64,000 nt of DNA. Source: Candidatus Bruticola sp. GTDB lineage: Bacteria > Vulcanimicrobiota > Xenobia > Xenobiales > Xenobiaceae. The notes beneath the pieces were generated by a model. The model did no database searches and had not been told where the DNA came from. It saw only the letters and a list, made by a program, of their open reading frames with translations. Every line of letters starts with the position of its first letter. The stretch's first letter is position 1. Position numbers and translations under genes: made by a program. The DNA lies in contig JBJEGD010000013.1 of the NCBI GenBank assembly GCA_051874735.1, positions 1-64,000 on the forward strand, read 5' to 3'. Positions 1 to 64,000 of the stretch are shown here, piece after piece.

Positions 1-17
1 CCGCCGGAATTATATTT

Positions 18-50
18 AAGCCCGCCGGGTAAAACTCAGCGGGCTTTTTT
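18..50 (+). terminator. Intrinsic terminator of a gene upstream of the window
   Basis: Stem AAGCCCGC...GCGGGCTT followed by a T run. Confidence 0.7.
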
Positions 51-209
51 CTTTGCGCTAAGTGTGGGCCACCTCGGCCAGATTTACGCCCCAATTTATT
101 AATTCGCTGCCATTTTTAGTTGATTGTATTCGTTTTACAAGATTAGCGAATTTTCGGCCGCTTGTAGACTTTAATTATTGGTGCTGCTGAGGTGGAGGCT
201 AGGGGGTAT

Positions 210-1580
210 TTATTTCTGGCTTAGTTTTGTAGGCTTATCATAGTCTAGAGCAGTATCTTCGCAAATATTTAGAAGCTGTTGAGCCGCTTTAATAAAATTT
301 TCTTGCTGAGCCCAAAGTTTAGCGTTATCGCTTAGTATTTGTCTATAATCTGGATTGTTTAGCACTCCGTGAATAGTTTCCCACAGTACTTGGGCGTTGC
401 AGTGCTGCCTAGGTATAATTATCCCGGTATTTTTTACAATAGTTTGCTTAGCGCCGGGAGTTTCTATGGCTATAGCTGGTGTGCCTTGTTGCATAGCTTC
501 CATAGTAGTTAGGCCATAGCTTTCGTGTTGGCTAGTTGTCACAAATACGGTAGCTCTGGCTAAAATGGCTGCTTTGCGCAAATCCCCCACATGTCCGGGA
601 AAAATTACTCGCGTTTTCGTTAATTCCTGACTCAATTGCTTTAACTTTTTCATGAATGAGACGCCTTTCATAAATGAGGCTGAACCGCATATAAAAACCG
701 TCAGGCTTGAGGGAACTCTTCCCATTAGTTCTCCCCAAATTAAAGCTTTTAATAATTTTTGTTGAGCTTTTTCGGGAGATATCCTGGAAAGCATAACGAT
801 AACCGGATCTTCTGGTTTTAGGTTAAACTCATGGTTAATTTGTTCAATACCGTTTGCAATTTCTGAAGGAGTAAATGATTGCACAGGGGAGCCCCAGGGG
901 ACAACTTCTATTTTCTTTTCTAGGCCGTTTATTGAATTATAAGTATCTAGAAGAATCTGCTTCATATCTTGAGATGGTACAATCAGTTTAGGACAGAATT
1001 GAACGGCATCTGCCTGTTTATCAAAAACTAAACGGACAATATTAGGAATAAGAGGCAGTTTTCTTATTTTAGACCATACCAACATACATTGCTTAGGTGT
1101 CCATTGTTCATAAAAATACATGCGGCAGACAAAATCTAATACATCAACATGAAAAATGGGTATGCAGGGAATATTGTTTTCGCTTAATTTTTTAAAGTTG
1201 GGGCCTTCTGATATGTCGTGGGTTAAAACTACATCTGGTTTTAGAGCCAAAATTTGTTCAGTACAGGCCTTTTCAAATTGGCGACAAAACTTAGCGTAGC
1301 GGAATGTACCTATATTGCAGGGAGTTTCTTTACTTTTAAAAAGTGGAATTCGTATAACGTTAATGTTTTTGTTTACAGCTTCTGTTTGGTTTTCTTCGGA
1401 AGGTCGGTTACCTGAGCTGTAATGCCCCGGAACGATCAGTGTTAACTGCAGATCTTCTACGTTTTCCCAAGCTTTGAGCAAACGCTCGCAAATGGCCGCT
1501 CCTCCTCCTAAGGGTAATTTGTTAGAATCGCTTCCTCCGTGGGCTGCTAAAATTGCTATTTTTAAATTGGTATCTGTCAT
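210..1580 (-). CDS. Glycosyltransferase family 4 (GT-B fold)
   Basis: N-terminal KIAIL...GGGA, VVPWG, LSRISPEKA and the GT4 signature ESYGLTTMEAMQQGTP. Confidence 0.9.
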   Translation of the reverse strand: MTDTNLKIAILAAHGGSDSNKLPLGGGAAICERLLKAWENVEDLQLTLIVPGHYSSGNRPSEENQTEAVNKNINVIRIPLFKSKETPCNIGTFRYAKFCRQFEKACTEQILALKPDVVLTHDISEGPNFKKLSENNIPCIPIFHVDVLDFVCRMYFYEQWTPKQCMLVWSKIRKLPLIPNIVRLVFDKQADAVQFCPKLIVPSQDMKQILLDTYNSINGLEKKIEVVPWGSPVQSFTPSEIANGIEQINHEFNLKPEDPVIVMLSRISPEKAQQKLLKALIWGELMGRVPSSLTVFICGSASFMKGVSFMKKLKQLSQELTKTRVIFPGHVGDLRKAAILARATVFVTTSQHESYGLTTMEAMQQGTPAIAIETPGAKQTIVKNTGIIIPRQHCNAQVLWETIHGVLNNPDYRQILSDNAKLWAQQENFIKAAQQLLNICEDTALDYDKPTKLSQK

Positions 1581-1741
1581 AAAAAAACACTTCTCGCTGG
1601 TTAAAAAGCTTCACGTTTAATTCTTGGCTATGGTTCTTTGTTATCAAGGATTTTCCTTATGAAAATGGAATTTTCAACGCGCTCGTTTTTTTTGTTTTTT
1701 AGCTGTAATAAAACACTGTTTACTGTATAGCTGGAGGACAT

Positions 1742-3283
1742 ATGTCTGTAGATAGTCTCTATAAACTCGATGTAATCAGCGGAGCTGATGAAGGAGAGAC
1801 TGTTGTTCTGTATGGTTCCTCAATAAAGATAATTGGGGGGGAATCTACTTGCCTAAATGCTGAGGAAGGATGGTTAAGTATAAAAGATCGTTCTATAGGC
1901 GGACTACAGGCAGTTTTAACTTGGGATAGTAATAATCAAGTTTATACTATTTCCAATCGTTCGGCTATCTCGCCTATCGTTGTCAATGGTAAGGCTTGTG
2001 CCAATGCCATCTTGATTAATGGCACTACTATTGAAATCGGTCGATCTGTGCTGAGAGTTGAAGCTCCGGCTGGATATAGAGGACCTACCAGTGCGAATAT
2101 TTGCGAAATAACTTCTGCTAGCGATGACGATATTTATTTAGGAGACAGTCAGCCGCAGCAGGTCAGAAAACGAACTACTCCAGCTTGGTTACTTTGTGGC
2201 GATGATGCTCCCGATTTGCCTGAGCTTACTATGGAACGTGTAACTTCAGACGATTATTGGGAAAGCCAGTCTTCATCAGCTTTACTTGAGACAAACTCTA
2301 CTGAAAAACGGGCAGACATGTATGCTCCTGTGTCTAGAGCAGGACGTCCGCCTGGGCCTCTTCCTGTTGCCGATTCAGATGCTGCCAAAGCCCAAAAATT
2401 AGGGATTAGTTTACAAATCTATCGTCAAGCTTTGAATGATGGCTTCGATCCGGCTCTTTATGCTCAAGCTTGTCGTGAAGGTATTGAACCGCATGTTTAT
2501 ATGCAGGCTGTGCAATCTAAACAAGATCCGCATTTGTATGCCAAAGCCTGCGGTCTAGGTCTGGAGCCTGAAGTTTATATCGAGGCTTTAAATAAAGGCT
2601 ATGATCCTTTTACTTACAATCAATTTCAGACTAATAACACAAGTTTAGAAAAAAAATCTGCAGAGAGTCAGTCGAGCGATGCTTATAGTGAAGCAGAAGG
2701 TTTTGCTCATTTGTTTGTTCCTCCGCCTCCTCCTGCACTTTTTAGTAAAACGGCCCCTAAGGCAGCCGTGCCGATTTTTGAAGCTAATACGATAGTTTCT
2801 AGTGCAGAAAAATATGAATTAGAAAGTGGGGATATTGCAGAAGTTCTTGAGTCTGATCCTGTTGATACCGCCGAGCAACCAGCTACTCAAAAAACGGCAG
2901 ATACTTCTCAAAGACACGTTGAACGTGAAGTAGTATCGTCTCCCGATGAATACCAAGATGAAAATGGCAACCATCCTAGGGGGCGCCTTGTAGTTGTTTA
3001 TGGGGCTAACCGTGGTCTAACCCTTAACGTATATGGCAATGTTGCTATAGGTCGAGCTGGAGATAACGATTTCGTTTTAAGCGATTTGGCGATATCGCGT
3101 CGTCATTGTTCAATACAATTTTTAGAAGACGGAGTTTATCTGGTAAATCATAGTACTTCTTCAACCACTAAACTTGGGCGCACGCTTGTAAAAACTAGAG
3201 CACGTCTGGATAAAGAGAGTTCAATTACATTAGCTAACAAGGTGCGCATCCATTGGGAAAGTTACGATAAAAATAGTCGATAA
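1742..3283 (+). CDS. Double FHA-domain protein with a central 13-aa tandem repeat
   Basis: C-terminal canonical FHA (IGRAGDNDFVLSDLAISRRHC); degenerate N-terminal FHA (LDVISGADEG...IVVNG...IEIGRS); SD GGAGG before ATG. Confidence 0.8.
   Translation: MSVDSLYKLDVISGADEGETVVLYGSSIKIIGGESTCLNAEEGWLSIKDRSIGGLQAVLTWDSNNQVYTISNRSAISPIVVNGKACANAILINGTTIEIGRSVLRVEAPAGYRGPTSANICEITSASDDDIYLGDSQPQQVRKRTTPAWLLCGDDAPDLPELTMERVTSDDYWESQSSSALLETNSTEKRADMYAPVSRAGRPPGPLPVADSDAAKAQKLGISLQIYRQALNDGFDPALYAQACREGIEPHVYMQAVQSKQDPHLYAKACGLGLEPEVYIEALNKGYDPFTYNQFQTNNTSLEKKSAESQSSDAYSEAEGFAHLFVPPPPPALFSKTAPKAAVPIFEANTIVSSAEKYELESGDIAEVLESDPVDTAEQPATQKTADTSQRHVEREVVSSPDEYQDENGNHPRGRLVVVYGANRGLTLNVYGNVAIGRAGDNDFVLSDLAISRRHCSIQFLEDGVYLVNHSTSSTTKLGRTLVKTRARLDKESSITLANKVRIHWESYDKNSR
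2402..2626 (+). repeat. In-frame 39-nt/13-aa tandem repeat, about 6 copies
   Basis: GISLQIYRQALND / GFDPALYAQACRE / GIEPHVYMQAVQS / KQDPHLYAKACGL / GLEPEVYIEALNK / GYDPFTYNQF. Confidence 0.85.
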
Positions 3284-3322
3284 ATAATTCGGCATGGCTA
3301 ATTTATACTGTACTGTAAAGAA

Positions 3323-3360
3323 AAATGCCGCCGTCAGGCATAAGCCGGACGGCGGCATTT
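3323..3360. terminator. Bidirectional intrinsic terminator
   Basis: AAATGCCGCCGTC...GACGGCGGCATTT between convergent genes. Confidence 0.8.
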
Positions 3361-3379
3361 ATTTTGATTACTAAAAACA

Positions 3380-4024
3380 CTATCTGGTCGTCTGTTTCAC
3401 GTAAAGACGGCCGTCAGAATTGAAAGCCCAGACATCTTCCTTTGTATGCTCAAGCAATCCCCAGCCGGAAAGGCGCCCAGCTACGGCAGCAAAAGCCCCA
3501 GGAACGGTGCATATAAGAGCCAGATATGTGGCTACTATAGTTTTTTCTGAAGGATTTTCTGTTAAGTAATTGAGCAAAGGAGCAAAAGAACCGCTAAATA
3601 TCATGGGAACTAAAACTCCGCCGAAACCGCCGCAGAATCCGCCTATACCGAAAGCGTACAGCAAGGAACTTTCTGCTATTGAAGTAAAAATCAGCCAAGC
3701 CATAATAGCTCCGGCAATACCGTACATGATGACGCAGCTCATGGTAGAAGAGGCCAGCACAATGTTGCCTATTACCAGGTAGCAAGCTAAGACCAAAAGC
3801 AGTCCAATTGTGCCCATGGTTGACGGTTTCTCGCGTCTGGGCAGGCCTAGGCGCAACAGATAGGTAGAAAGCAAACCTATGATTACGGAGAGTACTGAAG
3901 CCATGACAGAAGTCTCTGTGGCTATAAAATCAACTCCTTGTCCCATAGTGATACCCACTAGCACACCTACCAACAAACCTAGCATCAGTCTGACGCTGCT
4001 GGGTACTTCATTTTCTCTACTCAT
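3380..4024 (-). CDS. Hypothetical Gly-rich integral membrane protein (about 6 TM)
   Basis: 214-aa ORF with several hydrophobic GxxxG-rich segments; SD GAGGA. Confidence 0.7.
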   Translation of the reverse strand: MSRENEVPSSVRLMLGLLVGVLVGITMGQGVDFIATETSVMASVLSVIIGLLSTYLLRLGLPRREKPSTMGTIGLLLVLACYLVIGNIVLASSTMSCVIMYGIAGAIMAWLIFTSIAESSLLYAFGIGGFCGGFGGVLVPMIFSGSFAPLLNYLTENPSEKTIVATYLALICTVPGAFAAVAGRLSGWGLLEHTKEDVWAFNSDGRLYVKQTTR

Positions 4025-4080
4025 TATGATTCCTCAAATAATTTGACATATTATATTGTCTACAATTCTATATTATGAGA

Positions 4081-5169
4081 TTAGGCCCCGCAAGTACAAG
4101 AGCATTTATCAAAAAATTTTATGGGTAAATTACTATAAAGTGTAGGATAGTTTTTGGCTAAGGGATTGCAAAAATGTCCGTCTTGAGTTATTCGATAATA
4201 AATAGGCAAATGAAAATGGCCTTCAGGACAGCTCCAAATTACAGCGGCATTTTCTGCTTGGCACCAGAGCCAAGAGACTCGCTCGGGTTGGATATGCAGT
4301 ATCGAAGCGGCTTGAAAACGCAAGTCTGACAAGTTGTCAATTTTATCTTTCGTACCGTCAATTATAACGAATATGCGGCTTCGTTTATCTAAGCTGCTGC
4401 AGAAAGAAGGTGGAACAGCAGCTAAAAGGGCCTTGAAGTTGTCCAGATCGGAAATTATACGCACTGTCCGATGAAGCGACGACCATTCAGTAATGGACTG
4501 CCAGGCTTCAGACCAGACAGCGGAGGCGTCCAATATATCCGTTACGGAGAGTGTACAAATTTGTCTAGTTTGGGCTAGCCTTTGAGCAGCTAGCCCCATT
4601 TGTTCATTCCAATAGTTATAGGCTGAAGAATTGGGAGAATAGCGTATACATAAATAGTTTACCTTCTGTTTGGTCAGTAAGTGTAAATTAGCTCCCTGAG
4701 CTAATAAAATTTTTTTTGCCCAATTTAAGGTATTGCCGTCAAAACTGCGTACAGGGTCGATTATCTGACCTTCAGTTTGATTTGAAAAGGATTGAGGCCA
4801 GGTGCGTTGTTTTTTATAGGTTGATGGATAACATAAATTTACGGTTAAATTATACCAAACGGGCAGCTGAGCGCTAAGAGCGTCCCATTGAGATGAAGGA
4901 AGAGGCACCTGCGGTACAAGATCCGATCGGCTGTAAAGAGCTTGGTTGTATAGCAAATGATTGCACCAATTTTCGATAAGCGCAGCGGCAAAAAAACGAT
5001 TTTGTCGAGCAGAGGGATAGGCAAAGGCGCATTTTTGAGCCGCTAGACGGGACATAGATCCTCGATGTTTCTGTATAAGACGTATCAGACGGCGGCGTAG
5101 CTTAACGTTAGGATGCTCTGAAGGATGATATACAGGACCGCGTCTTTTGTGAAAATGAAGGTTAGGCAT
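4081..5169 (-). CDS. Degenerate LuxE-like (acyl-protein synthetase fold) protein
   Basis: SFDGNTL...KVNYLCIRYSP, TVRII, ILHIQPERV...CPEGHFHLP and terminal CTCG follow the pattern of LuxE-family proteins; P-loop SSGT and GGGWK motifs are absent; overlaps the GNAT stop. Confidence 0.55.
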   Translation of the reverse strand: MPNLHFHKRRGPVYHPSEHPNVKLRRRLIRLIQKHRGSMSRLAAQKCAFAYPSARQNRFFAAALIENWCNHLLYNQALYSRSDLVPQVPLPSSQWDALSAQLPVWYNLTVNLCYPSTYKKQRTWPQSFSNQTEGQIIDPVRSFDGNTLNWAKKILLAQGANLHLLTKQKVNYLCIRYSPNSSAYNYWNEQMGLAAQRLAQTRQICTLSVTDILDASAVWSEAWQSITEWSSLHRTVRIISDLDNFKALLAAVPPSFCSSLDKRSRIFVIIDGTKDKIDNLSDLRFQAASILHIQPERVSWLWCQAENAAVIWSCPEGHFHLPIYYRITQDGHFCNPLAKNYPTLYSNLPIKFFDKCSCTCGA

Positions 5170-6355
5170 TGACCAGCTCCTCCCAAAGCCTTGATGTGTA
5201 AAGTTTAAAAAATTCCAGCAAATAAGGTTTACAGTCTTCAGTTAACTTCAGACCTTTGAAATGGAGCGGTACGAAGCTGCGTGAAGCGAACATATAATCG
5301 AGACGCTGGCCGTTATTCAGATTAGCTGCTGGGAACCAAGCGCTGGGAATAAAGTAGGCCTGCCAGAGCTGCGCTTGAATTATAGGGTCGTAAGCCGAAG
5401 CCAAGACTTCTAGATACTTTGCCTCCATCTTTTCGCAGGCGGCAGCCACAGATTCTAACAAGCAAACCATATCGTGATGGTTAGTTTCTAATCCGACCAT
5501 AGTAGCGTGTCCATCTATAGGTTGAAAATTTAAAAATACACGTACTGTTTTCTCTGGATTGATCAGCATAGTATTAGGTTCCAGCAGAGGACAAAAACCA
5601 AAACGCAGCGCTCCAGCCTGACGAAGTTTTTCCCGCTCAGCCTCAATTCCTTGAGGATAATTTTCAGGAGATGCAGGAGCTAACTTGATTAGTGGTTCTG
5701 TGCAAGGAGGGAGATCGACAGAACGCATGATGGCAGGGCCTAAGTTGAGTTGGCGATCTACTAAACGGTACATAGTTTGTACTTGGTTGTAAATGCGGGG
5801 TAGGGGACGCCTGTTTTTGAAAGCATCTGGCCCCAAACATATTTTAAAACTATGCGTTTCGTAGTCTCGAACCCGGCGAACATTAGGAAATATACCTGTA
5901 TCTATATAGCCAAGTTCTTTCAAATGTTTGTGAAAATTAGGTGAAACAAAAGTGCGCACCATGGCGTAAATCATAGTGCAGGGGCCACCTTCGCGTAGCA
6001 AACTGTTGTGAGCGCACTTCATCATAGAATAAATGAGACGACATCCGCGGAAATCAGCTGCAATAACTCCGCTGAACGCTTTCCCCAAATGATGATAGGG
6101 ATCAACTGAAAATATGACACTGCCGACTAGGTGCTCGCCACTTTGACTAATAATCCATAAGTAATTGCTATTATCAGTTAAAGCTTGAGCCATTTTTTCT
6201 GCATTGGCTATTTCTGGAATCGTATAAGAGTTTCCGTATACATCGGTATATAATTTTTTAATATTTTCTTGATCCTCAATTCGCCCTCTGCGGATAGTCA
6301 CTAGGCGTCCGTCGTCTAACTTTAGTTCCTGAGGTTCCATATGGAGTTCCGACAC
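5162..6355 (-). CDS. GNAT-family N-acetyltransferase (long form, probably two GNAT-like domains)
   Basis: VTIRRGRIEDQENI, LVGSV, VIAADFRGCRL (acetyl-CoA motif A), LGY; GTG start with SD AGAGG. Confidence 0.75.
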   Translation of the reverse strand: MSELHMEPQELKLDDGRLVTIRRGRIEDQENIKKLYTDVYGNSYTIPEIANAEKMAQALTDNSNYLWIISQSGEHLVGSVIFSVDPYHHLGKAFSGVIAADFRGCRLIYSMMKCAHNSLLREGGPCTMIYAMVRTFVSPNFHKHLKELGYIDTGIFPNVRRVRDYETHSFKICLGPDAFKNRRPLPRIYNQVQTMYRLVDRQLNLGPAIMRSVDLPPCTEPLIKLAPASPENYPQGIEAEREKLRQAGALRFGFCPLLEPNTMLINPEKTVRVFLNFQPIDGHATMVGLETNHHDMVCLLESVAAACEKMEAKYLEVLASAYDPIIQAQLWQAYFIPSAWFPAANLNNGQRLDYMFASRSFVPLHFKGLKLTEDCKPYLLEFFKLYTSRLWEELVNA

Positions 6356-6603
6356 GATAAAATTCCTCTGGAAATATATGGTAATCTTAATCCCATTCTG
6401 TTCTGCATAACTAAATTTTTACTTGCTTTTAAGGTTCTTGATAAGTGTCTGTCGACTGCGCATGCGCTTGTATAAATGGTCAAAAATAGAGCTACTGACC
6501 ATTTTTATAAAACGATTAAGCAGATTGATTAGCGTCAATATTTGGGATTTTAACCTATTCTATTTAATAGTTGCCTACATAAACAGGTATATAATTATTT
6601 GCC

Positions 6604-6632
6604 TTGACAAAAATAAAAATTTTTTTTAGCAT
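6604..6632 (+). promoter_or_regulatory. Putative sigma70-type promoter
   Basis: TTGACA-17 nt-TAGCAT upstream of the ORF starting at 6681. Confidence 0.45.
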
Positions 6633-6680
6633 GATAGCGCAATTACTTTGTATTTTAAGCATGCATATATAGGGGGGAAT

Positions 6681-7421
6681 ATGAATAAGCGGATTTTTGT
6701 CTTTTTTTTAACCGTATTTTTGCTCGTTTTTGTATCAATTTTAGTGTTCGGTGGCAGTGCTCGGCGTCTATTTGCTCAACCTCAGTATGTGCGCGGCTCG
6801 GCTAATGTGGCTGTAAGTGGATACAATAATTCTTGTGGCAACTTTATTTTATGGTCTAATGGAAGAATTACTTCATCTGATGGCAAAGTGATCAATGAAG
6901 CCGATCAATATACTCCAGAGCAGTCTATAAAACTTCCGGTGCGTGTAAAAGGTCAATGTGTAGGAGCTGCTCAGGTTGCTGTTAGTGTTTTTGTCGGAGG
7001 TAGTAACAGCTATGTGTTATTTGCTGATGGGACGGTACGACGCCCCAAAAACAGCAAAGCTGCTGCCGGTAACGGACAATTTCGTGTGGTAGCCGGCAAC
7101 ATTTTCAAAGAATCTGCTGATTTTATAGGCGAAGCTCCTTTACCGCAATTTAATAGCGGTTTTACCCGCGATCTTTACTATAATCCCGGAACTGCAGCAA
7201 ATAAAGAGCGCCGAGTGCGCATCAATTTTGATAAGCCTTTTATGCGCACTCCAGTTATTTTTGTTCAGGAAATGCATATCGCTTCCCCCAATGAAGCCTC
7301 TGCCTCAGTAACTTTAGAATCAGTTTCCTTGAATAATTTTGTTGTTAAGGTGGCAGGTAAGGGGCTAGATCTGGGGCGTCCCATAGGAGATAAATGTTTT
7401 TTTCTGGCTATAGGCGATTAG
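6681..7421 (+). CDS. Secreted or membrane-anchored protein with an internal duplication and a C-terminal H-type-lectin/tail-fibre-like beta domain
   Basis: Signal/anchor MNKRIFVFFLTVFLLVF; C-terminal INFDKPFMRTPVIFV...VSLNNFVVKV; start moved to ATG 6681 after a G-rich SD. Confidence 0.6.
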   Translation: MNKRIFVFFLTVFLLVFVSILVFGGSARRLFAQPQYVRGSANVAVSGYNNSCGNFILWSNGRITSSDGKVINEADQYTPEQSIKLPVRVKGQCVGAAQVAVSVFVGGSNSYVLFADGTVRRPKNSKAAAGNGQFRVVAGNIFKESADFIGEAPLPQFNSGFTRDLYYNPGTAANKERRVRINFDKPFMRTPVIFVQEMHIASPNEASASVTLESVSLNNFVVKVAGKGLDLGRPIGDKCFFLAIGD

Positions 7422-7464
7422 CAACTAAGCAAGATTTTTGTTCTAGGCAGCTAATTGTAAGCGC

Positions 7465-8832
7465 ATGTTTTTGCAAGTAATGAAAGCTCAAAACTTATCT
7501 GAGTTTTATACAAAGCGCTGGAATGAAACTAAACTCGGGGAAGTAGTTAAAACGCTTCCCGGTGCTAAGCTGTGTGCTTCATCGCTTATTGAAGCGCGCC
7601 AAGCTGGAGCAAGGTACGCTATTTTGGGTATACCTGAAGATATTGGACCCAGAGCTAACGGAGGACGCAGCGGATGCACTGGGGCTTGGAAAGCTTTTCT
7701 AAAATACTTTTTAAGCCAACAGAGCAACTGTTTTCTCACTGGTGAAGAGTTACTTATAGTGGGCAGCATTGACTGCGAAGATTTACTGCATGAGGCCGAC
7801 TGTATTCCGGAAAATGAAGATGAACAAAATTATTGGCGGGCTATTTGCTCCCGTTTAGATGAGCGCGTTTATCCGGTAATTGCAGCTTTAGTCGCCTATG
7901 GATACGCACCTATCGTTATAGGAGGAGGCCATAATAACGCCTATCCTATAATCAAAGGGGTAGCCTATGGTTTAAGTTTAAGCTCCTTGCAGGGAATAAG
8001 TCTGGAAGATCATCCTTTGATCAAATTGGCTTGTGGTCAAGAAAACAGCCCACTAGGCGAATCTTTGGCTAATCGTCCGCTTAAAAGTGAGGAAGCAGCT
8101 TCAAAATTGGCTCTGGCTCTAGATGGTTTAGCTTCAGGTGCTATCGGTGATAAGCAATTTTCAATTAGTGATAGCATTTGTGCAGAAGAAATCAGCTTAG
8201 CAGAGGCTGTGCGCCGTCACTTACAGCAATCCGCTGAAACATCTACAGGACCAGAGCTTAATCTTGGTCCTTTAGATGACGGAGGACAGCATTTTATTCC
8301 AATTTCAGTAGTAAATTGTGATCCCCATGGCGATTTCCGAGCTTTAGAAGGACGTCACAGCGGAAACGCTTTCAGCTATGCCAAGTTAGCGCGTTATCTT
8401 AACAATTATTGCCTAGTAAATTATCACGAAAGTTATAATTCCGCTAATATGCTGTCTTATATGAGAGCGCAGGGAGTTAGGGCATTTTCTTACGAGTCTG
8501 TCTTTGTGCGTCATGAATTCAGCTATGCAGAAACCCTAGACTTTGTAGTTCAGCTTATGGGCAGTTCCAAAGATCATATAGGCTTAGAACTCGATCTCGA
8601 TGCTATAGCCAACATGCCCAGCAGTGCAGCCTCTCCTTACGGTATATCGCTAAGCGAGGCTGCTTTCTATACACATGCTATCTCTGCTGCTTTGCCTGTT
8701 ATTTACGCTCATTTTCCAGAAGGAGCTCCCTGTTTGGCCATAGGGGGCGATCGCATAGTCGGTAAAGGATTAGCTCTTCTAGTGTCAACTTTTGTTAAAG
8801 GAGGCAACCGCTATAGCTGCCACTTAGTTTAA
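7465..8832 (+). CDS. hutG: Formimidoylglutamase (arginase/ureohydrolase family) with an insertion of about 108 aa
   Basis: GIPEDIGPRANGGR, GGGHNNAY, DPHGDFRALEGRHSGNAF, LELDLDAI, PSSA. Confidence 0.8.
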   Translation: MFLQVMKAQNLSEFYTKRWNETKLGEVVKTLPGAKLCASSLIEARQAGARYAILGIPEDIGPRANGGRSGCTGAWKAFLKYFLSQQSNCFLTGEELLIVGSIDCEDLLHEADCIPENEDEQNYWRAICSRLDERVYPVIAALVAYGYAPIVIGGGHNNAYPIIKGVAYGLSLSSLQGISLEDHPLIKLACGQENSPLGESLANRPLKSEEAASKLALALDGLASGAIGDKQFSISDSICAEEISLAEAVRRHLQQSAETSTGPELNLGPLDDGGQHFIPISVVNCDPHGDFRALEGRHSGNAFSYAKLARYLNNYCLVNYHESYNSANMLSYMRAQGVRAFSYESVFVRHEFSYAETLDFVVQLMGSSKDHIGLELDLDAIANMPSSAASPYGISLSEAAFYTHAISAALPVIYAHFPEGAPCLAIGGDRIVGKGLALLVSTFVKGGNRYSCHLV

Positions 8833-8834
8833 AT

Positions 8835-9611
8835 TTACTCTTTACTTAGAGGGCGAAGGTAAACAGGAGGCTGAGGAATAGTTAAATTAGAGAATTCGCT
8901 GTCTTGTTGCTGCTTAAGTTTGCCAGTATTTGGATCTAGCTGGCTACTTAAGCGACGCACGTGGCAACGAAAAGCCTTAGTGTTGCTTGCCAATATGCTG
9001 ATCTGCTTATTCTCTTCAGCTGCAGATTCGCGCAGATATGCTAAATCGTCATTGGCAGCTTGCAGACAGAGATGAGCATCTGCTTTAGTCCAGTTATTGG
9101 AAATTTTCGGCAGTATACGCAGAACAGTAACGCATTGCTCCGTGTCGGCCGATTTTATTGAAGTATAATCCGGCTCCGGAAGGGTCAAAGATGAGGATTG
9201 ACCATTTGGTAAAACCTTAAGTCCTCTGGCTATCTCTTTTTTATATTGGTGTAGTAGCCGCTGAGCCTGTTGATTTTGTTCGAGTTTGCTTTTCATCAGA
9301 GTCAAAATGCGATCTTTGCGGATCAACATATATATAGAGGCATAAAGCTCTACTGGCTCTTTAGGCAGTCCCAAATTTAAAGAGTTTAGCCGCGAACGTA
9401 CCCCTTCCAGATCAGTTTCCAAAGGAAGATTGTCCAGTTCTGATTGGCATATTTTTAATTCTGCTTCGGGTATAAGACGGTTCAAACGAGCCAGCCAGTC
9501 CCATACTCTAGCTTGAACTATAGCCTGAGCCGGAGCGGTTAAACCGATTAGCAAAGCACCTATCAGAACTGTAACTGATAAACTCAACCATTTTTGTCGT
9601 ATTTTTTTCAT
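8835..9611 (-). CDS. Hypothetical secreted, largely helical protein
   Basis: Sec signal peptide ending APAQA; 258-aa ORF; no recognisable family. Confidence 0.6.
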   Translation of the reverse strand: MKKIRQKWLSLSVTVLIGALLIGLTAPAQAIVQARVWDWLARLNRLIPEAELKICQSELDNLPLETDLEGVRSRLNSLNLGLPKEPVELYASIYMLIRKDRILTLMKSKLEQNQQAQRLLHQYKKEIARGLKVLPNGQSSSLTLPEPDYTSIKSADTEQCVTVLRILPKISNNWTKADAHLCLQAANDDLAYLRESAAEENKQISILASNTKAFRCHVRRLSSQLDPNTGKLKQQQDSEFSNLTIPQPPVYLRPLSKE

Positions 9612-9647
9612 GAGTTTAGTCCGCCAAGCTTTTTAGTTTTATTTAAA

Positions 9648-10436
9648 CTATTGAAGCATTATTATCTTTTTTAGTAATTCTTCCCTAGCTTGAGGGTTGC
9701 TTAGAAGGAGAACTGGGCGGTTCAAATTCTCTTTAGATAAGTCATAAATATTAAAATTACGTCCGTCGAGGCAGTCAACACATCCGCCGGCTTCCCACAA
9801 AATAGGCAAGGCTCCGGCGACATCCCAGTGATAAATGCGCATAACCGCTCCGGCGGCATCTCCTCTGGCCACTGTCAGAGCGTGAGCTACCGTAGAGCCT
9901 AAACTGCGTATTTTACCTTGATAGGCATTTATTTTATAGTTGCGGTGAAAGGTGGAAGGCACTAAAAGTAATCCTTCTTTTTGCCCTAAATCAGTTTGGG
10001 TTATATCTAATCTTTGCAGACCTAATAGAGGCGATTCCATATAGGCGCCATGGTTACGGGCTCCCCAGTACCATTCTTGCAGAACTGGCAGATAAACCAC
10101 ACCTAGAACAGGAAGGCCGCGATCTATTAAACCTACACTTATGCCCCAAGAGGGGAGGCGGCACAAGTAAGCTGAAGTACCGTCAATAGGATCTATAGAC
10201 CAGGCTAAATTAGAAGCAGCCTGATGATAACCAGTTTCTTCACCAACTATAGTTTCGTTAGGAAAGTGTTCTTGCAGTCCCGCAATGAGACATTCTTCTA
10301 CCAGGCGATCTGCCTGAGTGACTAAAGTTCCGTCTTCTTTACTCTGACCGCGGATACGACCTAAGTGAAGCAAAGCAATTTCTGAAGCTTTTTTAATTAA
10401 GTTTTTTATGATATCGAATCTGTCAGTTAAGTCCAT
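9648..10436 (-). CDS. Inositol monophosphatase family protein (SuhB/HisN-like)
   Basis: LVTQAD, GEE, WSIDPIDGT, WDVAGALPILWEAGG. Confidence 0.9.
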   Translation of the reverse strand: MDLTDRFDIIKNLIKKASEIALLHLGRIRGQSKEDGTLVTQADRLVEECLIAGLQEHFPNETIVGEETGYHQAASNLAWSIDPIDGTSAYLCRLPSWGISVGLIDRGLPVLGVVYLPVLQEWYWGARNHGAYMESPLLGLQRLDITQTDLGQKEGLLLVPSTFHRNYKINAYQGKIRSLGSTVAHALTVARGDAAGAVMRIYHWDVAGALPILWEAGGCVDCLDGRNFNIYDLSKENLNRPVLLLSNPQAREELLKKIIMLQ

Positions 10437-10533
10437 AATTTTATAAAAAATACTTTTTCGTTAGAGAGCTTGTGCAGACTTTTTTTGTCTGATTTGTAAG
10501 TATACCTGCTAGAAATAGTACTAACGGTTGTAT

Positions 10534-10570
10534 AAAAAAACAGCCCCTCTGGCTTTAGGCAGGGGAGCTG
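10534..10570 (-). terminator. Intrinsic terminator after rplT
   Basis: Minus strand CAGCTCCCCT...AGGGGCTG followed by T7. Confidence 0.7.
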
Positions 10571-10610
10571 AATGAGAAAAAAATATTTGTTTAAAGTATC
10601 TGACTCAAAA

Positions 10611-10961
10611 CTAAGCTTTAACAGCGTTCTTGGCAATAGCAGCAAAAGCTTCCATATCGGTAATAGCCAAATCGGCCAGCATCTTGCGGTTAATCTCCAT
10701 ACCAGCCTGCTTGAGACCGCTCATCAATCTGCTGTAAGAAATACCGCAGGCGTGAGCTGCAGCGTTGATGCGGACGATCCACAGAGAGCGGATATCGCGC
10801 TTCTTAGCGCGGCGATCTCTGTAAGCATAATGCTGAGCGTGATGGAAAGCTTCCTGAGCGCAGCAGATACGACGGCTACGAGCGCCTCTGTAGCCCTTTA
10901 CTGCCTTTAACAAGGTGCGGCGTTTTTTCAGCGAGAGAGTTCCACGCTTTACTCTTGGCAT
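10611..10961 (-). CDS. rplT: 50S ribosomal protein L20
   Basis: MPRVKRG...KGYRGARS...YAYRDRR...LWIVRINAA...NRKMLADLA; SD GGAGG. Confidence 0.98.
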   Translation of the reverse strand: MPRVKRGTLSLKKRRTLLKAVKGYRGARSRRICCAQEAFHHAQHYAYRDRRAKKRDIRSLWIVRINAAAHACGISYSRLMSGLKQAGMEINRKMLADLAITDMEAFAAIAKNAVKA

Positions 10962-11052
10962 TTTATTCCTCCTCCTGAGGGGAGCGACTTAGTCGCAGCA
11001 AAAAATTGATTCTTAATGTTATCCAACGAGAAACTAGGACTAAAATATAAGC

Positions 11053-11256
11053 CTAGAGATAAGGAACAAGCGCCTGCATACGCTTGACGTCAGTCTTGTC
11101 TACGCCAACGATCTGACGGAATTTACGAGTTCTATCGGGAGACTTCTTCTCACGAATATGATGGCAACCGGAAAACTGGCGCATTCTCTTCATTTTACCT
11201 GTGCCGGTAACGCGGATCCGCTTTGCTACAGATCTTCTTGTGCGAATCTTAGGCAT
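11053..11256 (-). CDS. rpmI: 50S ribosomal protein L35
   Basis: MPKIRTRRSVAKRIRVTGTGK; lies between infC and rplT. Confidence 0.95.
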   Translation of the reverse strand: MPKIRTRRSVAKRIRVTGTGKMKRMRQFSGCHHIREKKSPDRTRKFRQIVGVDKTDVKRMQALVPYL

Positions 11257-11372
11257 GTGTAGCTCCTTTCATACCCTAAAAACAGCCCTGCTTAAGTCGT
11301 TCTACACAGGGCTTATTCTTTTTGTGATTTTTTTTCGACCTGACCAGAGCTAAAATTTTGCTTAAAAAGAAC

Positions 11373-11987
11373 TTAGGCGCTTTCAACCGCCTGAGCCTCT
11401 GGCTTAGAAGCATCGGAGGCAGGAGTCTGAGATACTGCAGACTGTGAAACGGCCTTAGGCTTAGCCTGGGCTTGGGGGCCTGTTCTAGGAGCTAAAACCA
11501 TAACCATCTGGCGTCCATCCATGGTCGCTTTCTGGGCGATCATAGCAATATCCTGAACCCGCTCATATAAAGACTTCAACAGCTCCTTGGCGAGTTCCAT
11601 GTGGACGATCTCACGGCCGCGGAAACGCAAAGTAACCTTTACACGGTCGCCTGAACGTATCAAACGATCGATAGTCTTGATTTTGACTTCAAAATCGTGA
11701 TCGTCAATTTTCGGGCGAACCTTAACTTCACGAAGCTCTTGGGGCTTGCGCTTGGCACGGCTATCTCTCTCGGATTTTGACTGTACATATTTGTACTTAC
11801 CATAATCCATAAAACGACATACCGGCGGTCTAGCTGTGGGATTGACTTCCACCAAATCTAAGTTATGAGCTTGAGCCTTCTCCAATGCCTCACGAGTAGA
11901 CATTTGGCCCAACTGGTGTCCCTCTTCATCGATAACAAAAACACGGGGGACTCTGATCTGGCGATTAGTTCTCAGTTCCTTGGAAAT
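11373..11987 (-). CDS. infC: Translation initiation factor IF-3 (non-canonical ATT start)
   Basis: The reading frame continues upstream of the tracked ORF as ISKELRTNRQIRVPRVFVIDEEG; ATT at 11987 follows SD AAGAGG; LDLVEV, PPVCRFMDYGKYKY, FRGRE. Confidence 0.95.
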   Translation of the reverse strand: MSKELRTNRQIRVPRVFVIDEEGHQLGQMSTREALEKAQAHNLDLVEVNPTARPPVCRFMDYGKYKYVQSKSERDSRAKRKPQELREVKVRPKIDDHDFEVKIKTIDRLIRSGDRVKVTLRFRGREIVHMELAKELLKSLYERVQDIAMIAQKATMDGRQMVMVLAPRTGPQAQAKPKAVSQSAVSQTPASDASKPEAQAVESA

Positions 11988-12107
11988 GTGCGTACCTCTT
12001 CTGCCAGCCGAAAAAACATAACGTGAACCAACTCTGCATGTGGTCTAGTTCTAGAAAACCAAAACCTAATAGGCCCCTAAATAATGAAAGGCTCTAATGA
12101 CCACTAC

Positions 12108-12180
12108 CTCTGAAGCTGCCTGCATTTAGTAATATTCACTAGACGGCGCCGCAGGGTGAGAAGCCGGTACAGCTTCTGCT
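12108..12180 (-). ncRNA. Ribosomal protein L20 leader (cis-regulatory RNA)
   Basis: Minus strand AGCAGAAGC-TGTACCG-GCTTCTCACCCTGC...GCAGG matches the Firmicutes-type L20 leader pattern; lies upstream of infC-rpmI-rplT; 3' boundary approximate. Confidence 0.8.
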
Positions 12181-12232
12181 TTTTTTGGCCTGTAGTCTAT
12201 TTCTACACGCTCTATTACAATGTAGCCTAGGC

Positions 12233-12262
12233 ATTATACTATTCTATTGAAATTAAAGTCAA
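12233..12262 (-). promoter_or_regulatory. Sigma70-type promoter of the infC operon
   Basis: TTGACT-18 nt-TATAAT on the minus strand. Confidence 0.7.
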
Positions 12263-12318
12263 TATGCCCAAAAACTATTTTTTATAAATAGGCGGCCTTT
12301 ACCGCCATTTATATTAGA

Positions 12319-13356
12319 TTAAGAGCGCAAGTTACTGCTGTCAGTTAAATGTCTGTGGGCAGCGACAGTCATTGCAGGAGGTTTTGTAGGTTTAAAATTC
12401 TCTTGAGCTTCTCTTATGTGAGGCCAAAGTTCTCCTTTGTATCGGCGTGAATAGTGGAAAAGATAGAGGCTGCCCACTTTCAGCTGATTGGCAATGCGCC
12501 CAACTTGACGAGCTGTCAAATGCAAATTTTTTACAGCTTTCTCACGCTCTGTATGACGGTAACAAGCTTCACACCACAGTTCATCTGCACCTTGACCGAC
12601 CCAATGAATAGAGGCCATGCTGTCTCTGTTAAAAACTGTATCAGTAACATAGGCATAACGACTGGGCTTGGGATAATAAACTAAGGAGCGCAGGGCATCG
12701 ATAGTCTTTACTTCATCGCCGACTTTGAGATCGTGAGGTTCAGAGATTTGACCTGAGCATATTTTCAGCAGTTGACCGATCCAAGAACCGGAGGGGAGAC
12801 CAGACTTAGCCAATTCATCTTTTTTAATGCGCGCCTGTAAAGGCTCAGTAATTGAATAACAAAGGCAGGGAACGCCGTGTACTACTGGCGCAAAACGCAG
12901 CATCGTGCCGTCGGCAAGACGCAGCTCAGGATGAGTGAGCGGATGAGCGCGCCGATCGTCTATATCTTCTATAAATCTGTTGGAAGCTCTGAACAGGTAG
13001 GATACGACTTGAGTATCTTCTAATTCACAGCATTTTATAGCAAAATTCGAATCGTCAGTCAAATTCCAACTATATCCTTGCAGTCGGCTGCTGATCTGGT
13101 TAGCTAATCCCACAGGGCCGAAGAAGACCAGTTCTTTTGATTCGCGCAAGTTCATGCGCATAAGAGTGTCGAAACCTATAAAATGATCGATATGGGAGTG
13201 GGTGATAAAAACGTTTTTGGTGTCGATCATGGTGCCGACACTTAAGTTCCGGAGATCTCCACAGTCAAATAACCAATATTCGCGCGTATCATTAACGCGT
13301 ACTAAAACTCCAGGATCTTCCCAGGGTTGATTAATTAGAGTACAAGTATATTTCAT
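12319..13356 (-). CDS. RNase Z-like MBL-fold metallo-hydrolase
   Basis: LINQPWEDP, LFDCG, ITHSHIDHFIGFD, HGVP, GLPSGSWI exosite-like arm, YVTDT, CEA, HLT, FHYSRRY. Confidence 0.8.
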   Translation of the reverse strand: MKYTCTLINQPWEDPGVLVRVNDTREYWLFDCGDLRNLSVGTMIDTKNVFITHSHIDHFIGFDTLMRMNLRESKELVFFGPVGLANQISSRLQGYSWNLTDDSNFAIKCCELEDTQVVSYLFRASNRFIEDIDDRRAHPLTHPELRLADGTMLRFAPVVHGVPCLCYSITEPLQARIKKDELAKSGLPSGSWIGQLLKICSGQISEPHDLKVGDEVKTIDALRSLVYYPKPSRYAYVTDTVFNRDSMASIHWVGQGADELWCEACYRHTEREKAVKNLHLTARQVGRIANQLKVGSLYLFHYSRRYKGELWPHIREAQENFKPTKPPAMTVAAHRHLTDSSNLRS

Positions 13357-13375
13357 TAAGCGGCTGCCCCCCATG

Positions 13376-14128
13376 TTAAGCTAGATACAGAGCTAACTCA
13401 ATCATATCGTGCAGAGAATCTTGGCGTTGCTGAGCTGTCAAAATTTCGGAATGTCCCAGCACTTCGCTGACTGTAAGAATAGTTAAAGCTTTTTTGCCAT
13501 GCAGGGACGCATTAGTATAAAGTATTGCTCCCTCCATTTCACAGGCTAAAACTCCTAATCGGCTCCATTTTTCATAACTGTTTGAAGCATCGTAAAAATA
13601 GTCTGAAGTTAAAATATTGCCGGTATGAACCGGTAATTTTTTCTCTTGGCAGCGTTGGTAAGCTTGGAGTAAAAGTTCAAAATCGGCTAAAGGAGCGAAA
13701 GTTCCGTTTAGCTGGAACTGACTAATAAAGTTTGAATTAGTGCAGCAGCCTTGAGCTAGAATTATATCTCCTAACTTAAGATGAGGTTGCATACCTCCGC
13801 AAGTGCCGATGCGAATAATTTTTTCTACTCCCATATAAGCAAAAAGTTCATGGGAGTAGATTCCCATAGAAGGGCCGCCCATGCCGCTAGCCATAACTGA
13901 GACGCGCTTGCCTTCATATAGTCCGGTGTATCCTTGGACAGAGCGTACATCATTGACTAACTCCGCATGTTCTAAGTAATTTTCGGCAATAAAGCGGGCT
14001 CTCAAGGGATCGCCAGGCATTAACACTGAAGGAGCGAACTGTTTAGGATGGCTGTGAATATGAGGAGTACCGACTTTTAAATTTGAAATATCAAATGAGG
14101 ATATTGTACCGCTTGCAAAAGACTGCAC
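13376..14128 (-). CDS. deoD: Purine-nucleoside phosphorylase (DeoD type)
   Basis: TPHI, VLMPGDPLRA, GMGGPS, RIGTCG, EMEGA; likely GTG start at 14128 after AAGGA (the tracked TTG start at 14263 would overlap dus). Confidence 0.92.
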   Translation of the reverse strand: MQSFASGTISSFDISNLKVGTPHIHSHPKQFAPSVLMPGDPLRARFIAENYLEHAELVNDVRSVQGYTGLYEGKRVSVMASGMGGPSMGIYSHELFAYMGVEKIIRIGTCGGMQPHLKLGDIILAQGCCTNSNFISQFQLNGTFAPLADFELLLQAYQRCQEKKLPVHTGNILTSDYFYDASNSYEKWSRLGVLACEMEGAILYTNASLHGKKALTILTVSEVLGHSEILTAQQRQDSLHDMIELALYLA

Positions 14129-14196
14129 CTCTATTCCTTCCTTTCGCTCTAAATTAGATGTATCAACTGACTGAGTTTCAAAGTTGGTATCTTTGT

Positions 14197-15465
14197 TCAG
14201 ATTATTAATTTCCGTTTTATCCGTTTCAGCTTGATGGGAAGCTTTGACTTCATTAAAAGGCAAACCGCTGGCCGAAGCTTTTTTTGTTCTTTAGCTGCTT
14301 TCTGCTCAGCCCGCTGTTTAGCTTGCCTGCTGTATTGCTCCTTTAATTCTGGAGCTAAGGCGGCCAGTTCCTCATATAGCCAAGTTCGATCATGCTGATC
14401 AGCTGCGCAGAGAACAAAAGTGTTGGCCAATTTTTGACGGAACGTTTTCCCATAACCAGCTAAAACTATATCGAGAGGATCGCCTTCGTAAATATTATCC
14501 AGACGAGTTTGAATTAGAGGATGCTGGCGCGAGCTCTGGTGGTACTTCTCTTCTGGCAGATAGCGGTAGCGACTGAACAGATCAAAATGCCAAACGAGGA
14601 AGTTGCTGACAGTGCGCTGTCCGTGGGCATCGCTGCCGAAGTGTTCCAACATGTAATTGGTCAATTGTAGGTAAATGGCGGCGCGTTCCTTAGGGGATAG
14701 ATCTAAATCGATTTTATCCCGTATCTCTTGGAATATCCAGGGTTTTATAAGAGCTCCGCGCCCGATCATAATACCTTGGGCTCCGCTGGGAAGCTGTTTA
14801 TCTTCAGCTTCATACCAGGTTAGTATATCGCCGTTGCCTATGACAGGAATACTCACACTATCGACAGCTCTTTTGACAACGCTCCAATCTGCTGCGCCCG
14901 TATAGCGCTGCTCACGGGTTCGTCCGTGCACTGTAATAGCGCAGGCTCCGTACTTTTCCGCTAAATTTGAAGTCGTCTCAATATTAATATGGCCTTCTTT
15001 GTAACCTGAACGAAGTTTTACCGTATAGGGAATATGCGCGTTCTTTTGGAGTACTTCAAGGAGCAATTCCAACTTTTTAAGACGATCTAGGAGCTGCGCA
15101 CCCATACCTTTATTAACAGCTTCATCTATGGGGCAGCCGCAGTTTAAATCTATGAAGTCGGCACCTGATTCTTCGATTATAGGTATGGAATTTTTCAGAT
15201 CTTCTGGGTTGTTTGTTAAAACTTGCACACCAAAGCACCGCTCTTGGGGAGCGCGGCGCAGCAGAGCCAAATCTTTGCGGTTGCCTTTAGCTAAAGCGGA
15301 GGCAAAAATCATTTCTGATATGGTAATGGTGGCTCCGAAATTGCAACACAAACGACGGAAAGGCAGATTGCTGCCTCTGCTCATGGGAGCTAGGATGACT
15401 GAATTATTCCAACTACTAATCATAGGCGGGGGAAGTTCCGTATTTGTCCATATATTCCCTTTCAA
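14197..15465 (-). CDS. tRNA-dihydrouridine synthase, Dus3-like
   Basis: LAPM, NLPFRRLC, DFIDLNCGCPID, HGRTREQRYT, ADW, GNGDI, GRGALIKPWIF, LEHFGSD; start uncertain (TTG 15465 or ATG 15423). Confidence 0.9.
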   Translation of the reverse strand: MKGNIWTNTELPPPMISSWNNSVILAPMSRGSNLPFRRLCCNFGATITISEMIFASALAKGNRKDLALLRRAPQERCFGVQVLTNNPEDLKNSIPIIEESGADFIDLNCGCPIDEAVNKGMGAQLLDRLKKLELLLEVLQKNAHIPYTVKLRSGYKEGHINIETTSNLAEKYGACAITVHGRTREQRYTGAADWSVVKRAVDSVSIPVIGNGDILTWYEAEDKQLPSGAQGIMIGRGALIKPWIFQEIRDKIDLDLSPKERAAIYLQLTNYMLEHFGSDAHGQRTVSNFLVWHFDLFSRYRYLPEEKYHQSSRQHPLIQTRLDNIYEGDPLDIVLAGYGKTFRQKLANTFVLCAADQHDRTWLYEELAALAPELKEQYSRQAKQRAEQKAAKEQKKLRPAVCLLMKSKLPIKLKRIKRKLII

Positions 15466-15618
15466 GATAGCTTGAGGAAATATCTTAGATAATAAAAAAT
15501 AGATGCCTTTTTGTTTGGCCGTCTGCTGGCGGGGGAATACTTGGTGGCAGGTTTATTATTTTTAGGCGGTGAACTTTCGAAGGTAATTTTTTACCGTAAC
15601 ATTTTTTGGAGATTAACT

Positions 15619-17070
15619 ATGGTTCGTGTACGTTTTGCTCCCAGTCCTACCGGCTATCTTCATGTCGGCGGTTTGCGCACTGCACTTTATAATTATCTTA
15701 TGGCCCGTCATGAAGGAGGGCAGTTTATTTTGCGCATTGAGGATACCGACCGCACTCGTTTAGTAGAAGGGGCGGTTGAGGCTTTGCTCGATTCGTTAAA
15801 ATGGGCAGGCTTAAAGCCCGATGAAGGTGCAGTAGTTGGAGGAGATCGCGGCCCGTATGTACAGAGCGAGCGTTTGCCTATTTATCACAAAATGGCTCAA
15901 AAATTAGTCGATGAAGGCCATGCTTACTACTGTTTCTGCACAGCAGAGCGCCTAGAAAAAATGAGGGCTGAGCACAGTGCTAAAGGAGAAAGCACGGCTT
16001 ATGACCGAGCTTGTCGAAATTTATCTAAAGAAGAGGTCTCCGAAAGACTATCCAAAGGCGAACCGCATGTCATTCGTCTTAAGGTTCCTGATGGACGCAC
16101 TTTGACCGTACACGATATAGTACGTGGTGAGGTAAGCTTTGATTCTTCTTTAATTGACGATCAGGTTTTAATTAAGACTGATGGTTTCCCAACTTATCAT
16201 ATGGCTGTCGTCGTAGATGACCATCTTATGGGGATCACTCACGTCATTCGTGGTGAAGAGTGGCTCTCTTCTACGCCTAAACATTTGCTGCTTTACGAAT
16301 TTTTCGGTTGGGAGGTTCCTCAATACGCTCACGTTCCTTTAATTATTAATGAGAACGGTAAAAAGCTTTCCAAGCGCGATGGTGATGTGTCAGTTGAATC
16401 TTATCGGGAAAAAGGCTACTTGCCTGAGGCTATGCTCAATTTCCTCTGTTTGTTGGGGTGGAACCCCGGTGATGAACGTGAGTTTTTCACTTTAGAGGAC
16501 CTTTGCCAAGTCTTTTCCATTGAGCGCGTGCGCAAGTCCGGCGCAGTTTTTGATTTCGATAAGCTTTTATATATTAATGGATTGCATATGAGAGCTAAAT
16601 CGAATGAAGAATTGGCCGATCTGGCTATGCCGTTTTTCGATAAGTTAGGCAAAGAGCGTCCAGAACGTTCTTATCTTATCAAAATTGTGGAATTAATGGC
16701 TGAGAGGGCCAATTTGCTGACAGATTATGTAACTGAGGCCCCTTATTTCTATGCTGATCCGGAAACTTATGAAGAAGCCACAATTAAGAAACGCTGGAAG
16801 GCAGCTAGTCATGCTTTGTTGTCCGGGTGGATGGTTATTTTGCGCGACCTTGACGACTTCACTCCAGAACATTTGGAAGCCAGCTTGCGCGAGTTTGCTC
16901 AGGAGCGGGGTGTAGGAGCTGGCCAGCTGATTCATCCTGTGCGCTTAGCTTTAAGCGGAGTAGGTAACGGACCCAGTCTTTTCCATATGATGGAAGTTCT
17001 GGGTAAAGAAACTTGTTTGCGTCGTTTGCAGAAGGCTTTGAACGTTCTTCCTGACGGTTCAATCGCTTAA
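15619..17070 (+). CDS. gltX: Glutamate--tRNA ligase
   Basis: VRVRFAPSPTGYLHVGG (HIGH), RIEDTD, YYCFC, KKLSKR (KMSKS); ATG 15619 after GGAG. Confidence 0.97.
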   Translation: MVRVRFAPSPTGYLHVGGLRTALYNYLMARHEGGQFILRIEDTDRTRLVEGAVEALLDSLKWAGLKPDEGAVVGGDRGPYVQSERLPIYHKMAQKLVDEGHAYYCFCTAERLEKMRAEHSAKGESTAYDRACRNLSKEEVSERLSKGEPHVIRLKVPDGRTLTVHDIVRGEVSFDSSLIDDQVLIKTDGFPTYHMAVVVDDHLMGITHVIRGEEWLSSTPKHLLLYEFFGWEVPQYAHVPLIINENGKKLSKRDGDVSVESYREKGYLPEAMLNFLCLLGWNPGDEREFFTLEDLCQVFSIERVRKSGAVFDFDKLLYINGLHMRAKSNEELADLAMPFFDKLGKERPERSYLIKIVELMAERANLLTDYVTEAPYFYADPETYEEATIKKRWKAASHALLSGWMVILRDLDDFTPEHLEASLREFAQERGVGAGQLIHPVRLALSGVGNGPSLFHMMEVLGKETCLRRLQKALNVLPDGSIA

Positions 17071-17193
17071 ATTTTATTCTTTTAATGCGCCGATTGGTCT
17101 GCCTCTGAAATTTGTATTTAGTGGTTTAAGACTGATCGGTACGCTTTTTTAGGTACGGTATAACAGCAATATTACTTTTAAAGTAGGTGATGA

Positions 17194-18129
17194 ATGGATA
17201 AAATTTTGGCTTCGAACAGGCGTATTTTGGCCTTAGATTTCGATGGGGTTCTTTGGGATACTCAGCGTGAAGGCTATATTGTCGCTCAAAAAGTGTGGCA
17301 GGAAATTTTTGGGCGTTGGGCTTTCTGTCCCATGGAGCTGTTTTTATCGGGCCGTTGGTTGGCTAACAGTGGAGAAGAATTTGGCTTGCTGTTGTTGCTA
17401 GGGGAGAGGTTGTGCCTACAGGAGGCTGGGGTATTCGATAAGCAGGCAGAACGGGAAAAAATTGTCAGTTCCAAGGCAGAGCGAGCCAGTTTCGAAAGCT
17501 TAGCTGTTCCTCAGAAATTGCAGGGCCATTTGCGTGAGTGGTCTGAAGGAGCTGAGCCCTGGCAAGAGAGCAGTGATAAATTCCCTGTAAATGTCTCTCC
17601 AATTAGTTTGTCCAGTTACTCTTTATCTAAATTTGTTTGCGATGGAGAACAATTGCGCTGCTTTTTGAGCTATTTTGGACGCCGTTTAGCGTGGCTGCGC
17701 GCAGAATGTCGCCGCAGTAATTTGCAAGAATGGCTCAGCTGGCAGAATTTTTATCCTGGCACCCCAGAAATCATCAATCAGGCCCTAGCCAAATTCGATG
17801 GGTTAGCAGTTTGTACTACCAAAGATAAAGCTTCAGTAGAGGCTTTATTAAAAACTGCAGGGCTCAAAATGCTAGTAATATCGAAAGAGTATACTTTTGA
17901 CAAACATTTACAGCTGTATATATTGGCGGCCAGTTTCGGTGTAGAGCCTAGTCAAATACTATTTGTTGATGATTTACTAAAAAATTTGCTAAGAGTTCGT
18001 CCTTTGGGAGTTCATACCGCTTTAGCCGACTGGGGTTATAATAACCTTCAGGCAAGGGCAGAAGCTGCTAAACTCAATATTCCTTCGTTCAGCAGCCTTG
18101 CCGAAGTGCTTAACTTTTTTCGTTATTAG
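17194..18129 (+). CDS. HAD-family hydrolase with an insertion
   Basis: LALDFDGVLWD (motif I), YPG, VCTTK, FVDD, ADWGYN. Confidence 0.8.
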   Translation: MDKILASNRRILALDFDGVLWDTQREGYIVAQKVWQEIFGRWAFCPMELFLSGRWLANSGEEFGLLLLLGERLCLQEAGVFDKQAEREKIVSSKAERASFESLAVPQKLQGHLREWSEGAEPWQESSDKFPVNVSPISLSSYSLSKFVCDGEQLRCFLSYFGRRLAWLRAECRRSNLQEWLSWQNFYPGTPEIINQALAKFDGLAVCTTKDKASVEALLKTAGLKMLVISKEYTFDKHLQLYILAASFGVEPSQILFVDDLLKNLLRVRPLGVHTALADWGYNNLQARAEAAKLNIPSFSSLAEVLNFFRY

Positions 18130-18162
18130 TCTCTAACTTTGTTTATAAATTACTAAAACATT

Positions 18163-18202
18163 TAGCGGTCTCTGCACTTTGAATTAAGAGCAGAGGCCGC
18201 TA
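18163..18202. terminator. Bidirectional terminator-like hairpin
   Basis: TAGCGGTCTCTGC...GCAGAGGCCGCTA between convergent genes. Confidence 0.7.
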
Positions 18203-18231
18203 TTTACATGTTGCCGTGTTGTAAAGTTCAA

Positions 18232-19161
18232 TTAAGGAACTGGTACACTGTCTAATATGTTCTCTATAAGTGAACTAACATTTACATTATTTCCAACTAT
18301 CAGGCGATGTGACAGTACATGAGGAGCCAAAGCTTTGATGTCGTCAGGTACGATATAAGCTCTTTTATGGAGTATAGCCCACGCTTGTCCTAACCTATAC
18401 AAAGCTTGTGAAGCTCGGGGACTAGCTCCTAGTACAATCTGCTGATGATGGCGAGTGGCGTCTGAAATGTTTACTATGTAGCTGCGCACAGCTTGACTGA
18501 CATGCACCGATCGCACTGCTTCAGACGCTTGCTTAAGTTCCTCCATAGTGCATACTGGTTGTAGAGTATCGATAGGATGAACACTATGCTGAATATGAAG
18601 CATGTCTGTTTCAGCTTCTTGATTAGGATAGCCCAAGCTCAGTTTTATAGAGAAGCGATCCAATTGAGCTTCAGGAAGACGGAAAGTTCCTTCAAATTCA
18701 ATGGGATTCTGTGTGGCTATTACAATAAAAGGCGAAGGCAAATCGTAAGTTTGGCCTCCTACAGTAGCCTGACGTTCTTCCATGCACTCTAAAAGAGCTG
18801 ATTGCATTTTAGGAGTAGCTCTGTTAAGCTCATCGGCTAGCAGTACATTGGTGAAGACTGGACCAGGACAAAAGACAAAAGATTCCTTTTTCCGATTGTA
18901 TATAGAAGTGCCTAGCAAATCGGAAGGCAGCAAATCTGGGGTACACTGTAAGCGTGAGAATTTGCCGCTAATAGACCTAGCCAGAGCACGGCAAAACATA
19001 GTCTTACCTACACCCGGTACATCCTCAAACAATATATTCCCACCGCTTAAGACGGTAGCTGTAGCCAAAAACACAGTTTCATTCTTGTCAAGAATAACTG
19101 AATTAATATTGTTGATTAAGCTTTCTGCCAAAATTAAGGTTTGCTTTAGAGAGTAAGACAT
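18232..19161 (-). CDS. MoxR-family AAA+ ATPase
   Basis: EDVPGVGKT, RLQCTPDLLPSD, LADELNRATPK, ATQNPIE, LPEAQLDRF, GASPRA. Confidence 0.95.
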   Translation of the reverse strand: MSYSLKQTLILAESLINNINSVILDKNETVFLATATVLSGGNILFEDVPGVGKTMFCRALARSISGKFSRLQCTPDLLPSDLLGTSIYNRKKESFVFCPGPVFTNVLLADELNRATPKMQSALLECMEERQATVGGQTYDLPSPFIVIATQNPIEFEGTFRLPEAQLDRFSIKLSLGYPNQEAETDMLHIQHSVHPIDTLQPVCTMEELKQASEAVRSVHVSQAVRSYIVNISDATRHHQQIVLGASPRASQALYRLGQAWAILHKRAYIVPDDIKALAPHVLSHRLIVGNNVNVSSLIENILDSVPVP

Positions 19162-20294
19162 TCTATATCCGAATTAGCGATAACGCGCGAGCGCAAAGGA
19201 GCACTAGTACTAGTTTTGGTAGGCGTGTAAGTTTCTATAAATGCTTTTGAGCCTGGGCAGCCGTGGACGTCAATATTGATTACTCTGTCATCGTAGGCAC
19301 GCACATGATCACTATCACGGGAGAGGGGGGTATGTCCGATTACGCAGCTAGTGCACTGAAAACCGTTGAGCATATTGCGCATTTCTTCATCGGTAAACTG
19401 TGATGTGCGCGTACCTGACTGATAATCGTAGCCCCAGATTCGGCGTCCCCAGATGAAATTTTCTCTGGCGGCCAAATAAGCACTTTCAGGCAGTTCCGCC
19501 AGCTCTTGCATAGGACGCCAGTACTCGCGGTTGTCGGGAACTGAGTGGGAAAAGAGTCTATTGTTGACGACCACTCCCAGATAAAGATTGTCCTCTAAAT
19601 ATTGGCAGGCGCCGCTGTGCATAACTTCGGCCCATTTTTCTAAGCCACCGAATCCTTCGGCTGTTCCTTCGCCTCCTTGATACCACCAGTTAATAAAGCC
19701 CATTGCTTCTTCGATCTGGTCGCTATTTAAGCCGCGATCGGAAAGCTGTTTCCTGAGCAAAGGATAAATGCGACTGGTCAAAAGAGTATTGGTAATAAAA
19801 TCGGAACTTAGATAATTGGTAACTTTCGCAGAAGCAATCATCATTAAGTCGTGATTACCCAAGATAGGATAAAAACGGCTGTCAAAATTCGGATCAAAAC
19901 GGCGCAGGCGGGCCATATCTTTCTGTAGACTGACTATAAGCTCAATTATTTTGCGCGGACCTTCAACGGCATTTTTAGTAGTTTGATCGAAAGGAGCTTC
20001 TAAAGGTTCTCCACGCCAGTCGACGTAATCGCCTATGAAGATCAGATCGACACGATCCGCCTTGGGATTCCAAGAAATAGTGCCAGGAAGGAGAAAATCC
20101 ATTTCCCGCAAGTAGCGGAGCAAACGATAATAATCGCCGTGTAAATCTCCGACAGCCATTAAAGTACGAGTTTTTTCGTCAATAGGCGGTCTGCCGTTGT
20201 CATCAGCTGGATGACTTTCGGTGGACGCAATACCATCATTAATGTGCTTATCTGCTATAGGGTCCATGCGCTTTTCAATCTCCCGAACAATCAA
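19146..20294 (-). CDS. Calcineurin-like metallophosphoesterase (Shewanella-like PPP phosphatase type)
   Basis: GDLHG, GDYVDWRG, LGNHD, SHS, GHTP, NIDV; start may be ATG 20267. Confidence 0.85.
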   Translation of the reverse strand: MIVREIEKRMDPIADKHINDGIASTESHPADDNGRPPIDEKTRTLMAVGDLHGDYYRLLRYLREMDFLLPGTISWNPKADRVDLIFIGDYVDWRGEPLEAPFDQTTKNAVEGPRKIIELIVSLQKDMARLRRFDPNFDSRFYPILGNHDLMMIASAKVTNYLSSDFITNTLLTSRIYPLLRKQLSDRGLNSDQIEEAMGFINWWYQGGEGTAEGFGGLEKWAEVMHSGACQYLEDNLYLGVVVNNRLFSHSVPDNREYWRPMQELAELPESAYLAARENFIWGRRIWGYDYQSGTRTSQFTDEEMRNMLNGFQCTSCVIGHTPLSRDSDHVRAYDDRVINIDVHGCPGSKAFIETYTPTKTSTSAPLRSRVIANSDIECLTL

Positions 20295-20556
20295 TTGAGC
20301 AATACAGCTATTTTACAGACATTCTAAGATAGGCGTCTGCAAAACGCGCCAAAACTCAGCGGCATTTCGATATCTATTTCCTCTCTTCCTGTTCTCTTAA
20401 GTTCAGGCTTAATTGAGAATTACGTTGCTTCATACGTTCAAAATTAGTGGTTGGAGATGTTTTAGGTCAAACGACAAAATAAAGGCTCCTAGGGAGTTTG
20501 TAAAGAATGGGCCCAGCTAAATTTATTTAGGAGCAACTAAGGAGTAAATACTGTTT

Positions 20557-22050
20557 ATGCCATTATTTAAACACTCAAAAAATTCTCGCAATGCGCGGTC
20601 GCGGCGGGGAGAACACGGCTCCAGCCGGGACAGCCGCTTTACCCCAAAAAGTGCAGAAAAAAGCAATTATACCAAACGGGAGCGCTTTGTCCGATCTGCT
20701 GAGGAAAAAATTATTAATCCCGAATACGCCGATCCAGCCGAACTTGTCGAAGCTGCTCGAAAAGAGCGACGCCGCCAGCGCGCTCTAAAAGAGGCGCAGG
20801 CTCCAGTGAGTCCTGAGCAGGAAGCAGCTTTAAAATCTATATCTTTATTTTTAGATAATTATGCAGATCTCTTTGTCGACTGTCAAAACTGGCTCTTTAT
20901 GCGAGCCCATTTCACTCCTGAACTATTTTATAGTGATCCAGCTTCCGGATTAGGACGCTTTGCGTTTTCACCAGGTGGTAAAATTACCTGTGAGCAGAGT
21001 TCCGCTCGTGCTTATCGTCGTTTGGCTGGCCATACTCTGGCTCCTAAAGATCGAGTCCACCGTCAAACTGCAAATTGTTTGCTTTTTGTCGGCTATCCAT
21101 CTGAGGAGACCCCTGAAGTCGGTCTAGTTCAACCCTGGGATAACGAAGGTGAGTATAAGCTTGTTTACGATGCTGCTTTAATTTTGGGTACATCGTCGCG
21201 TGCTGAAAATTATGTCAATTTTGTGCGGGCTTTGCGTTCTGTGAGAAGCGGAGGCTTGATTCTATTTTCTATAGCTAACACCTTGGGAGCTGGAAGTTTT
21301 GAAAAGGCTATGAGTGAGTACACCCCTCTAGCTGCCCAGCAATCTAAGTATCACTGTCGAACCTTTGCCATTAGGGTGCCGGAAAATATAGCTGCTGAAG
21401 AACGCATGGCTGAATTGATGCAGAAGTGGGAAGAGGGGTTTAACTATAGGATTTGCACCGATAGCGGTTTACTTTCTCGCCCCGGTATTTTTAGCTGGAA
21501 TAAAGCTGATGGCGGCTCTAAACTTTTGGCTGATTATATAAAGAACAAGGCTCAACTGCGTGGGGTGGGAGCCGATTTAGGCAGCGCTAATGGATTTTTG
21601 ACCAAAGCCGCGCTGGAGTCACGTTCTTGTCAGGCTGGGGAAATTAGTCGTATCGATCTTTTTGAAGATGAATATCTCTCTTTGGCTGCGGCTAAAGCTC
21701 TGCTCAAAGATAAAAATCCTAAAGTGCGTATTGGCTATAGCTGGGCTGATGTAATTAGTGATGTACCTCATGAACAGTATGACTGGATTGTCATGAATCC
21801 ACCTTTCCATCAAGGACAGACGCGAGTGCTAAATTTAGGACGTGAATTTGTGGCCAGTGCGGCCAGGGCTTTGACTTGGCGCGGTGTTCTGTACGTAGTA
21901 GTTAACCGCACTCTGCCTTATGAGGACACTTTAGCGGAGTATTTTAAAAACTATGAAAAAGTAGCTGAGAATAACAGCTTCAAAGTCTTTGTGGCTTCTG
22001 AGCCGCTGAGCAGCGTCGGGAACGCTGAATATCGCTGCAGAAAGGCCTAA
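20557..22050 (+). CDS. Class I SAM methyltransferase, RsmC-like, with a long basic N-terminal extension
   Basis: SRPGIFSWNKADGGSKLL, ADLGSANG, MNPPFH, VVNRTLPYE; SD AAGGAG. Confidence 0.8.
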   Translation: MPLFKHSKNSRNARSRRGEHGSSRDSRFTPKSAEKSNYTKRERFVRSAEEKIINPEYADPAELVEAARKERRRQRALKEAQAPVSPEQEAALKSISLFLDNYADLFVDCQNWLFMRAHFTPELFYSDPASGLGRFAFSPGGKITCEQSSARAYRRLAGHTLAPKDRVHRQTANCLLFVGYPSEETPEVGLVQPWDNEGEYKLVYDAALILGTSSRAENYVNFVRALRSVRSGGLILFSIANTLGAGSFEKAMSEYTPLAAQQSKYHCRTFAIRVPENIAAEERMAELMQKWEEGFNYRICTDSGLLSRPGIFSWNKADGGSKLLADYIKNKAQLRGVGADLGSANGFLTKAALESRSCQAGEISRIDLFEDEYLSLAAAKALLKDKNPKVRIGYSWADVISDVPHEQYDWIVMNPPFHQGQTRVLNLGREFVASAARALTWRGVLYVVVNRTLPYEDTLAEYFKNYEKVAENNSFKVFVASEPLSSVGNAEYRCRKA

Positions 22051-22058
22051 AATAAGAT

Positions 22059-22853
22059 ATGAAGGTTCGTCTAGATAAACTACTGGCCAGTCGAGGTCTA
22101 TGTCGTCGATCTGAAACTGAGAAATTTCTCCGGTCTGGAGAAGTGGTTTCTTTGAAGGAACAATTAAAAAGGGCAGATCAAAAAGTGGAATCGGCCGATA
22201 TCCTTTTTCGAGGCGAACCTGTAGGCCCTGAAAAACTATACGTTTTAATGTATAAGCCCCAAGGATATGTATGCAGTCGCCGTGATGCTGGGCCTCTTGT
22301 CTATGAACTTCTGCCTGAGCATTGGAGCAGGCGAGTTCCTGCTCTTGAGAGTGTAGGACGTCTTGATAAAGATACTACAGGCGCTTTGCTTTTTACTAAT
22401 GATGGGCCGTTGCTGCACAAACTCATTGCTCCCAAACACCATAAACCTAAGGTATATGAAGTTTGGCTCGAGCGTCCGGTTAATGATGAGCAAGTTCAAC
22501 TGCTTAGGGGGGGCGGTTTAGTTTTAACTGGAGAATCTAAGCCGCTTAAGCCTGCTCCTGTTCTGCTTTTGCCTGCATATTTCGATAAATATGAGCCTAT
22601 GCTGAGTCTGCGCGTCTCTGGAGAACTTATCGATCCCGCCTGCAATTATGCTTGGGCAGCTGCCCAAAGTAATCATTTATTGATGACTCTTACAGAGGGA
22701 CGCTATCATCAGGTTAAGCGCATGTTCGCTTGTTTAGATAATGAAGTATTGAGACTACATCGTGTCAGTTTCGCCGATTTAGATTTAACTGGTTTGCAGA
22801 TTGGACAGTACCGCTGCTTGATTGAAGAAGAAATTTTACAATTGCTTAATTAA
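22059..22853 (+). CDS. rsuA: RsuA-family pseudouridine synthase
   Basis: S4 domain RLDKLLA, YKPQGYVCS, VGRLDKDTTG, EGRYHQVKRMF. Confidence 0.85.
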   Translation: MKVRLDKLLASRGLCRRSETEKFLRSGEVVSLKEQLKRADQKVESADILFRGEPVGPEKLYVLMYKPQGYVCSRRDAGPLVYELLPEHWSRRVPALESVGRLDKDTTGALLFTNDGPLLHKLIAPKHHKPKVYEVWLERPVNDEQVQLLRGGGLVLTGESKPLKPAPVLLLPAYFDKYEPMLSLRVSGELIDPACNYAWAAAQSNHLLMTLTEGRYHQVKRMFACLDNEVLRLHRVSFADLDLTGLQIGQYRCLIEEEILQLLN

Positions 22854-22972
22854 TTAACACCATTTTTTTACTTATTGATAAAGGTTAAAAAAGCGTTTTT
22901 GTCAAATCGTTATATGATAAAGGTATATTTTAGGGATATTACATTTTTGGGATTATAAAGTAAAAATTATCT

Positions 22973-25546
22973 ATGATTGACGCTCAGAGTATAATGGTAT
23001 GCCGGTCAGATCAAGAACAGATTAATCTGCTGGCTGAGTCTTGTCAGTGCAGTCGCTTGCTGGCTCATCTAATGATAAACAGAGGTATAAAAACACCGGA
23101 TCAAGTCGAAAAATATTTTAAAGCTTCAACTAATGATCTTTACAATGCTGAGGAATATCCGGGAGTTGTCAAAGCTACCGATTTGATTGCGGCTTCACTC
23201 AGTAAGGGAGAGAAAATTTTTGTTTGCGGAGATTACGATGTTGACGGTATAACCGCTTCCGCCATTTTGCTGTTGGGACTGCGCCGTCTTCAAGCTCAGA
23301 TCGAGTGTCATCTTCCGCATCGTTTCTCTGAAGGTTTCGGCCTTTCACAAGAGGGAGTGGAAGCGGCTCTTAGCTACGGGGCCAATCTGCTCATTACGGT
23401 CGACTGCGGATCTTCTAGCGCTGATAGTGTAGCTTACGCTAAAAGTCGCGGCCTCAAAGTCATAGTTACCGATCATCACCAGATTGAGGGAAAGGCGGCT
23501 TGTCCCGATGTTTTTGTCAACGCTAATTTAGAAGGACATAAGTACCCTTTTTCTAAGCTTTGCGGCGCCGGAGTTGCCTGGAAATTGCTTTGTGCCGTGT
23601 TCAAACGCTTTTCTTTACCTGAGCCCTTCGATTTACTCGATATGGTTGCCATGGCTACTTTGTGCGATATGGTGCCTTTAATAGATGAAAATCGCACCCT
23701 GGCCATGTTGGGGCTGCCTATGTTCGCTTCTTTAGAGCGTTCTTGTTTTAAAATTTTAACAGAAGGGTGTAAAGTCGCTCCTGATTCGATTAACGCTCAG
23801 TCTATTCTATTTTCTATAGGCCCTAAAATTAATGCTTGTGGACGTATGGACAGACCGGATTGCGCTCTTGAGCTTTTGTTAGCTCAAAGTCCTGAAGTTT
23901 GTCGCCTGAAGGTCGGCCGCCTGATCGAATTGAGTGAGGAACGTCATCGTGTTGAATCAGCCACTTTCCGTGAAATAGAAGAGCAGCTTAGTGTCCGCCA
24001 GGAAAGTAAGCAATCCTGTATTTTTGTGTACGGACACTGGCATAAAGGTGTATTGGGTATCTGCGCTCAGCGTGTCATGGATATATACAGAATCCCTGTA
24101 TTTGTGGCTACAGATGATGATGGACAGTTAATGGGAAGTGCCCGAGCTCCTGAAGGAGTGAATTTACTAGATATTTTTGCTTTATGTTGCGAACATTTAG
24201 AAAAATATGGAGGTCATGCTAACGCCGGCGGCTTTACTCTCAAAAAAGGTGCTGAAGAAGCTTTTAGAAAGTCACTAAATGAGGCTTGTATAAAGTTGGA
24301 GATTACTCCTCCCAAAAAAATAGCTGATGCTTATGTGCCGATTCATAAACTGAGTATCGATCTTGTACGCGAATTGGAGCGTCTAGAACCTACGGGCAAG
24401 GAGAACGAAAAACCAACTTTTTTAGCTTCTGGCGTTAGAGTTGTCAGCCGCTTGAGGCCGATGGGCAAGTTCGGGACTAGTGTATCATTTCAAATAGCCG
24501 ACGATCATTTCCCCATCGGCAGGGCTCCTATTAAAGCTGTTGCTTTTAATAAAGTAAAAGATTTGGCTATTTTGGATATAAAAAACTGTACTATCAGTCT
24601 TTTGTATAATGTAGAAGTAAATATCTGGGCTGGCCGCAGTGAACTGCAGGTCACTATCAAAGATTTTATAGCTCCCGATCCGCGTTTAGCTGAAATTTTA
24701 CCTCAACCCGATGAACAAAATCAGGTGTTTGCCCCTTATGAAGAGGCTGGACGAATAGTGAGTCTTTTAGATAGGAGCGCCTATTTGCAGAGTATTTTTG
24801 CTCAGACTGATTTGCCCAAGCGGTTAATAGATGGTCGTAATATTCTAGATAAGCCATTTTATCTGCAGTGTATTATTAACAATTTGGGTGAAACTGAAGG
24901 CGAAAAACGTATTTTAATTGTGGGAGAGTCCGCTGAGCAGAACCATCAGTTTAGCTTAGGTATAAATAATGAATCTTGTCGGTTTATTTTATCTATGGAT
25001 ACTTATATAGGGGAAGGTGGAACGAGTCTCTTAGCTAAAAACGAGGTTTATAATCAAGTTGTGTTATTGGCCCCGCCTTTACAGTTAGAATTCTTCCAGC
25101 TGTCCTGTATAAAAGGTGCTGACAAAATTCATGTGCTCTTTAGTCATGAACAAATACTAAATATGCGCCGCCGTTTAAGTTCTTATGCTCTCAACTATGA
25201 AAATGTGGCTGATACTTATCGTTGGCTTATCCGCTTTACTGAACAGGGACGTAAAGAACAGGCTGTAAGTATAAAGCAGCTTAAAGCTGTGGCTAAAGAA
25301 TTGAATATGGAAACGATTAAGCTGCAGCGCTCTCTAAAGGTGTTGGAGCAGTTAGGTTTGCTATATGTTTCTGAAGTTGAAAGAGGAAACAGTGTTTGGC
25401 GTTTTCGTAAACCTAAAGACGGCAGTAAATTAGATCTTAGTAGTTCTCCTCTTTACTGCAGTGCTTCAAAGCTTGTGCATGATTTTGAAGAAATCAGGCA
25501 AAGTTTTAACTCTTTTTGTTTAAAAGAAGACTTTTTATCCTACTAG
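22973..25546 (+). CDS. recJ: Single-stranded-DNA exonuclease RecJ with a C-terminal extension
   Basis: DYDVDG, TVDCG, TDHH, LCGAGVA, PKINACGR, GSAR, GGH; OB fold followed by about 290 extra aa ending in a winged-helix-like segment. Confidence 0.93.
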   Translation: MIDAQSIMVCRSDQEQINLLAESCQCSRLLAHLMINRGIKTPDQVEKYFKASTNDLYNAEEYPGVVKATDLIAASLSKGEKIFVCGDYDVDGITASAILLLGLRRLQAQIECHLPHRFSEGFGLSQEGVEAALSYGANLLITVDCGSSSADSVAYAKSRGLKVIVTDHHQIEGKAACPDVFVNANLEGHKYPFSKLCGAGVAWKLLCAVFKRFSLPEPFDLLDMVAMATLCDMVPLIDENRTLAMLGLPMFASLERSCFKILTEGCKVAPDSINAQSILFSIGPKINACGRMDRPDCALELLLAQSPEVCRLKVGRLIELSEERHRVESATFREIEEQLSVRQESKQSCIFVYGHWHKGVLGICAQRVMDIYRIPVFVATDDDGQLMGSARAPEGVNLLDIFALCCEHLEKYGGHANAGGFTLKKGAEEAFRKSLNEACIKLEITPPKKIADAYVPIHKLSIDLVRELERLEPTGKENEKPTFLASGVRVVSRLRPMGKFGTSVSFQIADDHFPIGRAPIKAVAFNKVKDLAILDIKNCTISLLYNVEVNIWAGRSELQVTIKDFIAPDPRLAEILPQPDEQNQVFAPYEEAGRIVSLLDRSAYLQSIFAQTDLPKRLIDGRNILDKPFYLQCIINNLGETEGEKRILIVGESAEQNHQFSLGINNESCRFILSMDTYIGEGGTSLLAKNEVYNQVVLLAPPLQLEFFQLSCIKGADKIHVLFSHEQILNMRRRLSSYALNYENVADTYRWLIRFTEQGRKEQAVSIKQLKAVAKELNMETIKLQRSLKVLEQLGLLYVSEVERGNSVWRFRKPKDGSKLDLSSSPLYCSASKLVHDFEEIRQSFNSFCLKEDFLSY

Positions 25547-25595
25547 AAGTTGTGCTCATTAATAAAGGGTGAGATTGTCGAAAGGAAAGTATAAG

Positions 25596-25973
25596 ATGAA
25601 AAAAAGTCAAGCTATTAGCCTCGTTATTTTTGCAGTTCTTTTTGTAGTCTGTTTTTGCAGCGATATAGTCGGCGCTCATCCTGGGGGGCCGGGAGAGCAT
25701 CATCCTAAAAGAGAACCCAGATGTGAGGTAAAAGTCTGTAATGATTCTGATTTTCCTATTTATGTTATGATTGACGGACGCAATGAAGGCTCAGTTTGGA
25801 AACACAGTTCTGAAACTTTTAAGATTCACAAATGGGGCTCTATGAAAGTAGAAGCTGAAGCTAAAGGGGAAACGGCTAGCGATTGGATAAATTTAAATCC
25901 AGGTAACGAAAAAGCGGAAGTTACTTTTAATAATGACGATTTTCCCTCTTTAGATCCTAAAGCTGACAATTAA
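25596..25973 (+). CDS. Small secreted beta-rich (PEGA/Ig-like) protein
   Basis: Signal peptide MKKSQAISLVIFAVLFVVCF; VKVCNDSDFPIYVMIDG. Confidence 0.55.
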   Translation: MKKSQAISLVIFAVLFVVCFCSDIVGAHPGGPGEHHPKREPRCEVKVCNDSDFPIYVMIDGRNEGSVWKHSSETFKIHKWGSMKVEAEAKGETASDWINLNPGNEKAEVTFNNDDFPSLDPKADN

Positions 25974-25990
25974 CAATATAGTATAAAATT

Positions 25991-26039
25991 AAAAGGCGGC
26001 CGTCTTTACTCTGCGAGCAGCAGAGACGGCCGCCTTTTT
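25991..26039. terminator. Bidirectional intrinsic terminator
   Basis: AAAAGGCGGCCGTCT...AGACGGCCGCCTTTT. Confidence 0.85.
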
Positions 26040-26060
26040 GTCAGATTTTATGGAAAATAA

Positions 26061-27662
26061 TTAAAGGGGAATATTGCCGTGCTTTTTCGTTGGGGGGGCA
26101 ATATTCTTAGTGCTCAGAGCTACAAGAGCACTGCGCAGCTTGAAACGCGATTCCTTAGGATGAATAACCTCAGTTATGAAGCCTTTAGAAGCTGCTTCAT
26201 AGGGGTTAAGGAAGCGTTCCTCATATTCAGCGACGCACTTGGCCTTTTCTGCTGCCGGATCAGCGGCGGCTTTTATGCGCTTTTTAAAAGCAATGTTGAC
26301 AGCACCTTCTGCTCCCATTACGGCAATTTCTGCAATTGGCCAGGCGTAGACGTAATCTGCTCCCATATTCTTGGAGTTCATGGCGATATAAGCGCCGCCG
26401 TAGGCCTTGCGCATTATAAGAGTAATTTTAGGTACGGTCGCTTCTGAATAAGCAAACAGCATTTTCGCACCATGACGGATAATACCGCTATGCTCTTGCT
26501 GAGTTCCAGGCAAGAAAGCTGGCACATCGACCAAAGTAACTAGCGGAATATTAAAACAGTCACAGAAGCGGATAAAGCGAGCGGCTTTATCGGAAGCATG
26601 ATAATCGAGAGAACCGGCCATGCAGTTGGCTTGATTAGCGACAATACCAACAACATCGCCTCCTAACCGGCCAAAACCAACTACTATATTGGCTGCAAAT
26701 TCTTTTTGCACTTCCATAAAACTGCCGGGATCGAAAATGACGTCGATGACCTCTTTGACATCGTAAGATTTTTTACTATTGTCAGGAACAATACTAGTAA
26801 GAGTGTGACACTTGTCAGCAGCTTCAATCTCTTTATTATGCTTAAAAAGGTTGGATATAGTGCTCAAAAAAGAGGACTGTTTGGGAGCTGTGCTGGGTAG
26901 CGACGAAATATATGATTGGGGCAGATAACTCAGCAGCTGACGCACGCCCATCAAACATTCGTACTCAGAATCGTAGGTGAAATGGGAAACTCCGCTCTTG
27001 CGAGCATGAATATCGGCTCCGCCCAGTTGTTCGACAGAAACTTCTTCTCCTATTACTGTTTTGACTACGTTAGGCCCAGTAATGAACATTTTGGAGACGC
27101 CGCGGACCATAAAAATAAAGTCGCATATAGCGGGAGCGTAGCAAGCACCGCCGGAGCAGGGCCCCAGAATAAGGGCTATTTGCGGGATTACGCCTGAAGC
27201 TAAAGTATGGCGCTGGAACATGCCGGCATAGCCGCTCAAAGAGCAGATGCCTTCTTCTATACGAGCGCCGCCGCTGTCATTAATGCAGATAATGGGGGCT
27301 TTGGCTTCCATAGCCATATCCTGCAGACGGCAAATCTTCATGGAGTGATATTCACCTAAGGTACCGCCAATAACTGTAAAATCTTCGCTGTATACGAATA
27401 CTAAGCGACCGCCTATTTCGCCGTATCCAGTAATTACGCCGTCTCCTAAGGCTCTTTTCTTATCTAAGTCGAAATCATCTATGCGTGATTCAATAAAGTT
27501 GTCCGTTTCCACAAAAGTTCCGGGATCGAGCAGCTTCTCTAAACGCTCTCTGGCTGTGAGTTTTCCGGACTGATGCTGCTTATCGATGCGATCTTGTCCC
27601 CCTCCGAGTAAAGCCTTAGCCCTTTTGGCCTCCAGTTTCTGTATGGCTTCATTCCAATTCAT
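26061..27662 (-). CDS. Acyl-CoA carboxylase carboxyltransferase subunit (PccB/MmdA family)
   Basis: GKLTARER, GDGVITGYG, DFTVIGGTLG, DSGGARIEEG, RFIRFCDCFNIP, RKAYGGAY, KKHGNIPL. Confidence 0.93.
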   Translation of the reverse strand: MNWNEAIQKLEAKRAKALLGGGQDRIDKQHQSGKLTARERLEKLLDPGTFVETDNFIESRIDDFDLDKKRALGDGVITGYGEIGGRLVFVYSEDFTVIGGTLGEYHSMKICRLQDMAMEAKAPIICINDSGGARIEEGICSLSGYAGMFQRHTLASGVIPQIALILGPCSGGACYAPAICDFIFMVRGVSKMFITGPNVVKTVIGEEVSVEQLGGADIHARKSGVSHFTYDSEYECLMGVRQLLSYLPQSYISSLPSTAPKQSSFLSTISNLFKHNKEIEAADKCHTLTSIVPDNSKKSYDVKEVIDVIFDPGSFMEVQKEFAANIVVGFGRLGGDVVGIVANQANCMAGSLDYHASDKAARFIRFCDCFNIPLVTLVDVPAFLPGTQQEHSGIIRHGAKMLFAYSEATVPKITLIMRKAYGGAYIAMNSKNMGADYVYAWPIAEIAVMGAEGAVNIAFKKRIKAAADPAAEKAKCVAEYEERFLNPYEAASKGFITEVIHPKESRFKLRSALVALSTKNIAPPTKKHGNIPL

Positions 27663-27858
27663 TAAAAAAATGTACCTCTTTATCGATAAAATTTTATCAT
27701 AAATCGAGGGGTGCTTTTTTTTATGATTAAATAAAATCCTCTTTTTGGCGGTTTGTCAGGCTGATAGATAAGTTGAACATAACTTTATAGAGGCAGTGAA
27801 AACATTACATTATTTTCTGATCCAAACAACTCATATTTATCTGTGTCTCTTACATTTT

Positions 27859-30615
27859 CTAAAAGAAACGAGAAACTGCAGTGTTTTGTCCAATTTGCGC
27901 ACTAGCAGAAATATCTAGACGAAAATTATCGGGAAGTTCTTCTTCAACTGACCAAATAAGTTTGCATTCCTCTTGAGGAGGAATAGATTTATTCAATATC
28001 GCTTCTCCTTCAGGAATATTGGCGGTAGTTCTGTAATTGTGCAGTTTATCTGACCATACCCACCATTTAACAGAGAGAGGGCCTCCGCAGTAAAAAGGCT
28101 TGTGGCCTATGTTTTTTAGAACGAGAAAACCTCCGTATTTAGAAGAGGATATCACTTCTTTTACGCGCAAATTTTCGTCAATATTTTCAGAAACTAAATA
28201 ATCGACTCTTTGACTTTCCAACAGATTCTGCCAACAGCGGCCGTCTGTACTATAAGACCAAGTAAGTTGATAGCGACCTTCTTCGAGGGGAGGACAGAGT
28301 ACTCCGCTGATATTTTGACCTTGAGCCCAGAAAGATACGGGCAACTGTGCTTGCTGTCTGCGGGAGGTATCCGGATGAATAGATTTAAAGGAAGCCCTGA
28401 GCCAGCCGTTAATTGGCTCAGATAGTTTTATTTTGATGGGATAAGCTTGTCCATACATCCAACTGTTGGCGGGAGGTATGCCTTCTGTTCGAATTTTAGG
28501 ACTAGACAATGTAGTTAGGCCAGCTTGATCTTGAGGATAGGGTATATCGTTAATAATTTTATACAATAAACATTGCTTGGAACGGCCGAACGTTTTGATT
28601 AAAGTTATTTCTGGCTTGGCGCTGCGCAGTCTATCAGAAAAATTAGGGGGAAATTTTTGCATTTCGCTGAGCGTCAGGGGAGTTTCTGTTACTAGCCAAT
28701 CAGCTCCTAGCCCAGCAATAAGCGATATATCGCGCTCTTTTTGAAAAGCTACGGTACTGCTGTTGGGCAGATATGGACAAGTGCCTAAAGGCTGCCAGCG
28801 TGGTGGCAGCGCATGTTCGCAGGGGAGCGTTCCGGATAAGCCGCTGAAGGCTGCACATTTTAAAAATTGTTGATAAGTGTGCTTATGTTCTCTCCATACA
28901 GTATTTTTGGTGCCAGGATGTTGCCAAAGCCAGTCAGCTAATTCCAGATCGCGCTGATTCAACTGTAATTCTGGTCGGCTTAGCAACCAACGTTCTGATG
29001 AAGGGTACCAGGGGAGAAGTACTCGGATGGCTGTTTGCGAATTTTTTTGAGCTTCAATGATAATGTTATTAATTAGGCGCTGAGCGCCTAATATGTTGGC
29101 CGTAACAAATAATAAGAAAGTGCATACTGCTGCTCGGCGGGCCCACTGACCTTTAATTTTTGCTATGTGATCCAGTATATCTGCTGCTGCCAAAGACATG
29201 AGGCCGGTAAAACCAACTCCAGCTGCAAACTCCCAGCGAAAGTATTCCGCTTCTTGAATGGGACCGAAATCTACCAAAGCTGGGGTAAAATAGGCAGATA
29301 TTCCCAACAGTCCGAACATATAGCCGCAAATACTGCGCCTGTATATAGCCCACAAAAGAGTAAAGGGAGCCAGCCAAGTGGGCAGCCAATGGAGTACCAG
29401 CATTTTAAAACTGAATATAGAGCTGTAGCCGCCGTCGTCTAAAATGGGGCGATAGTGGCGGAACATAGCTGTGTTTAAGGCACCGGAAAAGCGTTGGTAA
29501 GGATCTGCTCCCAAACGGATCGCCAGAAAATGATGCTTAGGAAAGGATATAGAACTGGAGTTAGTTTCTGCGGAGCTGTGAGCTTCATTGATTGAAGTTA
29601 CTGTCATTTGGGAATAGACGCTCTGCCTGGCCAGTTGTCCCAGCATGCCTCCGTGAGCTGCACTTATAATTAAACTGCCTAAGACGCTCATAATTGCGAT
29701 ACTTAACAATGTCTTTGTCACAGAAGTGCGCCTACGACAGACGATTAATGAGCCGGCTATGAAGCAAGTTAGCACTAAAATTAAGTAGGTTTCGCAGATT
29801 AAACCGTAAGTGCCAGCAATAATTACGGTGAGAATAATTTTAGGCCAATGCAGGGGCCAATGTTCTCTAGCCTTATATATGATATCTACAAATAAACCTA
29901 AAAGCAGCCCTAAAATTGTAAACGCCAATAAGTCTCCATTGTCAAATGCATCCATTAAACCGGCTTTCCCACCGACGTTTACTCCAAAAAAAAGAAAAAA
30001 AACTCCCCAAACCCCAGCTCGGGAACTGTTGGATATTTTTCTAATAACTAGAGCCCAGAGAAAAATGCTGCTGAGCATGAGAAAGAAATCACTGATCCAG
30101 GCCGCTCTGATAGTATCTCCGCCAGCGGCACTGGCTAGAATGGCAGTCAGAATTTGGTTAGAGAAGTGGCCATTTAAATTAATCCAGGGAAAAAACGGGT
30201 GACAAACTGGCAGACCGTTTTTGATCAGAGCTCGGGATATGGGAAAAGAAGACCAAAAATCGGGAGGCAGTTGCATGAGCTGAACAGCATGCATATAGAA
30301 AAGGCTGACCGTAATGGTAATAAAAAACAGCAATTTCTGCATTTTAGTAAAAGGTGGCGGTTGTATCTCCTGAACTGGAGGAATTTTGACCACCAAACCA
30401 ATACCGGCAAAAATAAGCGTGCAAATAATTAAGCACCATTTCACCGGTAGCCACACAATTGCTACGGTGCTAAAGCCTATAACTCCGACTAAACCTATGG
30501 GAAGAGCCATAGCTTTTGCTAAGTTCAGGTCGTATATCTCCAGCCAAGCTGCTGCTATTTTGTATCCGCCCCAAGCTAATACCAAGAGGACAGCAATAAG
30601 CAATATATCCAACAT
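27859..30615 (-). CDS. Large polytopic membrane protein with an extracytoplasmic C-terminal region (possible GT-C-type transferase)
   Basis: About 13 hydrophobic segments in the N-terminal 520 aa, a first loop with DFW...HPFFP...H, and a beta-rich C-terminus. Confidence 0.55.
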   Translation of the reverse strand: MLDILLIAVLLVLAWGGYKIAAAWLEIYDLNLAKAMALPIGLVGVIGFSTVAIVWLPVKWCLIICTLIFAGIGLVVKIPPVQEIQPPPFTKMQKLLFFITITVSLFYMHAVQLMQLPPDFWSSFPISRALIKNGLPVCHPFFPWINLNGHFSNQILTAILASAAGGDTIRAAWISDFFLMLSSIFLWALVIRKISNSSRAGVWGVFFLFFGVNVGGKAGLMDAFDNGDLLAFTILGLLLGLFVDIIYKAREHWPLHWPKIILTVIIAGTYGLICETYLILVLTCFIAGSLIVCRRRTSVTKTLLSIAIMSVLGSLIISAAHGGMLGQLARQSVYSQMTVTSINEAHSSAETNSSSISFPKHHFLAIRLGADPYQRFSGALNTAMFRHYRPILDDGGYSSIFSFKMLVLHWLPTWLAPFTLLWAIYRRSICGYMFGLLGISAYFTPALVDFGPIQEAEYFRWEFAAGVGFTGLMSLAAADILDHIAKIKGQWARRAAVCTFLLFVTANILGAQRLINNIIIEAQKNSQTAIRVLLPWYPSSERWLLSRPELQLNQRDLELADWLWQHPGTKNTVWREHKHTYQQFLKCAAFSGLSGTLPCEHALPPRWQPLGTCPYLPNSSTVAFQKERDISLIAGLGADWLVTETPLTLSEMQKFPPNFSDRLRSAKPEITLIKTFGRSKQCLLYKIINDIPYPQDQAGLTTLSSPKIRTEGIPPANSWMYGQAYPIKIKLSEPINGWLRASFKSIHPDTSRRQQAQLPVSFWAQGQNISGVLCPPLEEGRYQLTWSYSTDGRCWQNLLESQRVDYLVSENIDENLRVKEVISSSKYGGFLVLKNIGHKPFYCGGPLSVKWWVWSDKLHNYRTTANIPEGEAILNKSIPPQEECKLIWSVEEELPDNFRLDISASAQIGQNTAVSRFF

Positions 30616-30725
30616 ATCCTATTTTTTTTGTCCTTCTTTGCAAATGTTAGAAAATATACAATTATTTCGACTATTAGCAGCAGAAGCTGAAATATGTGGG
30701 TATTTATTTTATGGCAGTTATTGAA

Positions 30726-31316
30726 TTAATCGAGTTTGTGTACGATATGCTCAATAATTTCACACAAAATGTGGCCTATAGCAATATGGCTCTCCTGAAT
30801 GCGGCAAGTACGTTGAGAGGATACTACTATAGATACGTCACATAAATCTTTCAATTTCCCTCCTTCTCTGCCCGTGAGTCCAATGACTTGCCCTCCTTTT
30901 TGATGTGCTGATTCTGCTGCCAGGTTGATGCTGGTAGAGTTTCCGGAAGTTGATATAGCAATAAGTATATCTCCGGAACGCATGAGAGCTTTAACCTGTC
31001 GAGCAAAGACCGTCTCGTAGCCGAAATCGTTAGCTAACGCCGTGAGGCAGGAAGTATCAGTAGTGAGGGCTACGGCCGGCAAGCAGTTATCGTGTTCGAA
31101 GCGACCTACTAATTCTGCGGCAATATGCTGTGCATCTGCCGCACTACCTCCGTTTCCAGCCAAAAATATGGTATGCCCTTGGCTGAGACAGTCGGCCATC
31201 ATTTGTCCAGCTAAGCTGATATTGTCAGTATCTAGCATTAATTTAGCTTTTGTATCTATAGATTCTTGTAAAGAAGCTTTGATGAGATTACTCCAATTAT
31301 TCATAAATGTAGGCAA
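30726..31316 (-). CDS. gmhA: Phosphoheptose isomerase
   Basis: GNGGSAADAQHIAAELVGRF, LTTDTS, ANDFG, ISTSGNS, RIQESH. Confidence 0.95.
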   Translation of the reverse strand: MPTFMNNWSNLIKASLQESIDTKAKLMLDTDNISLAGQMMADCLSQGHTIFLAGNGGSAADAQHIAAELVGRFEHDNCLPAVALTTDTSCLTALANDFGYETVFARQVKALMRSGDILIAISTSGNSTSINLAAESAHQKGGQVIGLTGREGGKLKDLCDVSIVVSSQRTCRIQESHIAIGHILCEIIEHIVHKLD

Positions 31317-31580
31317 CTTTCTTTAATATTGACTATTAACAAATTTATTCGGTAAAAACAGCATTGTTTTAGTAGGTGGATAAGTAATTTAGCCCTAAGC
31401 TGTGCGTAGAGCTTTTCCGTTTGCTCAGTTAAAATCCTGGTGGCTGGAAACAAGATGCTAGCTTCAGCCGTTTGTGGACTCTTCTCTTAATATATAACTT
31501 AGGCTATTTTTTAACTAGACTTTAGGTCATAGTGGTGGGATACACATGATATAGTTATTTATTGAAGTAGAGGTAAAGAA

Positions 31581-32006
31581 ATGACCATCGAAGCAATTGG
31601 GGCTGCCAATGAAAAAAAAGATTCTCCAGCTCAGCAAATAATGGAGTTTATGCGTCAGCGCTATCAAGCTGAAGCGCTCAGTCAGCAAAATCCTCAGGCT
31701 GCTCAAGTTGTTGGACTGCAAGCTTCTCAAGTCTCCAATCCAGTTGGAGTAGTTGCCGATTCTGTAACTCTTTCCGATGAATCCATAGCCGCTTCGGGCA
31801 ATTTGTTGGGCGGTATTACACCAGAAATCGCTGGAGCTACAGGCTTAGCTTCATCCCAATTTGTGGGAGGAGTTAATCAAAGTGAAGAGGGCATGTCTAT
31901 GAATTCTCATTTTACTCCTTCAATGCCCGCTCCCGATGAAAATGCTCCTGCTCCTAGCAGTGGCGTGCCTAGTTTAATCAATCGATTAGCGGCCCTTTTC
32001 GAATAA
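31581..32006 (+). CDS. Hypothetical low-complexity protein
   Basis: 141-aa ORF with SD GAGG; Q/A/S/P-rich; DSVTLSDES motif. Confidence 0.6.
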   Translation: MTIEAIGAANEKKDSPAQQIMEFMRQRYQAEALSQQNPQAAQVVGLQASQVSNPVGVVADSVTLSDESIAASGNLLGGITPEIAGATGLASSQFVGGVNQSEEGMSMNSHFTPSMPAPDENAPAPSSGVPSLINRLAALFE

Positions 32007-32141
32007 ACTTGTTGAGGCCGAGCTTAAACTTTTTCTGAAAAATAGGGTAATAGGGTTGTAGACTATTAATCGGCTTCAGCAAAAAATGGAGCTATTAGAA
32101 GCTCTGTTCTTTGCTGAAACCATCAAGTAAAGAATAAACCA

Positions 32142-33308
32142 TTAAAGGTTATCCCAGACTATTTTGCTTATATGGCCGATAGCTTGGGCTGCTTCGTCGT
32201 TTCGTCCAGATCCTACATTTTTGATAAACACAGTAATGGCCACCGGATTGCCTCTTTTGCTAATAATAAGGCCGCTGTCGTTAACTACTCCGCTAATTGT
32301 GCCAGTTTTATGATAAGTTTTGCTTCCTTTGGGCAAGTAGCGGGGAATGCGTGAATTATACTTTTGTTTAGCCAAAATGGATAAAGCGTAATCTGTCCAA
32401 TCGGGAGAAAGAATTTCTTGGCGCCATAGTTTGGTCAGCAACTGGGAAAAGTCGTCAGGAGAACTCTGGTTATCTACAGTTTCGGCTACAACCCTCTGCT
32501 GACTGAAACTGTATTTAGAGCCAGACTGATCTTCCATAGCTTGGAATTGGCTTCTACTAAGATCTTTATTAGCTTCCTCTACTTCTTTTGCCAAATTCCG
32601 ACGCTGCTGTATAGTTAATCCCTGCCAAATATGTGCGATCCGTTCTGGGTTGTCATCGGGAAGAATGCTGCCTTCGCCTAAGCAGATTAGCCAAGCTTGA
32701 CGGTTACTCATAAAAATAGAATTATCATACAATCTTAGATCGCTCATCAGTCTGTCTAAACTGTCTACCCCTATTAAATGGATTAACATATCGGTAGCAG
32801 TATTGTCGGAGATGTATATCATAAGAGTTAGAACTTTATCAAGAGTTATTTTACTGTTAACCGGAGCGTTTATAAGCTCTCCGCTGCCAATGCAATAGTC
32901 TTCCTTTTTTATAGTCAGCTGTTTGTCAATATTGAAAGGTAGAGTATCGTTCTGTAACTGTCGGCAAGTTTCAATAAGAACTGGTATTTTAAAAACGCTG
33001 GCCAAAGGGAACTGCTTGTTCCCTTGATGAGAAAGCTTAGCAGAAGTTGGAATGTGGATAACGGAATAGCCTATATCCAACTCGGGATACGCTTTTACCT
33101 GAGATTGCAGCAGTTCTTGAACTTTTTTCACCCGCTCAGAAGTTACAGGTTGCAGTTTTTGTTCCGAATACGGAGATGCTAATTCCGACTGAGCAATAGT
33201 GGTGTCTCCATCGGGCGCTGCCGGCTGTTCAGCAAGGGCCTGGATACTTCCAAACAGCATTATTAATGCTAAACTAGCAATTAGAGCATAAAAAGTACAC
33301 TTGTTCAT
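32142..33308 (-). CDS. Class A beta-lactamase-like serine hydrolase (PBP-like)
   Basis: Signal peptide; FPLASVFK (SxxK), ISDN, HKTG, NDSG; omega-loop region replaced by a long insert. Confidence 0.85.
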   Translation of the reverse strand: MNKCTFYALIASLALIMLFGSIQALAEQPAAPDGDTTIAQSELASPYSEQKLQPVTSERVKKVQELLQSQVKAYPELDIGYSVIHIPTSAKLSHQGNKQFPLASVFKIPVLIETCRQLQNDTLPFNIDKQLTIKKEDYCIGSGELINAPVNSKITLDKVLTLMIYISDNTATDMLIHLIGVDSLDRLMSDLRLYDNSIFMSNRQAWLICLGEGSILPDDNPERIAHIWQGLTIQQRRNLAKEVEEANKDLSRSQFQAMEDQSGSKYSFSQQRVVAETVDNQSSPDDFSQLLTKLWRQEILSPDWTDYALSILAKQKYNSRIPRYLPKGSKTYHKTGTISGVVNDSGLIISKRGNPVAITVFIKNVGSGRNDEAAQAIGHISKIVWDNL

Positions 33309-33477
33309 AACATTTGAAATAAGATCTCCTTACAGCGCCTTCTGTTTATGAGTTTTAACTGAATCCCTGCTCTATCGATTATGATTAACAATAGCGTTCT
33401 CTTTATCTTAATAGCGCCAAAGTACATAAACTAAGTATATGTTTTGAATTACAAGTATGAATTGCTAGGATAATCCC

Positions 33478-33506
33478 TTGTCAAAAAGTTTTGTTTGTTG
33501 TATTCT
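33478..33506 (+). promoter_or_regulatory. Putative sigma70-type promoter ahead of a structured non-coding region
   Basis: TTGTCA-17 nt-TATTCT. Confidence 0.4.
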
Positions 33507-33746
33507 ATCAGACGGCATATAGTGCCTTTGTTAGTCTTTGTTAAGGTTCCGGCACTCCTTAGCCAGCGATAGTGTTCCCTCTTCTGAAAGGGAGCGCCGG
33601 TGGTGCGCCTTGGTAAAAAGAGAATATTTTTTTCATTTGCCTGCAGCATAAAATAATATACGGGCTGGGGTTGTTCCCCGCGATCGGTGCTTCGCTCTGA
33701 GCTCCTCTCCCAGTCTTGGATCTCAGATTTAGCTTTGTATCGGGAT

Positions 33747-33776
33747 TTGACAGCTCGTTTGGTTCTGTGATAGACT
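33747..33776 (+). promoter_or_regulatory. Putative sigma70-type promoter of rplU
   Basis: TTGACA-18 nt-TAGACT with an extended TG. Confidence 0.55.
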
Positions 33777-33784
33777 CTCCTCTC

Positions 33785-33850
33785 ACTTAACCTGGATGTG
33801 CGGGTGGCCCGTCCTTCTACGAGGTATCGGGTTAAAATTTAGGAGGTTAC
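33785..33850 (+). promoter_or_regulatory. Structured 5' leader of rplU (position of the L21 leader)
   Basis: TTAACCTG...CGGGTTAA stem closes immediately before SD AGGAGG; family assignment not verified. Confidence 0.4.
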
Positions 33851-33854
33851 TTCA

Positions 33855-34169
33855 GTGTACGCCGTGGTAGAAACAGGGGGCAAACAGTACCGTGTTGCTC
33901 CTGGACAGAATGTTCGTGTAGATCGCTTAGAGGGCGAGCTCGGTTCTGATGTCTCTTTAGATCGCGTCCTTGCTATTGTGGACGATAATCATAATTTAAT
34001 TGCTGGTAATCCCACTGTTGCCGGTGCTGTTGTGTCCGCTCGTATTGTTGAGCAGCACAGGGAGCGCAAAGTGTTGGTCTTTAAGTATGCTAAACGCAAA
34101 CGCCGCCGTGTAAAGACCGGTTCCCGCCGCTATTACACCACTTTGCACATTGGTGAGATTAGGAACTAG
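33855..34169 (+). CDS. rplU: 50S ribosomal protein L21
   Basis: MYAVVETGGKQYRV...KVLVFKY; GTG start, SD AGGAGG. Confidence 0.97.
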   Translation: MYAVVETGGKQYRVAPGQNVRVDRLEGELGSDVSLDRVLAIVDDNHNLIAGNPTVAGAVVSARIVEQHRERKVLVFKYAKRKRRRVKTGSRRYYTTLHIGEIRN

Positions 34170-34175
34170 CCTCTT

Positions 34176-34652
34176 TTGATCCGGGTTAGTCTGCAGTCTG
34201 ACACTCGCGGTCAGATAAAGGTTTTCGTCTGTATCGGCCATGCCGGTCTTGTTGTAGAAAGTGGTGGCGAGGATCTTTTGTGCGCGGGTGTCTCTGCCTT
34301 GTGTGGTGCCCTAGCCATTGGCCTTGAGCGAGTGGTTAGGGCTTCTGTTTTTATTAGGGAAGGAAGAGGCCTTTTCTACATTAGGTTGGAAGAGGTTAAT
34401 CCTGAATTAATTGACAAAGCTCAGGTTCTATTCAACTCTACTGCAGAAGCGCTGAGAGAGTTATCTTGCTATAACGAGGGATTTTTAACTGTACAAAATT
34501 TTACGGAATCAGATCCGTTTCCAACGGTGGAAGATTGCGAAGCAGAAGTTGAAGCTGAAAACGAGGCGGAGAATAGTTCAGACTTCGATGAATGTAGTAT
34601 AGAACTGGGAACAGAAGCTGAACTTAGGACACTAAATGAGGCGGTAGAGTAG
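34176..34652 (+). CDS. prp: Ribosomal-processing cysteine protease Prp (YsxB) with an acidic C-terminal tail
   Basis: GHA and DLLCAGVSAL catalytic His/Cys motifs; directly after rplU. Confidence 0.85.
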   Translation: MIRVSLQSDTRGQIKVFVCIGHAGLVVESGGEDLLCAGVSALCGALAIGLERVVRASVFIREGRGLFYIRLEEVNPELIDKAQVLFNSTAEALRELSCYNEGFLTVQNFTESDPFPTVEDCEAEVEAENEAENSSDFDECSIELGTEAELRTLNEAVE

Positions 34653-34809
34653 TACCTTTTCAGTTTGCAAGTCTGTTTCGTGGGCGGTTTCCCTAGGCTT
34701 TAGGCAGGTTAAAAAACTCAGTTAAAGGATTTTTTTGGGCTGTCAGTGAAAAAACTGGCCGGGGAGCTGGCTGTTTTATCAAGCCTCACGTACAACAAGG
34801 AGGATAGAC

Positions 34810-35052
34810 ATGACTGAATTCATAGAAAGAATGAGTTTAGACGATCTCGATTTCGGAGACGGACGCTGCTCGTCTGAAGATACGCCTTTTACTCCTGCAA
34901 AGCTTATAGGTGTTGCTTGTTTAGGGGCAGCTGTGGCTTTGTCAGGTTACTACATATACTCTTCATTGGGTAGTGAAGACAAAGCTCGTCTGCGCGACGG
35001 GGTGCTTAATTTTGTATCTGAAAGGGTCAAGCCCGTACTGCCTCCCAGTTAA
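34810..35052 (+). CDS. Small single-pass membrane protein of unknown function
   Basis: Strong SD AAGGAGG; TM LIGVACLGAAVALSGYYIY; no L27 motifs. Confidence 0.7.
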   Translation: MTEFIERMSLDDLDFGDGRCSSEDTPFTPAKLIGVACLGAAVALSGYYIYSSLGSEDKARLRDGVLNFVSERVKPVLPPS

Positions 35053-35183
35053 CCGATTAGCTGAGAAGAGCGCCTGTTGACATTCGTTAGCTTACAGCTG
35101 CTTTCTATGTGTGTTTTTGTGGAAAGACCTAAGGGAGGAGACAGACGCTGCCCGCATAATAATTAATGCTGTCAGAGTTAGCC

Positions 35184-35230
35184 CAAGAATTTGGCTGCGT
35201 TTTGATGCGGTCAGGTTCTTGTTCTTTTTC
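35184..35230 (+). terminator. Intrinsic terminator (G-U-rich 17-bp stem)
   Basis: CAAGAATTTGGCTGCGT-TTTG-ATGCGGTCAGGTTCTTG followed by TTCTTTTTC. Confidence 0.6.
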
Positions 35231-35310
35231 AGCCCCGTAATTAGGCTTGGCTGCCGACTTAATTATAAGGCTTCTTTATACGGCTGACCCGGAAGGAAAG
35301 GCATCTGCTT

Positions 35311-35937
35311 TTGACAAGACTAAACCTGTTTATTATCGCTATTCTAGTAGTTGCAGCTGATCTTGCCACCAAATATTTAGTATATACCCGTATGGCTCTT
35401 CATGAGACCATAAAGCTGCCGGTTGGTTTTTTACAGCTTACTTATGTGCAGAATTTCGGCGGTGCTTTTGGTATATTTCCTCATCAAAGAATTTTTTTCA
35501 TATGCGCAGCTCTGGCCTCTATATTTTGCGTGCTCTATTTTTTTAATGAAATTAGGGAAATGGGGAGAATTTGCTTTACTGCAGCTGCACTATTGTTGGG
35601 TGGCTCTATAGGCAACCTTATCGATCGCATACGGTTCGGCTATGTGGTAGATTTTTTAGATCTGCGTTGGTGGCCAGTTTTTAATATAGCTGATATCGCC
35701 CTTACGGTGGGAGTGGCTCTGCTTTTTATTGATTTAATTGTTTGTCTTCACTTGTTTAAAAATGATGTAAGTGATTCTAGTTCGCTTAGTAATAGCCAGG
35801 TCGAGGTAATAGAGCAGAGCCGTGAGCAGCAGGCTATCAAAAATGTAGATAATAGTACGGCTAATAATTCAGTTGTATCTGACAGTTCCTGTGCAAAAAT
35901 AGGGGAAGATACTTCCTCTAACAGTGCATCTGCCTAA
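35311..35937 (+). CDS. lspA: Lipoprotein signal peptidase (SPase II) with a Ser-rich C-terminal tail
   Basis: DLATK, NFGGAFG, GGSIGNLIDR, VVDF, WPVFNIAD. Confidence 0.95.
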   Translation: MTRLNLFIIAILVVAADLATKYLVYTRMALHETIKLPVGFLQLTYVQNFGGAFGIFPHQRIFFICAALASIFCVLYFFNEIREMGRICFTAAALLLGGSIGNLIDRIRFGYVVDFLDLRWWPVFNIADIALTVGVALLFIDLIVCLHLFKNDVSDSSSLSNSQVEVIEQSREQQAIKNVDNSTANNSVVSDSSCAKIGEDTSSNSASA

Positions 35938-35990
35938 TTGCGGCGTTATTATTAATTTTGTATTATGTTCTGACCTGTGGAGGTCCTAAC

Positions 35991-36833
35991 ATGCATTCTA
36001 TTCTTTTCCAAATAGGCAGCTTCCCTATCTATACGTACGGCTTAATTTTGGCTATAGCTATTTCCAGTGGCCTGATTTTTGCTGGTTACTTAGCTCGCAA
36101 GCGGGGAATCGATCCGTTTGATATGATCGATATAGGTTTATTGTCTGTAATTGTAGGATTGCTGGGAGCTAGGTTAGGTTACGTTATTCAGCATCCTGAA
36201 ACATTTGCTCATAATCTTTTTAGTGTATTAAACTTTAGGTTGGGCGGCATTACTATTATTGGTGGTATTATCTTCGGTTATTTAGCTTTGGCGTTTTTTT
36301 GCCGCCGCTACAAGCTTTCTCCTTGGCTGTGCATAGATCTTTATACCGCTCCGCTGCTGTGGGGGATGGCTGTGGGCCGTTTAGGATGCATCGCTCAGGG
36401 GTGCTGTCCCGGCAAAGTTTGCGATCCCACAGTTTTAGGAGCTATGTATTATCCTTTAGGTAGTCCGTTAGGAACAGCACCGCGTTACCCTTCGCAAGTT
36501 TACGAATTGCTGCTCGATTTAATTTTAATGGCCTTTTGTTTGTGGTTTTTCTGCCGTAAAAATAAGTTTCAAGGACAAACATTTTGGTTGGGAGTGAGTG
36601 GTTACTCGCTTATCCGCTTTTTTGTAGAATTTTTTCGAGATAGCAAAATGTGTGGATATTTTTCCTTAGCTCAGTGGGTTTGCCTAGCTATGTTTGTTAT
36701 AGCTGCTCTGGGAGCTTTCGGCGTTTTTGGCAAAGAGGAATTAGTCAGCTATAAACTGTCAGAAAATGAGTCTGATGAGAGGCAGAAAAAACAAAATTCG
36801 GTACAGCCTCTGTCTGTGTCAGAAGAAAAATAA
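35991..36833 (+). CDS. lgt: Prolipoprotein diacylglyceryl transferase
   Basis: IYTYG, GARLGYV, GGITIIGG, GRLGC...GCC, PSQVYE, RFFVEFFR; ATG 35991 after GGAGG. Confidence 0.93.
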   Translation: MHSILFQIGSFPIYTYGLILAIAISSGLIFAGYLARKRGIDPFDMIDIGLLSVIVGLLGARLGYVIQHPETFAHNLFSVLNFRLGGITIIGGIIFGYLALAFFCRRYKLSPWLCIDLYTAPLLWGMAVGRLGCIAQGCCPGKVCDPTVLGAMYYPLGSPLGTAPRYPSQVYELLLDLILMAFCLWFFCRKNKFQGQTFWLGVSGYSLIRFFVEFFRDSKMCGYFSLAQWVCLAMFVIAALGAFGVFGKEELVSYKLSENESDERQKKQNSVQPLSVSEEK

Positions 36834-36850
36834 TAATTAGGGGACTCAAA

Positions 36851-36884
36851 AATAAACCGCTCTCTGTACAGAAAGCGGTTTATT
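36851..36884. terminator. Bidirectional terminator between lgt and the tRNA
   Basis: AATAAACCGCT...AGCGGTTTATT. Confidence 0.75.
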
Positions 36885-36905
36885 TATAGAGAACATGCTA
36901 TTTAG

Positions 36906-36978
36906 CGTCTCCGGTGCGATTTGAACGCACGGCCCCTCGCTTAGGAGGCGAGTGCTCTATCCCCTGAGCTACGGAGAC
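36906..36978 (-). tRNA. tRNA-Arg (anticodon CCT); CCA not encoded
   Basis: GTCTCCG acceptor, TAGCTCAGGGGATAGAGC D-arm, CTCGC-CT-CCT-AA-GCGAG anticodon arm, GTGCG-TTCAAAT-CGCAC T-arm, CGGAGAC-G. Confidence 0.97.
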
Positions 36979-36992
36979 AAATTACCGCGAAC

Positions 36993-37021
36993 ATTTTATT
37001 ATCGGCAGCGTATAAAGTCAA
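36993..37021 (-). promoter_or_regulatory. Sigma70-type promoter of tRNA-Arg
   Basis: TTGACT-17 nt-TAAAAT about 15 nt upstream of the tRNA. Confidence 0.7.
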
Positions 37022-37137
37022 GAGAAAGAACTTCATCCTAAGGAATAGATTTTATTTAGATCGTAATATTATTCCTTAATGAGGACAGTTCTCTGTAGGA
37101 TAACTGCTTTTTTTCGTTCTTAATTGGCGTATAGTGG

Positions 37138-38547
37138 GTGAGGTTTCTGGTGTTGAGCAATAAGTTTGGCGTACTCTCTTTAAAAAAAATTGAGTGGTCC
37201 AGCTGTCTAGTTCTGCTGCTGATTTTGGTTTTTGCTGGATTCTTGCGCGGATGGAGGCTGGGAATTCCAGATTCCCAGTATTTTGATGAATGTTACTATG
37301 TGCCAGGAGCTATGAGCTATATATATGGTACTGTCGATGAAAATTCGGTACACCCTCCTTTAGGCAAGTTGCAGATTGCCAATTTTATCCTTTTAGGCAG
37401 ATTTATAAATAGCTGCGTGCCTGTGTTCAGCGAGCAGATGCTCAGTCGGCTAGCTTCTTGGGCCTATGGGGAAGGTACAGTTTTATTGGCCTTTATGCTT
37501 AGTTTCCGTTTAAGTAGAGGCAATGTTTCTTTAGCTTCTTTGGCTGCTTTTTTTGTAGCTGTCGATTTTATGAGCATTGTGATGTCGCGCATATGCATGC
37601 TCGATATGGTACTGGCCTTCTGGATGATGCTAGGAGTTTATTGTTGCTGGATGCATATTGAGGCTCAGGTTGTGAAGTCTCCCAGGGCTTTTAGCTGGGC
37701 CGTTCTTTGCGCAATGGCGTTTGGTGTGGCTTCTGCCTGCAAATGGAATGGTATTTTTGGCGCTTTTACTTCGCTAGTACTGATGGTACTGTTGCCTGAG
37801 CTTATCTCAGTTAAAGATTTGCAGAGGGGAATGACTGAGGGGTATAGTCTAAAGACAGTCTTTTTTAAAAGCTTTGCCTCTTTAAAAAGCGTAAAAAAGC
37901 GCATACTCAAACGAACGATTATGTTAGCAGCCGTTTTCGTGGTAATTATGGCGTCTATATATACTGTTTCTTATACTCCGCAATTTATCAGAGAGGGTTT
38001 TAAACAAAAAACCTTCAGTAATATTGTAGACAATCATATGCGCATGATTAAATTTCGCTACGATGCTGAGCAGTTCACTCACCACTACTGTTCCCAATTT
38101 TGGGCCTGGCCTACTGTGATCCGTCCTGTGTGGTTCAAATTTGATGCTAGTCAAAAAATTGCCCTGGGTATTGTTTGCTTCGGTTCTATTCTGTTTTGGT
38201 GGCCTGGATTTACTTTTGTGTTGGAATTTTTCTATCTAAGTTTTAAAGATCAAAAGTGGATTTGGCTTTTTATTAGCTCTAGTTGGATCTTCCCTTGGTT
38301 GTTTTGGGCTGTGTCTACTACCGGAGGTTTTATCTATTATATGTTACCCGGTATTCCCTTGCTGAGTATAGTAATGGCGTGGGTCCTTTATGATTGGTAT
38401 ATAGAAGGTTACAAAGCTGCTGTGGCTATTTATCTGGCTGCTTTAGGATGTTCTTTGGCCTGTTACTATCCTTTTTTAACTTATTTGCCTATGAAGCGAT
38501 CGCTTTTTGCAACGTTATTTCCGGTAATTTTCACTCAGTGGCGGTAA
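37138..38547 (+). CDS. Lipid-carrier-dependent glycosyltransferase, PMT/GT39 (protein O-mannosyltransferase-like)
   Basis: YFDECYY, VHPPLGK, SRICMLD, ACKWNG, HHYCSQFWAWPTVIRP; many TM helices. Confidence 0.85.
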   Translation: MRFLVLSNKFGVLSLKKIEWSSCLVLLLILVFAGFLRGWRLGIPDSQYFDECYYVPGAMSYIYGTVDENSVHPPLGKLQIANFILLGRFINSCVPVFSEQMLSRLASWAYGEGTVLLAFMLSFRLSRGNVSLASLAAFFVAVDFMSIVMSRICMLDMVLAFWMMLGVYCCWMHIEAQVVKSPRAFSWAVLCAMAFGVASACKWNGIFGAFTSLVLMVLLPELISVKDLQRGMTEGYSLKTVFFKSFASLKSVKKRILKRTIMLAAVFVVIMASIYTVSYTPQFIREGFKQKTFSNIVDNHMRMIKFRYDAEQFTHHYCSQFWAWPTVIRPVWFKFDASQKIALGIVCFGSILFWWPGFTFVLEFFYLSFKDQKWIWLFISSSWIFPWLFWAVSTTGGFIYYMLPGIPLLSIVMAWVLYDWYIEGYKAAVAIYLAALGCSLACYYPFLTYLPMKRSLFATLFPVIFTQWR

Positions 38548-38549
38548 TT

Positions 38550-39551
38550 ATGGATGATATTTGGAATGAATTGAGAGAAGAAACTGAGCTAGAGGCTGAC
38601 GTAACTGTACATAATTGCTTTATTGAGACGCGATATCGAGGAGCGCGCTTAGACAGTGCTTTGGCTGAGCTGCTTAATATCTCTCGAGCTCAAGTGCAGA
38701 AGTTTATAAAACAGGGGCGCGTTAGCTGCAATGGACAAGTAGAAATGTCCCCTTCCTTTAAGCTTAAGGGTGGGGAAAGACTCACCGTTTACGAGCCTCC
38801 GTTGCAGCCAGCTTTACCTAAGCCCGATCCTACTGTTCCATTAAATATTATCTATGAAGACAAAGCTATTTTAGTACTTAACAAAGATAGGGGACAGGTA
38901 GTTCATCCGGGAGCAGGCATAAGCGGAGGCACTTTGGTAAACGGACTTTTAGCCCACTGTCGTGATCTTTCCGGTATAGGAGGGATAGAACGTCCTGGTA
39001 TAGTGCACCGCCTTGATAAGGATACCTCTGGCCTTTTGGTCATTTCTAAGAGTGATGCCGCTCACTTAAGCTTGTGTGAACAGTTTGCTTCCCGACAAGT
39101 AGTCAAATATTATGAGGCTATTGTTCACGGAGTCCCTAGTCCTAGAGCTGGTTTGATAGAGCAACCTATCGGGCGTCATCCAATTTCTCGCCAATGTATG
39201 GCCGTGCGGGCTGGCGGGCGTCCCTCTAAAACGGAGTACCGCACGTGTGAGGTTTTTGCCGATAAATATGCTCATTTGTCTATTCACTTATTTACCGGTC
39301 GCACTCACCAAATTCGTGTGCATTTGAGTTGGCTCGGATGCCCTTTAGTTGGCGACCTTCTGTATAAGCCTAAGGCCAATCCTTGGCAGCTGCAGGGACA
39401 AGCCCTTCATTGCTATTATTTAAGCTTTGTCCATCCTATAACTGGGGAAAAAATGGCTTTTCGGGCCGACGCTCCGCCGGTTATGCAGAATATTCTGCAA
39501 GAATTGCGCGGCCGTTACGCCAACTATCTGACTGAGTTTCATCCCTTTTGA
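38550..39551 (+). CDS. rluD: RluA/RluD-family pseudouridine synthase
   Basis: S4 RLDSALA, VVHPG, RPGIVHRLDKDTSG, TGRTHQIRVH, QALH; ATG 38550 just after the PMT stop. Confidence 0.9.
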   Translation: MDDIWNELREETELEADVTVHNCFIETRYRGARLDSALAELLNISRAQVQKFIKQGRVSCNGQVEMSPSFKLKGGERLTVYEPPLQPALPKPDPTVPLNIIYEDKAILVLNKDRGQVVHPGAGISGGTLVNGLLAHCRDLSGIGGIERPGIVHRLDKDTSGLLVISKSDAAHLSLCEQFASRQVVKYYEAIVHGVPSPRAGLIEQPIGRHPISRQCMAVRAGGRPSKTEYRTCEVFADKYAHLSIHLFTGRTHQIRVHLSWLGCPLVGDLLYKPKANPWQLQGQALHCYYLSFVHPITGEKMAFRADAPPVMQNILQELRGRYANYLTEFHPF

Positions 39552-39632
39552 ACTATAAATAAAAAAACAAACTCTTCCCTACAAAAGATGAGTCTGTTTT
39601 CCATCGCCTCTTTTTATAAACTTGAGGCCTTT

Positions 39633-40337
39633 TTACTCGGCTGGAGCTGCAGGCTGAGCTTGATTATAGCGAATATCAGCTCTTCCTTCTTTCTGGCTGT
39701 AGTTAGTTATAATTGTATATTCGTTCAAGCCAGGTTTTATAGAGAACGGAATATTGATACGCACTTCATTATTAATTTTTTGAGGGTTCACTTTAAACAC
39801 TTCGCCGTTTACGTTCACTACCAAAGTCTCGGATAGAGGTGTTCCCTCCACTCCAACTAGAAGCTTAGGATCGCCCCACATAGCACTAGCGGTGCCGTTG
39901 TACTTACCGGGGATCATGCGCAAATTAATCATTTTGGCTCCCTTTATGTCAGCTTTCAAAATGTCAGGCTGATCGCCTGAGCGCATAGGGCCTACTTTGG
40001 TAATAAGCACGTTGTCTGCCCATAATTCGAAGGTGCAGATCCGATTGTCTGGAGCATTTGAACTAAAGCCAACCCACGATTCGAACATATCGTATTTGCC
40101 ATTAACTTCAAACTGCATAATGGCAGCATCGGCGCCGCCTAAACCGGTAATGTAGCTTTCTACATCGGTGCTACCCATGGAGGCGTGTTCAATATTGCGC
40201 ATACAGTTGGCAAAATATTTTTGTCTGAGTGTAAGCAGCGGAATAGCTGCAGGATCGGCCCAGGAGGGCAGGCTTGTAGTGCACAGTAAAATAGCTATAA
40301 GAGCGCAGAGAAGACTTCCATATAGTTTTTTATTCAC
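39633..40337 (-). CDS. Secreted NPCBM/NEW2-domain protein
   Basis: Signal peptide; FEVNGKYDMFESWVG...FELWAD...ADIKGAKMINL...WGDPKL. Confidence 0.7.
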   Translation of the reverse strand: MNKKLYGSLLCALIAILLCTTSLPSWADPAAIPLLTLRQKYFANCMRNIEHASMGSTDVESYITGLGGADAAIMQFEVNGKYDMFESWVGFSSNAPDNRICTFELWADNVLITKVGPMRSGDQPDILKADIKGAKMINLRMIPGKYNGTASAMWGDPKLLVGVEGTPLSETLVVNVNGEVFKVNPQKINNEVRINIPFSIKPGLNEYTIITNYSQKEGRADIRYNQAQPAAPAE

Positions 40338-40404
40338 AATTACTCCTTCATAATGCGGAACAGATGAGCTAGCGTACGTTTACTCGTAAAAGTCGGTTGT
40401 TGCT

Positions 40405-41733
40405 TTAATTCCTGAAAGCCTGCTGTTGTTTTCTAAAATAAACAGATTCTATAGAATCTGTAGCACCGGCGCAGAAAACCAGATCGTTAATTAAATTACT
40501 AAAGCAGCGCTTTTCCTTATTGCTAAGTTCTCGGTTCCGTCCGCTCGTATAGGGACAGAGGCTATAACCTTCGCGCCCGGTTTTGCGGAAACCACCTGAG
40601 ACGCCATATAGTCTGTTGTCGGCATTGTCGTCTACTGAAGTTGCCGTCATGGCACTGCGCAAATTTATAGGCAGGCGTCCTCTAGTTTTATAAAAACCAA
40701 ATCTGGCTAAAGTAAGGTAACTATTTTCGCTTATTTGTTCAGCTAGCGCCAGGGTGATGGCGAAGCTTCTGCCTGCTTGTTTGATTAGTCCTAAGCCCAA
40801 GTAAACTTTTGCTTTAAGGTAATTCTGCTGCATGAGAGAACGCCGCCTCTCGAGTTCTACTCTGATTAAATAGGATGCTTTCAAACAGCGCAAAGCTGCT
40901 TCAAAATATTCGTCTCGCTTCAGTAGCCAACCCAAGCGGTGAGTTATTTCCGCTTGTTTTTTATAATCTTTGAGACTATGATAAGCTCCCAGGGCCTTAG
41001 AGTAAAGCTCCTGAGTCTCTCTGGAATTAGCTAAATATTCGCTGTTGTTGGCCAGTTGCAATAGAGTTTTGGCCATAATTTCTTTATCTGATATGGTGTC
41101 AAAATCTGTCAGCAGAGAGAAACAGAGGCGGTTAGAGTCCAAGCAATGTCCTTGGTCGTACAGCAACGAGGCCTCATTGAATATAGCTGCTCTAATGTTG
41201 TGCTGATCATGTTGCGACTGGAATGTCTTGCGGGCTTTTTTAGTAAAACGCAAAGCTTGATGATGTAGCCCAGCGTTGGCATAAGCTAAAGCGGCATCAA
41301 GGCAGAGAGCTCCTAACTCACTAGTCAGATCGGCTCTACAGACTGAATCGTCATTTGTCGCGGTGCTTCGACTGTTAGCTTTAATCTGATTTTCTAATTT
41401 TAAGCAATTTTTTTTAAGTTTGTCGGCACTTTGCAAGTACATACCTTGAGCTTCTAGCCACTTGCAGCGTCGGCGCAAAAATTTTTTCGCATACAGATCG
41501 TATTTATTACCGATAGGAGAAATACGTTTTAAAGCGTGGGCGAGCCGCTTTCCTAGATGCATAAGCAGGTCTGCCTCTTTAAAACAGCAGTCAGCAATGT
41601 GAATATCTACGTGGCAGAGCAGCTCCTCCAAGCAGTCAATTAGCTGGTCTGAATGGAGCTTTTTTATTTTACGTCTCAGCATATATGTATTTGTCAAATT
41701 AGCGGCTAAAACGCGCAGAATTTGTTCAATCAT
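40405..41733 (-). CDS. Tetratricopeptide-repeat protein
   Basis: Repeated TPR-like helical pairs (AKTLLQLANNS...YSKALGAY; AEITHRLGWL...AALRCLKASY). Confidence 0.65.
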   Translation of the reverse strand: MIEQILRVLAANLTNTYMLRRKIKKLHSDQLIDCLEELLCHVDIHIADCCFKEADLLMHLGKRLAHALKRISPIGNKYDLYAKKFLRRRCKWLEAQGMYLQSADKLKKNCLKLENQIKANSRSTATNDDSVCRADLTSELGALCLDAALAYANAGLHHQALRFTKKARKTFQSQHDQHNIRAAIFNEASLLYDQGHCLDSNRLCFSLLTDFDTISDKEIMAKTLLQLANNSEYLANSRETQELYSKALGAYHSLKDYKKQAEITHRLGWLLKRDEYFEAALRCLKASYLIRVELERRRSLMQQNYLKAKVYLGLGLIKQAGRSFAITLALAEQISENSYLTLARFGFYKTRGRLPINLRSAMTATSVDDNADNRLYGVSGGFRKTGREGYSLCPYTSGRNRELSNKEKRCFSNLINDLVFCAGATDSIESVYFRKQQQAFRN

Positions 41734-41966
41734 TTCTTTTGCTTCAGCCTCCCATTAGAAGACGGCAAGATTATATCATAAAGAAAAAGAGGAGGAAAAC
41801 TTTTTATATATTAGAATTGTGAAGAGTTTTTTTGCACGTATTGGGGGCTATTTTTTAGAAAATTATACTAGGCCTGGCGCCTTTTAAATATTTAGATCTC
41901 AGCACAAGATCTTTATTATTTTTAAAAGTCGAGGCAAAATGTCGCAATGGTAAGAGGGATGATATC

Positions 41967-43244
41967 GTGAACCAGACAAAAGTTCTCATAAACCTGGTCC
42001 TTATCTTTTTGATTACGGCAGCAATTCTATACGGCTTCTTCGGTGTCTCAGAAGAAAATCGTTTGAAGCTTAAGTTAGGTCTCGATCTCAGAAGCGGTAC
42101 GCATATTGCTTTGCAGCTTAAAGAGGTTGAAGATCCCGTTACTCATGAAGTTCAAAAAATCGATCAGGCAACCTTAAATCGCAGTATTCAAGTTTTTACT
42201 AAGCGCTTGAACGCGATTGGCACTTCTGAAATTTTGATCGCCCCGGCCGGCAAAGATCGTATTATCATTGAAATTCCTGAAATGACCGATCTGGAAAAAG
42301 CAAAAAATATGGTTAAAAAAGCTGGCCGCTTGGAATTTAAAGAAAAAGTTTTTGACCCTACTACTCAGTCCGCTCAGTATAGAACCGTTATGGACGGTCG
42401 TTATCTTACTAAAGCCAGCGTAGGGCGTTCTGGTGTGGGTGATGATGCTTGGTGTGTAGAATTCCAACTCAACAGAGAAGGCAGTCGTCTTTTCGGAGAT
42501 ATTACGAGCCGTATGAAGGGTAAACCGTTAGGTATTTTCTTCGATGGTGTTATGCACAGCGAGCCTGTAGTTCAAAATGCTATTACTGGAGGAAGCGGTC
42601 AGATTACCGGCAGCTTTACTCTAGAAGAAGCTAATGAACTTTGCAATATCCTCAATTCTGGTGCTTTGACCGTTGATGTACAAATTTTAGAGGCTTACAC
42701 TGTCAGTCCTACTTTGGGCGAGCAGTCTTTAAAGAGCTCTTTGACGGCTGGTTTAATCGGTTTAGCTGCAGTTATGCTCTATATGATAGGTTACTATCGT
42801 TTACCCGGTTTAGTGGCTTCCGTAGCTCTAGTCATTTATGCAGTTTGGGTCGTCGGTTCCATGGTCATTCCAGGTTTGGAATTTGTGCTTACCTTGCCCG
42901 GTATTGCTGGTGTTGTTTTATCTATTGGTATGGCTGTAGACGCCAACGTTCTGCAGTTTGAGCGAATTAAAGAAGAACTGTGGAACGGACGCTCGGTCAG
43001 ATCGTCCTTAGATGCGGGCTTTGAGCGCGCTTTCTCCTCAATTATTGACGGTCACGTTAGCACTTTCTTGGGAGCCCTGATTCTGTTCTGGTTCGGTGCT
43101 TCTAGTGTTAAGGGGTTTGGCGTTACGTTGATGATTGGTACCGCCTTGAGTTTAATTACTGCTATTTGGGTAACCCGTCAGTTACTCCATTTCGCTACTG
43201 ATTTCCTCAAGATCGATTCTAACAGAAAATTGTATGGTGAATAA
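41967..43244 (+). CDS. secD: Protein translocase subunit SecD
   Basis: LKLGLDLRSG, VSPTLG, LTLPGIAG, IGMAVDANV, FERIKEE, VKGFG. Confidence 0.95.
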   Translation: MNQTKVLINLVLIFLITAAILYGFFGVSEENRLKLKLGLDLRSGTHIALQLKEVEDPVTHEVQKIDQATLNRSIQVFTKRLNAIGTSEILIAPAGKDRIIIEIPEMTDLEKAKNMVKKAGRLEFKEKVFDPTTQSAQYRTVMDGRYLTKASVGRSGVGDDAWCVEFQLNREGSRLFGDITSRMKGKPLGIFFDGVMHSEPVVQNAITGGSGQITGSFTLEEANELCNILNSGALTVDVQILEAYTVSPTLGEQSLKSSLTAGLIGLAAVMLYMIGYYRLPGLVASVALVIYAVWVVGSMVIPGLEFVLTLPGIAGVVLSIGMAVDANVLQFERIKEELWNGRSVRSSLDAGFERAFSSIIDGHVSTFLGALILFWFGASSVKGFGVTLMIGTALSLITAIWVTRQLLHFATDFLKIDSNRKLYGE

Positions 43245-43256
43245 GGAGATAGAACA

Positions 43257-44507
43257 GTGGGTGCATTAAACGTAACTACATCAGATGTAATTTCCTTAGC
43301 CATATGGTGTGCAATTTTAGTTATCACGATCATTTGGGGACAGAGCTTCAGAAGGCATACCCGCAATATTATCGGCCATCGCAAATATTATTACATCACC
43401 AGTGTTGTAGTGCTGGTATTCTGTTTTGTCGGTATTTTCGGTAAAAAACTGAATTTTGGCCTAGACTTTACTGGCGGTACTATTCTCGAATTAGGCGCTC
43501 CCAAAATTGTGGAAATGGCGCCTGACAAAATTGCTGATATAGTAAAAGCCCAGCATCCTGGTTACGATGTCACCGTTCAAGTAGGCAATGGTTTAACTAC
43601 ATCCGGCGATGGAAAGAGCTATCAGAAAATTCTGGTGCGCGTGCGCAGTGATGCTAGTACTGAGGAGATGGGACTTTCCTCCGAGCAGGCGGTTGAAGTG
43701 CGTGCTGAGCTGGAAAAAGGTATCAATGTCGGCCCTCTGGAGAATATATCCGAAACTACTATCGGTCCTACTATCTCTTCTGAGCTGAAAAGCGGCGCTT
43801 TTAAGGCCCTTTTTATCGCCTGCCTTCTGCAGCTTATTTATATTACTTTCCGCTTCGGCAATCAGCTGCGTTTCGGTTTTTCTGCGGTAGTAGCCGTAAT
43901 CCATGACGCTATAGTTATGGTCGGTTTTTATGCCTGGGCTGGTTTGCCAGTGGACTCCAGTTTTGTGGCTGCTTTGCTGACAATTACCAGTTATTCTCTC
44001 ATGGATACGGTTGTGGTCTTCGACCGTATTCGCGAACATCAGCATAACGAAGTAAATTCCAGCTTTGAAGAGCTTACCAACCGTTCTGTTTGTGAAACGA
44101 TGGTTCGTTCCATCAATACCTCTTTAACGACAATTGTAGTCTGCATCTGCCTCTATTTTATGGGTGGTGAGAGCTTGAAGGGGTTCGCTTATGCTCTGTT
44201 GGTCGGTGTTATCACAGGTGCTTACTCTTCTATTTTCCTGTCCGCTCCTCTGATTGTAGACTGCAACGATTATGCTAACAAGCGTGATTTACTGCGTCAG
44301 GATGAGCTTCGCAAGGAAGCAGAAGAAAAAGCTAAGAGTCAGAGTAATGTGAAAAGTTCCGGCCGCCGTCCTGTGGCCAGACCCCGTCCCGTTGCTCCTG
44401 CTCCTGCCGCTGAAAGTGAGGGCAGCGTTCCTGATACACCTGCTGGCCCAGTTACCTACGCTTCGGCTCGGCCGCGCCGCCGCGTCAAGGGTATGAGAAA
44501 AAAATAA
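43257..44507 (+). CDS. secF: Protein translocase subunit SecF (extra N-terminal TM, basic C-terminal tail)
   Basis: LNFGLDFTGG, IGPTIS, HD, YSLMDTVVVFDRIRE, RSINTS, GAYSSIF. Confidence 0.95.
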   Translation: MGALNVTTSDVISLAIWCAILVITIIWGQSFRRHTRNIIGHRKYYYITSVVVLVFCFVGIFGKKLNFGLDFTGGTILELGAPKIVEMAPDKIADIVKAQHPGYDVTVQVGNGLTTSGDGKSYQKILVRVRSDASTEEMGLSSEQAVEVRAELEKGINVGPLENISETTIGPTISSELKSGAFKALFIACLLQLIYITFRFGNQLRFGFSAVVAVIHDAIVMVGFYAWAGLPVDSSFVAALLTITSYSLMDTVVVFDRIREHQHNEVNSSFEELTNRSVCETMVRSINTSLTTIVVCICLYFMGGESLKGFAYALLVGVITGAYSSIFLSAPLIVDCNDYANKRDLLRQDELRKEAEEKAKSQSNVKSSGRRPVARPRPVAPAPAAESEGSVPDTPAGPVTYASARPRRRVKGMRKK

Positions 44508-44549
44508 ACTTAAAACGAAACTCTCTGCAGACGTTTTAAGAGAATGCTG

Positions 44550-44604
44550 ATAACTCTGCTTTTAAGTAGCATTTGTTGCTGGCTTGAAAGTAGAGTTATT
44601 TTTT
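44550..44604 (+). terminator. Intrinsic terminator after secF
   Basis: ATAACTCTGCTTTTAAG...CTTGAAAGTAGAGTTAT followed by a T run. Confidence 0.65.
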
Positions 44605-44747
44605 GGGGAAATTATTTCCATATATTATATAGTTTATCTGCTGTTTCTTTCGAGAGGATTGCGAGTCTACATGATTCTGTGGCAGGAATAAGAACACAGA
44701 TGCATAAATTAGGAAACCCCGCTAGGTGGGTGAGAAAGGCGGCTTGT

Positions 44748-45074
44748 GTGTCGGAGTCTATGTTAACTAATGAAGGGGTGGAAATTTTCACCTGGGAACA
44801 CTGCCCCTATTGTCAGCGTGCTAAACATATCTTAGAAGGTGATCCTAACGAAGGGGCTCTTAACGAGGGGGAGTACATAGAATACAAAGAATACAAAATT
44901 GATGGTTCTGCGGAAAAGCGGGCTTATATGGCCCAGTGCTGCGAGGGGAATATGACGGTCCCTCAAATATTTGTTGATGGTAATTATATAGGCGGATGCT
45001 TCAATTTAGTAGCTTTGATTCTAAATAACGAGTTTAGGCAAGTTTTTGCTAAGTATATCAAAAATAGAAATTAA
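44748..45074 (+). CDS. Glutaredoxin (GrxC-like)
   Basis: CPYC, TVPQIF, IGG; likely start GTG 44748 or ATG 44760. Confidence 0.85.
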   Translation: MSESMLTNEGVEIFTWEHCPYCQRAKHILEGDPNEGALNEGEYIEYKEYKIDGSAEKRAYMAQCCEGNMTVPQIFVDGNYIGGCFNLVALILNNEFRQVFAKYIKNRN

Positions 45075-45160
45075 GGTTTAAGAGGTAAAACTCTTGAACC
45101 TTTTTTGTGCTGTCCAGCGTTTTTCTCTGTTGATCCGGCAGCATAAGGAGGTTGCTTACA

Positions 45161-45793
45161 GTGTCTGTTAATATCTTAGAACACCCTCTTATTCAGCACA
45201 AAATCACTTTGCTGAGAGATCGGCGCACCGGTTCTAAAGATTTTCGCGATTTAGTTTCGGAAATTGCCGCCTTGATGGCTTATGAGGCCTGTCGTGATCT
45301 TCATGTTGAGGATATTAAGGTAGAGACTCCTATCACTTCCACTATAGGTAAAACTTTAGGCGGTAAAAAACTAGCTTTAGTCCCTATTTTAAGAGCCGGA
45401 TTAGGAATGGTATCTGGTATAGAGAGGCTTATTCCTGCAGCCAGAATCGGCCATATAGGTATGTATCGCAATGAAAAAACGCTGGAACCTATAGAATATT
45501 TCTGTAAAATGCCGGCCGATTTATCGGAACGCGAAATTTTGCTTTTAGATCCTATGTTAGCCACTGGAGGATCAGCTATTGCGGCTATAGGGGCTTTGCT
45601 CAAACGCGGAGCTAATATTAAATCGATAAAATTTCTATGTTTAGTGGCTGCTCCTGAAGGTATTAAAAATTTAACAGAAGCTTATCCTCAGCTTTGTATC
45701 TATACGGCTGCTGTAGATCAGCATCTCAATGAGAATGGATATATAGTCCCTGGTTTAGGTGATGCTGGGGATCGTATCTTCGGAACAATATAA
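45161..45793 (+). CDS. upp: Uracil phosphoribosyltransferase
   Basis: [41 protein letters not shown]; GTG start after AAGGAGG. Confidence 0.97.
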
Positions 45794-45833
45794 TACGTAT
45801 TTCAATTTTATATTCTCCCTAATTTTTATCAGC

Positions 45834-45875
45834 GGAGGGAGCATAGCTACTGTAATGCTGTGTCCCTCCTTTTTT
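45834..45875 (+). terminator. Intrinsic terminator after upp
   Basis: GGAGGGA...TCCCTCC followed by T6. Confidence 0.7.
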
Positions 45876-45901
45876 GTTTTTTTTATGAAAGGAATTAATT
45901 A

Positions 45902-46429
45902 ATGGCTAAGTTCGCCGAAGTAGTCGGGGCTTTGCGCCTAGCTGTAATTGTACTGCTAGTTTGGGCTGTCTCTATACCCGCTTTTGCTTGGAAAAGTTCA
46001 AGATTGGGCGTCGCATTTGTACCGCCTGCTAGTTGGAAGCAAGTTAGCCAAGCTGAAAATTCGGTCACTTTTATTGCCCCTGAAGAGGAAGGATACCGCT
46101 GTGTAATTTATATGAAGGTGGCTGAATTGGATGAGGCGGAAACTGAAGGGCGTCTTTCTGATGAGCTGTCTGAAAAGTACATGGCCCATTTGCAGCAGCG
46201 TTTTACCCATTTTAAACGTATAGGTGAAGCTGACGTCCAGATTAATGGTCACTGGATGCACCGATTAACTTTTAGAGCTCAGGAAGGCGATCACCATATG
46301 CAGATGACTAGCGTTCTATGCCTTAAAGGACGCCGCGCTTACAGTTTCGCTTATGTGAGTAAACCTGTCAATTATAGCAAGTATATAAAAGCTTTTGATA
46401 AAATGCTAAAGACGGTTCGCTTTATTTAA
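45902..46429 (+). CDS. Secreted PsbP/DcrB(Mog1p)-like protein
   Basis: Signal peptide ending AFA; FVPPASW, INGHW, YSFAY, AFDKMLKTVRF. Confidence 0.65.
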   Translation: MAKFAEVVGALRLAVIVLLVWAVSIPAFAWKSSRLGVAFVPPASWKQVSQAENSVTFIAPEEEGYRCVIYMKVAELDEAETEGRLSDELSEKYMAHLQQRFTHFKRIGEADVQINGHWMHRLTFRAQEGDHHMQMTSVLCLKGRRAYSFAYVSKPVNYSKYIKAFDKMLKTVRFI

Positions 46430-46636
46430 AATTTTGAGGGGCGGCTCAGATGCTGTTGATAGTTAGTTACTTTAAACTGATTAATTCTGGAATATTTTAG
46501 CTTAAAAATTTTATATAAGCGGATATTTTTATTTAAGTTAGTAAATTTTTAGGGGAAATAGGATATTGATGGCAAAGAATCTACCAATTTAGTTATAAAG
46601 AACTACGATAGCTGCCTGCTTTGAGGAGAAACTTTT

Positions 46637-47152
46637 ATGTATAAAATGCTGCAAACGCGCCTAACAGCTTGTTTTATTGTCTGCTTATTTTTGTTTTTAA
46701 GCAACAGAGTTTGGGCGTTAGATATTCCTGACTCTAATATTTCATTTACTCCGCCTTCAGGATGGAGCTCTGAAGTTAGAGTTATGAGCAATTCAACTGC
46801 TTTATTGCTTAGAGCCGCCGATGGCAGCAACACCGGTATGGAAGTCAGCGCGAAATACGTGGGAAAAAATTTTGATGAGGCCTCGCTTGATTTGGCGGCT
46901 AATCAAACTTTAGAGCTTATTAAAACTGCAACTTCTGGAGCTCAAGTAGTTAGCCGGTCTTCTGAGCCTATAAACGGTTTTAAAGCCCGCCGCTATACTT
47001 TAAAAATGGGCAATCTCCAAATGAGTCAGGCAATGATTTGGATGAACGATTCTATTGTGATATTTAATTATCACGCCAACAGTTTAGCTGATTTTAATAA
47101 GCATGTTGGCAGCTTCAATTTTGCCGTACAGAGTGTAAAGCGCAAAAATTAG
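46637..47152 (+). CDS. Secreted PsbP/DcrB(Mog1p)-like protein
   Basis: Signal peptide ending VWA; SFTPPSGW, INGFKA, FNFAVQSVK. Confidence 0.65.
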   Translation: MYKMLQTRLTACFIVCLFLFLSNRVWALDIPDSNISFTPPSGWSSEVRVMSNSTALLLRAADGSNTGMEVSAKYVGKNFDEASLDLAANQTLELIKTATSGAQVVSRSSEPINGFKARRYTLKMGNLQMSQAMIWMNDSIVIFNYHANSLADFNKHVGSFNFAVQSVKRKN

Positions 47153-47191
47153 CTGTTTTTTGCCTGTTGAGTTTATTGGGGAAAAGGAGAG

Positions 47192-47217
47192 AGCGCCTCT
47201 TGTGAGGCGCTTTTTTT
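47192..47217 (+). terminator. Intrinsic terminator
   Basis: AGCGCCTC-TTGT-GAGGCGCT followed by a T run. Confidence 0.8.
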
Positions 47218-47332
47218 AGTAGGTAAAATATCAAACTATAATACTTTTATAATGCGGTGCTTATCTTAAAATAACGCTCACTTTATATACTGATAGATGA
47301 GAAAAGAAGATTTGAAAGGAGCACTGCGTACT

Positions 47333-49933
47333 ATGCGTACAGATCGTTTTACTTTAAAGACTCAAGAAGCTATTCGCGCTGCTGCCTCCATAGCTCAGGA
47401 GAATGGGCAGCAAGCCCTGGAAACTCCTCATGTTTTATTGGCTATGCTTAAACAGCAAGATGACGGCTTAGCTGTGCCTATCTTGCGCAAGCTTGATATT
47501 AGGCCAGAGCAGGCCGAAAAATACGTGATGGCTGCTATAGCCAAAATACCTAAAGTGCAAGGAGCGGGCAGCGATTTCTATACGGGCAGATCGGTAGTTG
47601 CCATGATCGATCAAGCTTGGAAAGAAGCTGAGCGTTTAAAAGATGAGTATTTGTCCGTAGAACATTTGATGTTGGCCATGGTTGGCCTGCCTGAAGATCC
47701 TGCTGGAGCTGTGCTTCGTGAATTAGGAGTTTCTTCCGATCGTCTGTTGCGTGTTTTGGTCGAAGTGCGTGGTTCTCAGCGAGTTACTGATGAAAATCCG
47801 GAAGCTAAATACCAGGCTTTATCGCGTTATGGGCGCGATTTAACAGAATTGGCCAGGCGCGGTAAACTGGATCCGGTGATCGGACGAGATGAAGAAATTC
47901 GCCGCTGTATCCAGGTACTCTCTCGACGCACTAAGAACAATCCTGTGCTTATTGGTGAACCTGGTGTTGGTAAGACGGCCATCGTAGAGGGGTTGGCGAG
48001 GCGTATTGCCGCTGGTGATGTACCAGAAAGTTTGAAAGGACGCCGTATTTTTGCTCTCGATTTAGGATCGTTAATTGCCGGCGCTAAATATAGGGGCGAA
48101 TTTGAAGATAGGTTCAAAGCGGTTTTAAAAGAGATAACTTCTTCTAACGGTCAGATTATTCTCTTTATTGATGAACTTCACACCTTGGTAGGAGCTGGAG
48201 CTGCTGAAGGGGCGGTCGATGCCGCTAACATGATTAAGCCGGCTTTAGCTAGAGGTGAGTTGCGGACCGTAGGAGCGACCACTTTAGATGAATATCGCAA
48301 GTATATAGAGAAGGATGCCGCTTTAGAGCGTCGTTTTCAGCCGGTCTATGTGGGTGAGCCGTCCGTAGAAGATTCCATAGCTATTTTGCGCGGTTTGAAG
48401 GAAAAGTATGAAGTTCACCACGGTGTGCGTATTACCGATTCCGCCATAGTTGCAGCTGTCACTCTTTCTAAACGCTATATAACTGATCGTTTCTTGCCAG
48501 ATAAGGCCGTTGACCTTGTCGATGAAGCTGCGTCTAAATTGCGCATTGAAATAGACTCTATGCCTATGGAAATAGACGAAGTTGACAGACGCATTACCCA
48601 GTTAGAAATTGAACGTCAGGCGCTGTCTAAAGAAAAGGACACTGCTTCTCAGGAACGTTTGGAAAAGCTGGAAGCTGAACTGGCTGAAAATAAAGAAAAA
48701 TCGTCTCATATGAAAGCTCGCTGGAGCATGGAAAAGGAGCAAATTGAGATGATTAGTAGTTTGCAGGGCAAATTAGAGCAAGCTACTAATGACTCCGAGT
48801 TGGCTGAGCGGAGAGGCGATTTAGCTAAGGCAGCTGAACTTCGTTACGGTACCGCTGCTTCTCTGCAGAAGCAGATAGCTGAAGCTTATAAAAAGCTGCA
48901 AGAGCTGCAAAAAAATGGCAAGTACCTTAAACAGCAGGTTGAGGAAGAGGATATCGCCGCTATTGTAGCTCGGTGGACTGGTATTCCAGTGACCCGTTTA
49001 ATGGAAGGCGAAATTCAGAAGTTAGTTCACATGGAGAGCCGTTTGCATGAGCGGGTAGTCGGCCAAAACGAAGCTGTAGAAGCTGTTTCTAAAGCTGTGC
49101 GTCGTTCTAGAGCTGGAGTAGCCGATCCTAACAGACCTGTAGGCGTCTTCCTCTTCTTAGGACCGACTGGTGTTGGTAAAACCGAGTTGGCTCGTGCGTT
49201 AGCTGATTTCCTCTTTGATGATGAAAAGGCTATGGTGCGTTTGGATATGTCTGAATATCAGGAGAAACATACGGTGGCTAGAATGATCGGAGCTCCTCCT
49301 GGATATGTAGGCTACGACGAAGGCGGTCAGTTGACTGAAGCTGTGCGCAGACGCCCTTACTCGGTAGTGCTGTTTGATGAAATTGAAAAGGCCCATCCCG
49401 ATGTTTTCAACATCCTTCTCCAAGTTATGGACGACGGACGTTTAACTGACGGTCAGGGGCGCACCGTCGATTTCCGCAACACCATTATGGTTATGACTTC
49501 CAATGTCGGTTCTCAGTGGCTGCTCGATGAAAAACTTGACAGCAGTGAGATAGACAAACGTATCGATGAAGCTCTGGCAAGTAAGTTTAAACCTGAGTTC
49601 CTTAACCGTATTGATGAAATTATTCACTTCCATCGTCTCGATCGCTCAGCTTTGAAGGCTATTGTGGATATTCAGCTGGCCAATGTTGGCAAGCGTTTAG
49701 CTGAACGCCATATTGTCCTTGATGTTGATGAAGAGGCTAAAGAGTTCTTGAGCAAGGTCGGTTGTGATGAAGCTTTCGGTGCTCGTCCTTTGAAGCGAGC
49801 TGTACAGCGCTTTTTACTCGATCCTCTTTCTTTGGAAATTTTGGAAGGCAAGATTAAATCTGATGAAAAGGTTAAAGTTGAAGTTGATAAGGATTCAAGT
49901 AGCCTCCGCTTCATTCCGGAAGCCATTAGCTAA
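47333..49933 (+). CDS. clpB: ATP-dependent chaperone ClpB
   Basis: Two AAA domains ([16 protein letters not shown]), coiled-coil middle domain, GAPPGYVGY; ATG 47333 after AAGGAG. Confidence 0.98.
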
Positions 49934-49987
49934 GTCTTCAAATGGGCGATAAAGTAGAGTACTACAATGGTGTAGTGTAGTGAGTTA

Positions 49988-50027
49988 AAGCTGTTCAGAT
50001 GTGTAGTTTGGACAGCTTGGCTTTTTT
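49988..50027 (+). terminator. Terminator-like hairpin after clpB
   Basis: AAGCTGTTCAGAT...GTTTGGACAGCTT then GGC and a T run. Confidence 0.5.
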
Positions 50028-50074
50028 ATGACCTAGCAAATTATTTAAGCTTAACTTAGTTAGTAGATAAGCTC

Positions 50075-50692
50075 TTATGTTAGTGGGGTGTCTGAATTTG
50101 AGCTCTTCTGAAGCCTGGCTTTCGCTTCACTAATTTTTTGGCAGTAACAGGGATAACAAGTAGGGGAATAATACTCTTCATCGCCTAGAAGAACGGTGGG
50201 ACCATCCAAGATAGCTTCGTCTTTGGAGTTGTGGCGCAGGTTGAAAACCGCTTTGCGATTGCAGTATCGACAGGTTGTTTTAACTTCTTCGATGGAATCA
50301 GCTATTTCCATAAGGCGTTTTGAGCCTTCAAAAAGATGAGTGCGGAAGTCTGTGCGCAGACCGTAGGCTATGACGGGGATGTTGTGAGTGCGGGTCAGTT
50401 CGCGCAGTTGATCGACTACAGCTGCACTTAAAAACTGACATTCATCGACTAAGACACAGGAAAGGCCTGTAAAGTCGTCAGGATTCAATATCGTATCTGG
50501 GCGAACTAATATGTCTGCCTCATGTTCTAGTCCCGCTCGAGAACGGATTAAACTTTCTCCGAAGCGGTTGTCTAAGGCAGGTTTTATGAGGAGTACACGC
50601 TTTCCTTGCTGTACGTAATTGTGACGCACGGCCAGTAAATTTAAAGTTTTTGCGCTTCCCATGGCTCCGTATCGGAAGTACAATTTAGCCAT
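50075..50692 (-). CDS. tdk: Thymidine kinase
   Basis: MAKLYFRYGAMGSAKT, VDECQFL, YGLRTDF, CxxC Zn motifs; ATG 50692. Confidence 0.95.
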   Translation of the reverse strand: MAKLYFRYGAMGSAKTLNLLAVRHNYVQQGKRVLLIKPALDNRFGESLIRSRAGLEHEADILVRPDTILNPDDFTGLSCVLVDECQFLSAAVVDQLRELTRTHNIPVIAYGLRTDFRTHLFEGSKRLMEIADSIEEVKTTCRYCNRKAVFNLRHNSKDEAILDGPTVLLGDEEYYSPTCYPCYCQKISEAKARLQKSSNSDTPLT

Positions 50693-50995
50693 AATAATTT
50701 GCTGCTCCGCAGCGGACTCAAATTTTTCCGCTGCAACTCTCATTTTTTTAACTTACTAATGATCTTTGCTTTCTTGTTGAGTTTTCTATAACCCTTCGTA
50801 ACTATTTAATAACTGTATAACCTGATTAAGTTTTGGGGCCGTCTTAAAGAGCATATTTCACAGAAAAAGCCCATAAATACGGGGGAAAATTTACAGAAAT
50901 TAAGAAAAAAACAGCGTCCGTTTTTTTAAATTTTTGGGACATTTACGAAGATGGGACGATATTTCTTTTCGTTTAATGGGAGCACTTGGGGCAGT

Positions 50996-51463
50996 ATGAA
51001 TTTAATATGTATAAGAACGTCGAAATTCGGCTTTACTTTAATTGAACTAATGATCGTGATAGCTATTTTAGCTGTGTTGATTCTTATTATGCTTCCCAAC
51101 ATGATGAGAAGTCGCGACGCCGCCAAATTGAGCAGCTGCAAATATAACTTGCGAGGTATCGCTGCAGCCATGGAAAGCTATGCAACTGATAACTCAGGTA
51201 TGTACCCTCAAGACATGAACAAACTAGTGGAAAAGAACAGTAAAGGTGACGCTTATCTTCGTACTATTCCTAAATGCCCTGTGGCTGGTTCGTCAGAGCC
51301 TTATTTTGCTGGTTATGAGGTAATATCTGCTCCCAAAAATGCTTATACTATTTGCTGCCAGGGTAATTATCATAAAATTATGGGCCTAGATGATAACTAT
51401 CCTAAGTATTCTGCAGTAGTTGGATTAATTGAATCTCAAAAATCTATGGAAAATGATAATTAG
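50996..51463 (+). CDS. Type IV pilin/pseudopilin (prepilin N-methylation domain)
   Basis: G|FTLIELMIVIAIL; CKYNLRGIAAAMESYATDNSGMYP; start uncertain (50951 or 50996). Confidence 0.88.
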   Translation: MNLICIRTSKFGFTLIELMIVIAILAVLILIMLPNMMRSRDAAKLSSCKYNLRGIAAAMESYATDNSGMYPQDMNKLVEKNSKGDAYLRTIPKCPVAGSSEPYFAGYEVISAPKNAYTICCQGNYHKIMGLDDNYPKYSAVVGLIESQKSMENDN

Positions 51464-51473
51464 GAGAAAAAAC

Positions 51474-52019
51474 TTGCCTAATTCTTCTAATCAGGAATCT
51501 CTATCTTGCCAAGGATCTGTTTCTACTCCTATTCTTTCTGCTGTATGTGCAGTAGCCTTAAACAGAGTAATAGGCGATAAGGGGCAGATACCTTGGCGTA
51601 TCCCCGACGACCTAGCCAACTTTAAAAAAATTACCTATGGCAAAGTCGTAGTTATGGGGCGTAAAACTTTCCAGTCTATAGGAAGGCCTCTGCCTAAGCG
51701 GCGCAATGTAGTTTTAAGCAGAGATAAAAATTTTTCAGCCCCTCCTGGAGTACATGTCTGTGCTGATCTTGATGAGGTTCTGAGTTGTTACAGTAAAGAA
51801 AAAGAGATTATCTTTATTGGCGGTGCTGAGATATTTGCGGCTGTTTGGCCTAAACTGCGCCGTCAGTATTTGAGCGTTATACAGGCCGATTTCCCTGGCG
51901 ATGCTTTATACCCCGAATTTAATGTCAATGAATGGAGGGTAGCCGAGCGGGTTATCCACGAAGTTTGTGCCGGTAGCCCTTGTCGCTGGGAGTTCCTGCA
52001 GCTGGAACGCTTGGTATAA
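51474..52019 (+). CDS. folA: Dihydrofolate reductase
   Basis: VIGDKGQIPW, DLANFK, VMGRKTFQSIGRPLPKRRNVVLS, IGGAEI; probable TTG start after AGGAG. Confidence 0.93.
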   Translation: MPNSSNQESLSCQGSVSTPILSAVCAVALNRVIGDKGQIPWRIPDDLANFKKITYGKVVVMGRKTFQSIGRPLPKRRNVVLSRDKNFSAPPGVHVCADLDEVLSCYSKEKEIIFIGGAEIFAAVWPKLRRQYLSVIQADFPGDALYPEFNVNEWRVAERVIHEVCAGSPCRWEFLQLERLV

Positions 52020-52033
52020 GAGAGGTTTCCCCC

Positions 52034-52062
52034 TTTACAATTGCTTTTTATTTACTTATAAT
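52034..52062 (+). promoter_or_regulatory. Sigma70-type promoter of yceD-rpmF
   Basis: TTTACA-17 nt-TATAAT. Confidence 0.7.
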
Positions 52063-52147
52063 ACCAGGGCTAATAATAACCCCATTCCTGTTTGCCTGCC
52101 GTGTCAGAGCTGTTATGCTGCTTTTGGTTGGCAAGTGGAGTTTTTCT

Positions 52148-52699
52148 GTGGCTACGAATTTAGACATATCCGATATAGTTGGCAGCTCAGGTGCCTCTAA
52201 AGATGTGCATATGAGTTTAGAGGGCCCGTTCGAGGGTTTAAGTCTGGATGGCCCTGCTAAGCTCGATTTATCTGTTGTCAGCACCGGTAATGGTGAGTTG
52301 TCAGTTCATGGCAGAATCAAAGCCAGAGTATTTCTTGCCTGTTCGCGCTGTGCAGCTGAGTATTCTGAGTCGTTGGATATCGACGTCGATGAGCGTTTTG
52401 TTCCTGAAGGTTCTTTGGAACTGGAACGTGATGAGGAGATTGAGGCTGACGAACTCTGCGTTTTCGGATATGACCAAAATGAGCTCAAGATTGACGAATT
52501 GACGCGAGAAAATATCATCGCCAGTCTTCCTTATCGTCCCTTGTGCAGTCAGGAATGCCGGGGCGTCTGTCCTCAGTGTGGGCAGAATCTTAATGAGAAA
52601 ACCTGCATGTGCGGTTCTTCTGAAGAAGAAATCGACCCGCGCTGGGGGGCTCTTAAGAAATTTTCGTCAGGCTCCCCTAATGAGGGAACCTTAAAGTAA
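52148..52699 (+). CDS. yceD: YceD/DUF177 family protein
   Basis: CSRC, LCSQECRGVCPQCGQNLN, DPRW; upstream of rpmF; GTG start after GGAG. Confidence 0.9.
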   Translation: MATNLDISDIVGSSGASKDVHMSLEGPFEGLSLDGPAKLDLSVVSTGNGELSVHGRIKARVFLACSRCAAEYSESLDIDVDERFVPEGSLELERDEEIEADELCVFGYDQNELKIDELTRENIIASLPYRPLCSQECRGVCPQCGQNLNEKTCMCGSSEEEIDPRWGALKKFSSGSPNEGTLK

Positions 52700-52780
52700 G
52701 CGGCGTTAAGCTTCCGGTACAATCCTGATTAGGTAAGCCGTTAACTGCTGTAGTCATTTAATAAGAGGAGTCAATTCAAA

Positions 52781-52972
52781 ATGGCCAATCCTAAATATAA
52801 AACCCCCCGTTCCAAGACCCGCAAGCGTCGTTCACACCTCGCTCTGGTTATGCCCAATGTGGTATCATGCTCCAATTGCGGCGCCCCCAAACTGCAGCAC
52901 CACATCTGCAAAGCTTGCGGTCAGTATAATGGAAGACAAGTTTTAACTTCCAAAGACAAGAACGAGAACTAA
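52781..52972 (+). CDS. rpmF: 50S ribosomal protein L32
   Basis: MANPKYKT...RRSH, CSNC, HHICKACGQY. Confidence 0.95.
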   Translation: MANPKYKTPRSKTRKRRSHLALVMPNVVSCSNCGAPKLQHHICKACGQYNGRQVLTSKDKNEN

Positions 52973-53165
52973 TAGCGAATATATGCTTAAATACGGCACC
53001 GGTATGAGAAGCTGAGTGCTGCTGCTTCTTTTTTTCATCTTGTAAGTTAGAAAAACTGGTGCGGCAGCTTCTGTGTTTGTCTCTATATCTGTGTCGTTTT
53101 TTTATGTGTGGGGGAATATAGTTGCTGATTAGTTGTTCAGCAGCTTATAAAATGAGGTTTTACTT

Positions 53166-53918
53166 ATGCATACCATTAATTTGGAAGGTTTAGTTGCAGT
53201 TATCACTGGTGCAGGACGCGGCATTGGGTTGGCTATTGCTCGCCGTTTAGCTGAAGCTGGTGCTTACGTAGCTATAGTAGATATTAACCAAAATGCTGCT
53301 GAAGCCGCTGCTGCTGAGTTGAATAAAGAGTTCGGTAATTTAGCTAGTGCTTTTGTTGCTGATCTTACTAATGAAGATCAGGTGAAAGAATTATTTGAAA
53401 ATATTCAGGCGGGATTAGGTCGGATCGATATTTTGGTAAATAATGCGGGCATAACTCGCGATAATTTGATGATACGCATGAAAGAATCTGATTGGGATGC
53501 CGTTATCAATACCAATCTGCGCTCCGCTTTCTTGTGTGCCAAGGCTGTTGTTAAAACTATGATTAAGCAGCGCAGCGGTAAAATAGTTAACATTTCTTCT
53601 GTTGTTGGTATTATGGGCAACGGCGGTCAAACTAATTACTGCGCTTCTAAAGCTGGCTTAATCGGTTTTACTAAAGCTTTAGCTCGTGAAGTCGGCTCTA
53701 GAGGGGTGACTGTGAATGCCGTGGCTCCCGGATTTATCCAGACCGATATGACAGATAAACTTTCTGAGGCGGCCAAAGAGGCTATGCTCAGCCAAGTACC
53801 GCTTAATCGCCCCGGACTTCCTGATGACGTCGCGAAGGCCGTATTTTTCTTGGTGTCGCCTTTAGCTGATTATCTTACCGGTCAGGTAATTTGCGTAGAC
53901 GGCGGTATGGCTATGTAA
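53166..53918 (+). CDS. fabG: 3-oxoacyl-ACP reductase
   Basis: TGAGRGIG, NNAGITRD, NYCASK, VAPGFI; adjacent to acpP. Confidence 0.95.
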   Translation: MHTINLEGLVAVITGAGRGIGLAIARRLAEAGAYVAIVDINQNAAEAAAAELNKEFGNLASAFVADLTNEDQVKELFENIQAGLGRIDILVNNAGITRDNLMIRMKESDWDAVINTNLRSAFLCAKAVVKTMIKQRSGKIVNISSVVGIMGNGGQTNYCASKAGLIGFTKALAREVGSRGVTVNAVAPGFIQTDMTDKLSEAAKEAMLSQVPLNRPGLPDDVAKAVFFLVSPLADYLTGQVICVDGGMAM

Positions 53919-54041
53919 AAATTTTTTCGATAAACCGTTGTAAAAAAAGGTTTTATCATTTGTTGGTTGTATGCTTCAGGGCATAAACGTTGGTTTTATA
54001 CTTTTTGGTTAACTTAATTATTTTTGGAGGTCTGTTAAAAA

Positions 54042-54287
54042 ATGGATATTGAGAACATCAGAGAGCGCGTTGCTAAAATCGTAGTTGAGCAGCTTGGTGT
54101 AACCAGCGACCGCGTTACCGATGACGCTTCTTTCACTGGCACTTTAGGCGCTGATTCTTTAGATGTTGTAGAGATGGTCATGGCCTTCGAAAACGAGTTC
54201 GGTATTGAAATTCCCGATGAAGATCAGGACAAGATTTCTACTGTTGGAGACGCCGTTAACTACCTCAGCCAGAAGATTGCTGAATAA
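54042..54287 (+). CDS. acpP: Acyl carrier protein
   Basis: [19 protein letters not shown]. Confidence 0.97.
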
Positions 54288-54308
54288 TTAGTTTGTAAAA
54301 ATATTCGT

Positions 54309-54363
54309 AAAAAAACCGCTCCGATTGCACTCTGGCAGAGAGTCAACGGGCGGTGTTTTTTTT
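54309..54363. terminator. Bidirectional terminator after acpP
   Basis: A run, ACCGC...GCGGT stem, T run; between convergent genes. Confidence 0.6.
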
Positions 54364-54424
54364 CTGCGCGCGGGTCGAAAAAAAGAATACAGTTTCTAAC
54401 GCGCGCGATAGAGCCTTAAGTTGC

Positions 54425-54988
54425 TTAATCAAATTTAAAAGTTTTAACTACGTGTTTAAATGCTTCTTCAGCTTCACTTTTATTAGTTTGTGAAGATGAA
54501 CAGGCTATATTCCAAAGCAGTTTGTTATGAAACGCATAAAGCTGCTGACCCCAAACTTTATTAGTGCCTTCCAGATAAGTGTAAGTGAGCTGCAAGGCAA
54601 TTTCGCCGTCAAGCTTGACTTCTTTCTGCTTTAATATTTCCGATTCAGAGCGTTTAAGAATCTGGTTTTGAAATTTTCTAGTCAACTCCGCAGTGGCGTT
54701 AGGATCTTCACTCCAACTAGTCATGCTGCCTAAGTTTACTGAAGTTACGCTGATAAATTGTTCAGGATCTTTAATAGCTGTATAACGAACTACCTGCTCT
54801 CCTTCTTTATTTTGGGAAGGGGACTCCTGCTTATGCCAGATTTCAGACGGCGGAGGAGCAAAAGTGACCTTTTGGGCATTAATTTGATAAGTTTGAGGCT
54901 GTGTGGCAATTTTACTATCAGAACATCCGAAGGCAAAAATTAAACAAAGAGCTGCTAAGCTTTTTATGAAAAAATTTTTAATATGCAT
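54425..54988 (-). CDS. Lipoprotein, PsbP/DcrB-like
   Basis: Lipobox AFGC; FAPPPSEIW, LDGEIA, AFKHVVKTFKF. Confidence 0.65.
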   Translation of the reverse strand: MHIKNFFIKSLAALCLIFAFGCSDSKIATQPQTYQINAQKVTFAPPPSEIWHKQESPSQNKEGEQVVRYTAIKDPEQFISVTSVNLGSMTSWSEDPNATAELTRKFQNQILKRSESEILKQKEVKLDGEIALQLTYTYLEGTNKVWGQQLYAFHNKLLWNIACSSSQTNKSEAEEAFKHVVKTFKFD

Positions 54989-55162
54989 AATTTTTGAGTT
55001 TCCTCTGTAATTAGTAATTAAAGGTTAGCCTTTTCGTGAGAAGAAGGGTATAACCTATTAAGACTTATCGTTTGTGTTCAAAGTTCTCCTAAAGCCTCCA
55101 GTTCATCTATGAGATCGCAATTTAACTTAGAGCGGAGACGAGATGAACATTGCACAGTTAGT

Positions 55163-56446
55163 TTAACTGGAAAAGTCTTGTTCCGCCTTGTTTAGCTCTT
55201 GCTGGTATTCTTCAGCGGAAAGGCGGCGAGTTACTTTTTCTACAGCTTCCTGAACTGCTTCATCAAGTTTGGGGCGGTCTTCTTTTTTTCTTCCGATAGA
55301 TTTAATAACGGTAAGTACTGCGCCGCCTATAGCTTGGCATAGTTGTTTGCTGACTTCGGCCGATGGCTTTAAACCAGATTCAAACCAGAGCATACAGGAA
55401 TATCCTATAACTACAGTGCAGGCAGTGGCGATAGAAGCTGAAACGGCCCAGCCTGGAGGGCCCCCTAATTGACTGAGCTGTCCGGCTATAGTTCGCCCCA
55501 GCAGGCCTACGCCTAGAGTAGCTAATAATTCTGAGGCTCTAGCATAGCTTATCTTTTCATCGTATATTCTGGCTATGGTGAGAACTAAAGAAACTTGAAT
55601 AGCAGTTAAGGGAATAAAAGAAACTACAGGCAGCGGAGCTAGGGATACAGCACAAGCTACTACAGCTGAGCGTCGGATAGCTTGCCAGCTTAAACTACTG
55701 CGCAATGGCTTGATAGTTCTGCCTAGTTCTCCTAATAAACGTGGCTCAGCCAAAGCAGCTTCTAAGATAAGATGATTCAAGCCTTCGCGTATAGCTGCGG
55801 AAACTGGATGAATTTGCGTTTCGGTGAGTCCTAAAGCTAAGGCGGCGCTTTTGACTACTGAAGGTCGCAGTTTTTTGCTAATGAGATCCATTTTATTGAG
55901 TACTGTCAAATAAGGCTTGTTTAAGCTGACTAGACAATTATAGAGTTGACGATCTGATACAGTAATTCCCCTGGAAGCATCAAATACAATAATTAAGAAA
56001 TCGGCTTTTTGAGCTTGTTCAAAAGCTAAATTTTCTTCTGTTCCGCCATTGTCTTGGGCATTATCTAAGCCTGGAGTGTCTACTAAATATAAGACTCCAG
56101 CTTTAGCGGTTTGGGGTTTTACTGTAGTCCCAGGCAGAGGGGAGACTTCAGCTGCTTCATCGGCGCCATTAACTATGGCATTAAAAAGCGTCGATTTGCC
56201 CGCATTAATCGGCCCAACGATGGCTATTTTTGATAAAGGAGTTAAAGCTGGGCCGGCTTGACGTTTAAGCAACTCAAAAAGATCGCCTACTGCTGCCGGA
56301 TTAGCGGCGCTAAGGTTGCTGAAGATATTCAAAGTTAGATCTAACTCTCGGCGCAAGTCGTCGGGAATCAGAGACCATGCTTGTTTAGAAGCTAAACGGC
56401 TGGCAGGGGGCAGTTTATCTAAATATTTGTTAAAATTTTCTTCCAT
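55163..56446 (-). CDS. Era/MnmE-like GTPase fused to a YcjF/DUF697-type membrane domain
   Basis: G1 GPINAGKST, G2 PGTT, G3 DTPG, G4 NKMD, G5 SA; C-terminal APLPVVSFIPLTAIQ...IARIY; ATG 56446. Confidence 0.82.
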   Translation of the reverse strand: MEENFNKYLDKLPPASRLASKQAWSLIPDDLRRELDLTLNIFSNLSAANPAAVGDLFELLKRQAGPALTPLSKIAIVGPINAGKSTLFNAIVNGADEAAEVSPLPGTTVKPQTAKAGVLYLVDTPGLDNAQDNGGTEENLAFEQAQKADFLIIVFDASRGITVSDRQLYNCLVSLNKPYLTVLNKMDLISKKLRPSVVKSAALALGLTETQIHPVSAAIREGLNHLILEAALAEPRLLGELGRTIKPLRSSLSWQAIRRSAVVACAVSLAPLPVVSFIPLTAIQVSLVLTIARIYDEKISYARASELLATLGVGLLGRTIAGQLSQLGGPPGWAVSASIATACTVVIGYSCMLWFESGLKPSAEVSKQLCQAIGGAVLTVIKSIGRKKEDRPKLDEAVQEAVEKVTRRLSAEEYQQELNKAEQDFSS

Positions 56447-56478
56447 ATATTTTTTCCACCTAAAAGGCCTTAATAGGT

Positions 56479-57018
56479 TTACGATGTAGGGGCGTCTTGC
56501 GGAAGTATAGTGGTGTCTTTTTTTTGCCAAAAGGTTAGGGCAGTTTCTCCAAAACGTTTAGTTTTTACCAGAGTGAAGTTCGCAAATTCTCGCGGATAAT
56601 TTTCTTTGTGATGATACTCAAAAACGACTATACCTCCAGGCGAGGTATATTTATCTAGAGATAGGAGAGTTTGCGGGCCGTCCTCGCTGTTATAAGGTGG
56701 ATCGGCTACAATAATATCAAATTGTTGGCCTGACAAACACTCTAAGGCTTTGGGTAATTGTCCAAAAACTATGCGACCAACCGTCCCTACAGCTTCATGA
56801 AGAAATTTCAGCGAGCGTTTGTCGCCTTCGACAAAGGTAACCTCAGCGCATCCCTCATGCCAGAGGGCTAATCCTAGGGAGCCTGTGCCGGCAAAAAGAT
56901 CGAGCACGCGACTGGAACTGTCTAGGTAAGGACGCAGTGTGGCCGTCAAGGCTTCGCGTGTTTTATTAGTAGTGGGGCGCATCCAAGTGCGCGACGGAAG
57001 GCGCGGATTCGGTTTCAT
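56479..57018 (-). CDS. rsmD: 16S rRNA m2G966 methyltransferase
   Basis: RPTT..REAL, LDLFAGTGSLG, DPPY; follows recG. Confidence 0.88.
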   Translation of the reverse strand: MKPNPRLPSRTWMRPTTNKTREALTATLRPYLDSSSRVLDLFAGTGSLGLALWHEGCAEVTFVEGDKRSLKFLHEAVGTVGRIVFGQLPKALECLSGQQFDIIVADPPYNSEDGPQTLLSLDKYTSPGGIVVFEYHHKENYPREFANFTLVKTKRFGETALTFWQKKDTTILPQDAPTS

Positions 57019-57102
57019 GCAGTTTTTATCAATCCTCCTAAAGCGTCTGCTCTAAACTTTACAAGCCATGCCAGAGAACAGAGCATTGGCCAATAGTTTT
57101 AG

Positions 57103-59601
57103 CTAAGTTTCGTTAGTTTCTGCTCTTTCTTCCTCTTCGCTGGGGTAACTGTCTGCATAGACGGCTGCTTCCTGCTTGGCCCATTCCAATAAATGGCGAT
57201 CGCGGAGTAGATCGGCGCAAAGCAGCTCAGGAAAGCCGGATTGGCGTGTGCCGAAGTAATCGCCTGGGCCACGTATTTCTAAGTCTTCCTCAGCCACTTT
57301 AAATCCATCGGCCAATCTAGCAACCGCTTCCAATTTGCGGTTTGACTGACAGTCGCTGGAAGCTAAAAATAGGCAGTAAGATTGTAAATGACTTCTTCCG
57401 ATACGCCCGCGCAGCTGATGCAGTTGAGCCATACCGAAACGATTGGCATCTTGAATTAGTATAACAGTAGCATTGGCTACGTCGACTCCAACTTCTATTA
57501 CTGTAGTTGAAATTAAAATATCTAAGCTGCCTAGGCGGAAAAGTTCCATAATATTTTCCTTTTCCGCCGCTTTCATGCGGCCGTGGAGCAAGCCTACCTG
57601 ATAATTTTTAAATATGCCTTCTTTAAGACGTTCAGCCTCTTGCACAGCGGCACTGACTTCCAATTTGTCGCTTTCATTAATGAGCGGACATACAATATAA
57701 GCTTGATGTCCTTCGTCAATTTGAGAAGCCACAAATTTATAAGCCTTATTGGCGTCTTGAAAAGGCACGCAGCGTGATTTTATGGGCAAACGGCCCGGAG
57801 GCAATTCGTCAAGCTTAGAAAGTTCTAAATCACCGTATATAGTGAGTGACATGGTGCGAGGAATAGGGGTGGCCGTCATGAGCAGTACATCGCAATTTGT
57901 TTGAACTCCGCTTTTTTGCTTTAGAGCTTGACGCTGCATCACTCCGAATTTATGCTGTTCATCTATAACGGCTAAGCCCAGTTTTGCAAATTCTACGCTG
58001 CTCTGAATAAGGGCGTGGGTGCCTACAGCCAGATCGAAAAGGCCATTTTTTATTTGTTCTGCTATCTGTAGCTTGTGTTTTTTGCTCAGACTGCCCTTCA
58101 ACAAACAGATTTTAAGGCCGATAGGTCCCAAAAGTTCGCAAAGTTTTAGGTAGTGCTGTTGAGCTAGCAATTCCGTTGGCGCCATAATGGCCGCCTGATA
58201 GCCGCTTTTAATGGCGGCTAGAGCGGCGTAAGCAGCTATTACAGTTTTCCCTGAACCAACGTCTCCTTGCAGCATACGATTCATGGGATGGTTTTGTATT
58301 AAGTCGCTGTTGATTTCGTCTATAACCCGATGCTGAGCTCCAGTTAGTTTAAACGGAAGCAATTTGACAAATTCTGTTTTAATAAGAGAAAGATTTTTAT
58401 AAATGACGCTGCGCTGTAGACTGCAGCGGGTGCGCCGTCTATGGGTTATGCGCAACTGCAAAAAAAATAATTCTTCGAAAGATAAGCGCTGCTGAGCACT
58501 CCAAAGTTGATCATAATTTTGAGGCCAATGCATAAACATAATAGCCTGATTTTTCTCAATAAAGCCGTATTTTTTTAGCAGATCAGGCGGTAAATTGTCT
58601 TCCATAAGAGAAGCGCATTTGGGCACTAACCTAAACATCAGCTTATGCATAAAACTTTGATAAAGTTTGGTGCTCAATCGGTAAATAGGCACAATACGCT
58701 CAAACGATGGAGAATTTTCACTTTGGAGAGCAAATTCCGGTGAAACTAAGCGCATAATGCAGCCGCGGTCGTATTCAGCTTTGCCAAAAGCTATGATGTG
58801 CGTATTAGGACGAATTTTGCTTAACAAATAAGGTTGATTGAACCAGACTAATTTTACTGATCCGCTTCCATCAGTGATTTCAGCTTCTATCAGACGATGG
58901 CGGCTTAGCATCACCGTTTTGACTTTAAGAATGACACCGCGAATCTGTTCAAAGGTACCAGGCCTCAAGTTTGCTATAGGCTGAATGCAGCTGCGATTTT
59001 CCCAACGGCGCGGATAATTGGTAAGCAGATCTTGGAGAGTATAAATACCTAAATTATTAAATAAAATTTGTTTAGCTTTACCGATGCCGCGTATTTTTTC
59101 AACAGGAGTAGTGAGAGTATAATCTGTGGGAGCTGTAGATATAAGCCGTTTGGTCGAATTAACTAAGAGAAAATTTTGCTCAGATTGAGTCATTTCTCGT
59201 TGCTCTTCTGAACTTTTGTCTTGACTGTGGAAAACTAGTGAATCCGCTGGCTCAGGTACACAGTTAACTTTGGCGGTGGCAGCATGCCATGAATGGGGGG
59301 AAGAAGTTGCGGAATTAGGGGAGGCGGCAGCGATAGCAGCCAGAGCTTTGCCTGTTAAAATTAGCTTGCTTTGCCTAACGCGTTGTACCATAGTTCGATA
59401 CCCAGTTAAGGCTTTAATAGTTTGCCGCAATTCTAAAGCTTCGCTCTCATCAAGTTCGTAGGTACGGCGGCAAAAAGATTGGCAGGCTGCATCTATATCA
59501 ATATGGCCAGAGCAGCCATCTTTATATTCACGGCGTAGGAGGCGCAGCATCCGGAAAGCCAGATCTTGGGCCTGTGCAGAATAAGCTCTAGCTCCTTCCA
59601 T
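57103..59601 (-). CDS. recG: ATP-dependent DNA helicase RecG with an N-terminal extension
   Basis: QGDVGSGKT, MAPTELLA, DEQHKFG, TATPIPR, QLHQLRGRIGR, DLEIRGPG. Confidence 0.96.
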   Translation of the reverse strand: MEGARAYSAQAQDLAFRMLRLLRREYKDGCSGHIDIDAACQSFCRRTYELDESEALELRQTIKALTGYRTMVQRVRQSKLILTGKALAAIAAASPNSATSSPHSWHAATAKVNCVPEPADSLVFHSQDKSSEEQREMTQSEQNFLLVNSTKRLISTAPTDYTLTTPVEKIRGIGKAKQILFNNLGIYTLQDLLTNYPRRWENRSCIQPIANLRPGTFEQIRGVILKVKTVMLSRHRLIEAEITDGSGSVKLVWFNQPYLLSKIRPNTHIIAFGKAEYDRGCIMRLVSPEFALQSENSPSFERIVPIYRLSTKLYQSFMHKLMFRLVPKCASLMEDNLPPDLLKKYGFIEKNQAIMFMHWPQNYDQLWSAQQRLSFEELFFLQLRITHRRRTRCSLQRSVIYKNLSLIKTEFVKLLPFKLTGAQHRVIDEINSDLIQNHPMNRMLQGDVGSGKTVIAAYAALAAIKSGYQAAIMAPTELLAQQHYLKLCELLGPIGLKICLLKGSLSKKHKLQIAEQIKNGLFDLAVGTHALIQSSVEFAKLGLAVIDEQHKFGVMQRQALKQKSGVQTNCDVLLMTATPIPRTMSLTIYGDLELSKLDELPPGRLPIKSRCVPFQDANKAYKFVASQIDEGHQAYIVCPLINESDKLEVSAAVQEAERLKEGIFKNYQVGLLHGRMKAAEKENIMELFRLGSLDILISTTVIEVGVDVANATVILIQDANRFGMAQLHQLRGRIGRSHLQSYCLFLASSDCQSNRKLEAVARLADGFKVAEEDLEIRGPGDYFGTRQSGFPELLCADLLRDRHLLEWAKQEAAVYADSYPSEEEERAETNET

Positions 59602-59683
59602 AATACTTTTAATCTCTTTTCCAATAATTCGCTGCAGCCGTCTTGGCTGCGCTGCACTTGACGGCTGTGAAAATTTCTTAGAT

Positions 59684-60745
59684 TCAGTTAAAGCCTAGCA
59701 TTACAGGCTCCGGTACCAAGTTAATACCAAATTTTTCCTGCACTGCGGCTATTATGTCAGACGAAAGGGCTAAAATATCCGCTGCCGAGCCATCGCCAGT
59801 ATTTATCAGAGCCAAGGTATGAGCACTGGAAACACCGGCACGGTTGCGGCGGAATCCTTTGCCAAAACCTGCTTGCTCAACTAACCAAGCTGCAGAAATT
59901 TTGCACATATTACGATTTGCGACATCGTAAATCTGAATCGATGGATAACGCTTTTTTAACTGCTGAGCTTTAGAACGTTCAATTATAGGATTAAGATAAA
60001 AAGAGCCAGCACAGCGGTGGTTAGGATTTTGGAGATCATAAAGCATCGATTTCGAGGCTCTTACTTGCAGAACGGCTCGGCGTACTTCGTCGAGATTAGG
60101 ACGCCAATGACTGTCGGCAGCTAGTTGAGCGGCAAAAAAACGCTCTAAATCTTGATAGCGCAGAGAAGCTTGTCCTTGGCGGCGCAATTTCAAAACGACA
60201 GCTGTGATAAAGAAACGACCTTTCCAAATAGTTTTAAAGTTGCTGGTGCGATAATCAAAGGCGCAGTCTGCGGCCGGTATGGTCTTTAGTTCCAAATTTT
60301 CTAAATCGAGTACCTGAACTCGCTCAAGACTTTGGGCGGCTTCCTGACCGTACGCTCCTATGTTCTGTACAGGAGCTGCTCCTACTTGACCAGGAATTCC
60401 ACTGAGACATTCTATTCCCGCTGCCTTAAAACTGACGCTTTGAGCTACTAAATCATCCCATAATACCCCAGATTGAGCTTCGAAGTAGGTGAAATCATCC
60501 CGATCAGTAACTTTTAGATCCTTCATTTTAGACCTGATCAGAAGGCCGGAAAAACCGGTATCGGCAGCCAAAATATTGCTACCAGAACCAATAGGGAAAA
60601 TCGGCAAATTCTGTTGTCTAGCAAAAATGACACTTTCTTTTAGCTCGCTTAAATTAGTTGGTTCAGCTAAATAAGCAGCTGGGCCGCCTATTTCAAAAGT
60701 TGTCAGTGAAGATAGAGCTACATTAGCTTTAATGAAGTTACACAT
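59684..60745 (-). CDS. murB: UDP-N-acetylmuramate dehydrogenase
   Basis: TTFEIGGPA, GSGSN, GIPGQVGAAPVQNIGAYG, YRTS, AGSFYLNP, HTLALIN, EP. Confidence 0.95.
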   Translation of the reverse strand: MCNFIKANVALSSLTTFEIGGPAAYLAEPTNLSELKESVIFARQQNLPIFPIGSGSNILAADTGFSGLLIRSKMKDLKVTDRDDFTYFEAQSGVLWDDLVAQSVSFKAAGIECLSGIPGQVGAAPVQNIGAYGQEAAQSLERVQVLDLENLELKTIPAADCAFDYRTSNFKTIWKGRFFITAVVLKLRRQGQASLRYQDLERFFAAQLAADSHWRPNLDEVRRAVLQVRASKSMLYDLQNPNHRCAGSFYLNPIIERSKAQQLKKRYPSIQIYDVANRNMCKISAAWLVEQAGFGKGFRRNRAGVSSAHTLALINTGDGSAADILALSSDIIAAVQEKFGINLVPEPVMLGFN

Positions 60746-60947
60746 ACCTGGCGTTCATTTTACAAAGAGAAGCGAAAGCCTTCGATATATTGTTATATTG
60801 ACTTTCCAGTTCTTTAAGTTTGCCCTGCGGTTTCCTGAACTCATAAAAGAGGACAAGGGGGAAAAAAGTCCGAATATATGGAGACTTTTTGTTCCTTGAT
60901 TGGGAAATTTCGGACGCGGAGTGCGGTGCGCGGAGGTTTGGCTAAGT

Positions 60948-62897
60948 ATGGGCGACAGTATATTGTCATCTATGGGATTTAATCGATCGAATTTAAATCA
61001 GGATGTTGCCCGTGTGGTAGCAGAGCAGGGTAAGCTTAATTATGCTCAAGTATTGGAAACGTGCTATCCAGCGCGTCCTATTACTCCGGTGCGTTATAAA
61101 AGTACCCATTTGAAGGCACGCCGTGTAAAATGCATGTTTGTAGGCCCCAATGACCGCGTTCCGGTACGTTGTCCGCGTGGTTACGACTTATTGGCCGTGA
61201 TGGGATTAGGCTTTACCAGACGTGAAACTGAAGATATTGTTGAACTTTTGGAAAGGGCTAAGACTGGAGCCAATGTAATTGTGGGTATACCTGAACAGCC
61301 GTTGTCAGGTTCTGCTCAGCTGAAAGAAATTCAGGCTTTAAATCTGCTGTCTGTCCAGGAACCTTATACTGAGCCTGGCAATGCTAAGAATTTGCTGCAA
61401 AACCGCCGCCATATGGTAAGACGTCAGCTTTTAGAAAAACTGCGCTCTCAGCTTACTCCCAACAACTTCCGCTGGTTATACAAGGGAGAAGTTTATGACG
61501 GTATTAAGAGCGGTATACGCGATATATTTTTTACCGACGTTTTAGAAACAATTTACAAAAAGTGCCCGCCGCTCAAGCCTTGCGGCAGTCTTCGCGATCG
61601 GTGTGAAGCCGCCGATATCCTGTTTAACATAAAAGAGCCTCTTCAGTTTACCTTCCTAGACAAAAGTGGTGGCTATAAGGTTATCAAAGATTTTCTTGTC
61701 AAGGGAGGAGTCGTCTCCGTAGCGGAAGATTGCGGTAGCTATTCTGTTCATAGCGTCAATGGTATCATCGATGAAAAAGCCCCTCTGGCTCCTATTTGGA
61801 ATCGTCTTCTAGTTATGCTGGTCGGCGGAGGTCAAGAGGAACGCAGTAATAGTTTGCGCGACATTCTCAGTAAGTTTTCTGCTCGTCCTTACGGTATAAA
61901 CACCTCTTTCCTTAATGTTCTTTTGGCTGCTGCCGTGCGCCGTTTTGCACCTTCTCTTCATATTACTAAGAGAAATAAGGAAATCCGCTTAGATAGTACA
62001 TCTTTGAAGGAAGCTTGGGGAGACGCTGCTAATTGCCAAATTGTATATACTCCTCAAGCTCCTTACGGCAGTGTCAAAGGGCTGCAGGCTATTGTAGATA
62101 TATTTGGTTTCGTCGGTAGCAGTACTCAAGTGCGCAGTATGTGGGAAATAGCTAAAGATTCCCTCATATCCTGGTATAACAATCTGTCACCTTTAGCGTT
62201 AACTTTAATTGCGGAGTCAGGGACACCAGCTTACTCGCTGAATGAGCTTTTGACTAGCAAGAAAGATGAGCCTGCTCGCCAATTTATTTGCGATGGAGTG
62301 TTAGCTGCTGCTGGTTTGTCCGGCTTGCCTGAAGAGGACGAGCTGGATAAATTATGTAGCTGGCTGCGCGAAGCTCGCGGGGCCTTCGATTCTTGTGAAG
62401 AAAAGTTCCGCCGCCAGTTAGCTAAGCGCATTGCCGTACAGTTCGGTGCTAAAGCTGATGAACTGCCGGAAAAATCTGATGAATATATCCCCGTATTGAA
62501 TTCTTTGTTCCGGCGTTGGTTCTCTCGTTTATATCCCAATAGCGGAGCTAGGAAGATGAATGCCTGGGCGGCTGCTCTTGTGGAAATGTACGCTTTGGAA
62601 CCTGAGGCAGACGCTCATTATTGGTTTGAGCTTTTGCCGCTCCAGTTTGACCTTCCCAGGCTGAGCAGATGGGAGCGCGATCATTCTGTTACTTTTATAG
62701 CTCGTTTAGTAAGAGCGTGCTTGGAGTTGGAGCTTTGGCATATAGAAGCTCTCTTCCCTCTGCCTCAAGACAAAGAAGAAGCAGAGCACAAGTTGAGCCA
62801 TTGGATGCGTTCAGTTATGAACGGTGTCGGCTTGAGTAAAGAACAGCGCGAGTCAATTATTCTGGATTTGCTTGAGGAACTTTGTTGGTCTAAGTAA
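60948..62897 (+). CDS. Hypothetical protein resembling the C-terminal (non-ATPase) half of SspC/BrxC-type ATPases
   Basis: PARPITPVRY, KEIQAL, RWLYKG, LETIY..CP, PIW...SLRDILSKFSARPYGI...VLLAAA; no Walker motifs; ATG 60948 after GGAGG. Confidence 0.5.
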   Translation: MGDSILSSMGFNRSNLNQDVARVVAEQGKLNYAQVLETCYPARPITPVRYKSTHLKARRVKCMFVGPNDRVPVRCPRGYDLLAVMGLGFTRRETEDIVELLERAKTGANVIVGIPEQPLSGSAQLKEIQALNLLSVQEPYTEPGNAKNLLQNRRHMVRRQLLEKLRSQLTPNNFRWLYKGEVYDGIKSGIRDIFFTDVLETIYKKCPPLKPCGSLRDRCEAADILFNIKEPLQFTFLDKSGGYKVIKDFLVKGGVVSVAEDCGSYSVHSVNGIIDEKAPLAPIWNRLLVMLVGGGQEERSNSLRDILSKFSARPYGINTSFLNVLLAAAVRRFAPSLHITKRNKEIRLDSTSLKEAWGDAANCQIVYTPQAPYGSVKGLQAIVDIFGFVGSSTQVRSMWEIAKDSLISWYNNLSPLALTLIAESGTPAYSLNELLTSKKDEPARQFICDGVLAAAGLSGLPEEDELDKLCSWLREARGAFDSCEEKFRRQLAKRIAVQFGAKADELPEKSDEYIPVLNSLFRRWFSRLYPNSGARKMNAWAAALVEMYALEPEADAHYWFELLPLQFDLPRLSRWERDHSVTFIARLVRACLELELWHIEALFPLPQDKEEAEHKLSHWMRSVMNGVGLSKEQRESIILDLLEELCWSK

Positions 62898-62943
62898 AAA
62901 TCGTAGCTATCCTGACTCCTAAGTTAGGGGTGCTGTTTGTGCA

Positions 62944-62978
62944 GGATCCTGTTCTCTAAATAAGAGGGCAGGATTCTT
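62944..62978 (+). terminator. Terminator-like hairpin
   Basis: GGATCCTGTTCTCT...AGAGGGCAGGATTC then TT. Confidence 0.5.
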
Positions 62979-63063
62979 AATTGTGTTCTGACAAATACAA
63001 TTGCTGGTGTACATATGTACATAGAATACGCTCATTCAGCTATTTAACGGCGGGTAAAGAATT

Positions 63064-64000
63064 GTGGAAAAATGGTTGAAAAGGCAGCCCCCGGGTAGAA
63101 TTATTGCGTTAGGTTTCGCTTTAGCTATTTTTGTGGGGTCATTTCTGCTCATGCTGCCTGTCAGCTTGCGCACTGGTGTTAGCATCAATTATATAGACGC
63201 CCTTTATACTTCAGCTAGTGCCGTATGTGTAACCGGACTGATTGCTGTAGATGCAGGCGACACTTTTACACCTTTTGGCCAATTTATGCTCGGTCTGCTT
63301 ATTCAGATAGGCGGTTTAGGAGTTACTTCGGTTGGGGCTGGCGTAATTTTAGCTATAGGTCAAAAAATCAACCTGAAAGGCCGCAGCCTTATTAGAGAAT
63401 CGTTAAATTTAAGTACTGGTCAGGGGTTAATACGCCTCTTGAAAAACGTTTTGCTGACCACATTCGTTTTTGAATTTACTGGCGCTTTGCTTAGTTTTTG
63501 TGTTTTTGTTCGAGATTACCCACCTCTTAAGGCTGCCGGAATTAGTCTGTTTCATTCAGTAGCTACTTTCAATAATTCAGGTTTTGACATTTTAGGAAAT
63601 TTTCAGAGTTTAATGGCTTATAAAGATAATTTAGCTCTGAATTTAATTACCAGCACTCTCATTATCTTAGGCGGTATAGGTTTTTGGGTAATACATGAGA
63701 TTGTAGCATGCCGTTTTAATTGGCGTCGTCTTTCCATGCATTCCAAAACGGTTATTTCCATGAGCACTGCGCTGATCACTGTCGGTACTTTGCTACTTAA
63801 AGCTACTGAAGATATAAGTTGGCTAGGGGCCTTTTTTCAAAGTGTTTCAGCTAGAACGGCCGGTTTCTCCACCTATGCTGTGGGTAGTTTTACCAACGCC
63901 GGTCTACTGATCATGATACTTCTAATGTTTATTGGTGCTTCCCCCGGTTCTACTGGAGGAGGTATAAAAACTACCACTTTTTTTGTACTTGTTCGGGGAA
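63064..64000 (+). CDS. Trk/Ktr potassium uptake permease (KtrB/TrkH), truncated by the window end
   Basis: Not in the ORF track; translated by hand: GRIIALGF, SAVCVTGL, LIQIGGLG, FNNSGF, LGGIGF, RTAGF, MFIGASPGSTGGGIKTTT. Confidence 0.92.
   Translation, partial: MEKWLKRQPPGRIIALGFALAIFVGSFLLMLPVSLRTGVSINYIDALYTSASAVCVTGLIAVDAGDTFTPFGQFMLGLLIQIGGLGVTSVGAGVILAIGQKINLKGRSLIRESLNLSTGQGLIRLLKNVLLTTFVFEFTGALLSFCVFVRDYPPLKAAGISLFHSVATFNNSGFDILGNFQSLMAYKDNLALNLITSTLIILGGIGFWVIHEIVACRFNWRRLSMHSKTVISMSTALITVGTLLLKATEDISWLGAFFQSVSARTAGFSTYAVGSFTNAGLLIMILLMFIGASPGSTGGGIKTTTFFVLVRG

Follow-up and report, generated by a model that had tools for sequence, protein, structure and literature searches.

A Dus3-like tRNA-dihydrouridine synthase in Candidatus Bruticola and its probable place in a bacterial, zinc-finger-less sister clade of eukaryotic Dus3

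Introduction

In the scheme of Kasprzak et al. (2012), tRNA-dihydrouridine synthases (Dus) are divided into eight subfamilies, of which Dus3 comprises eukaryotic sequences and was proposed to be the ancestral eukaryotic enzyme (PMC3674756). The eight-subfamily scheme, with Dus3 in this ancestral role, was repeated in 2022 (PMC9775027) and in 2024 (PMC11162810). A stretch of 64,000 nucleotides from Candidatus Bruticola sp., referred to here as the window, carries an open reading frame (ORF) on the minus strand (14197-15465) which had been predicted to encode a eukaryote-type Dus3 in a bacterium, lacking zinc fingers and acting at position 47 of tRNA. The locus raises the question of whether enzymes of the Dus3 type are confined to eukaryotes and, if they are not, which uridine a bacterial member would reduce. 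No description of a prokaryotic Dus3 was found in the full-text literature covered, outside of which lay Supplemental Table S1 of PMC9775027 (Dus subfamilies in 324 genomes), and none is given in the consulted sections of PMC3674756, PMC9775027, PMC11162810, PMC9176250 and PMC11317573.

The ORF and its predicted product

The ORF encodes 422 amino acids when counted from a TTG codon, and its translation contains the motifs GSNLPFRRLCC, NCGCPIDEAV, HGRTREQRYTGAADW, GRGALIKPWIFQEI and LSPKERAAIYLQLTNYMLEHFGSDAHGQRTVSNFLVWHFDLFSRYRY, so that every motif quoted in the original prediction is present. The Pfam Dus family (PF01207) matched residues 24-311 far beyond chance (1.5e-64), with 218.5 bits (cut-off 20.4) over positions 1-293 of the 311 in the profile. 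It was the sole domain found in a Pfam scan of the 422-residue protein, which bears out the predicted absence of zinc fingers. The N-terminal CCCH zinc finger(s) of the Dus3 subfamily are thus lacking, and the protein begins 10 residues before the barrel.

Translation probably starts at the ATG at 15423 (M15, 'MISSW') and not at the TTG at 15465, since the form proposed by the gene caller (P0002, 408 aa) and all close relatives begin at M15. At the other end, residues 397-422 (LRPAVCLLMKSKLPIKLKRIKRKLII, followed by the stop; 14197-14277, minus strand) form an unconserved, out-of-frame tail that is conserved in none of the relatives. The conserved coding part of the Dus3-like gene is therefore M15-K396 (14278-15423, minus strand), over which the relatives are colinear from MISSW to KEQKK.

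An AlphaFold2 model built with 18 relatives as input was confident (pLDDT 88.9, pTM 0.84), and showed a TIM barrel over approximately residues 20-255, followed by helices at 258-396. The strand and helix pattern of the model, together with 19 universal Dus columns, places the FMN-binding catalytic domain at 14701-15408 (minus strand). The catalytic Cys111 (codon at 15133-15135, minus strand) corresponds in the alignment to the cysteine of the GCP motif in E. coli DusB. The remainder (approximately residues 256-396; 14278-14700, minus strand) is assigned to the helical, tRNA-recognition domain and a C-terminal helical extension of Dus3 type, based on the model helices and on columns specific to the Dus3 groups (R261, D279, F289, R299, Y300, P316 and R321). 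All 19 universal columns are intact, among them Q81, N108, C111, K150, R152, H180 and R182, which in Dus structures are the catalytic cysteine and residues binding FMN and substrate. Judged by these conserved residues, the protein very probably carries out the FMN-dependent, NAD(P)H-using chemistry of the Dus family. In the proposed mechanism the barrel would contain both FMN and the catalytic Cys111 of NCGCP. Docking of the tRNA would fall to the helical domain, together with an additional C-terminal segment that is otherwise found in Dus3 alone.

The best solved structure was that of E. coli DusB (6ei9), both in the sequence search of the PDB (1.3e-40) and in a Foldseek search with the model (4e-20; TM 0.78 on target length), where other Dus structures followed. 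Human DUS2 scored 82.5 bits in the PDB sequence search. There was no Dus3-like chain among the PDB matches, by sequence or by Foldseek.

Relationship to Dus3 and to DusA, DusB and DusC

The NCBIfam model with the highest score for the window protein was the DusB equivalog TIGR00737, with 232.8 bits, which is below its cut-off of 293.3 bits. Scores for DusA (NF008774; 90.4 against a cut-off of 269) and DusC (NF007838; 86.9 against 395) were far below. Direct comparison by BLAST gave 200-235 bits and 40-44% identity, over about 290 residues, to 12 canonical Dus3 proteins, and at most 163 bits and 23-39% identity to 13 proteins of the DusA/B/C types.

A maximum likelihood tree (IQ-TREE, LG+C20+F+G4) was calculated from 61 proteins and 378 columns, with supports given as ultrafast bootstrap/SH-aLRT. 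It included five Xenobia proteins (that of the window among them), 19 other bacterial Dus3-like proteins, 12 short algal forms, 12 canonical Dus3 and 13 DusA/B/C-type proteins; Dus1, Dus2, Dus4 and archaeal Dus were left out, and the tree was rooted at the midpoint only. A single branch (100/99, length 1.16) divided all Dus3-type from all DusA/B/C-type rows. Canonical zinc-finger Dus3 formed a clade (100/99), to which a clade of the bacterial and short algal forms (95/94) was sister, the two being separated by long branches (0.73 + 0.30). The algal short forms were themselves a clade (100/99) positioned among the bacterial rows, and the window protein nested among bacterial sequences of several phyla. 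The DusB types were the next-closest group (96/75). Three of the DusA/B/C-type rows had long branches, including the DusB-like gene of the window's own genome (end branch 2.7).

When the bacterial-algal clade was forced together with the eight DusB-type rows, a grouping defined after the tree had been seen, the resulting topology was rejected by the AU test (delta lnL 42.3, p-AU 0.016). The window protein hence does not nest inside DusB, and the predicted closer affinity to eukaryotic Dus3 than to DusA, DusB or DusC held in BLAST scores, tree and AU test alike. In a tree without Dus1, Dus2, Dus4 and archaeal Dus, the protein groups with the Dus3 subfamily as against the DusA/B/C types. With respect to these types, the clade is sister to Dus3, a placement of high confidence.

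In the tree alignment, 12 columns were conserved to at least 90% in both Dus3 groups and to at most 20% in the DusA/B/C rows (F78, G79, I113, I240, K241, R261, D279, F289, R299, Y300, P316 and R321). Two of them, P316 and R321, fall within an insert that both Dus3 groups have after the helical domain and where 92% of the 13 DusA/B/C-type rows show a gap. In the signature region the window reads LAPMSRGSNLPFRR, compared with consensus LAPLTTvGNLPFRR in canonical Dus3 and LAPlt.GgNlPFRr in the bacterial proteins. The eukaryotic motif strings given with the original prediction agree in substance with the consensus of 12 Dus3 proteins named as such in their sources. Measured against the LTTVGNPPFRR printed in PMC3674756, the GNLPFRR core is present in the window protein and the TTV part is not.

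Since zinc fingers are a defining feature of canonical Dus3 and are absent here, the protein was assigned to a sister subfamily and not to Dus3 itself. Taken together, the gene probably encodes a tRNA-dihydrouridine synthase from a clade of bacterial proteins without zinc fingers that is sister to eukaryotic Dus3. Points against this reading are the missing zinc fingers, the long branches between the two clades, and DusB as both the top family model and the top solved structure.

Distribution in bacteria and algae

A homology search over 5.8 billion proteins scored 8000 candidates, and 7006 of them reached E <= 0.001. Among the best 120 of these matches the closest (67-87% identity) came from organisms related to Candidatus Bruticola (Vulcanimicrobiota, class Xenobia), and a next tier (43-57% identity, about 370 aa) was bacterial, with source names including Planctomycetota, Acidobacteriota, Armatimonadetes, Bdellovibrionota, Dadabacteria and Vulcanimicrobiota. 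Six of the best 120 of the 7006 matches were fusions to a PF01048 phosphorylase (662-691 aa), one was from a green alga, and at least 15 carried the automatic JGI annotation 'tRNA-dihydrouridine synthase 3'.

A search seeded with the algal protein retrieved many zinc-finger-less algal proteins of 350-560 aa, with the UniRef name tRNA-dihydrouridine(47) synthase, for example from Chlamydomonas, Dunaliella, Bryopsis, Tribonema and Pedinophyceae; these have N-terminal presequences. Pedinophyceae sp. YPF-701 was found to have both a short form (P0196) and a canonical zinc-finger form (P0279). When the search was restricted to proteins longer than 580 aa, the 120 matches listed comprised the six Xenobia fusions, 23 long zinc-finger-less forms, some of them fused to PF01588, and 91 canonical Dus3 from animals, fungi, Dictyostelium and green algae, with 39-44% identity to the window protein. 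All 91 canonical proteins listed carried PF25585, and some additionally PF00642 or PF18044. These three families presumably represent the Dus3 zinc-finger region, in line with names like 'zinc finger dihydrouridine synthase' that some of the proteins carry in their sources.

A scan with two clade motifs of one genome per prokaryotic species yielded 319 candidate stretches, 230 of which encode a relative, so that the predicted bacterial Dus3-like clade is real. The best 80 of these 230 loci were kept, and according to their source labels 33 belong to Planctomycetota, 12 to Acidobacteriota, nine to Bdellovibrionota, three to Vulcanimicrobiota, two to Myxococcota and one to Thermodesulfobacteriota; five are labelled Pseudomonadota and 15 are not assigned to a phylum. 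Nearly all of the 80 are metagenome-assembled genomes or other assemblies of uncultured organisms. Within Vulcanimicrobiota, 27 of 151 sampled genomes gave a match at E <= 1e-70: all 18 of the window's family (in addition to the window's own genome), eight of 16 in one sister family and none in the remaining 19 families (116 genomes). Within the phylum the gene is therefore patchily distributed. In the genus itself, the Dus3-like gene was present in nine of nine genomes.

The identity of about 40-44% to Dus3 of animals, fungi and algae might be taken to indicate that a eukaryotic gene was recently imported into a gut bacterium, or that the assembly contains eukaryotic contamination. This explanation was rejected, and is considered highly improbable, because canonical Dus3 is a separate clade (100/99) and the window protein lies among bacterial phyla. 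The presence of the gene in all nine genomes of the genus and all 18 of the family also argues against it, as do the bacterial neighbours (gltX, deoD and a metallo-beta-lactamase (MBL)-fold gene) and an even G+C content along the window (0.39-0.46). Of the predicted 'eukaryote-type enzyme in a bacterium', the Dus3 affinity was thus upheld and a eukaryotic import was not: the broad bacterial clade is sister to the eukaryotic one and not nested in it. On the strength of the sequence comparisons, the Dus3 enzyme type is apparently not confined to eukaryotes.

Paralogues, tRNA genes and the target site

The genome to which the window belongs (2.47 Mb, 92% complete) possesses three Dus genes, this being the outcome of the paralogue count proposed with the original prediction. 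In addition to the Dus3-like gene, there is a DusA, which scored 349.6 bits (cut-off 269), and a DusB-like gene, whose 186 bits fall short of the cut-off of 293. PreA appeared as a fourth, weak match in the Dus search of this genome. A DusB type was also present in all five other genomes with a Dus3-like gene that were examined (six of six with the window's own), and one of the five carried genes of all four kinds (DusA-, DusB-, DusC- and Dus3-like). Their co-occurrence speaks for a target of the Dus3-like enzyme that the other enzymes do not already serve.

Yeast Dus3p acts at position 47 (PMC3674756) and DUS3L at U46-48 (PMC9176250). By homology to yeast Dus3p and human DUS3L, the substrate is tentatively proposed to be U47 of the variable loop (giving D47), leaving the D-loop to DusA and the DusB-like enzyme. 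U47 would be the most likely single choice because the genome has a DusA (D20/20a type) and a DusB-like gene for the D-loop, and because the only characterised relatives, yeast Dus3p and human DUS3L, reduce U47. For mapping, AlkAniline-Seq by itself can overlook a D47 that adjoins m7G46 (PMC11162810).

Two features of the genome were considered in this context. ARAGORN found 49 tRNA genes, 47 of which could be parsed; 35 have a variable loop of 5 nt, with T47 in 29 and C47 in six. A search of the 92%-complete genome for a DTW-domain enzyme (acp3U47 type) gave no match. Neither observation discriminates strongly with regard to D47; U47 is common in bacterial tRNAs generally, and its presence is therefore not discriminating.

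The assignment to U47 is weakened by the labile site choice of Dus enzymes, which varies inside subfamilies. The product of DusB is D17 in E. coli, whereas the Mycoplasma capricolum enzyme forms D17/20/20a (PMC9775027) and that of B. subtilis D17/20/20a/47 (PMC11162810). The window protein could thus be related to Dus3 by descent and still act on D-loop uridines, or on several sites like a multisite DusB, without being a dedicated D47 synthase. Both the top NCBIfam model (232.8 bits) and the top solved structure (6ei9) are DusB, and the DusB-like paralogue in the same genome is very divergent (end branch 2.7; 186 compared with 293 bits). It may have lost or changed its function, in which case the D-loop sites would fall to the Dus3-like enzyme. 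This alternative is regarded as rather unlikely, given the Dus3-specific residues and the insert common to the recognition domains of both Dus3 groups, and given the genome in which DusA-, DusB- and DusC-type genes accompany the Dus3-like gene.

Gene neighbourhood and the junction with a DeoD-type phosphorylase

Upstream of the Dus3-like gene lies the divergently transcribed gltX for glutamyl-tRNA synthetase (15619-17070, plus strand; PF00749 5.3e-114, PF19269 5.2e-35). Downstream, on the same strand as the Dus3-like gene, are a linker and a DeoD-type purine-nucleoside phosphorylase (PNP; 13376-14278, minus strand) and an MBL-fold gene (12319-13374, minus strand; PF12706 5.6e-09). Clustering of 762 ORFs from the 80 loci showed no neighbour common to several phyla. 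The MBL-fold gene was the sole conserved neighbour, and this within close relatives only: its cluster of homologous ORFs occurs beside Dus in 12 loci, among them every one of the 11 from close relatives (L008-L018), and it is probably in the same operon as Dus. The next three largest ORF clusters appear to be antisense shadow ORFs of the Dus gene itself.

The phosphorylase part scored 254.4 bits with the deoD model TIGR00107, above the cut-off of 232.25, and its product is colinear with residues 382-682 of a fused protein (P0003), with 81% identity and no gaps. In eight of the 11 close-relative loci (L008-L013, L016, L018), Dus runs in frame via a conserved SxxGLPF motif into the DeoD-type phosphorylase; in L014, L015 and L017 the frame stops just past this motif. 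Of the other genomes of the same genus, eight of nine have open frames of 667-738 aa, the length of the fusion. The reading frames suggest that in this genus Dus and a DeoD-type purine-nucleoside phosphorylase are normally produced as one fused protein.

In the window the junction reads GAACAAAAAAAGCT and contains a run of seven A (14279-14285), whereas the nearest relative, L008, has GAGCAAAAAAAAGCT with eight A and is in frame. The phosphorylase frame is open only from 14287. Over the tail (14197-14277) the other frame reads ASASGLPFNEVKAS, matching the SxxGLPF motif of the relatives. The last 26 codons of the ORF are considered out of frame because the relatives continue in this other frame into DeoD, with the A run splitting the frames at this position. 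The A run being one base shorter in the window most likely reflects an assembly error or a recent mutation. Two public contig-level runs matched (6-9% of sampled words), with no RNA dataset among the matches, and neither run covers 14216-14355.

A deliberate split was also considered, in which a programmed -1 ribosomal frameshift would yield both free Dus (408 aa, from the ATG at 15423) and a Dus-PNP fusion. The A run with the next G forms A_AAA_AAG (14278-14284), a slippery heptamer of the dnaX type, and it is precisely here that the frame changes; a -1 slip at this point would give KEQKK-ASASGLPF, the junction of the in-frame fusion in the nearest relative. This explanation is nevertheless improbable, as that relative with its eight A is simply in frame and six other fused relatives are without any A run. 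Moreover, the 80 nt downstream of the A run fold no better than shuffled sequences (z 0.38; 121 of 200 shuffles at least as well), and a one-base homopolymer error or mutation is the simpler explanation.

Implications

A bacterial sister clade revises the scheme in which Dus3 is a eukaryote-only subfamily, and gives the Dus3 lineage a possible bacterial origin. More speculatively, and with considerable doubt, the clade could be a fourth bacterial Dus subfamily that serves as a dedicated U47 reductase. Eukaryotic Dus3 would then descend from it by an uptake before the last eukaryotic common ancestor (LECA) and the addition of zinc fingers, instead of being a vertically inherited 'ancestral eukaryotic Dus', and algae would later have taken up a second copy, of bacterial type, for their organelles.

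The bacterial proteins are small, lack zinc fingers and are probably easily expressed, which would make them suitable for the first structural and biochemical work on tRNA recognition of Dus3 type. A dedicated D47 enzyme would be predicted for phyla with unmapped tRNA modifications, such as Planctomycetota, Acidobacteriota, Bdellovibrionota and Xenobia. Gut Xenobia also stand out for the unusual joining of a tRNA-modifying enzyme to a nucleoside phosphorylase. The reaction itself would be an ordinary one, and the JGI names already point to bacterial Dus3 in databases.

Comparison with known systems

With eukaryotic Dus3/DUS3L the window protein has in common the motifs GNLPFRR, GCPI(D), QRY..ADW and RGALIKPW, the 12 clade-specific columns and the insert after the helical domain. 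It differs in having neither the N-terminal zinc-finger region nor the long disordered N-terminus, in its bacterial host, and in the PNP fusion found in its genus.

The zinc-finger-less algal proteins (e.g. CHLRE_10g423400v5 of Chlamydomonas reinhardtii, P0132) resemble it in their short architecture and in the C-terminal segment HPLIxTR. They are 41-50% identical to the window protein and form one clade with the bacterial proteins (95/94). Unlike the latter, they are eukaryotic and have N-terminal presequences, and some are fused to PF01588.

Bacterial DusB (E. coli, 6ei9; TIGR00737) shares the fold and the chemistry and is the closest solved structure, but the window protein scores below the DusB cut-off, is only 33% identical (150 bits) and is separated from it by the 100/99 branch. 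B. subtilis DusB1 is the only bacterial enzyme shown to make D47 (PMC11162810). It is a multisite enzyme of the DusB subfamily, and is likened to the window protein by modification only; if the tentative assignment to U47 is right, the two would make the same modification in bacteria.

Fusion with a nucleoside phosphorylase

In the genus to which the window belongs, the Dus3-like gene is joined in frame to a gene for a DeoD-type purine-nucleoside phosphorylase. Comparison of the window region (13376-15423, minus strand) with the eleven close-relative loci (L008-L018) revealed fusion-length frames in eight of them, and in eight of the nine genomes of the same genus. In the window itself the fusion is interrupted by an A7 run, at which the nearest relative has A8, and the break coincides exactly with an A_AAA_AAG heptamer. 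The partners of this fusion are a tRNA-modifying enzyme and a nucleoside phosphorylase.

A metallo-beta-lactamase-fold gene (PF12706; 12319-13374, minus strand) begins 2 bases past the phosphorylase stop in the window. This gene adjoins the Dus gene in all of the close-relative loci (11/11), including those that lack the phosphorylase.

DusB-type genes

The DusB-like paralogue of the window's own genome (G000, contig C10, L003:1462-2475) was strongly divergent, scoring 186 bits against a DusB cut-off of 293; its terminal branch in the tree measured 2.7 substitutions per site. In an Acidobacteriota genome (G002, contig C11, loci L097, L100 and L102), the match of the DusB-type gene to the Dus profile was divided into three successive segments, covering profile positions 2-121, 122-184 and 184-302. 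The middle segment lay in a different open frame, an arrangement that could reflect a double frameshift or an insert.

Distribution and algal relatives

Within its phylum, the Dus3-like gene was limited to two families of one order (18/18 and 8/16 genomes), and was not found in any of the 116 genomes surveyed from 19 other families (E <= 1e-70). This restriction points to acquisition by transfer, or to wide loss.

Green algae and Tribonema possess a second Dus3-type protein (P0093, P0132, P0163, P0169, P0187, P0196, P0231 and P0243), which has no zinc finger, carries an N-terminal presequence and may be organellar; some members are fused to PF01588. The tree placed these proteins among the bacterial sequences. 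In Pedinophyceae sp. YPF-701 the zinc-finger-less form (P0196) occurs together with a Dus3 of the canonical zinc-finger type (P0279).
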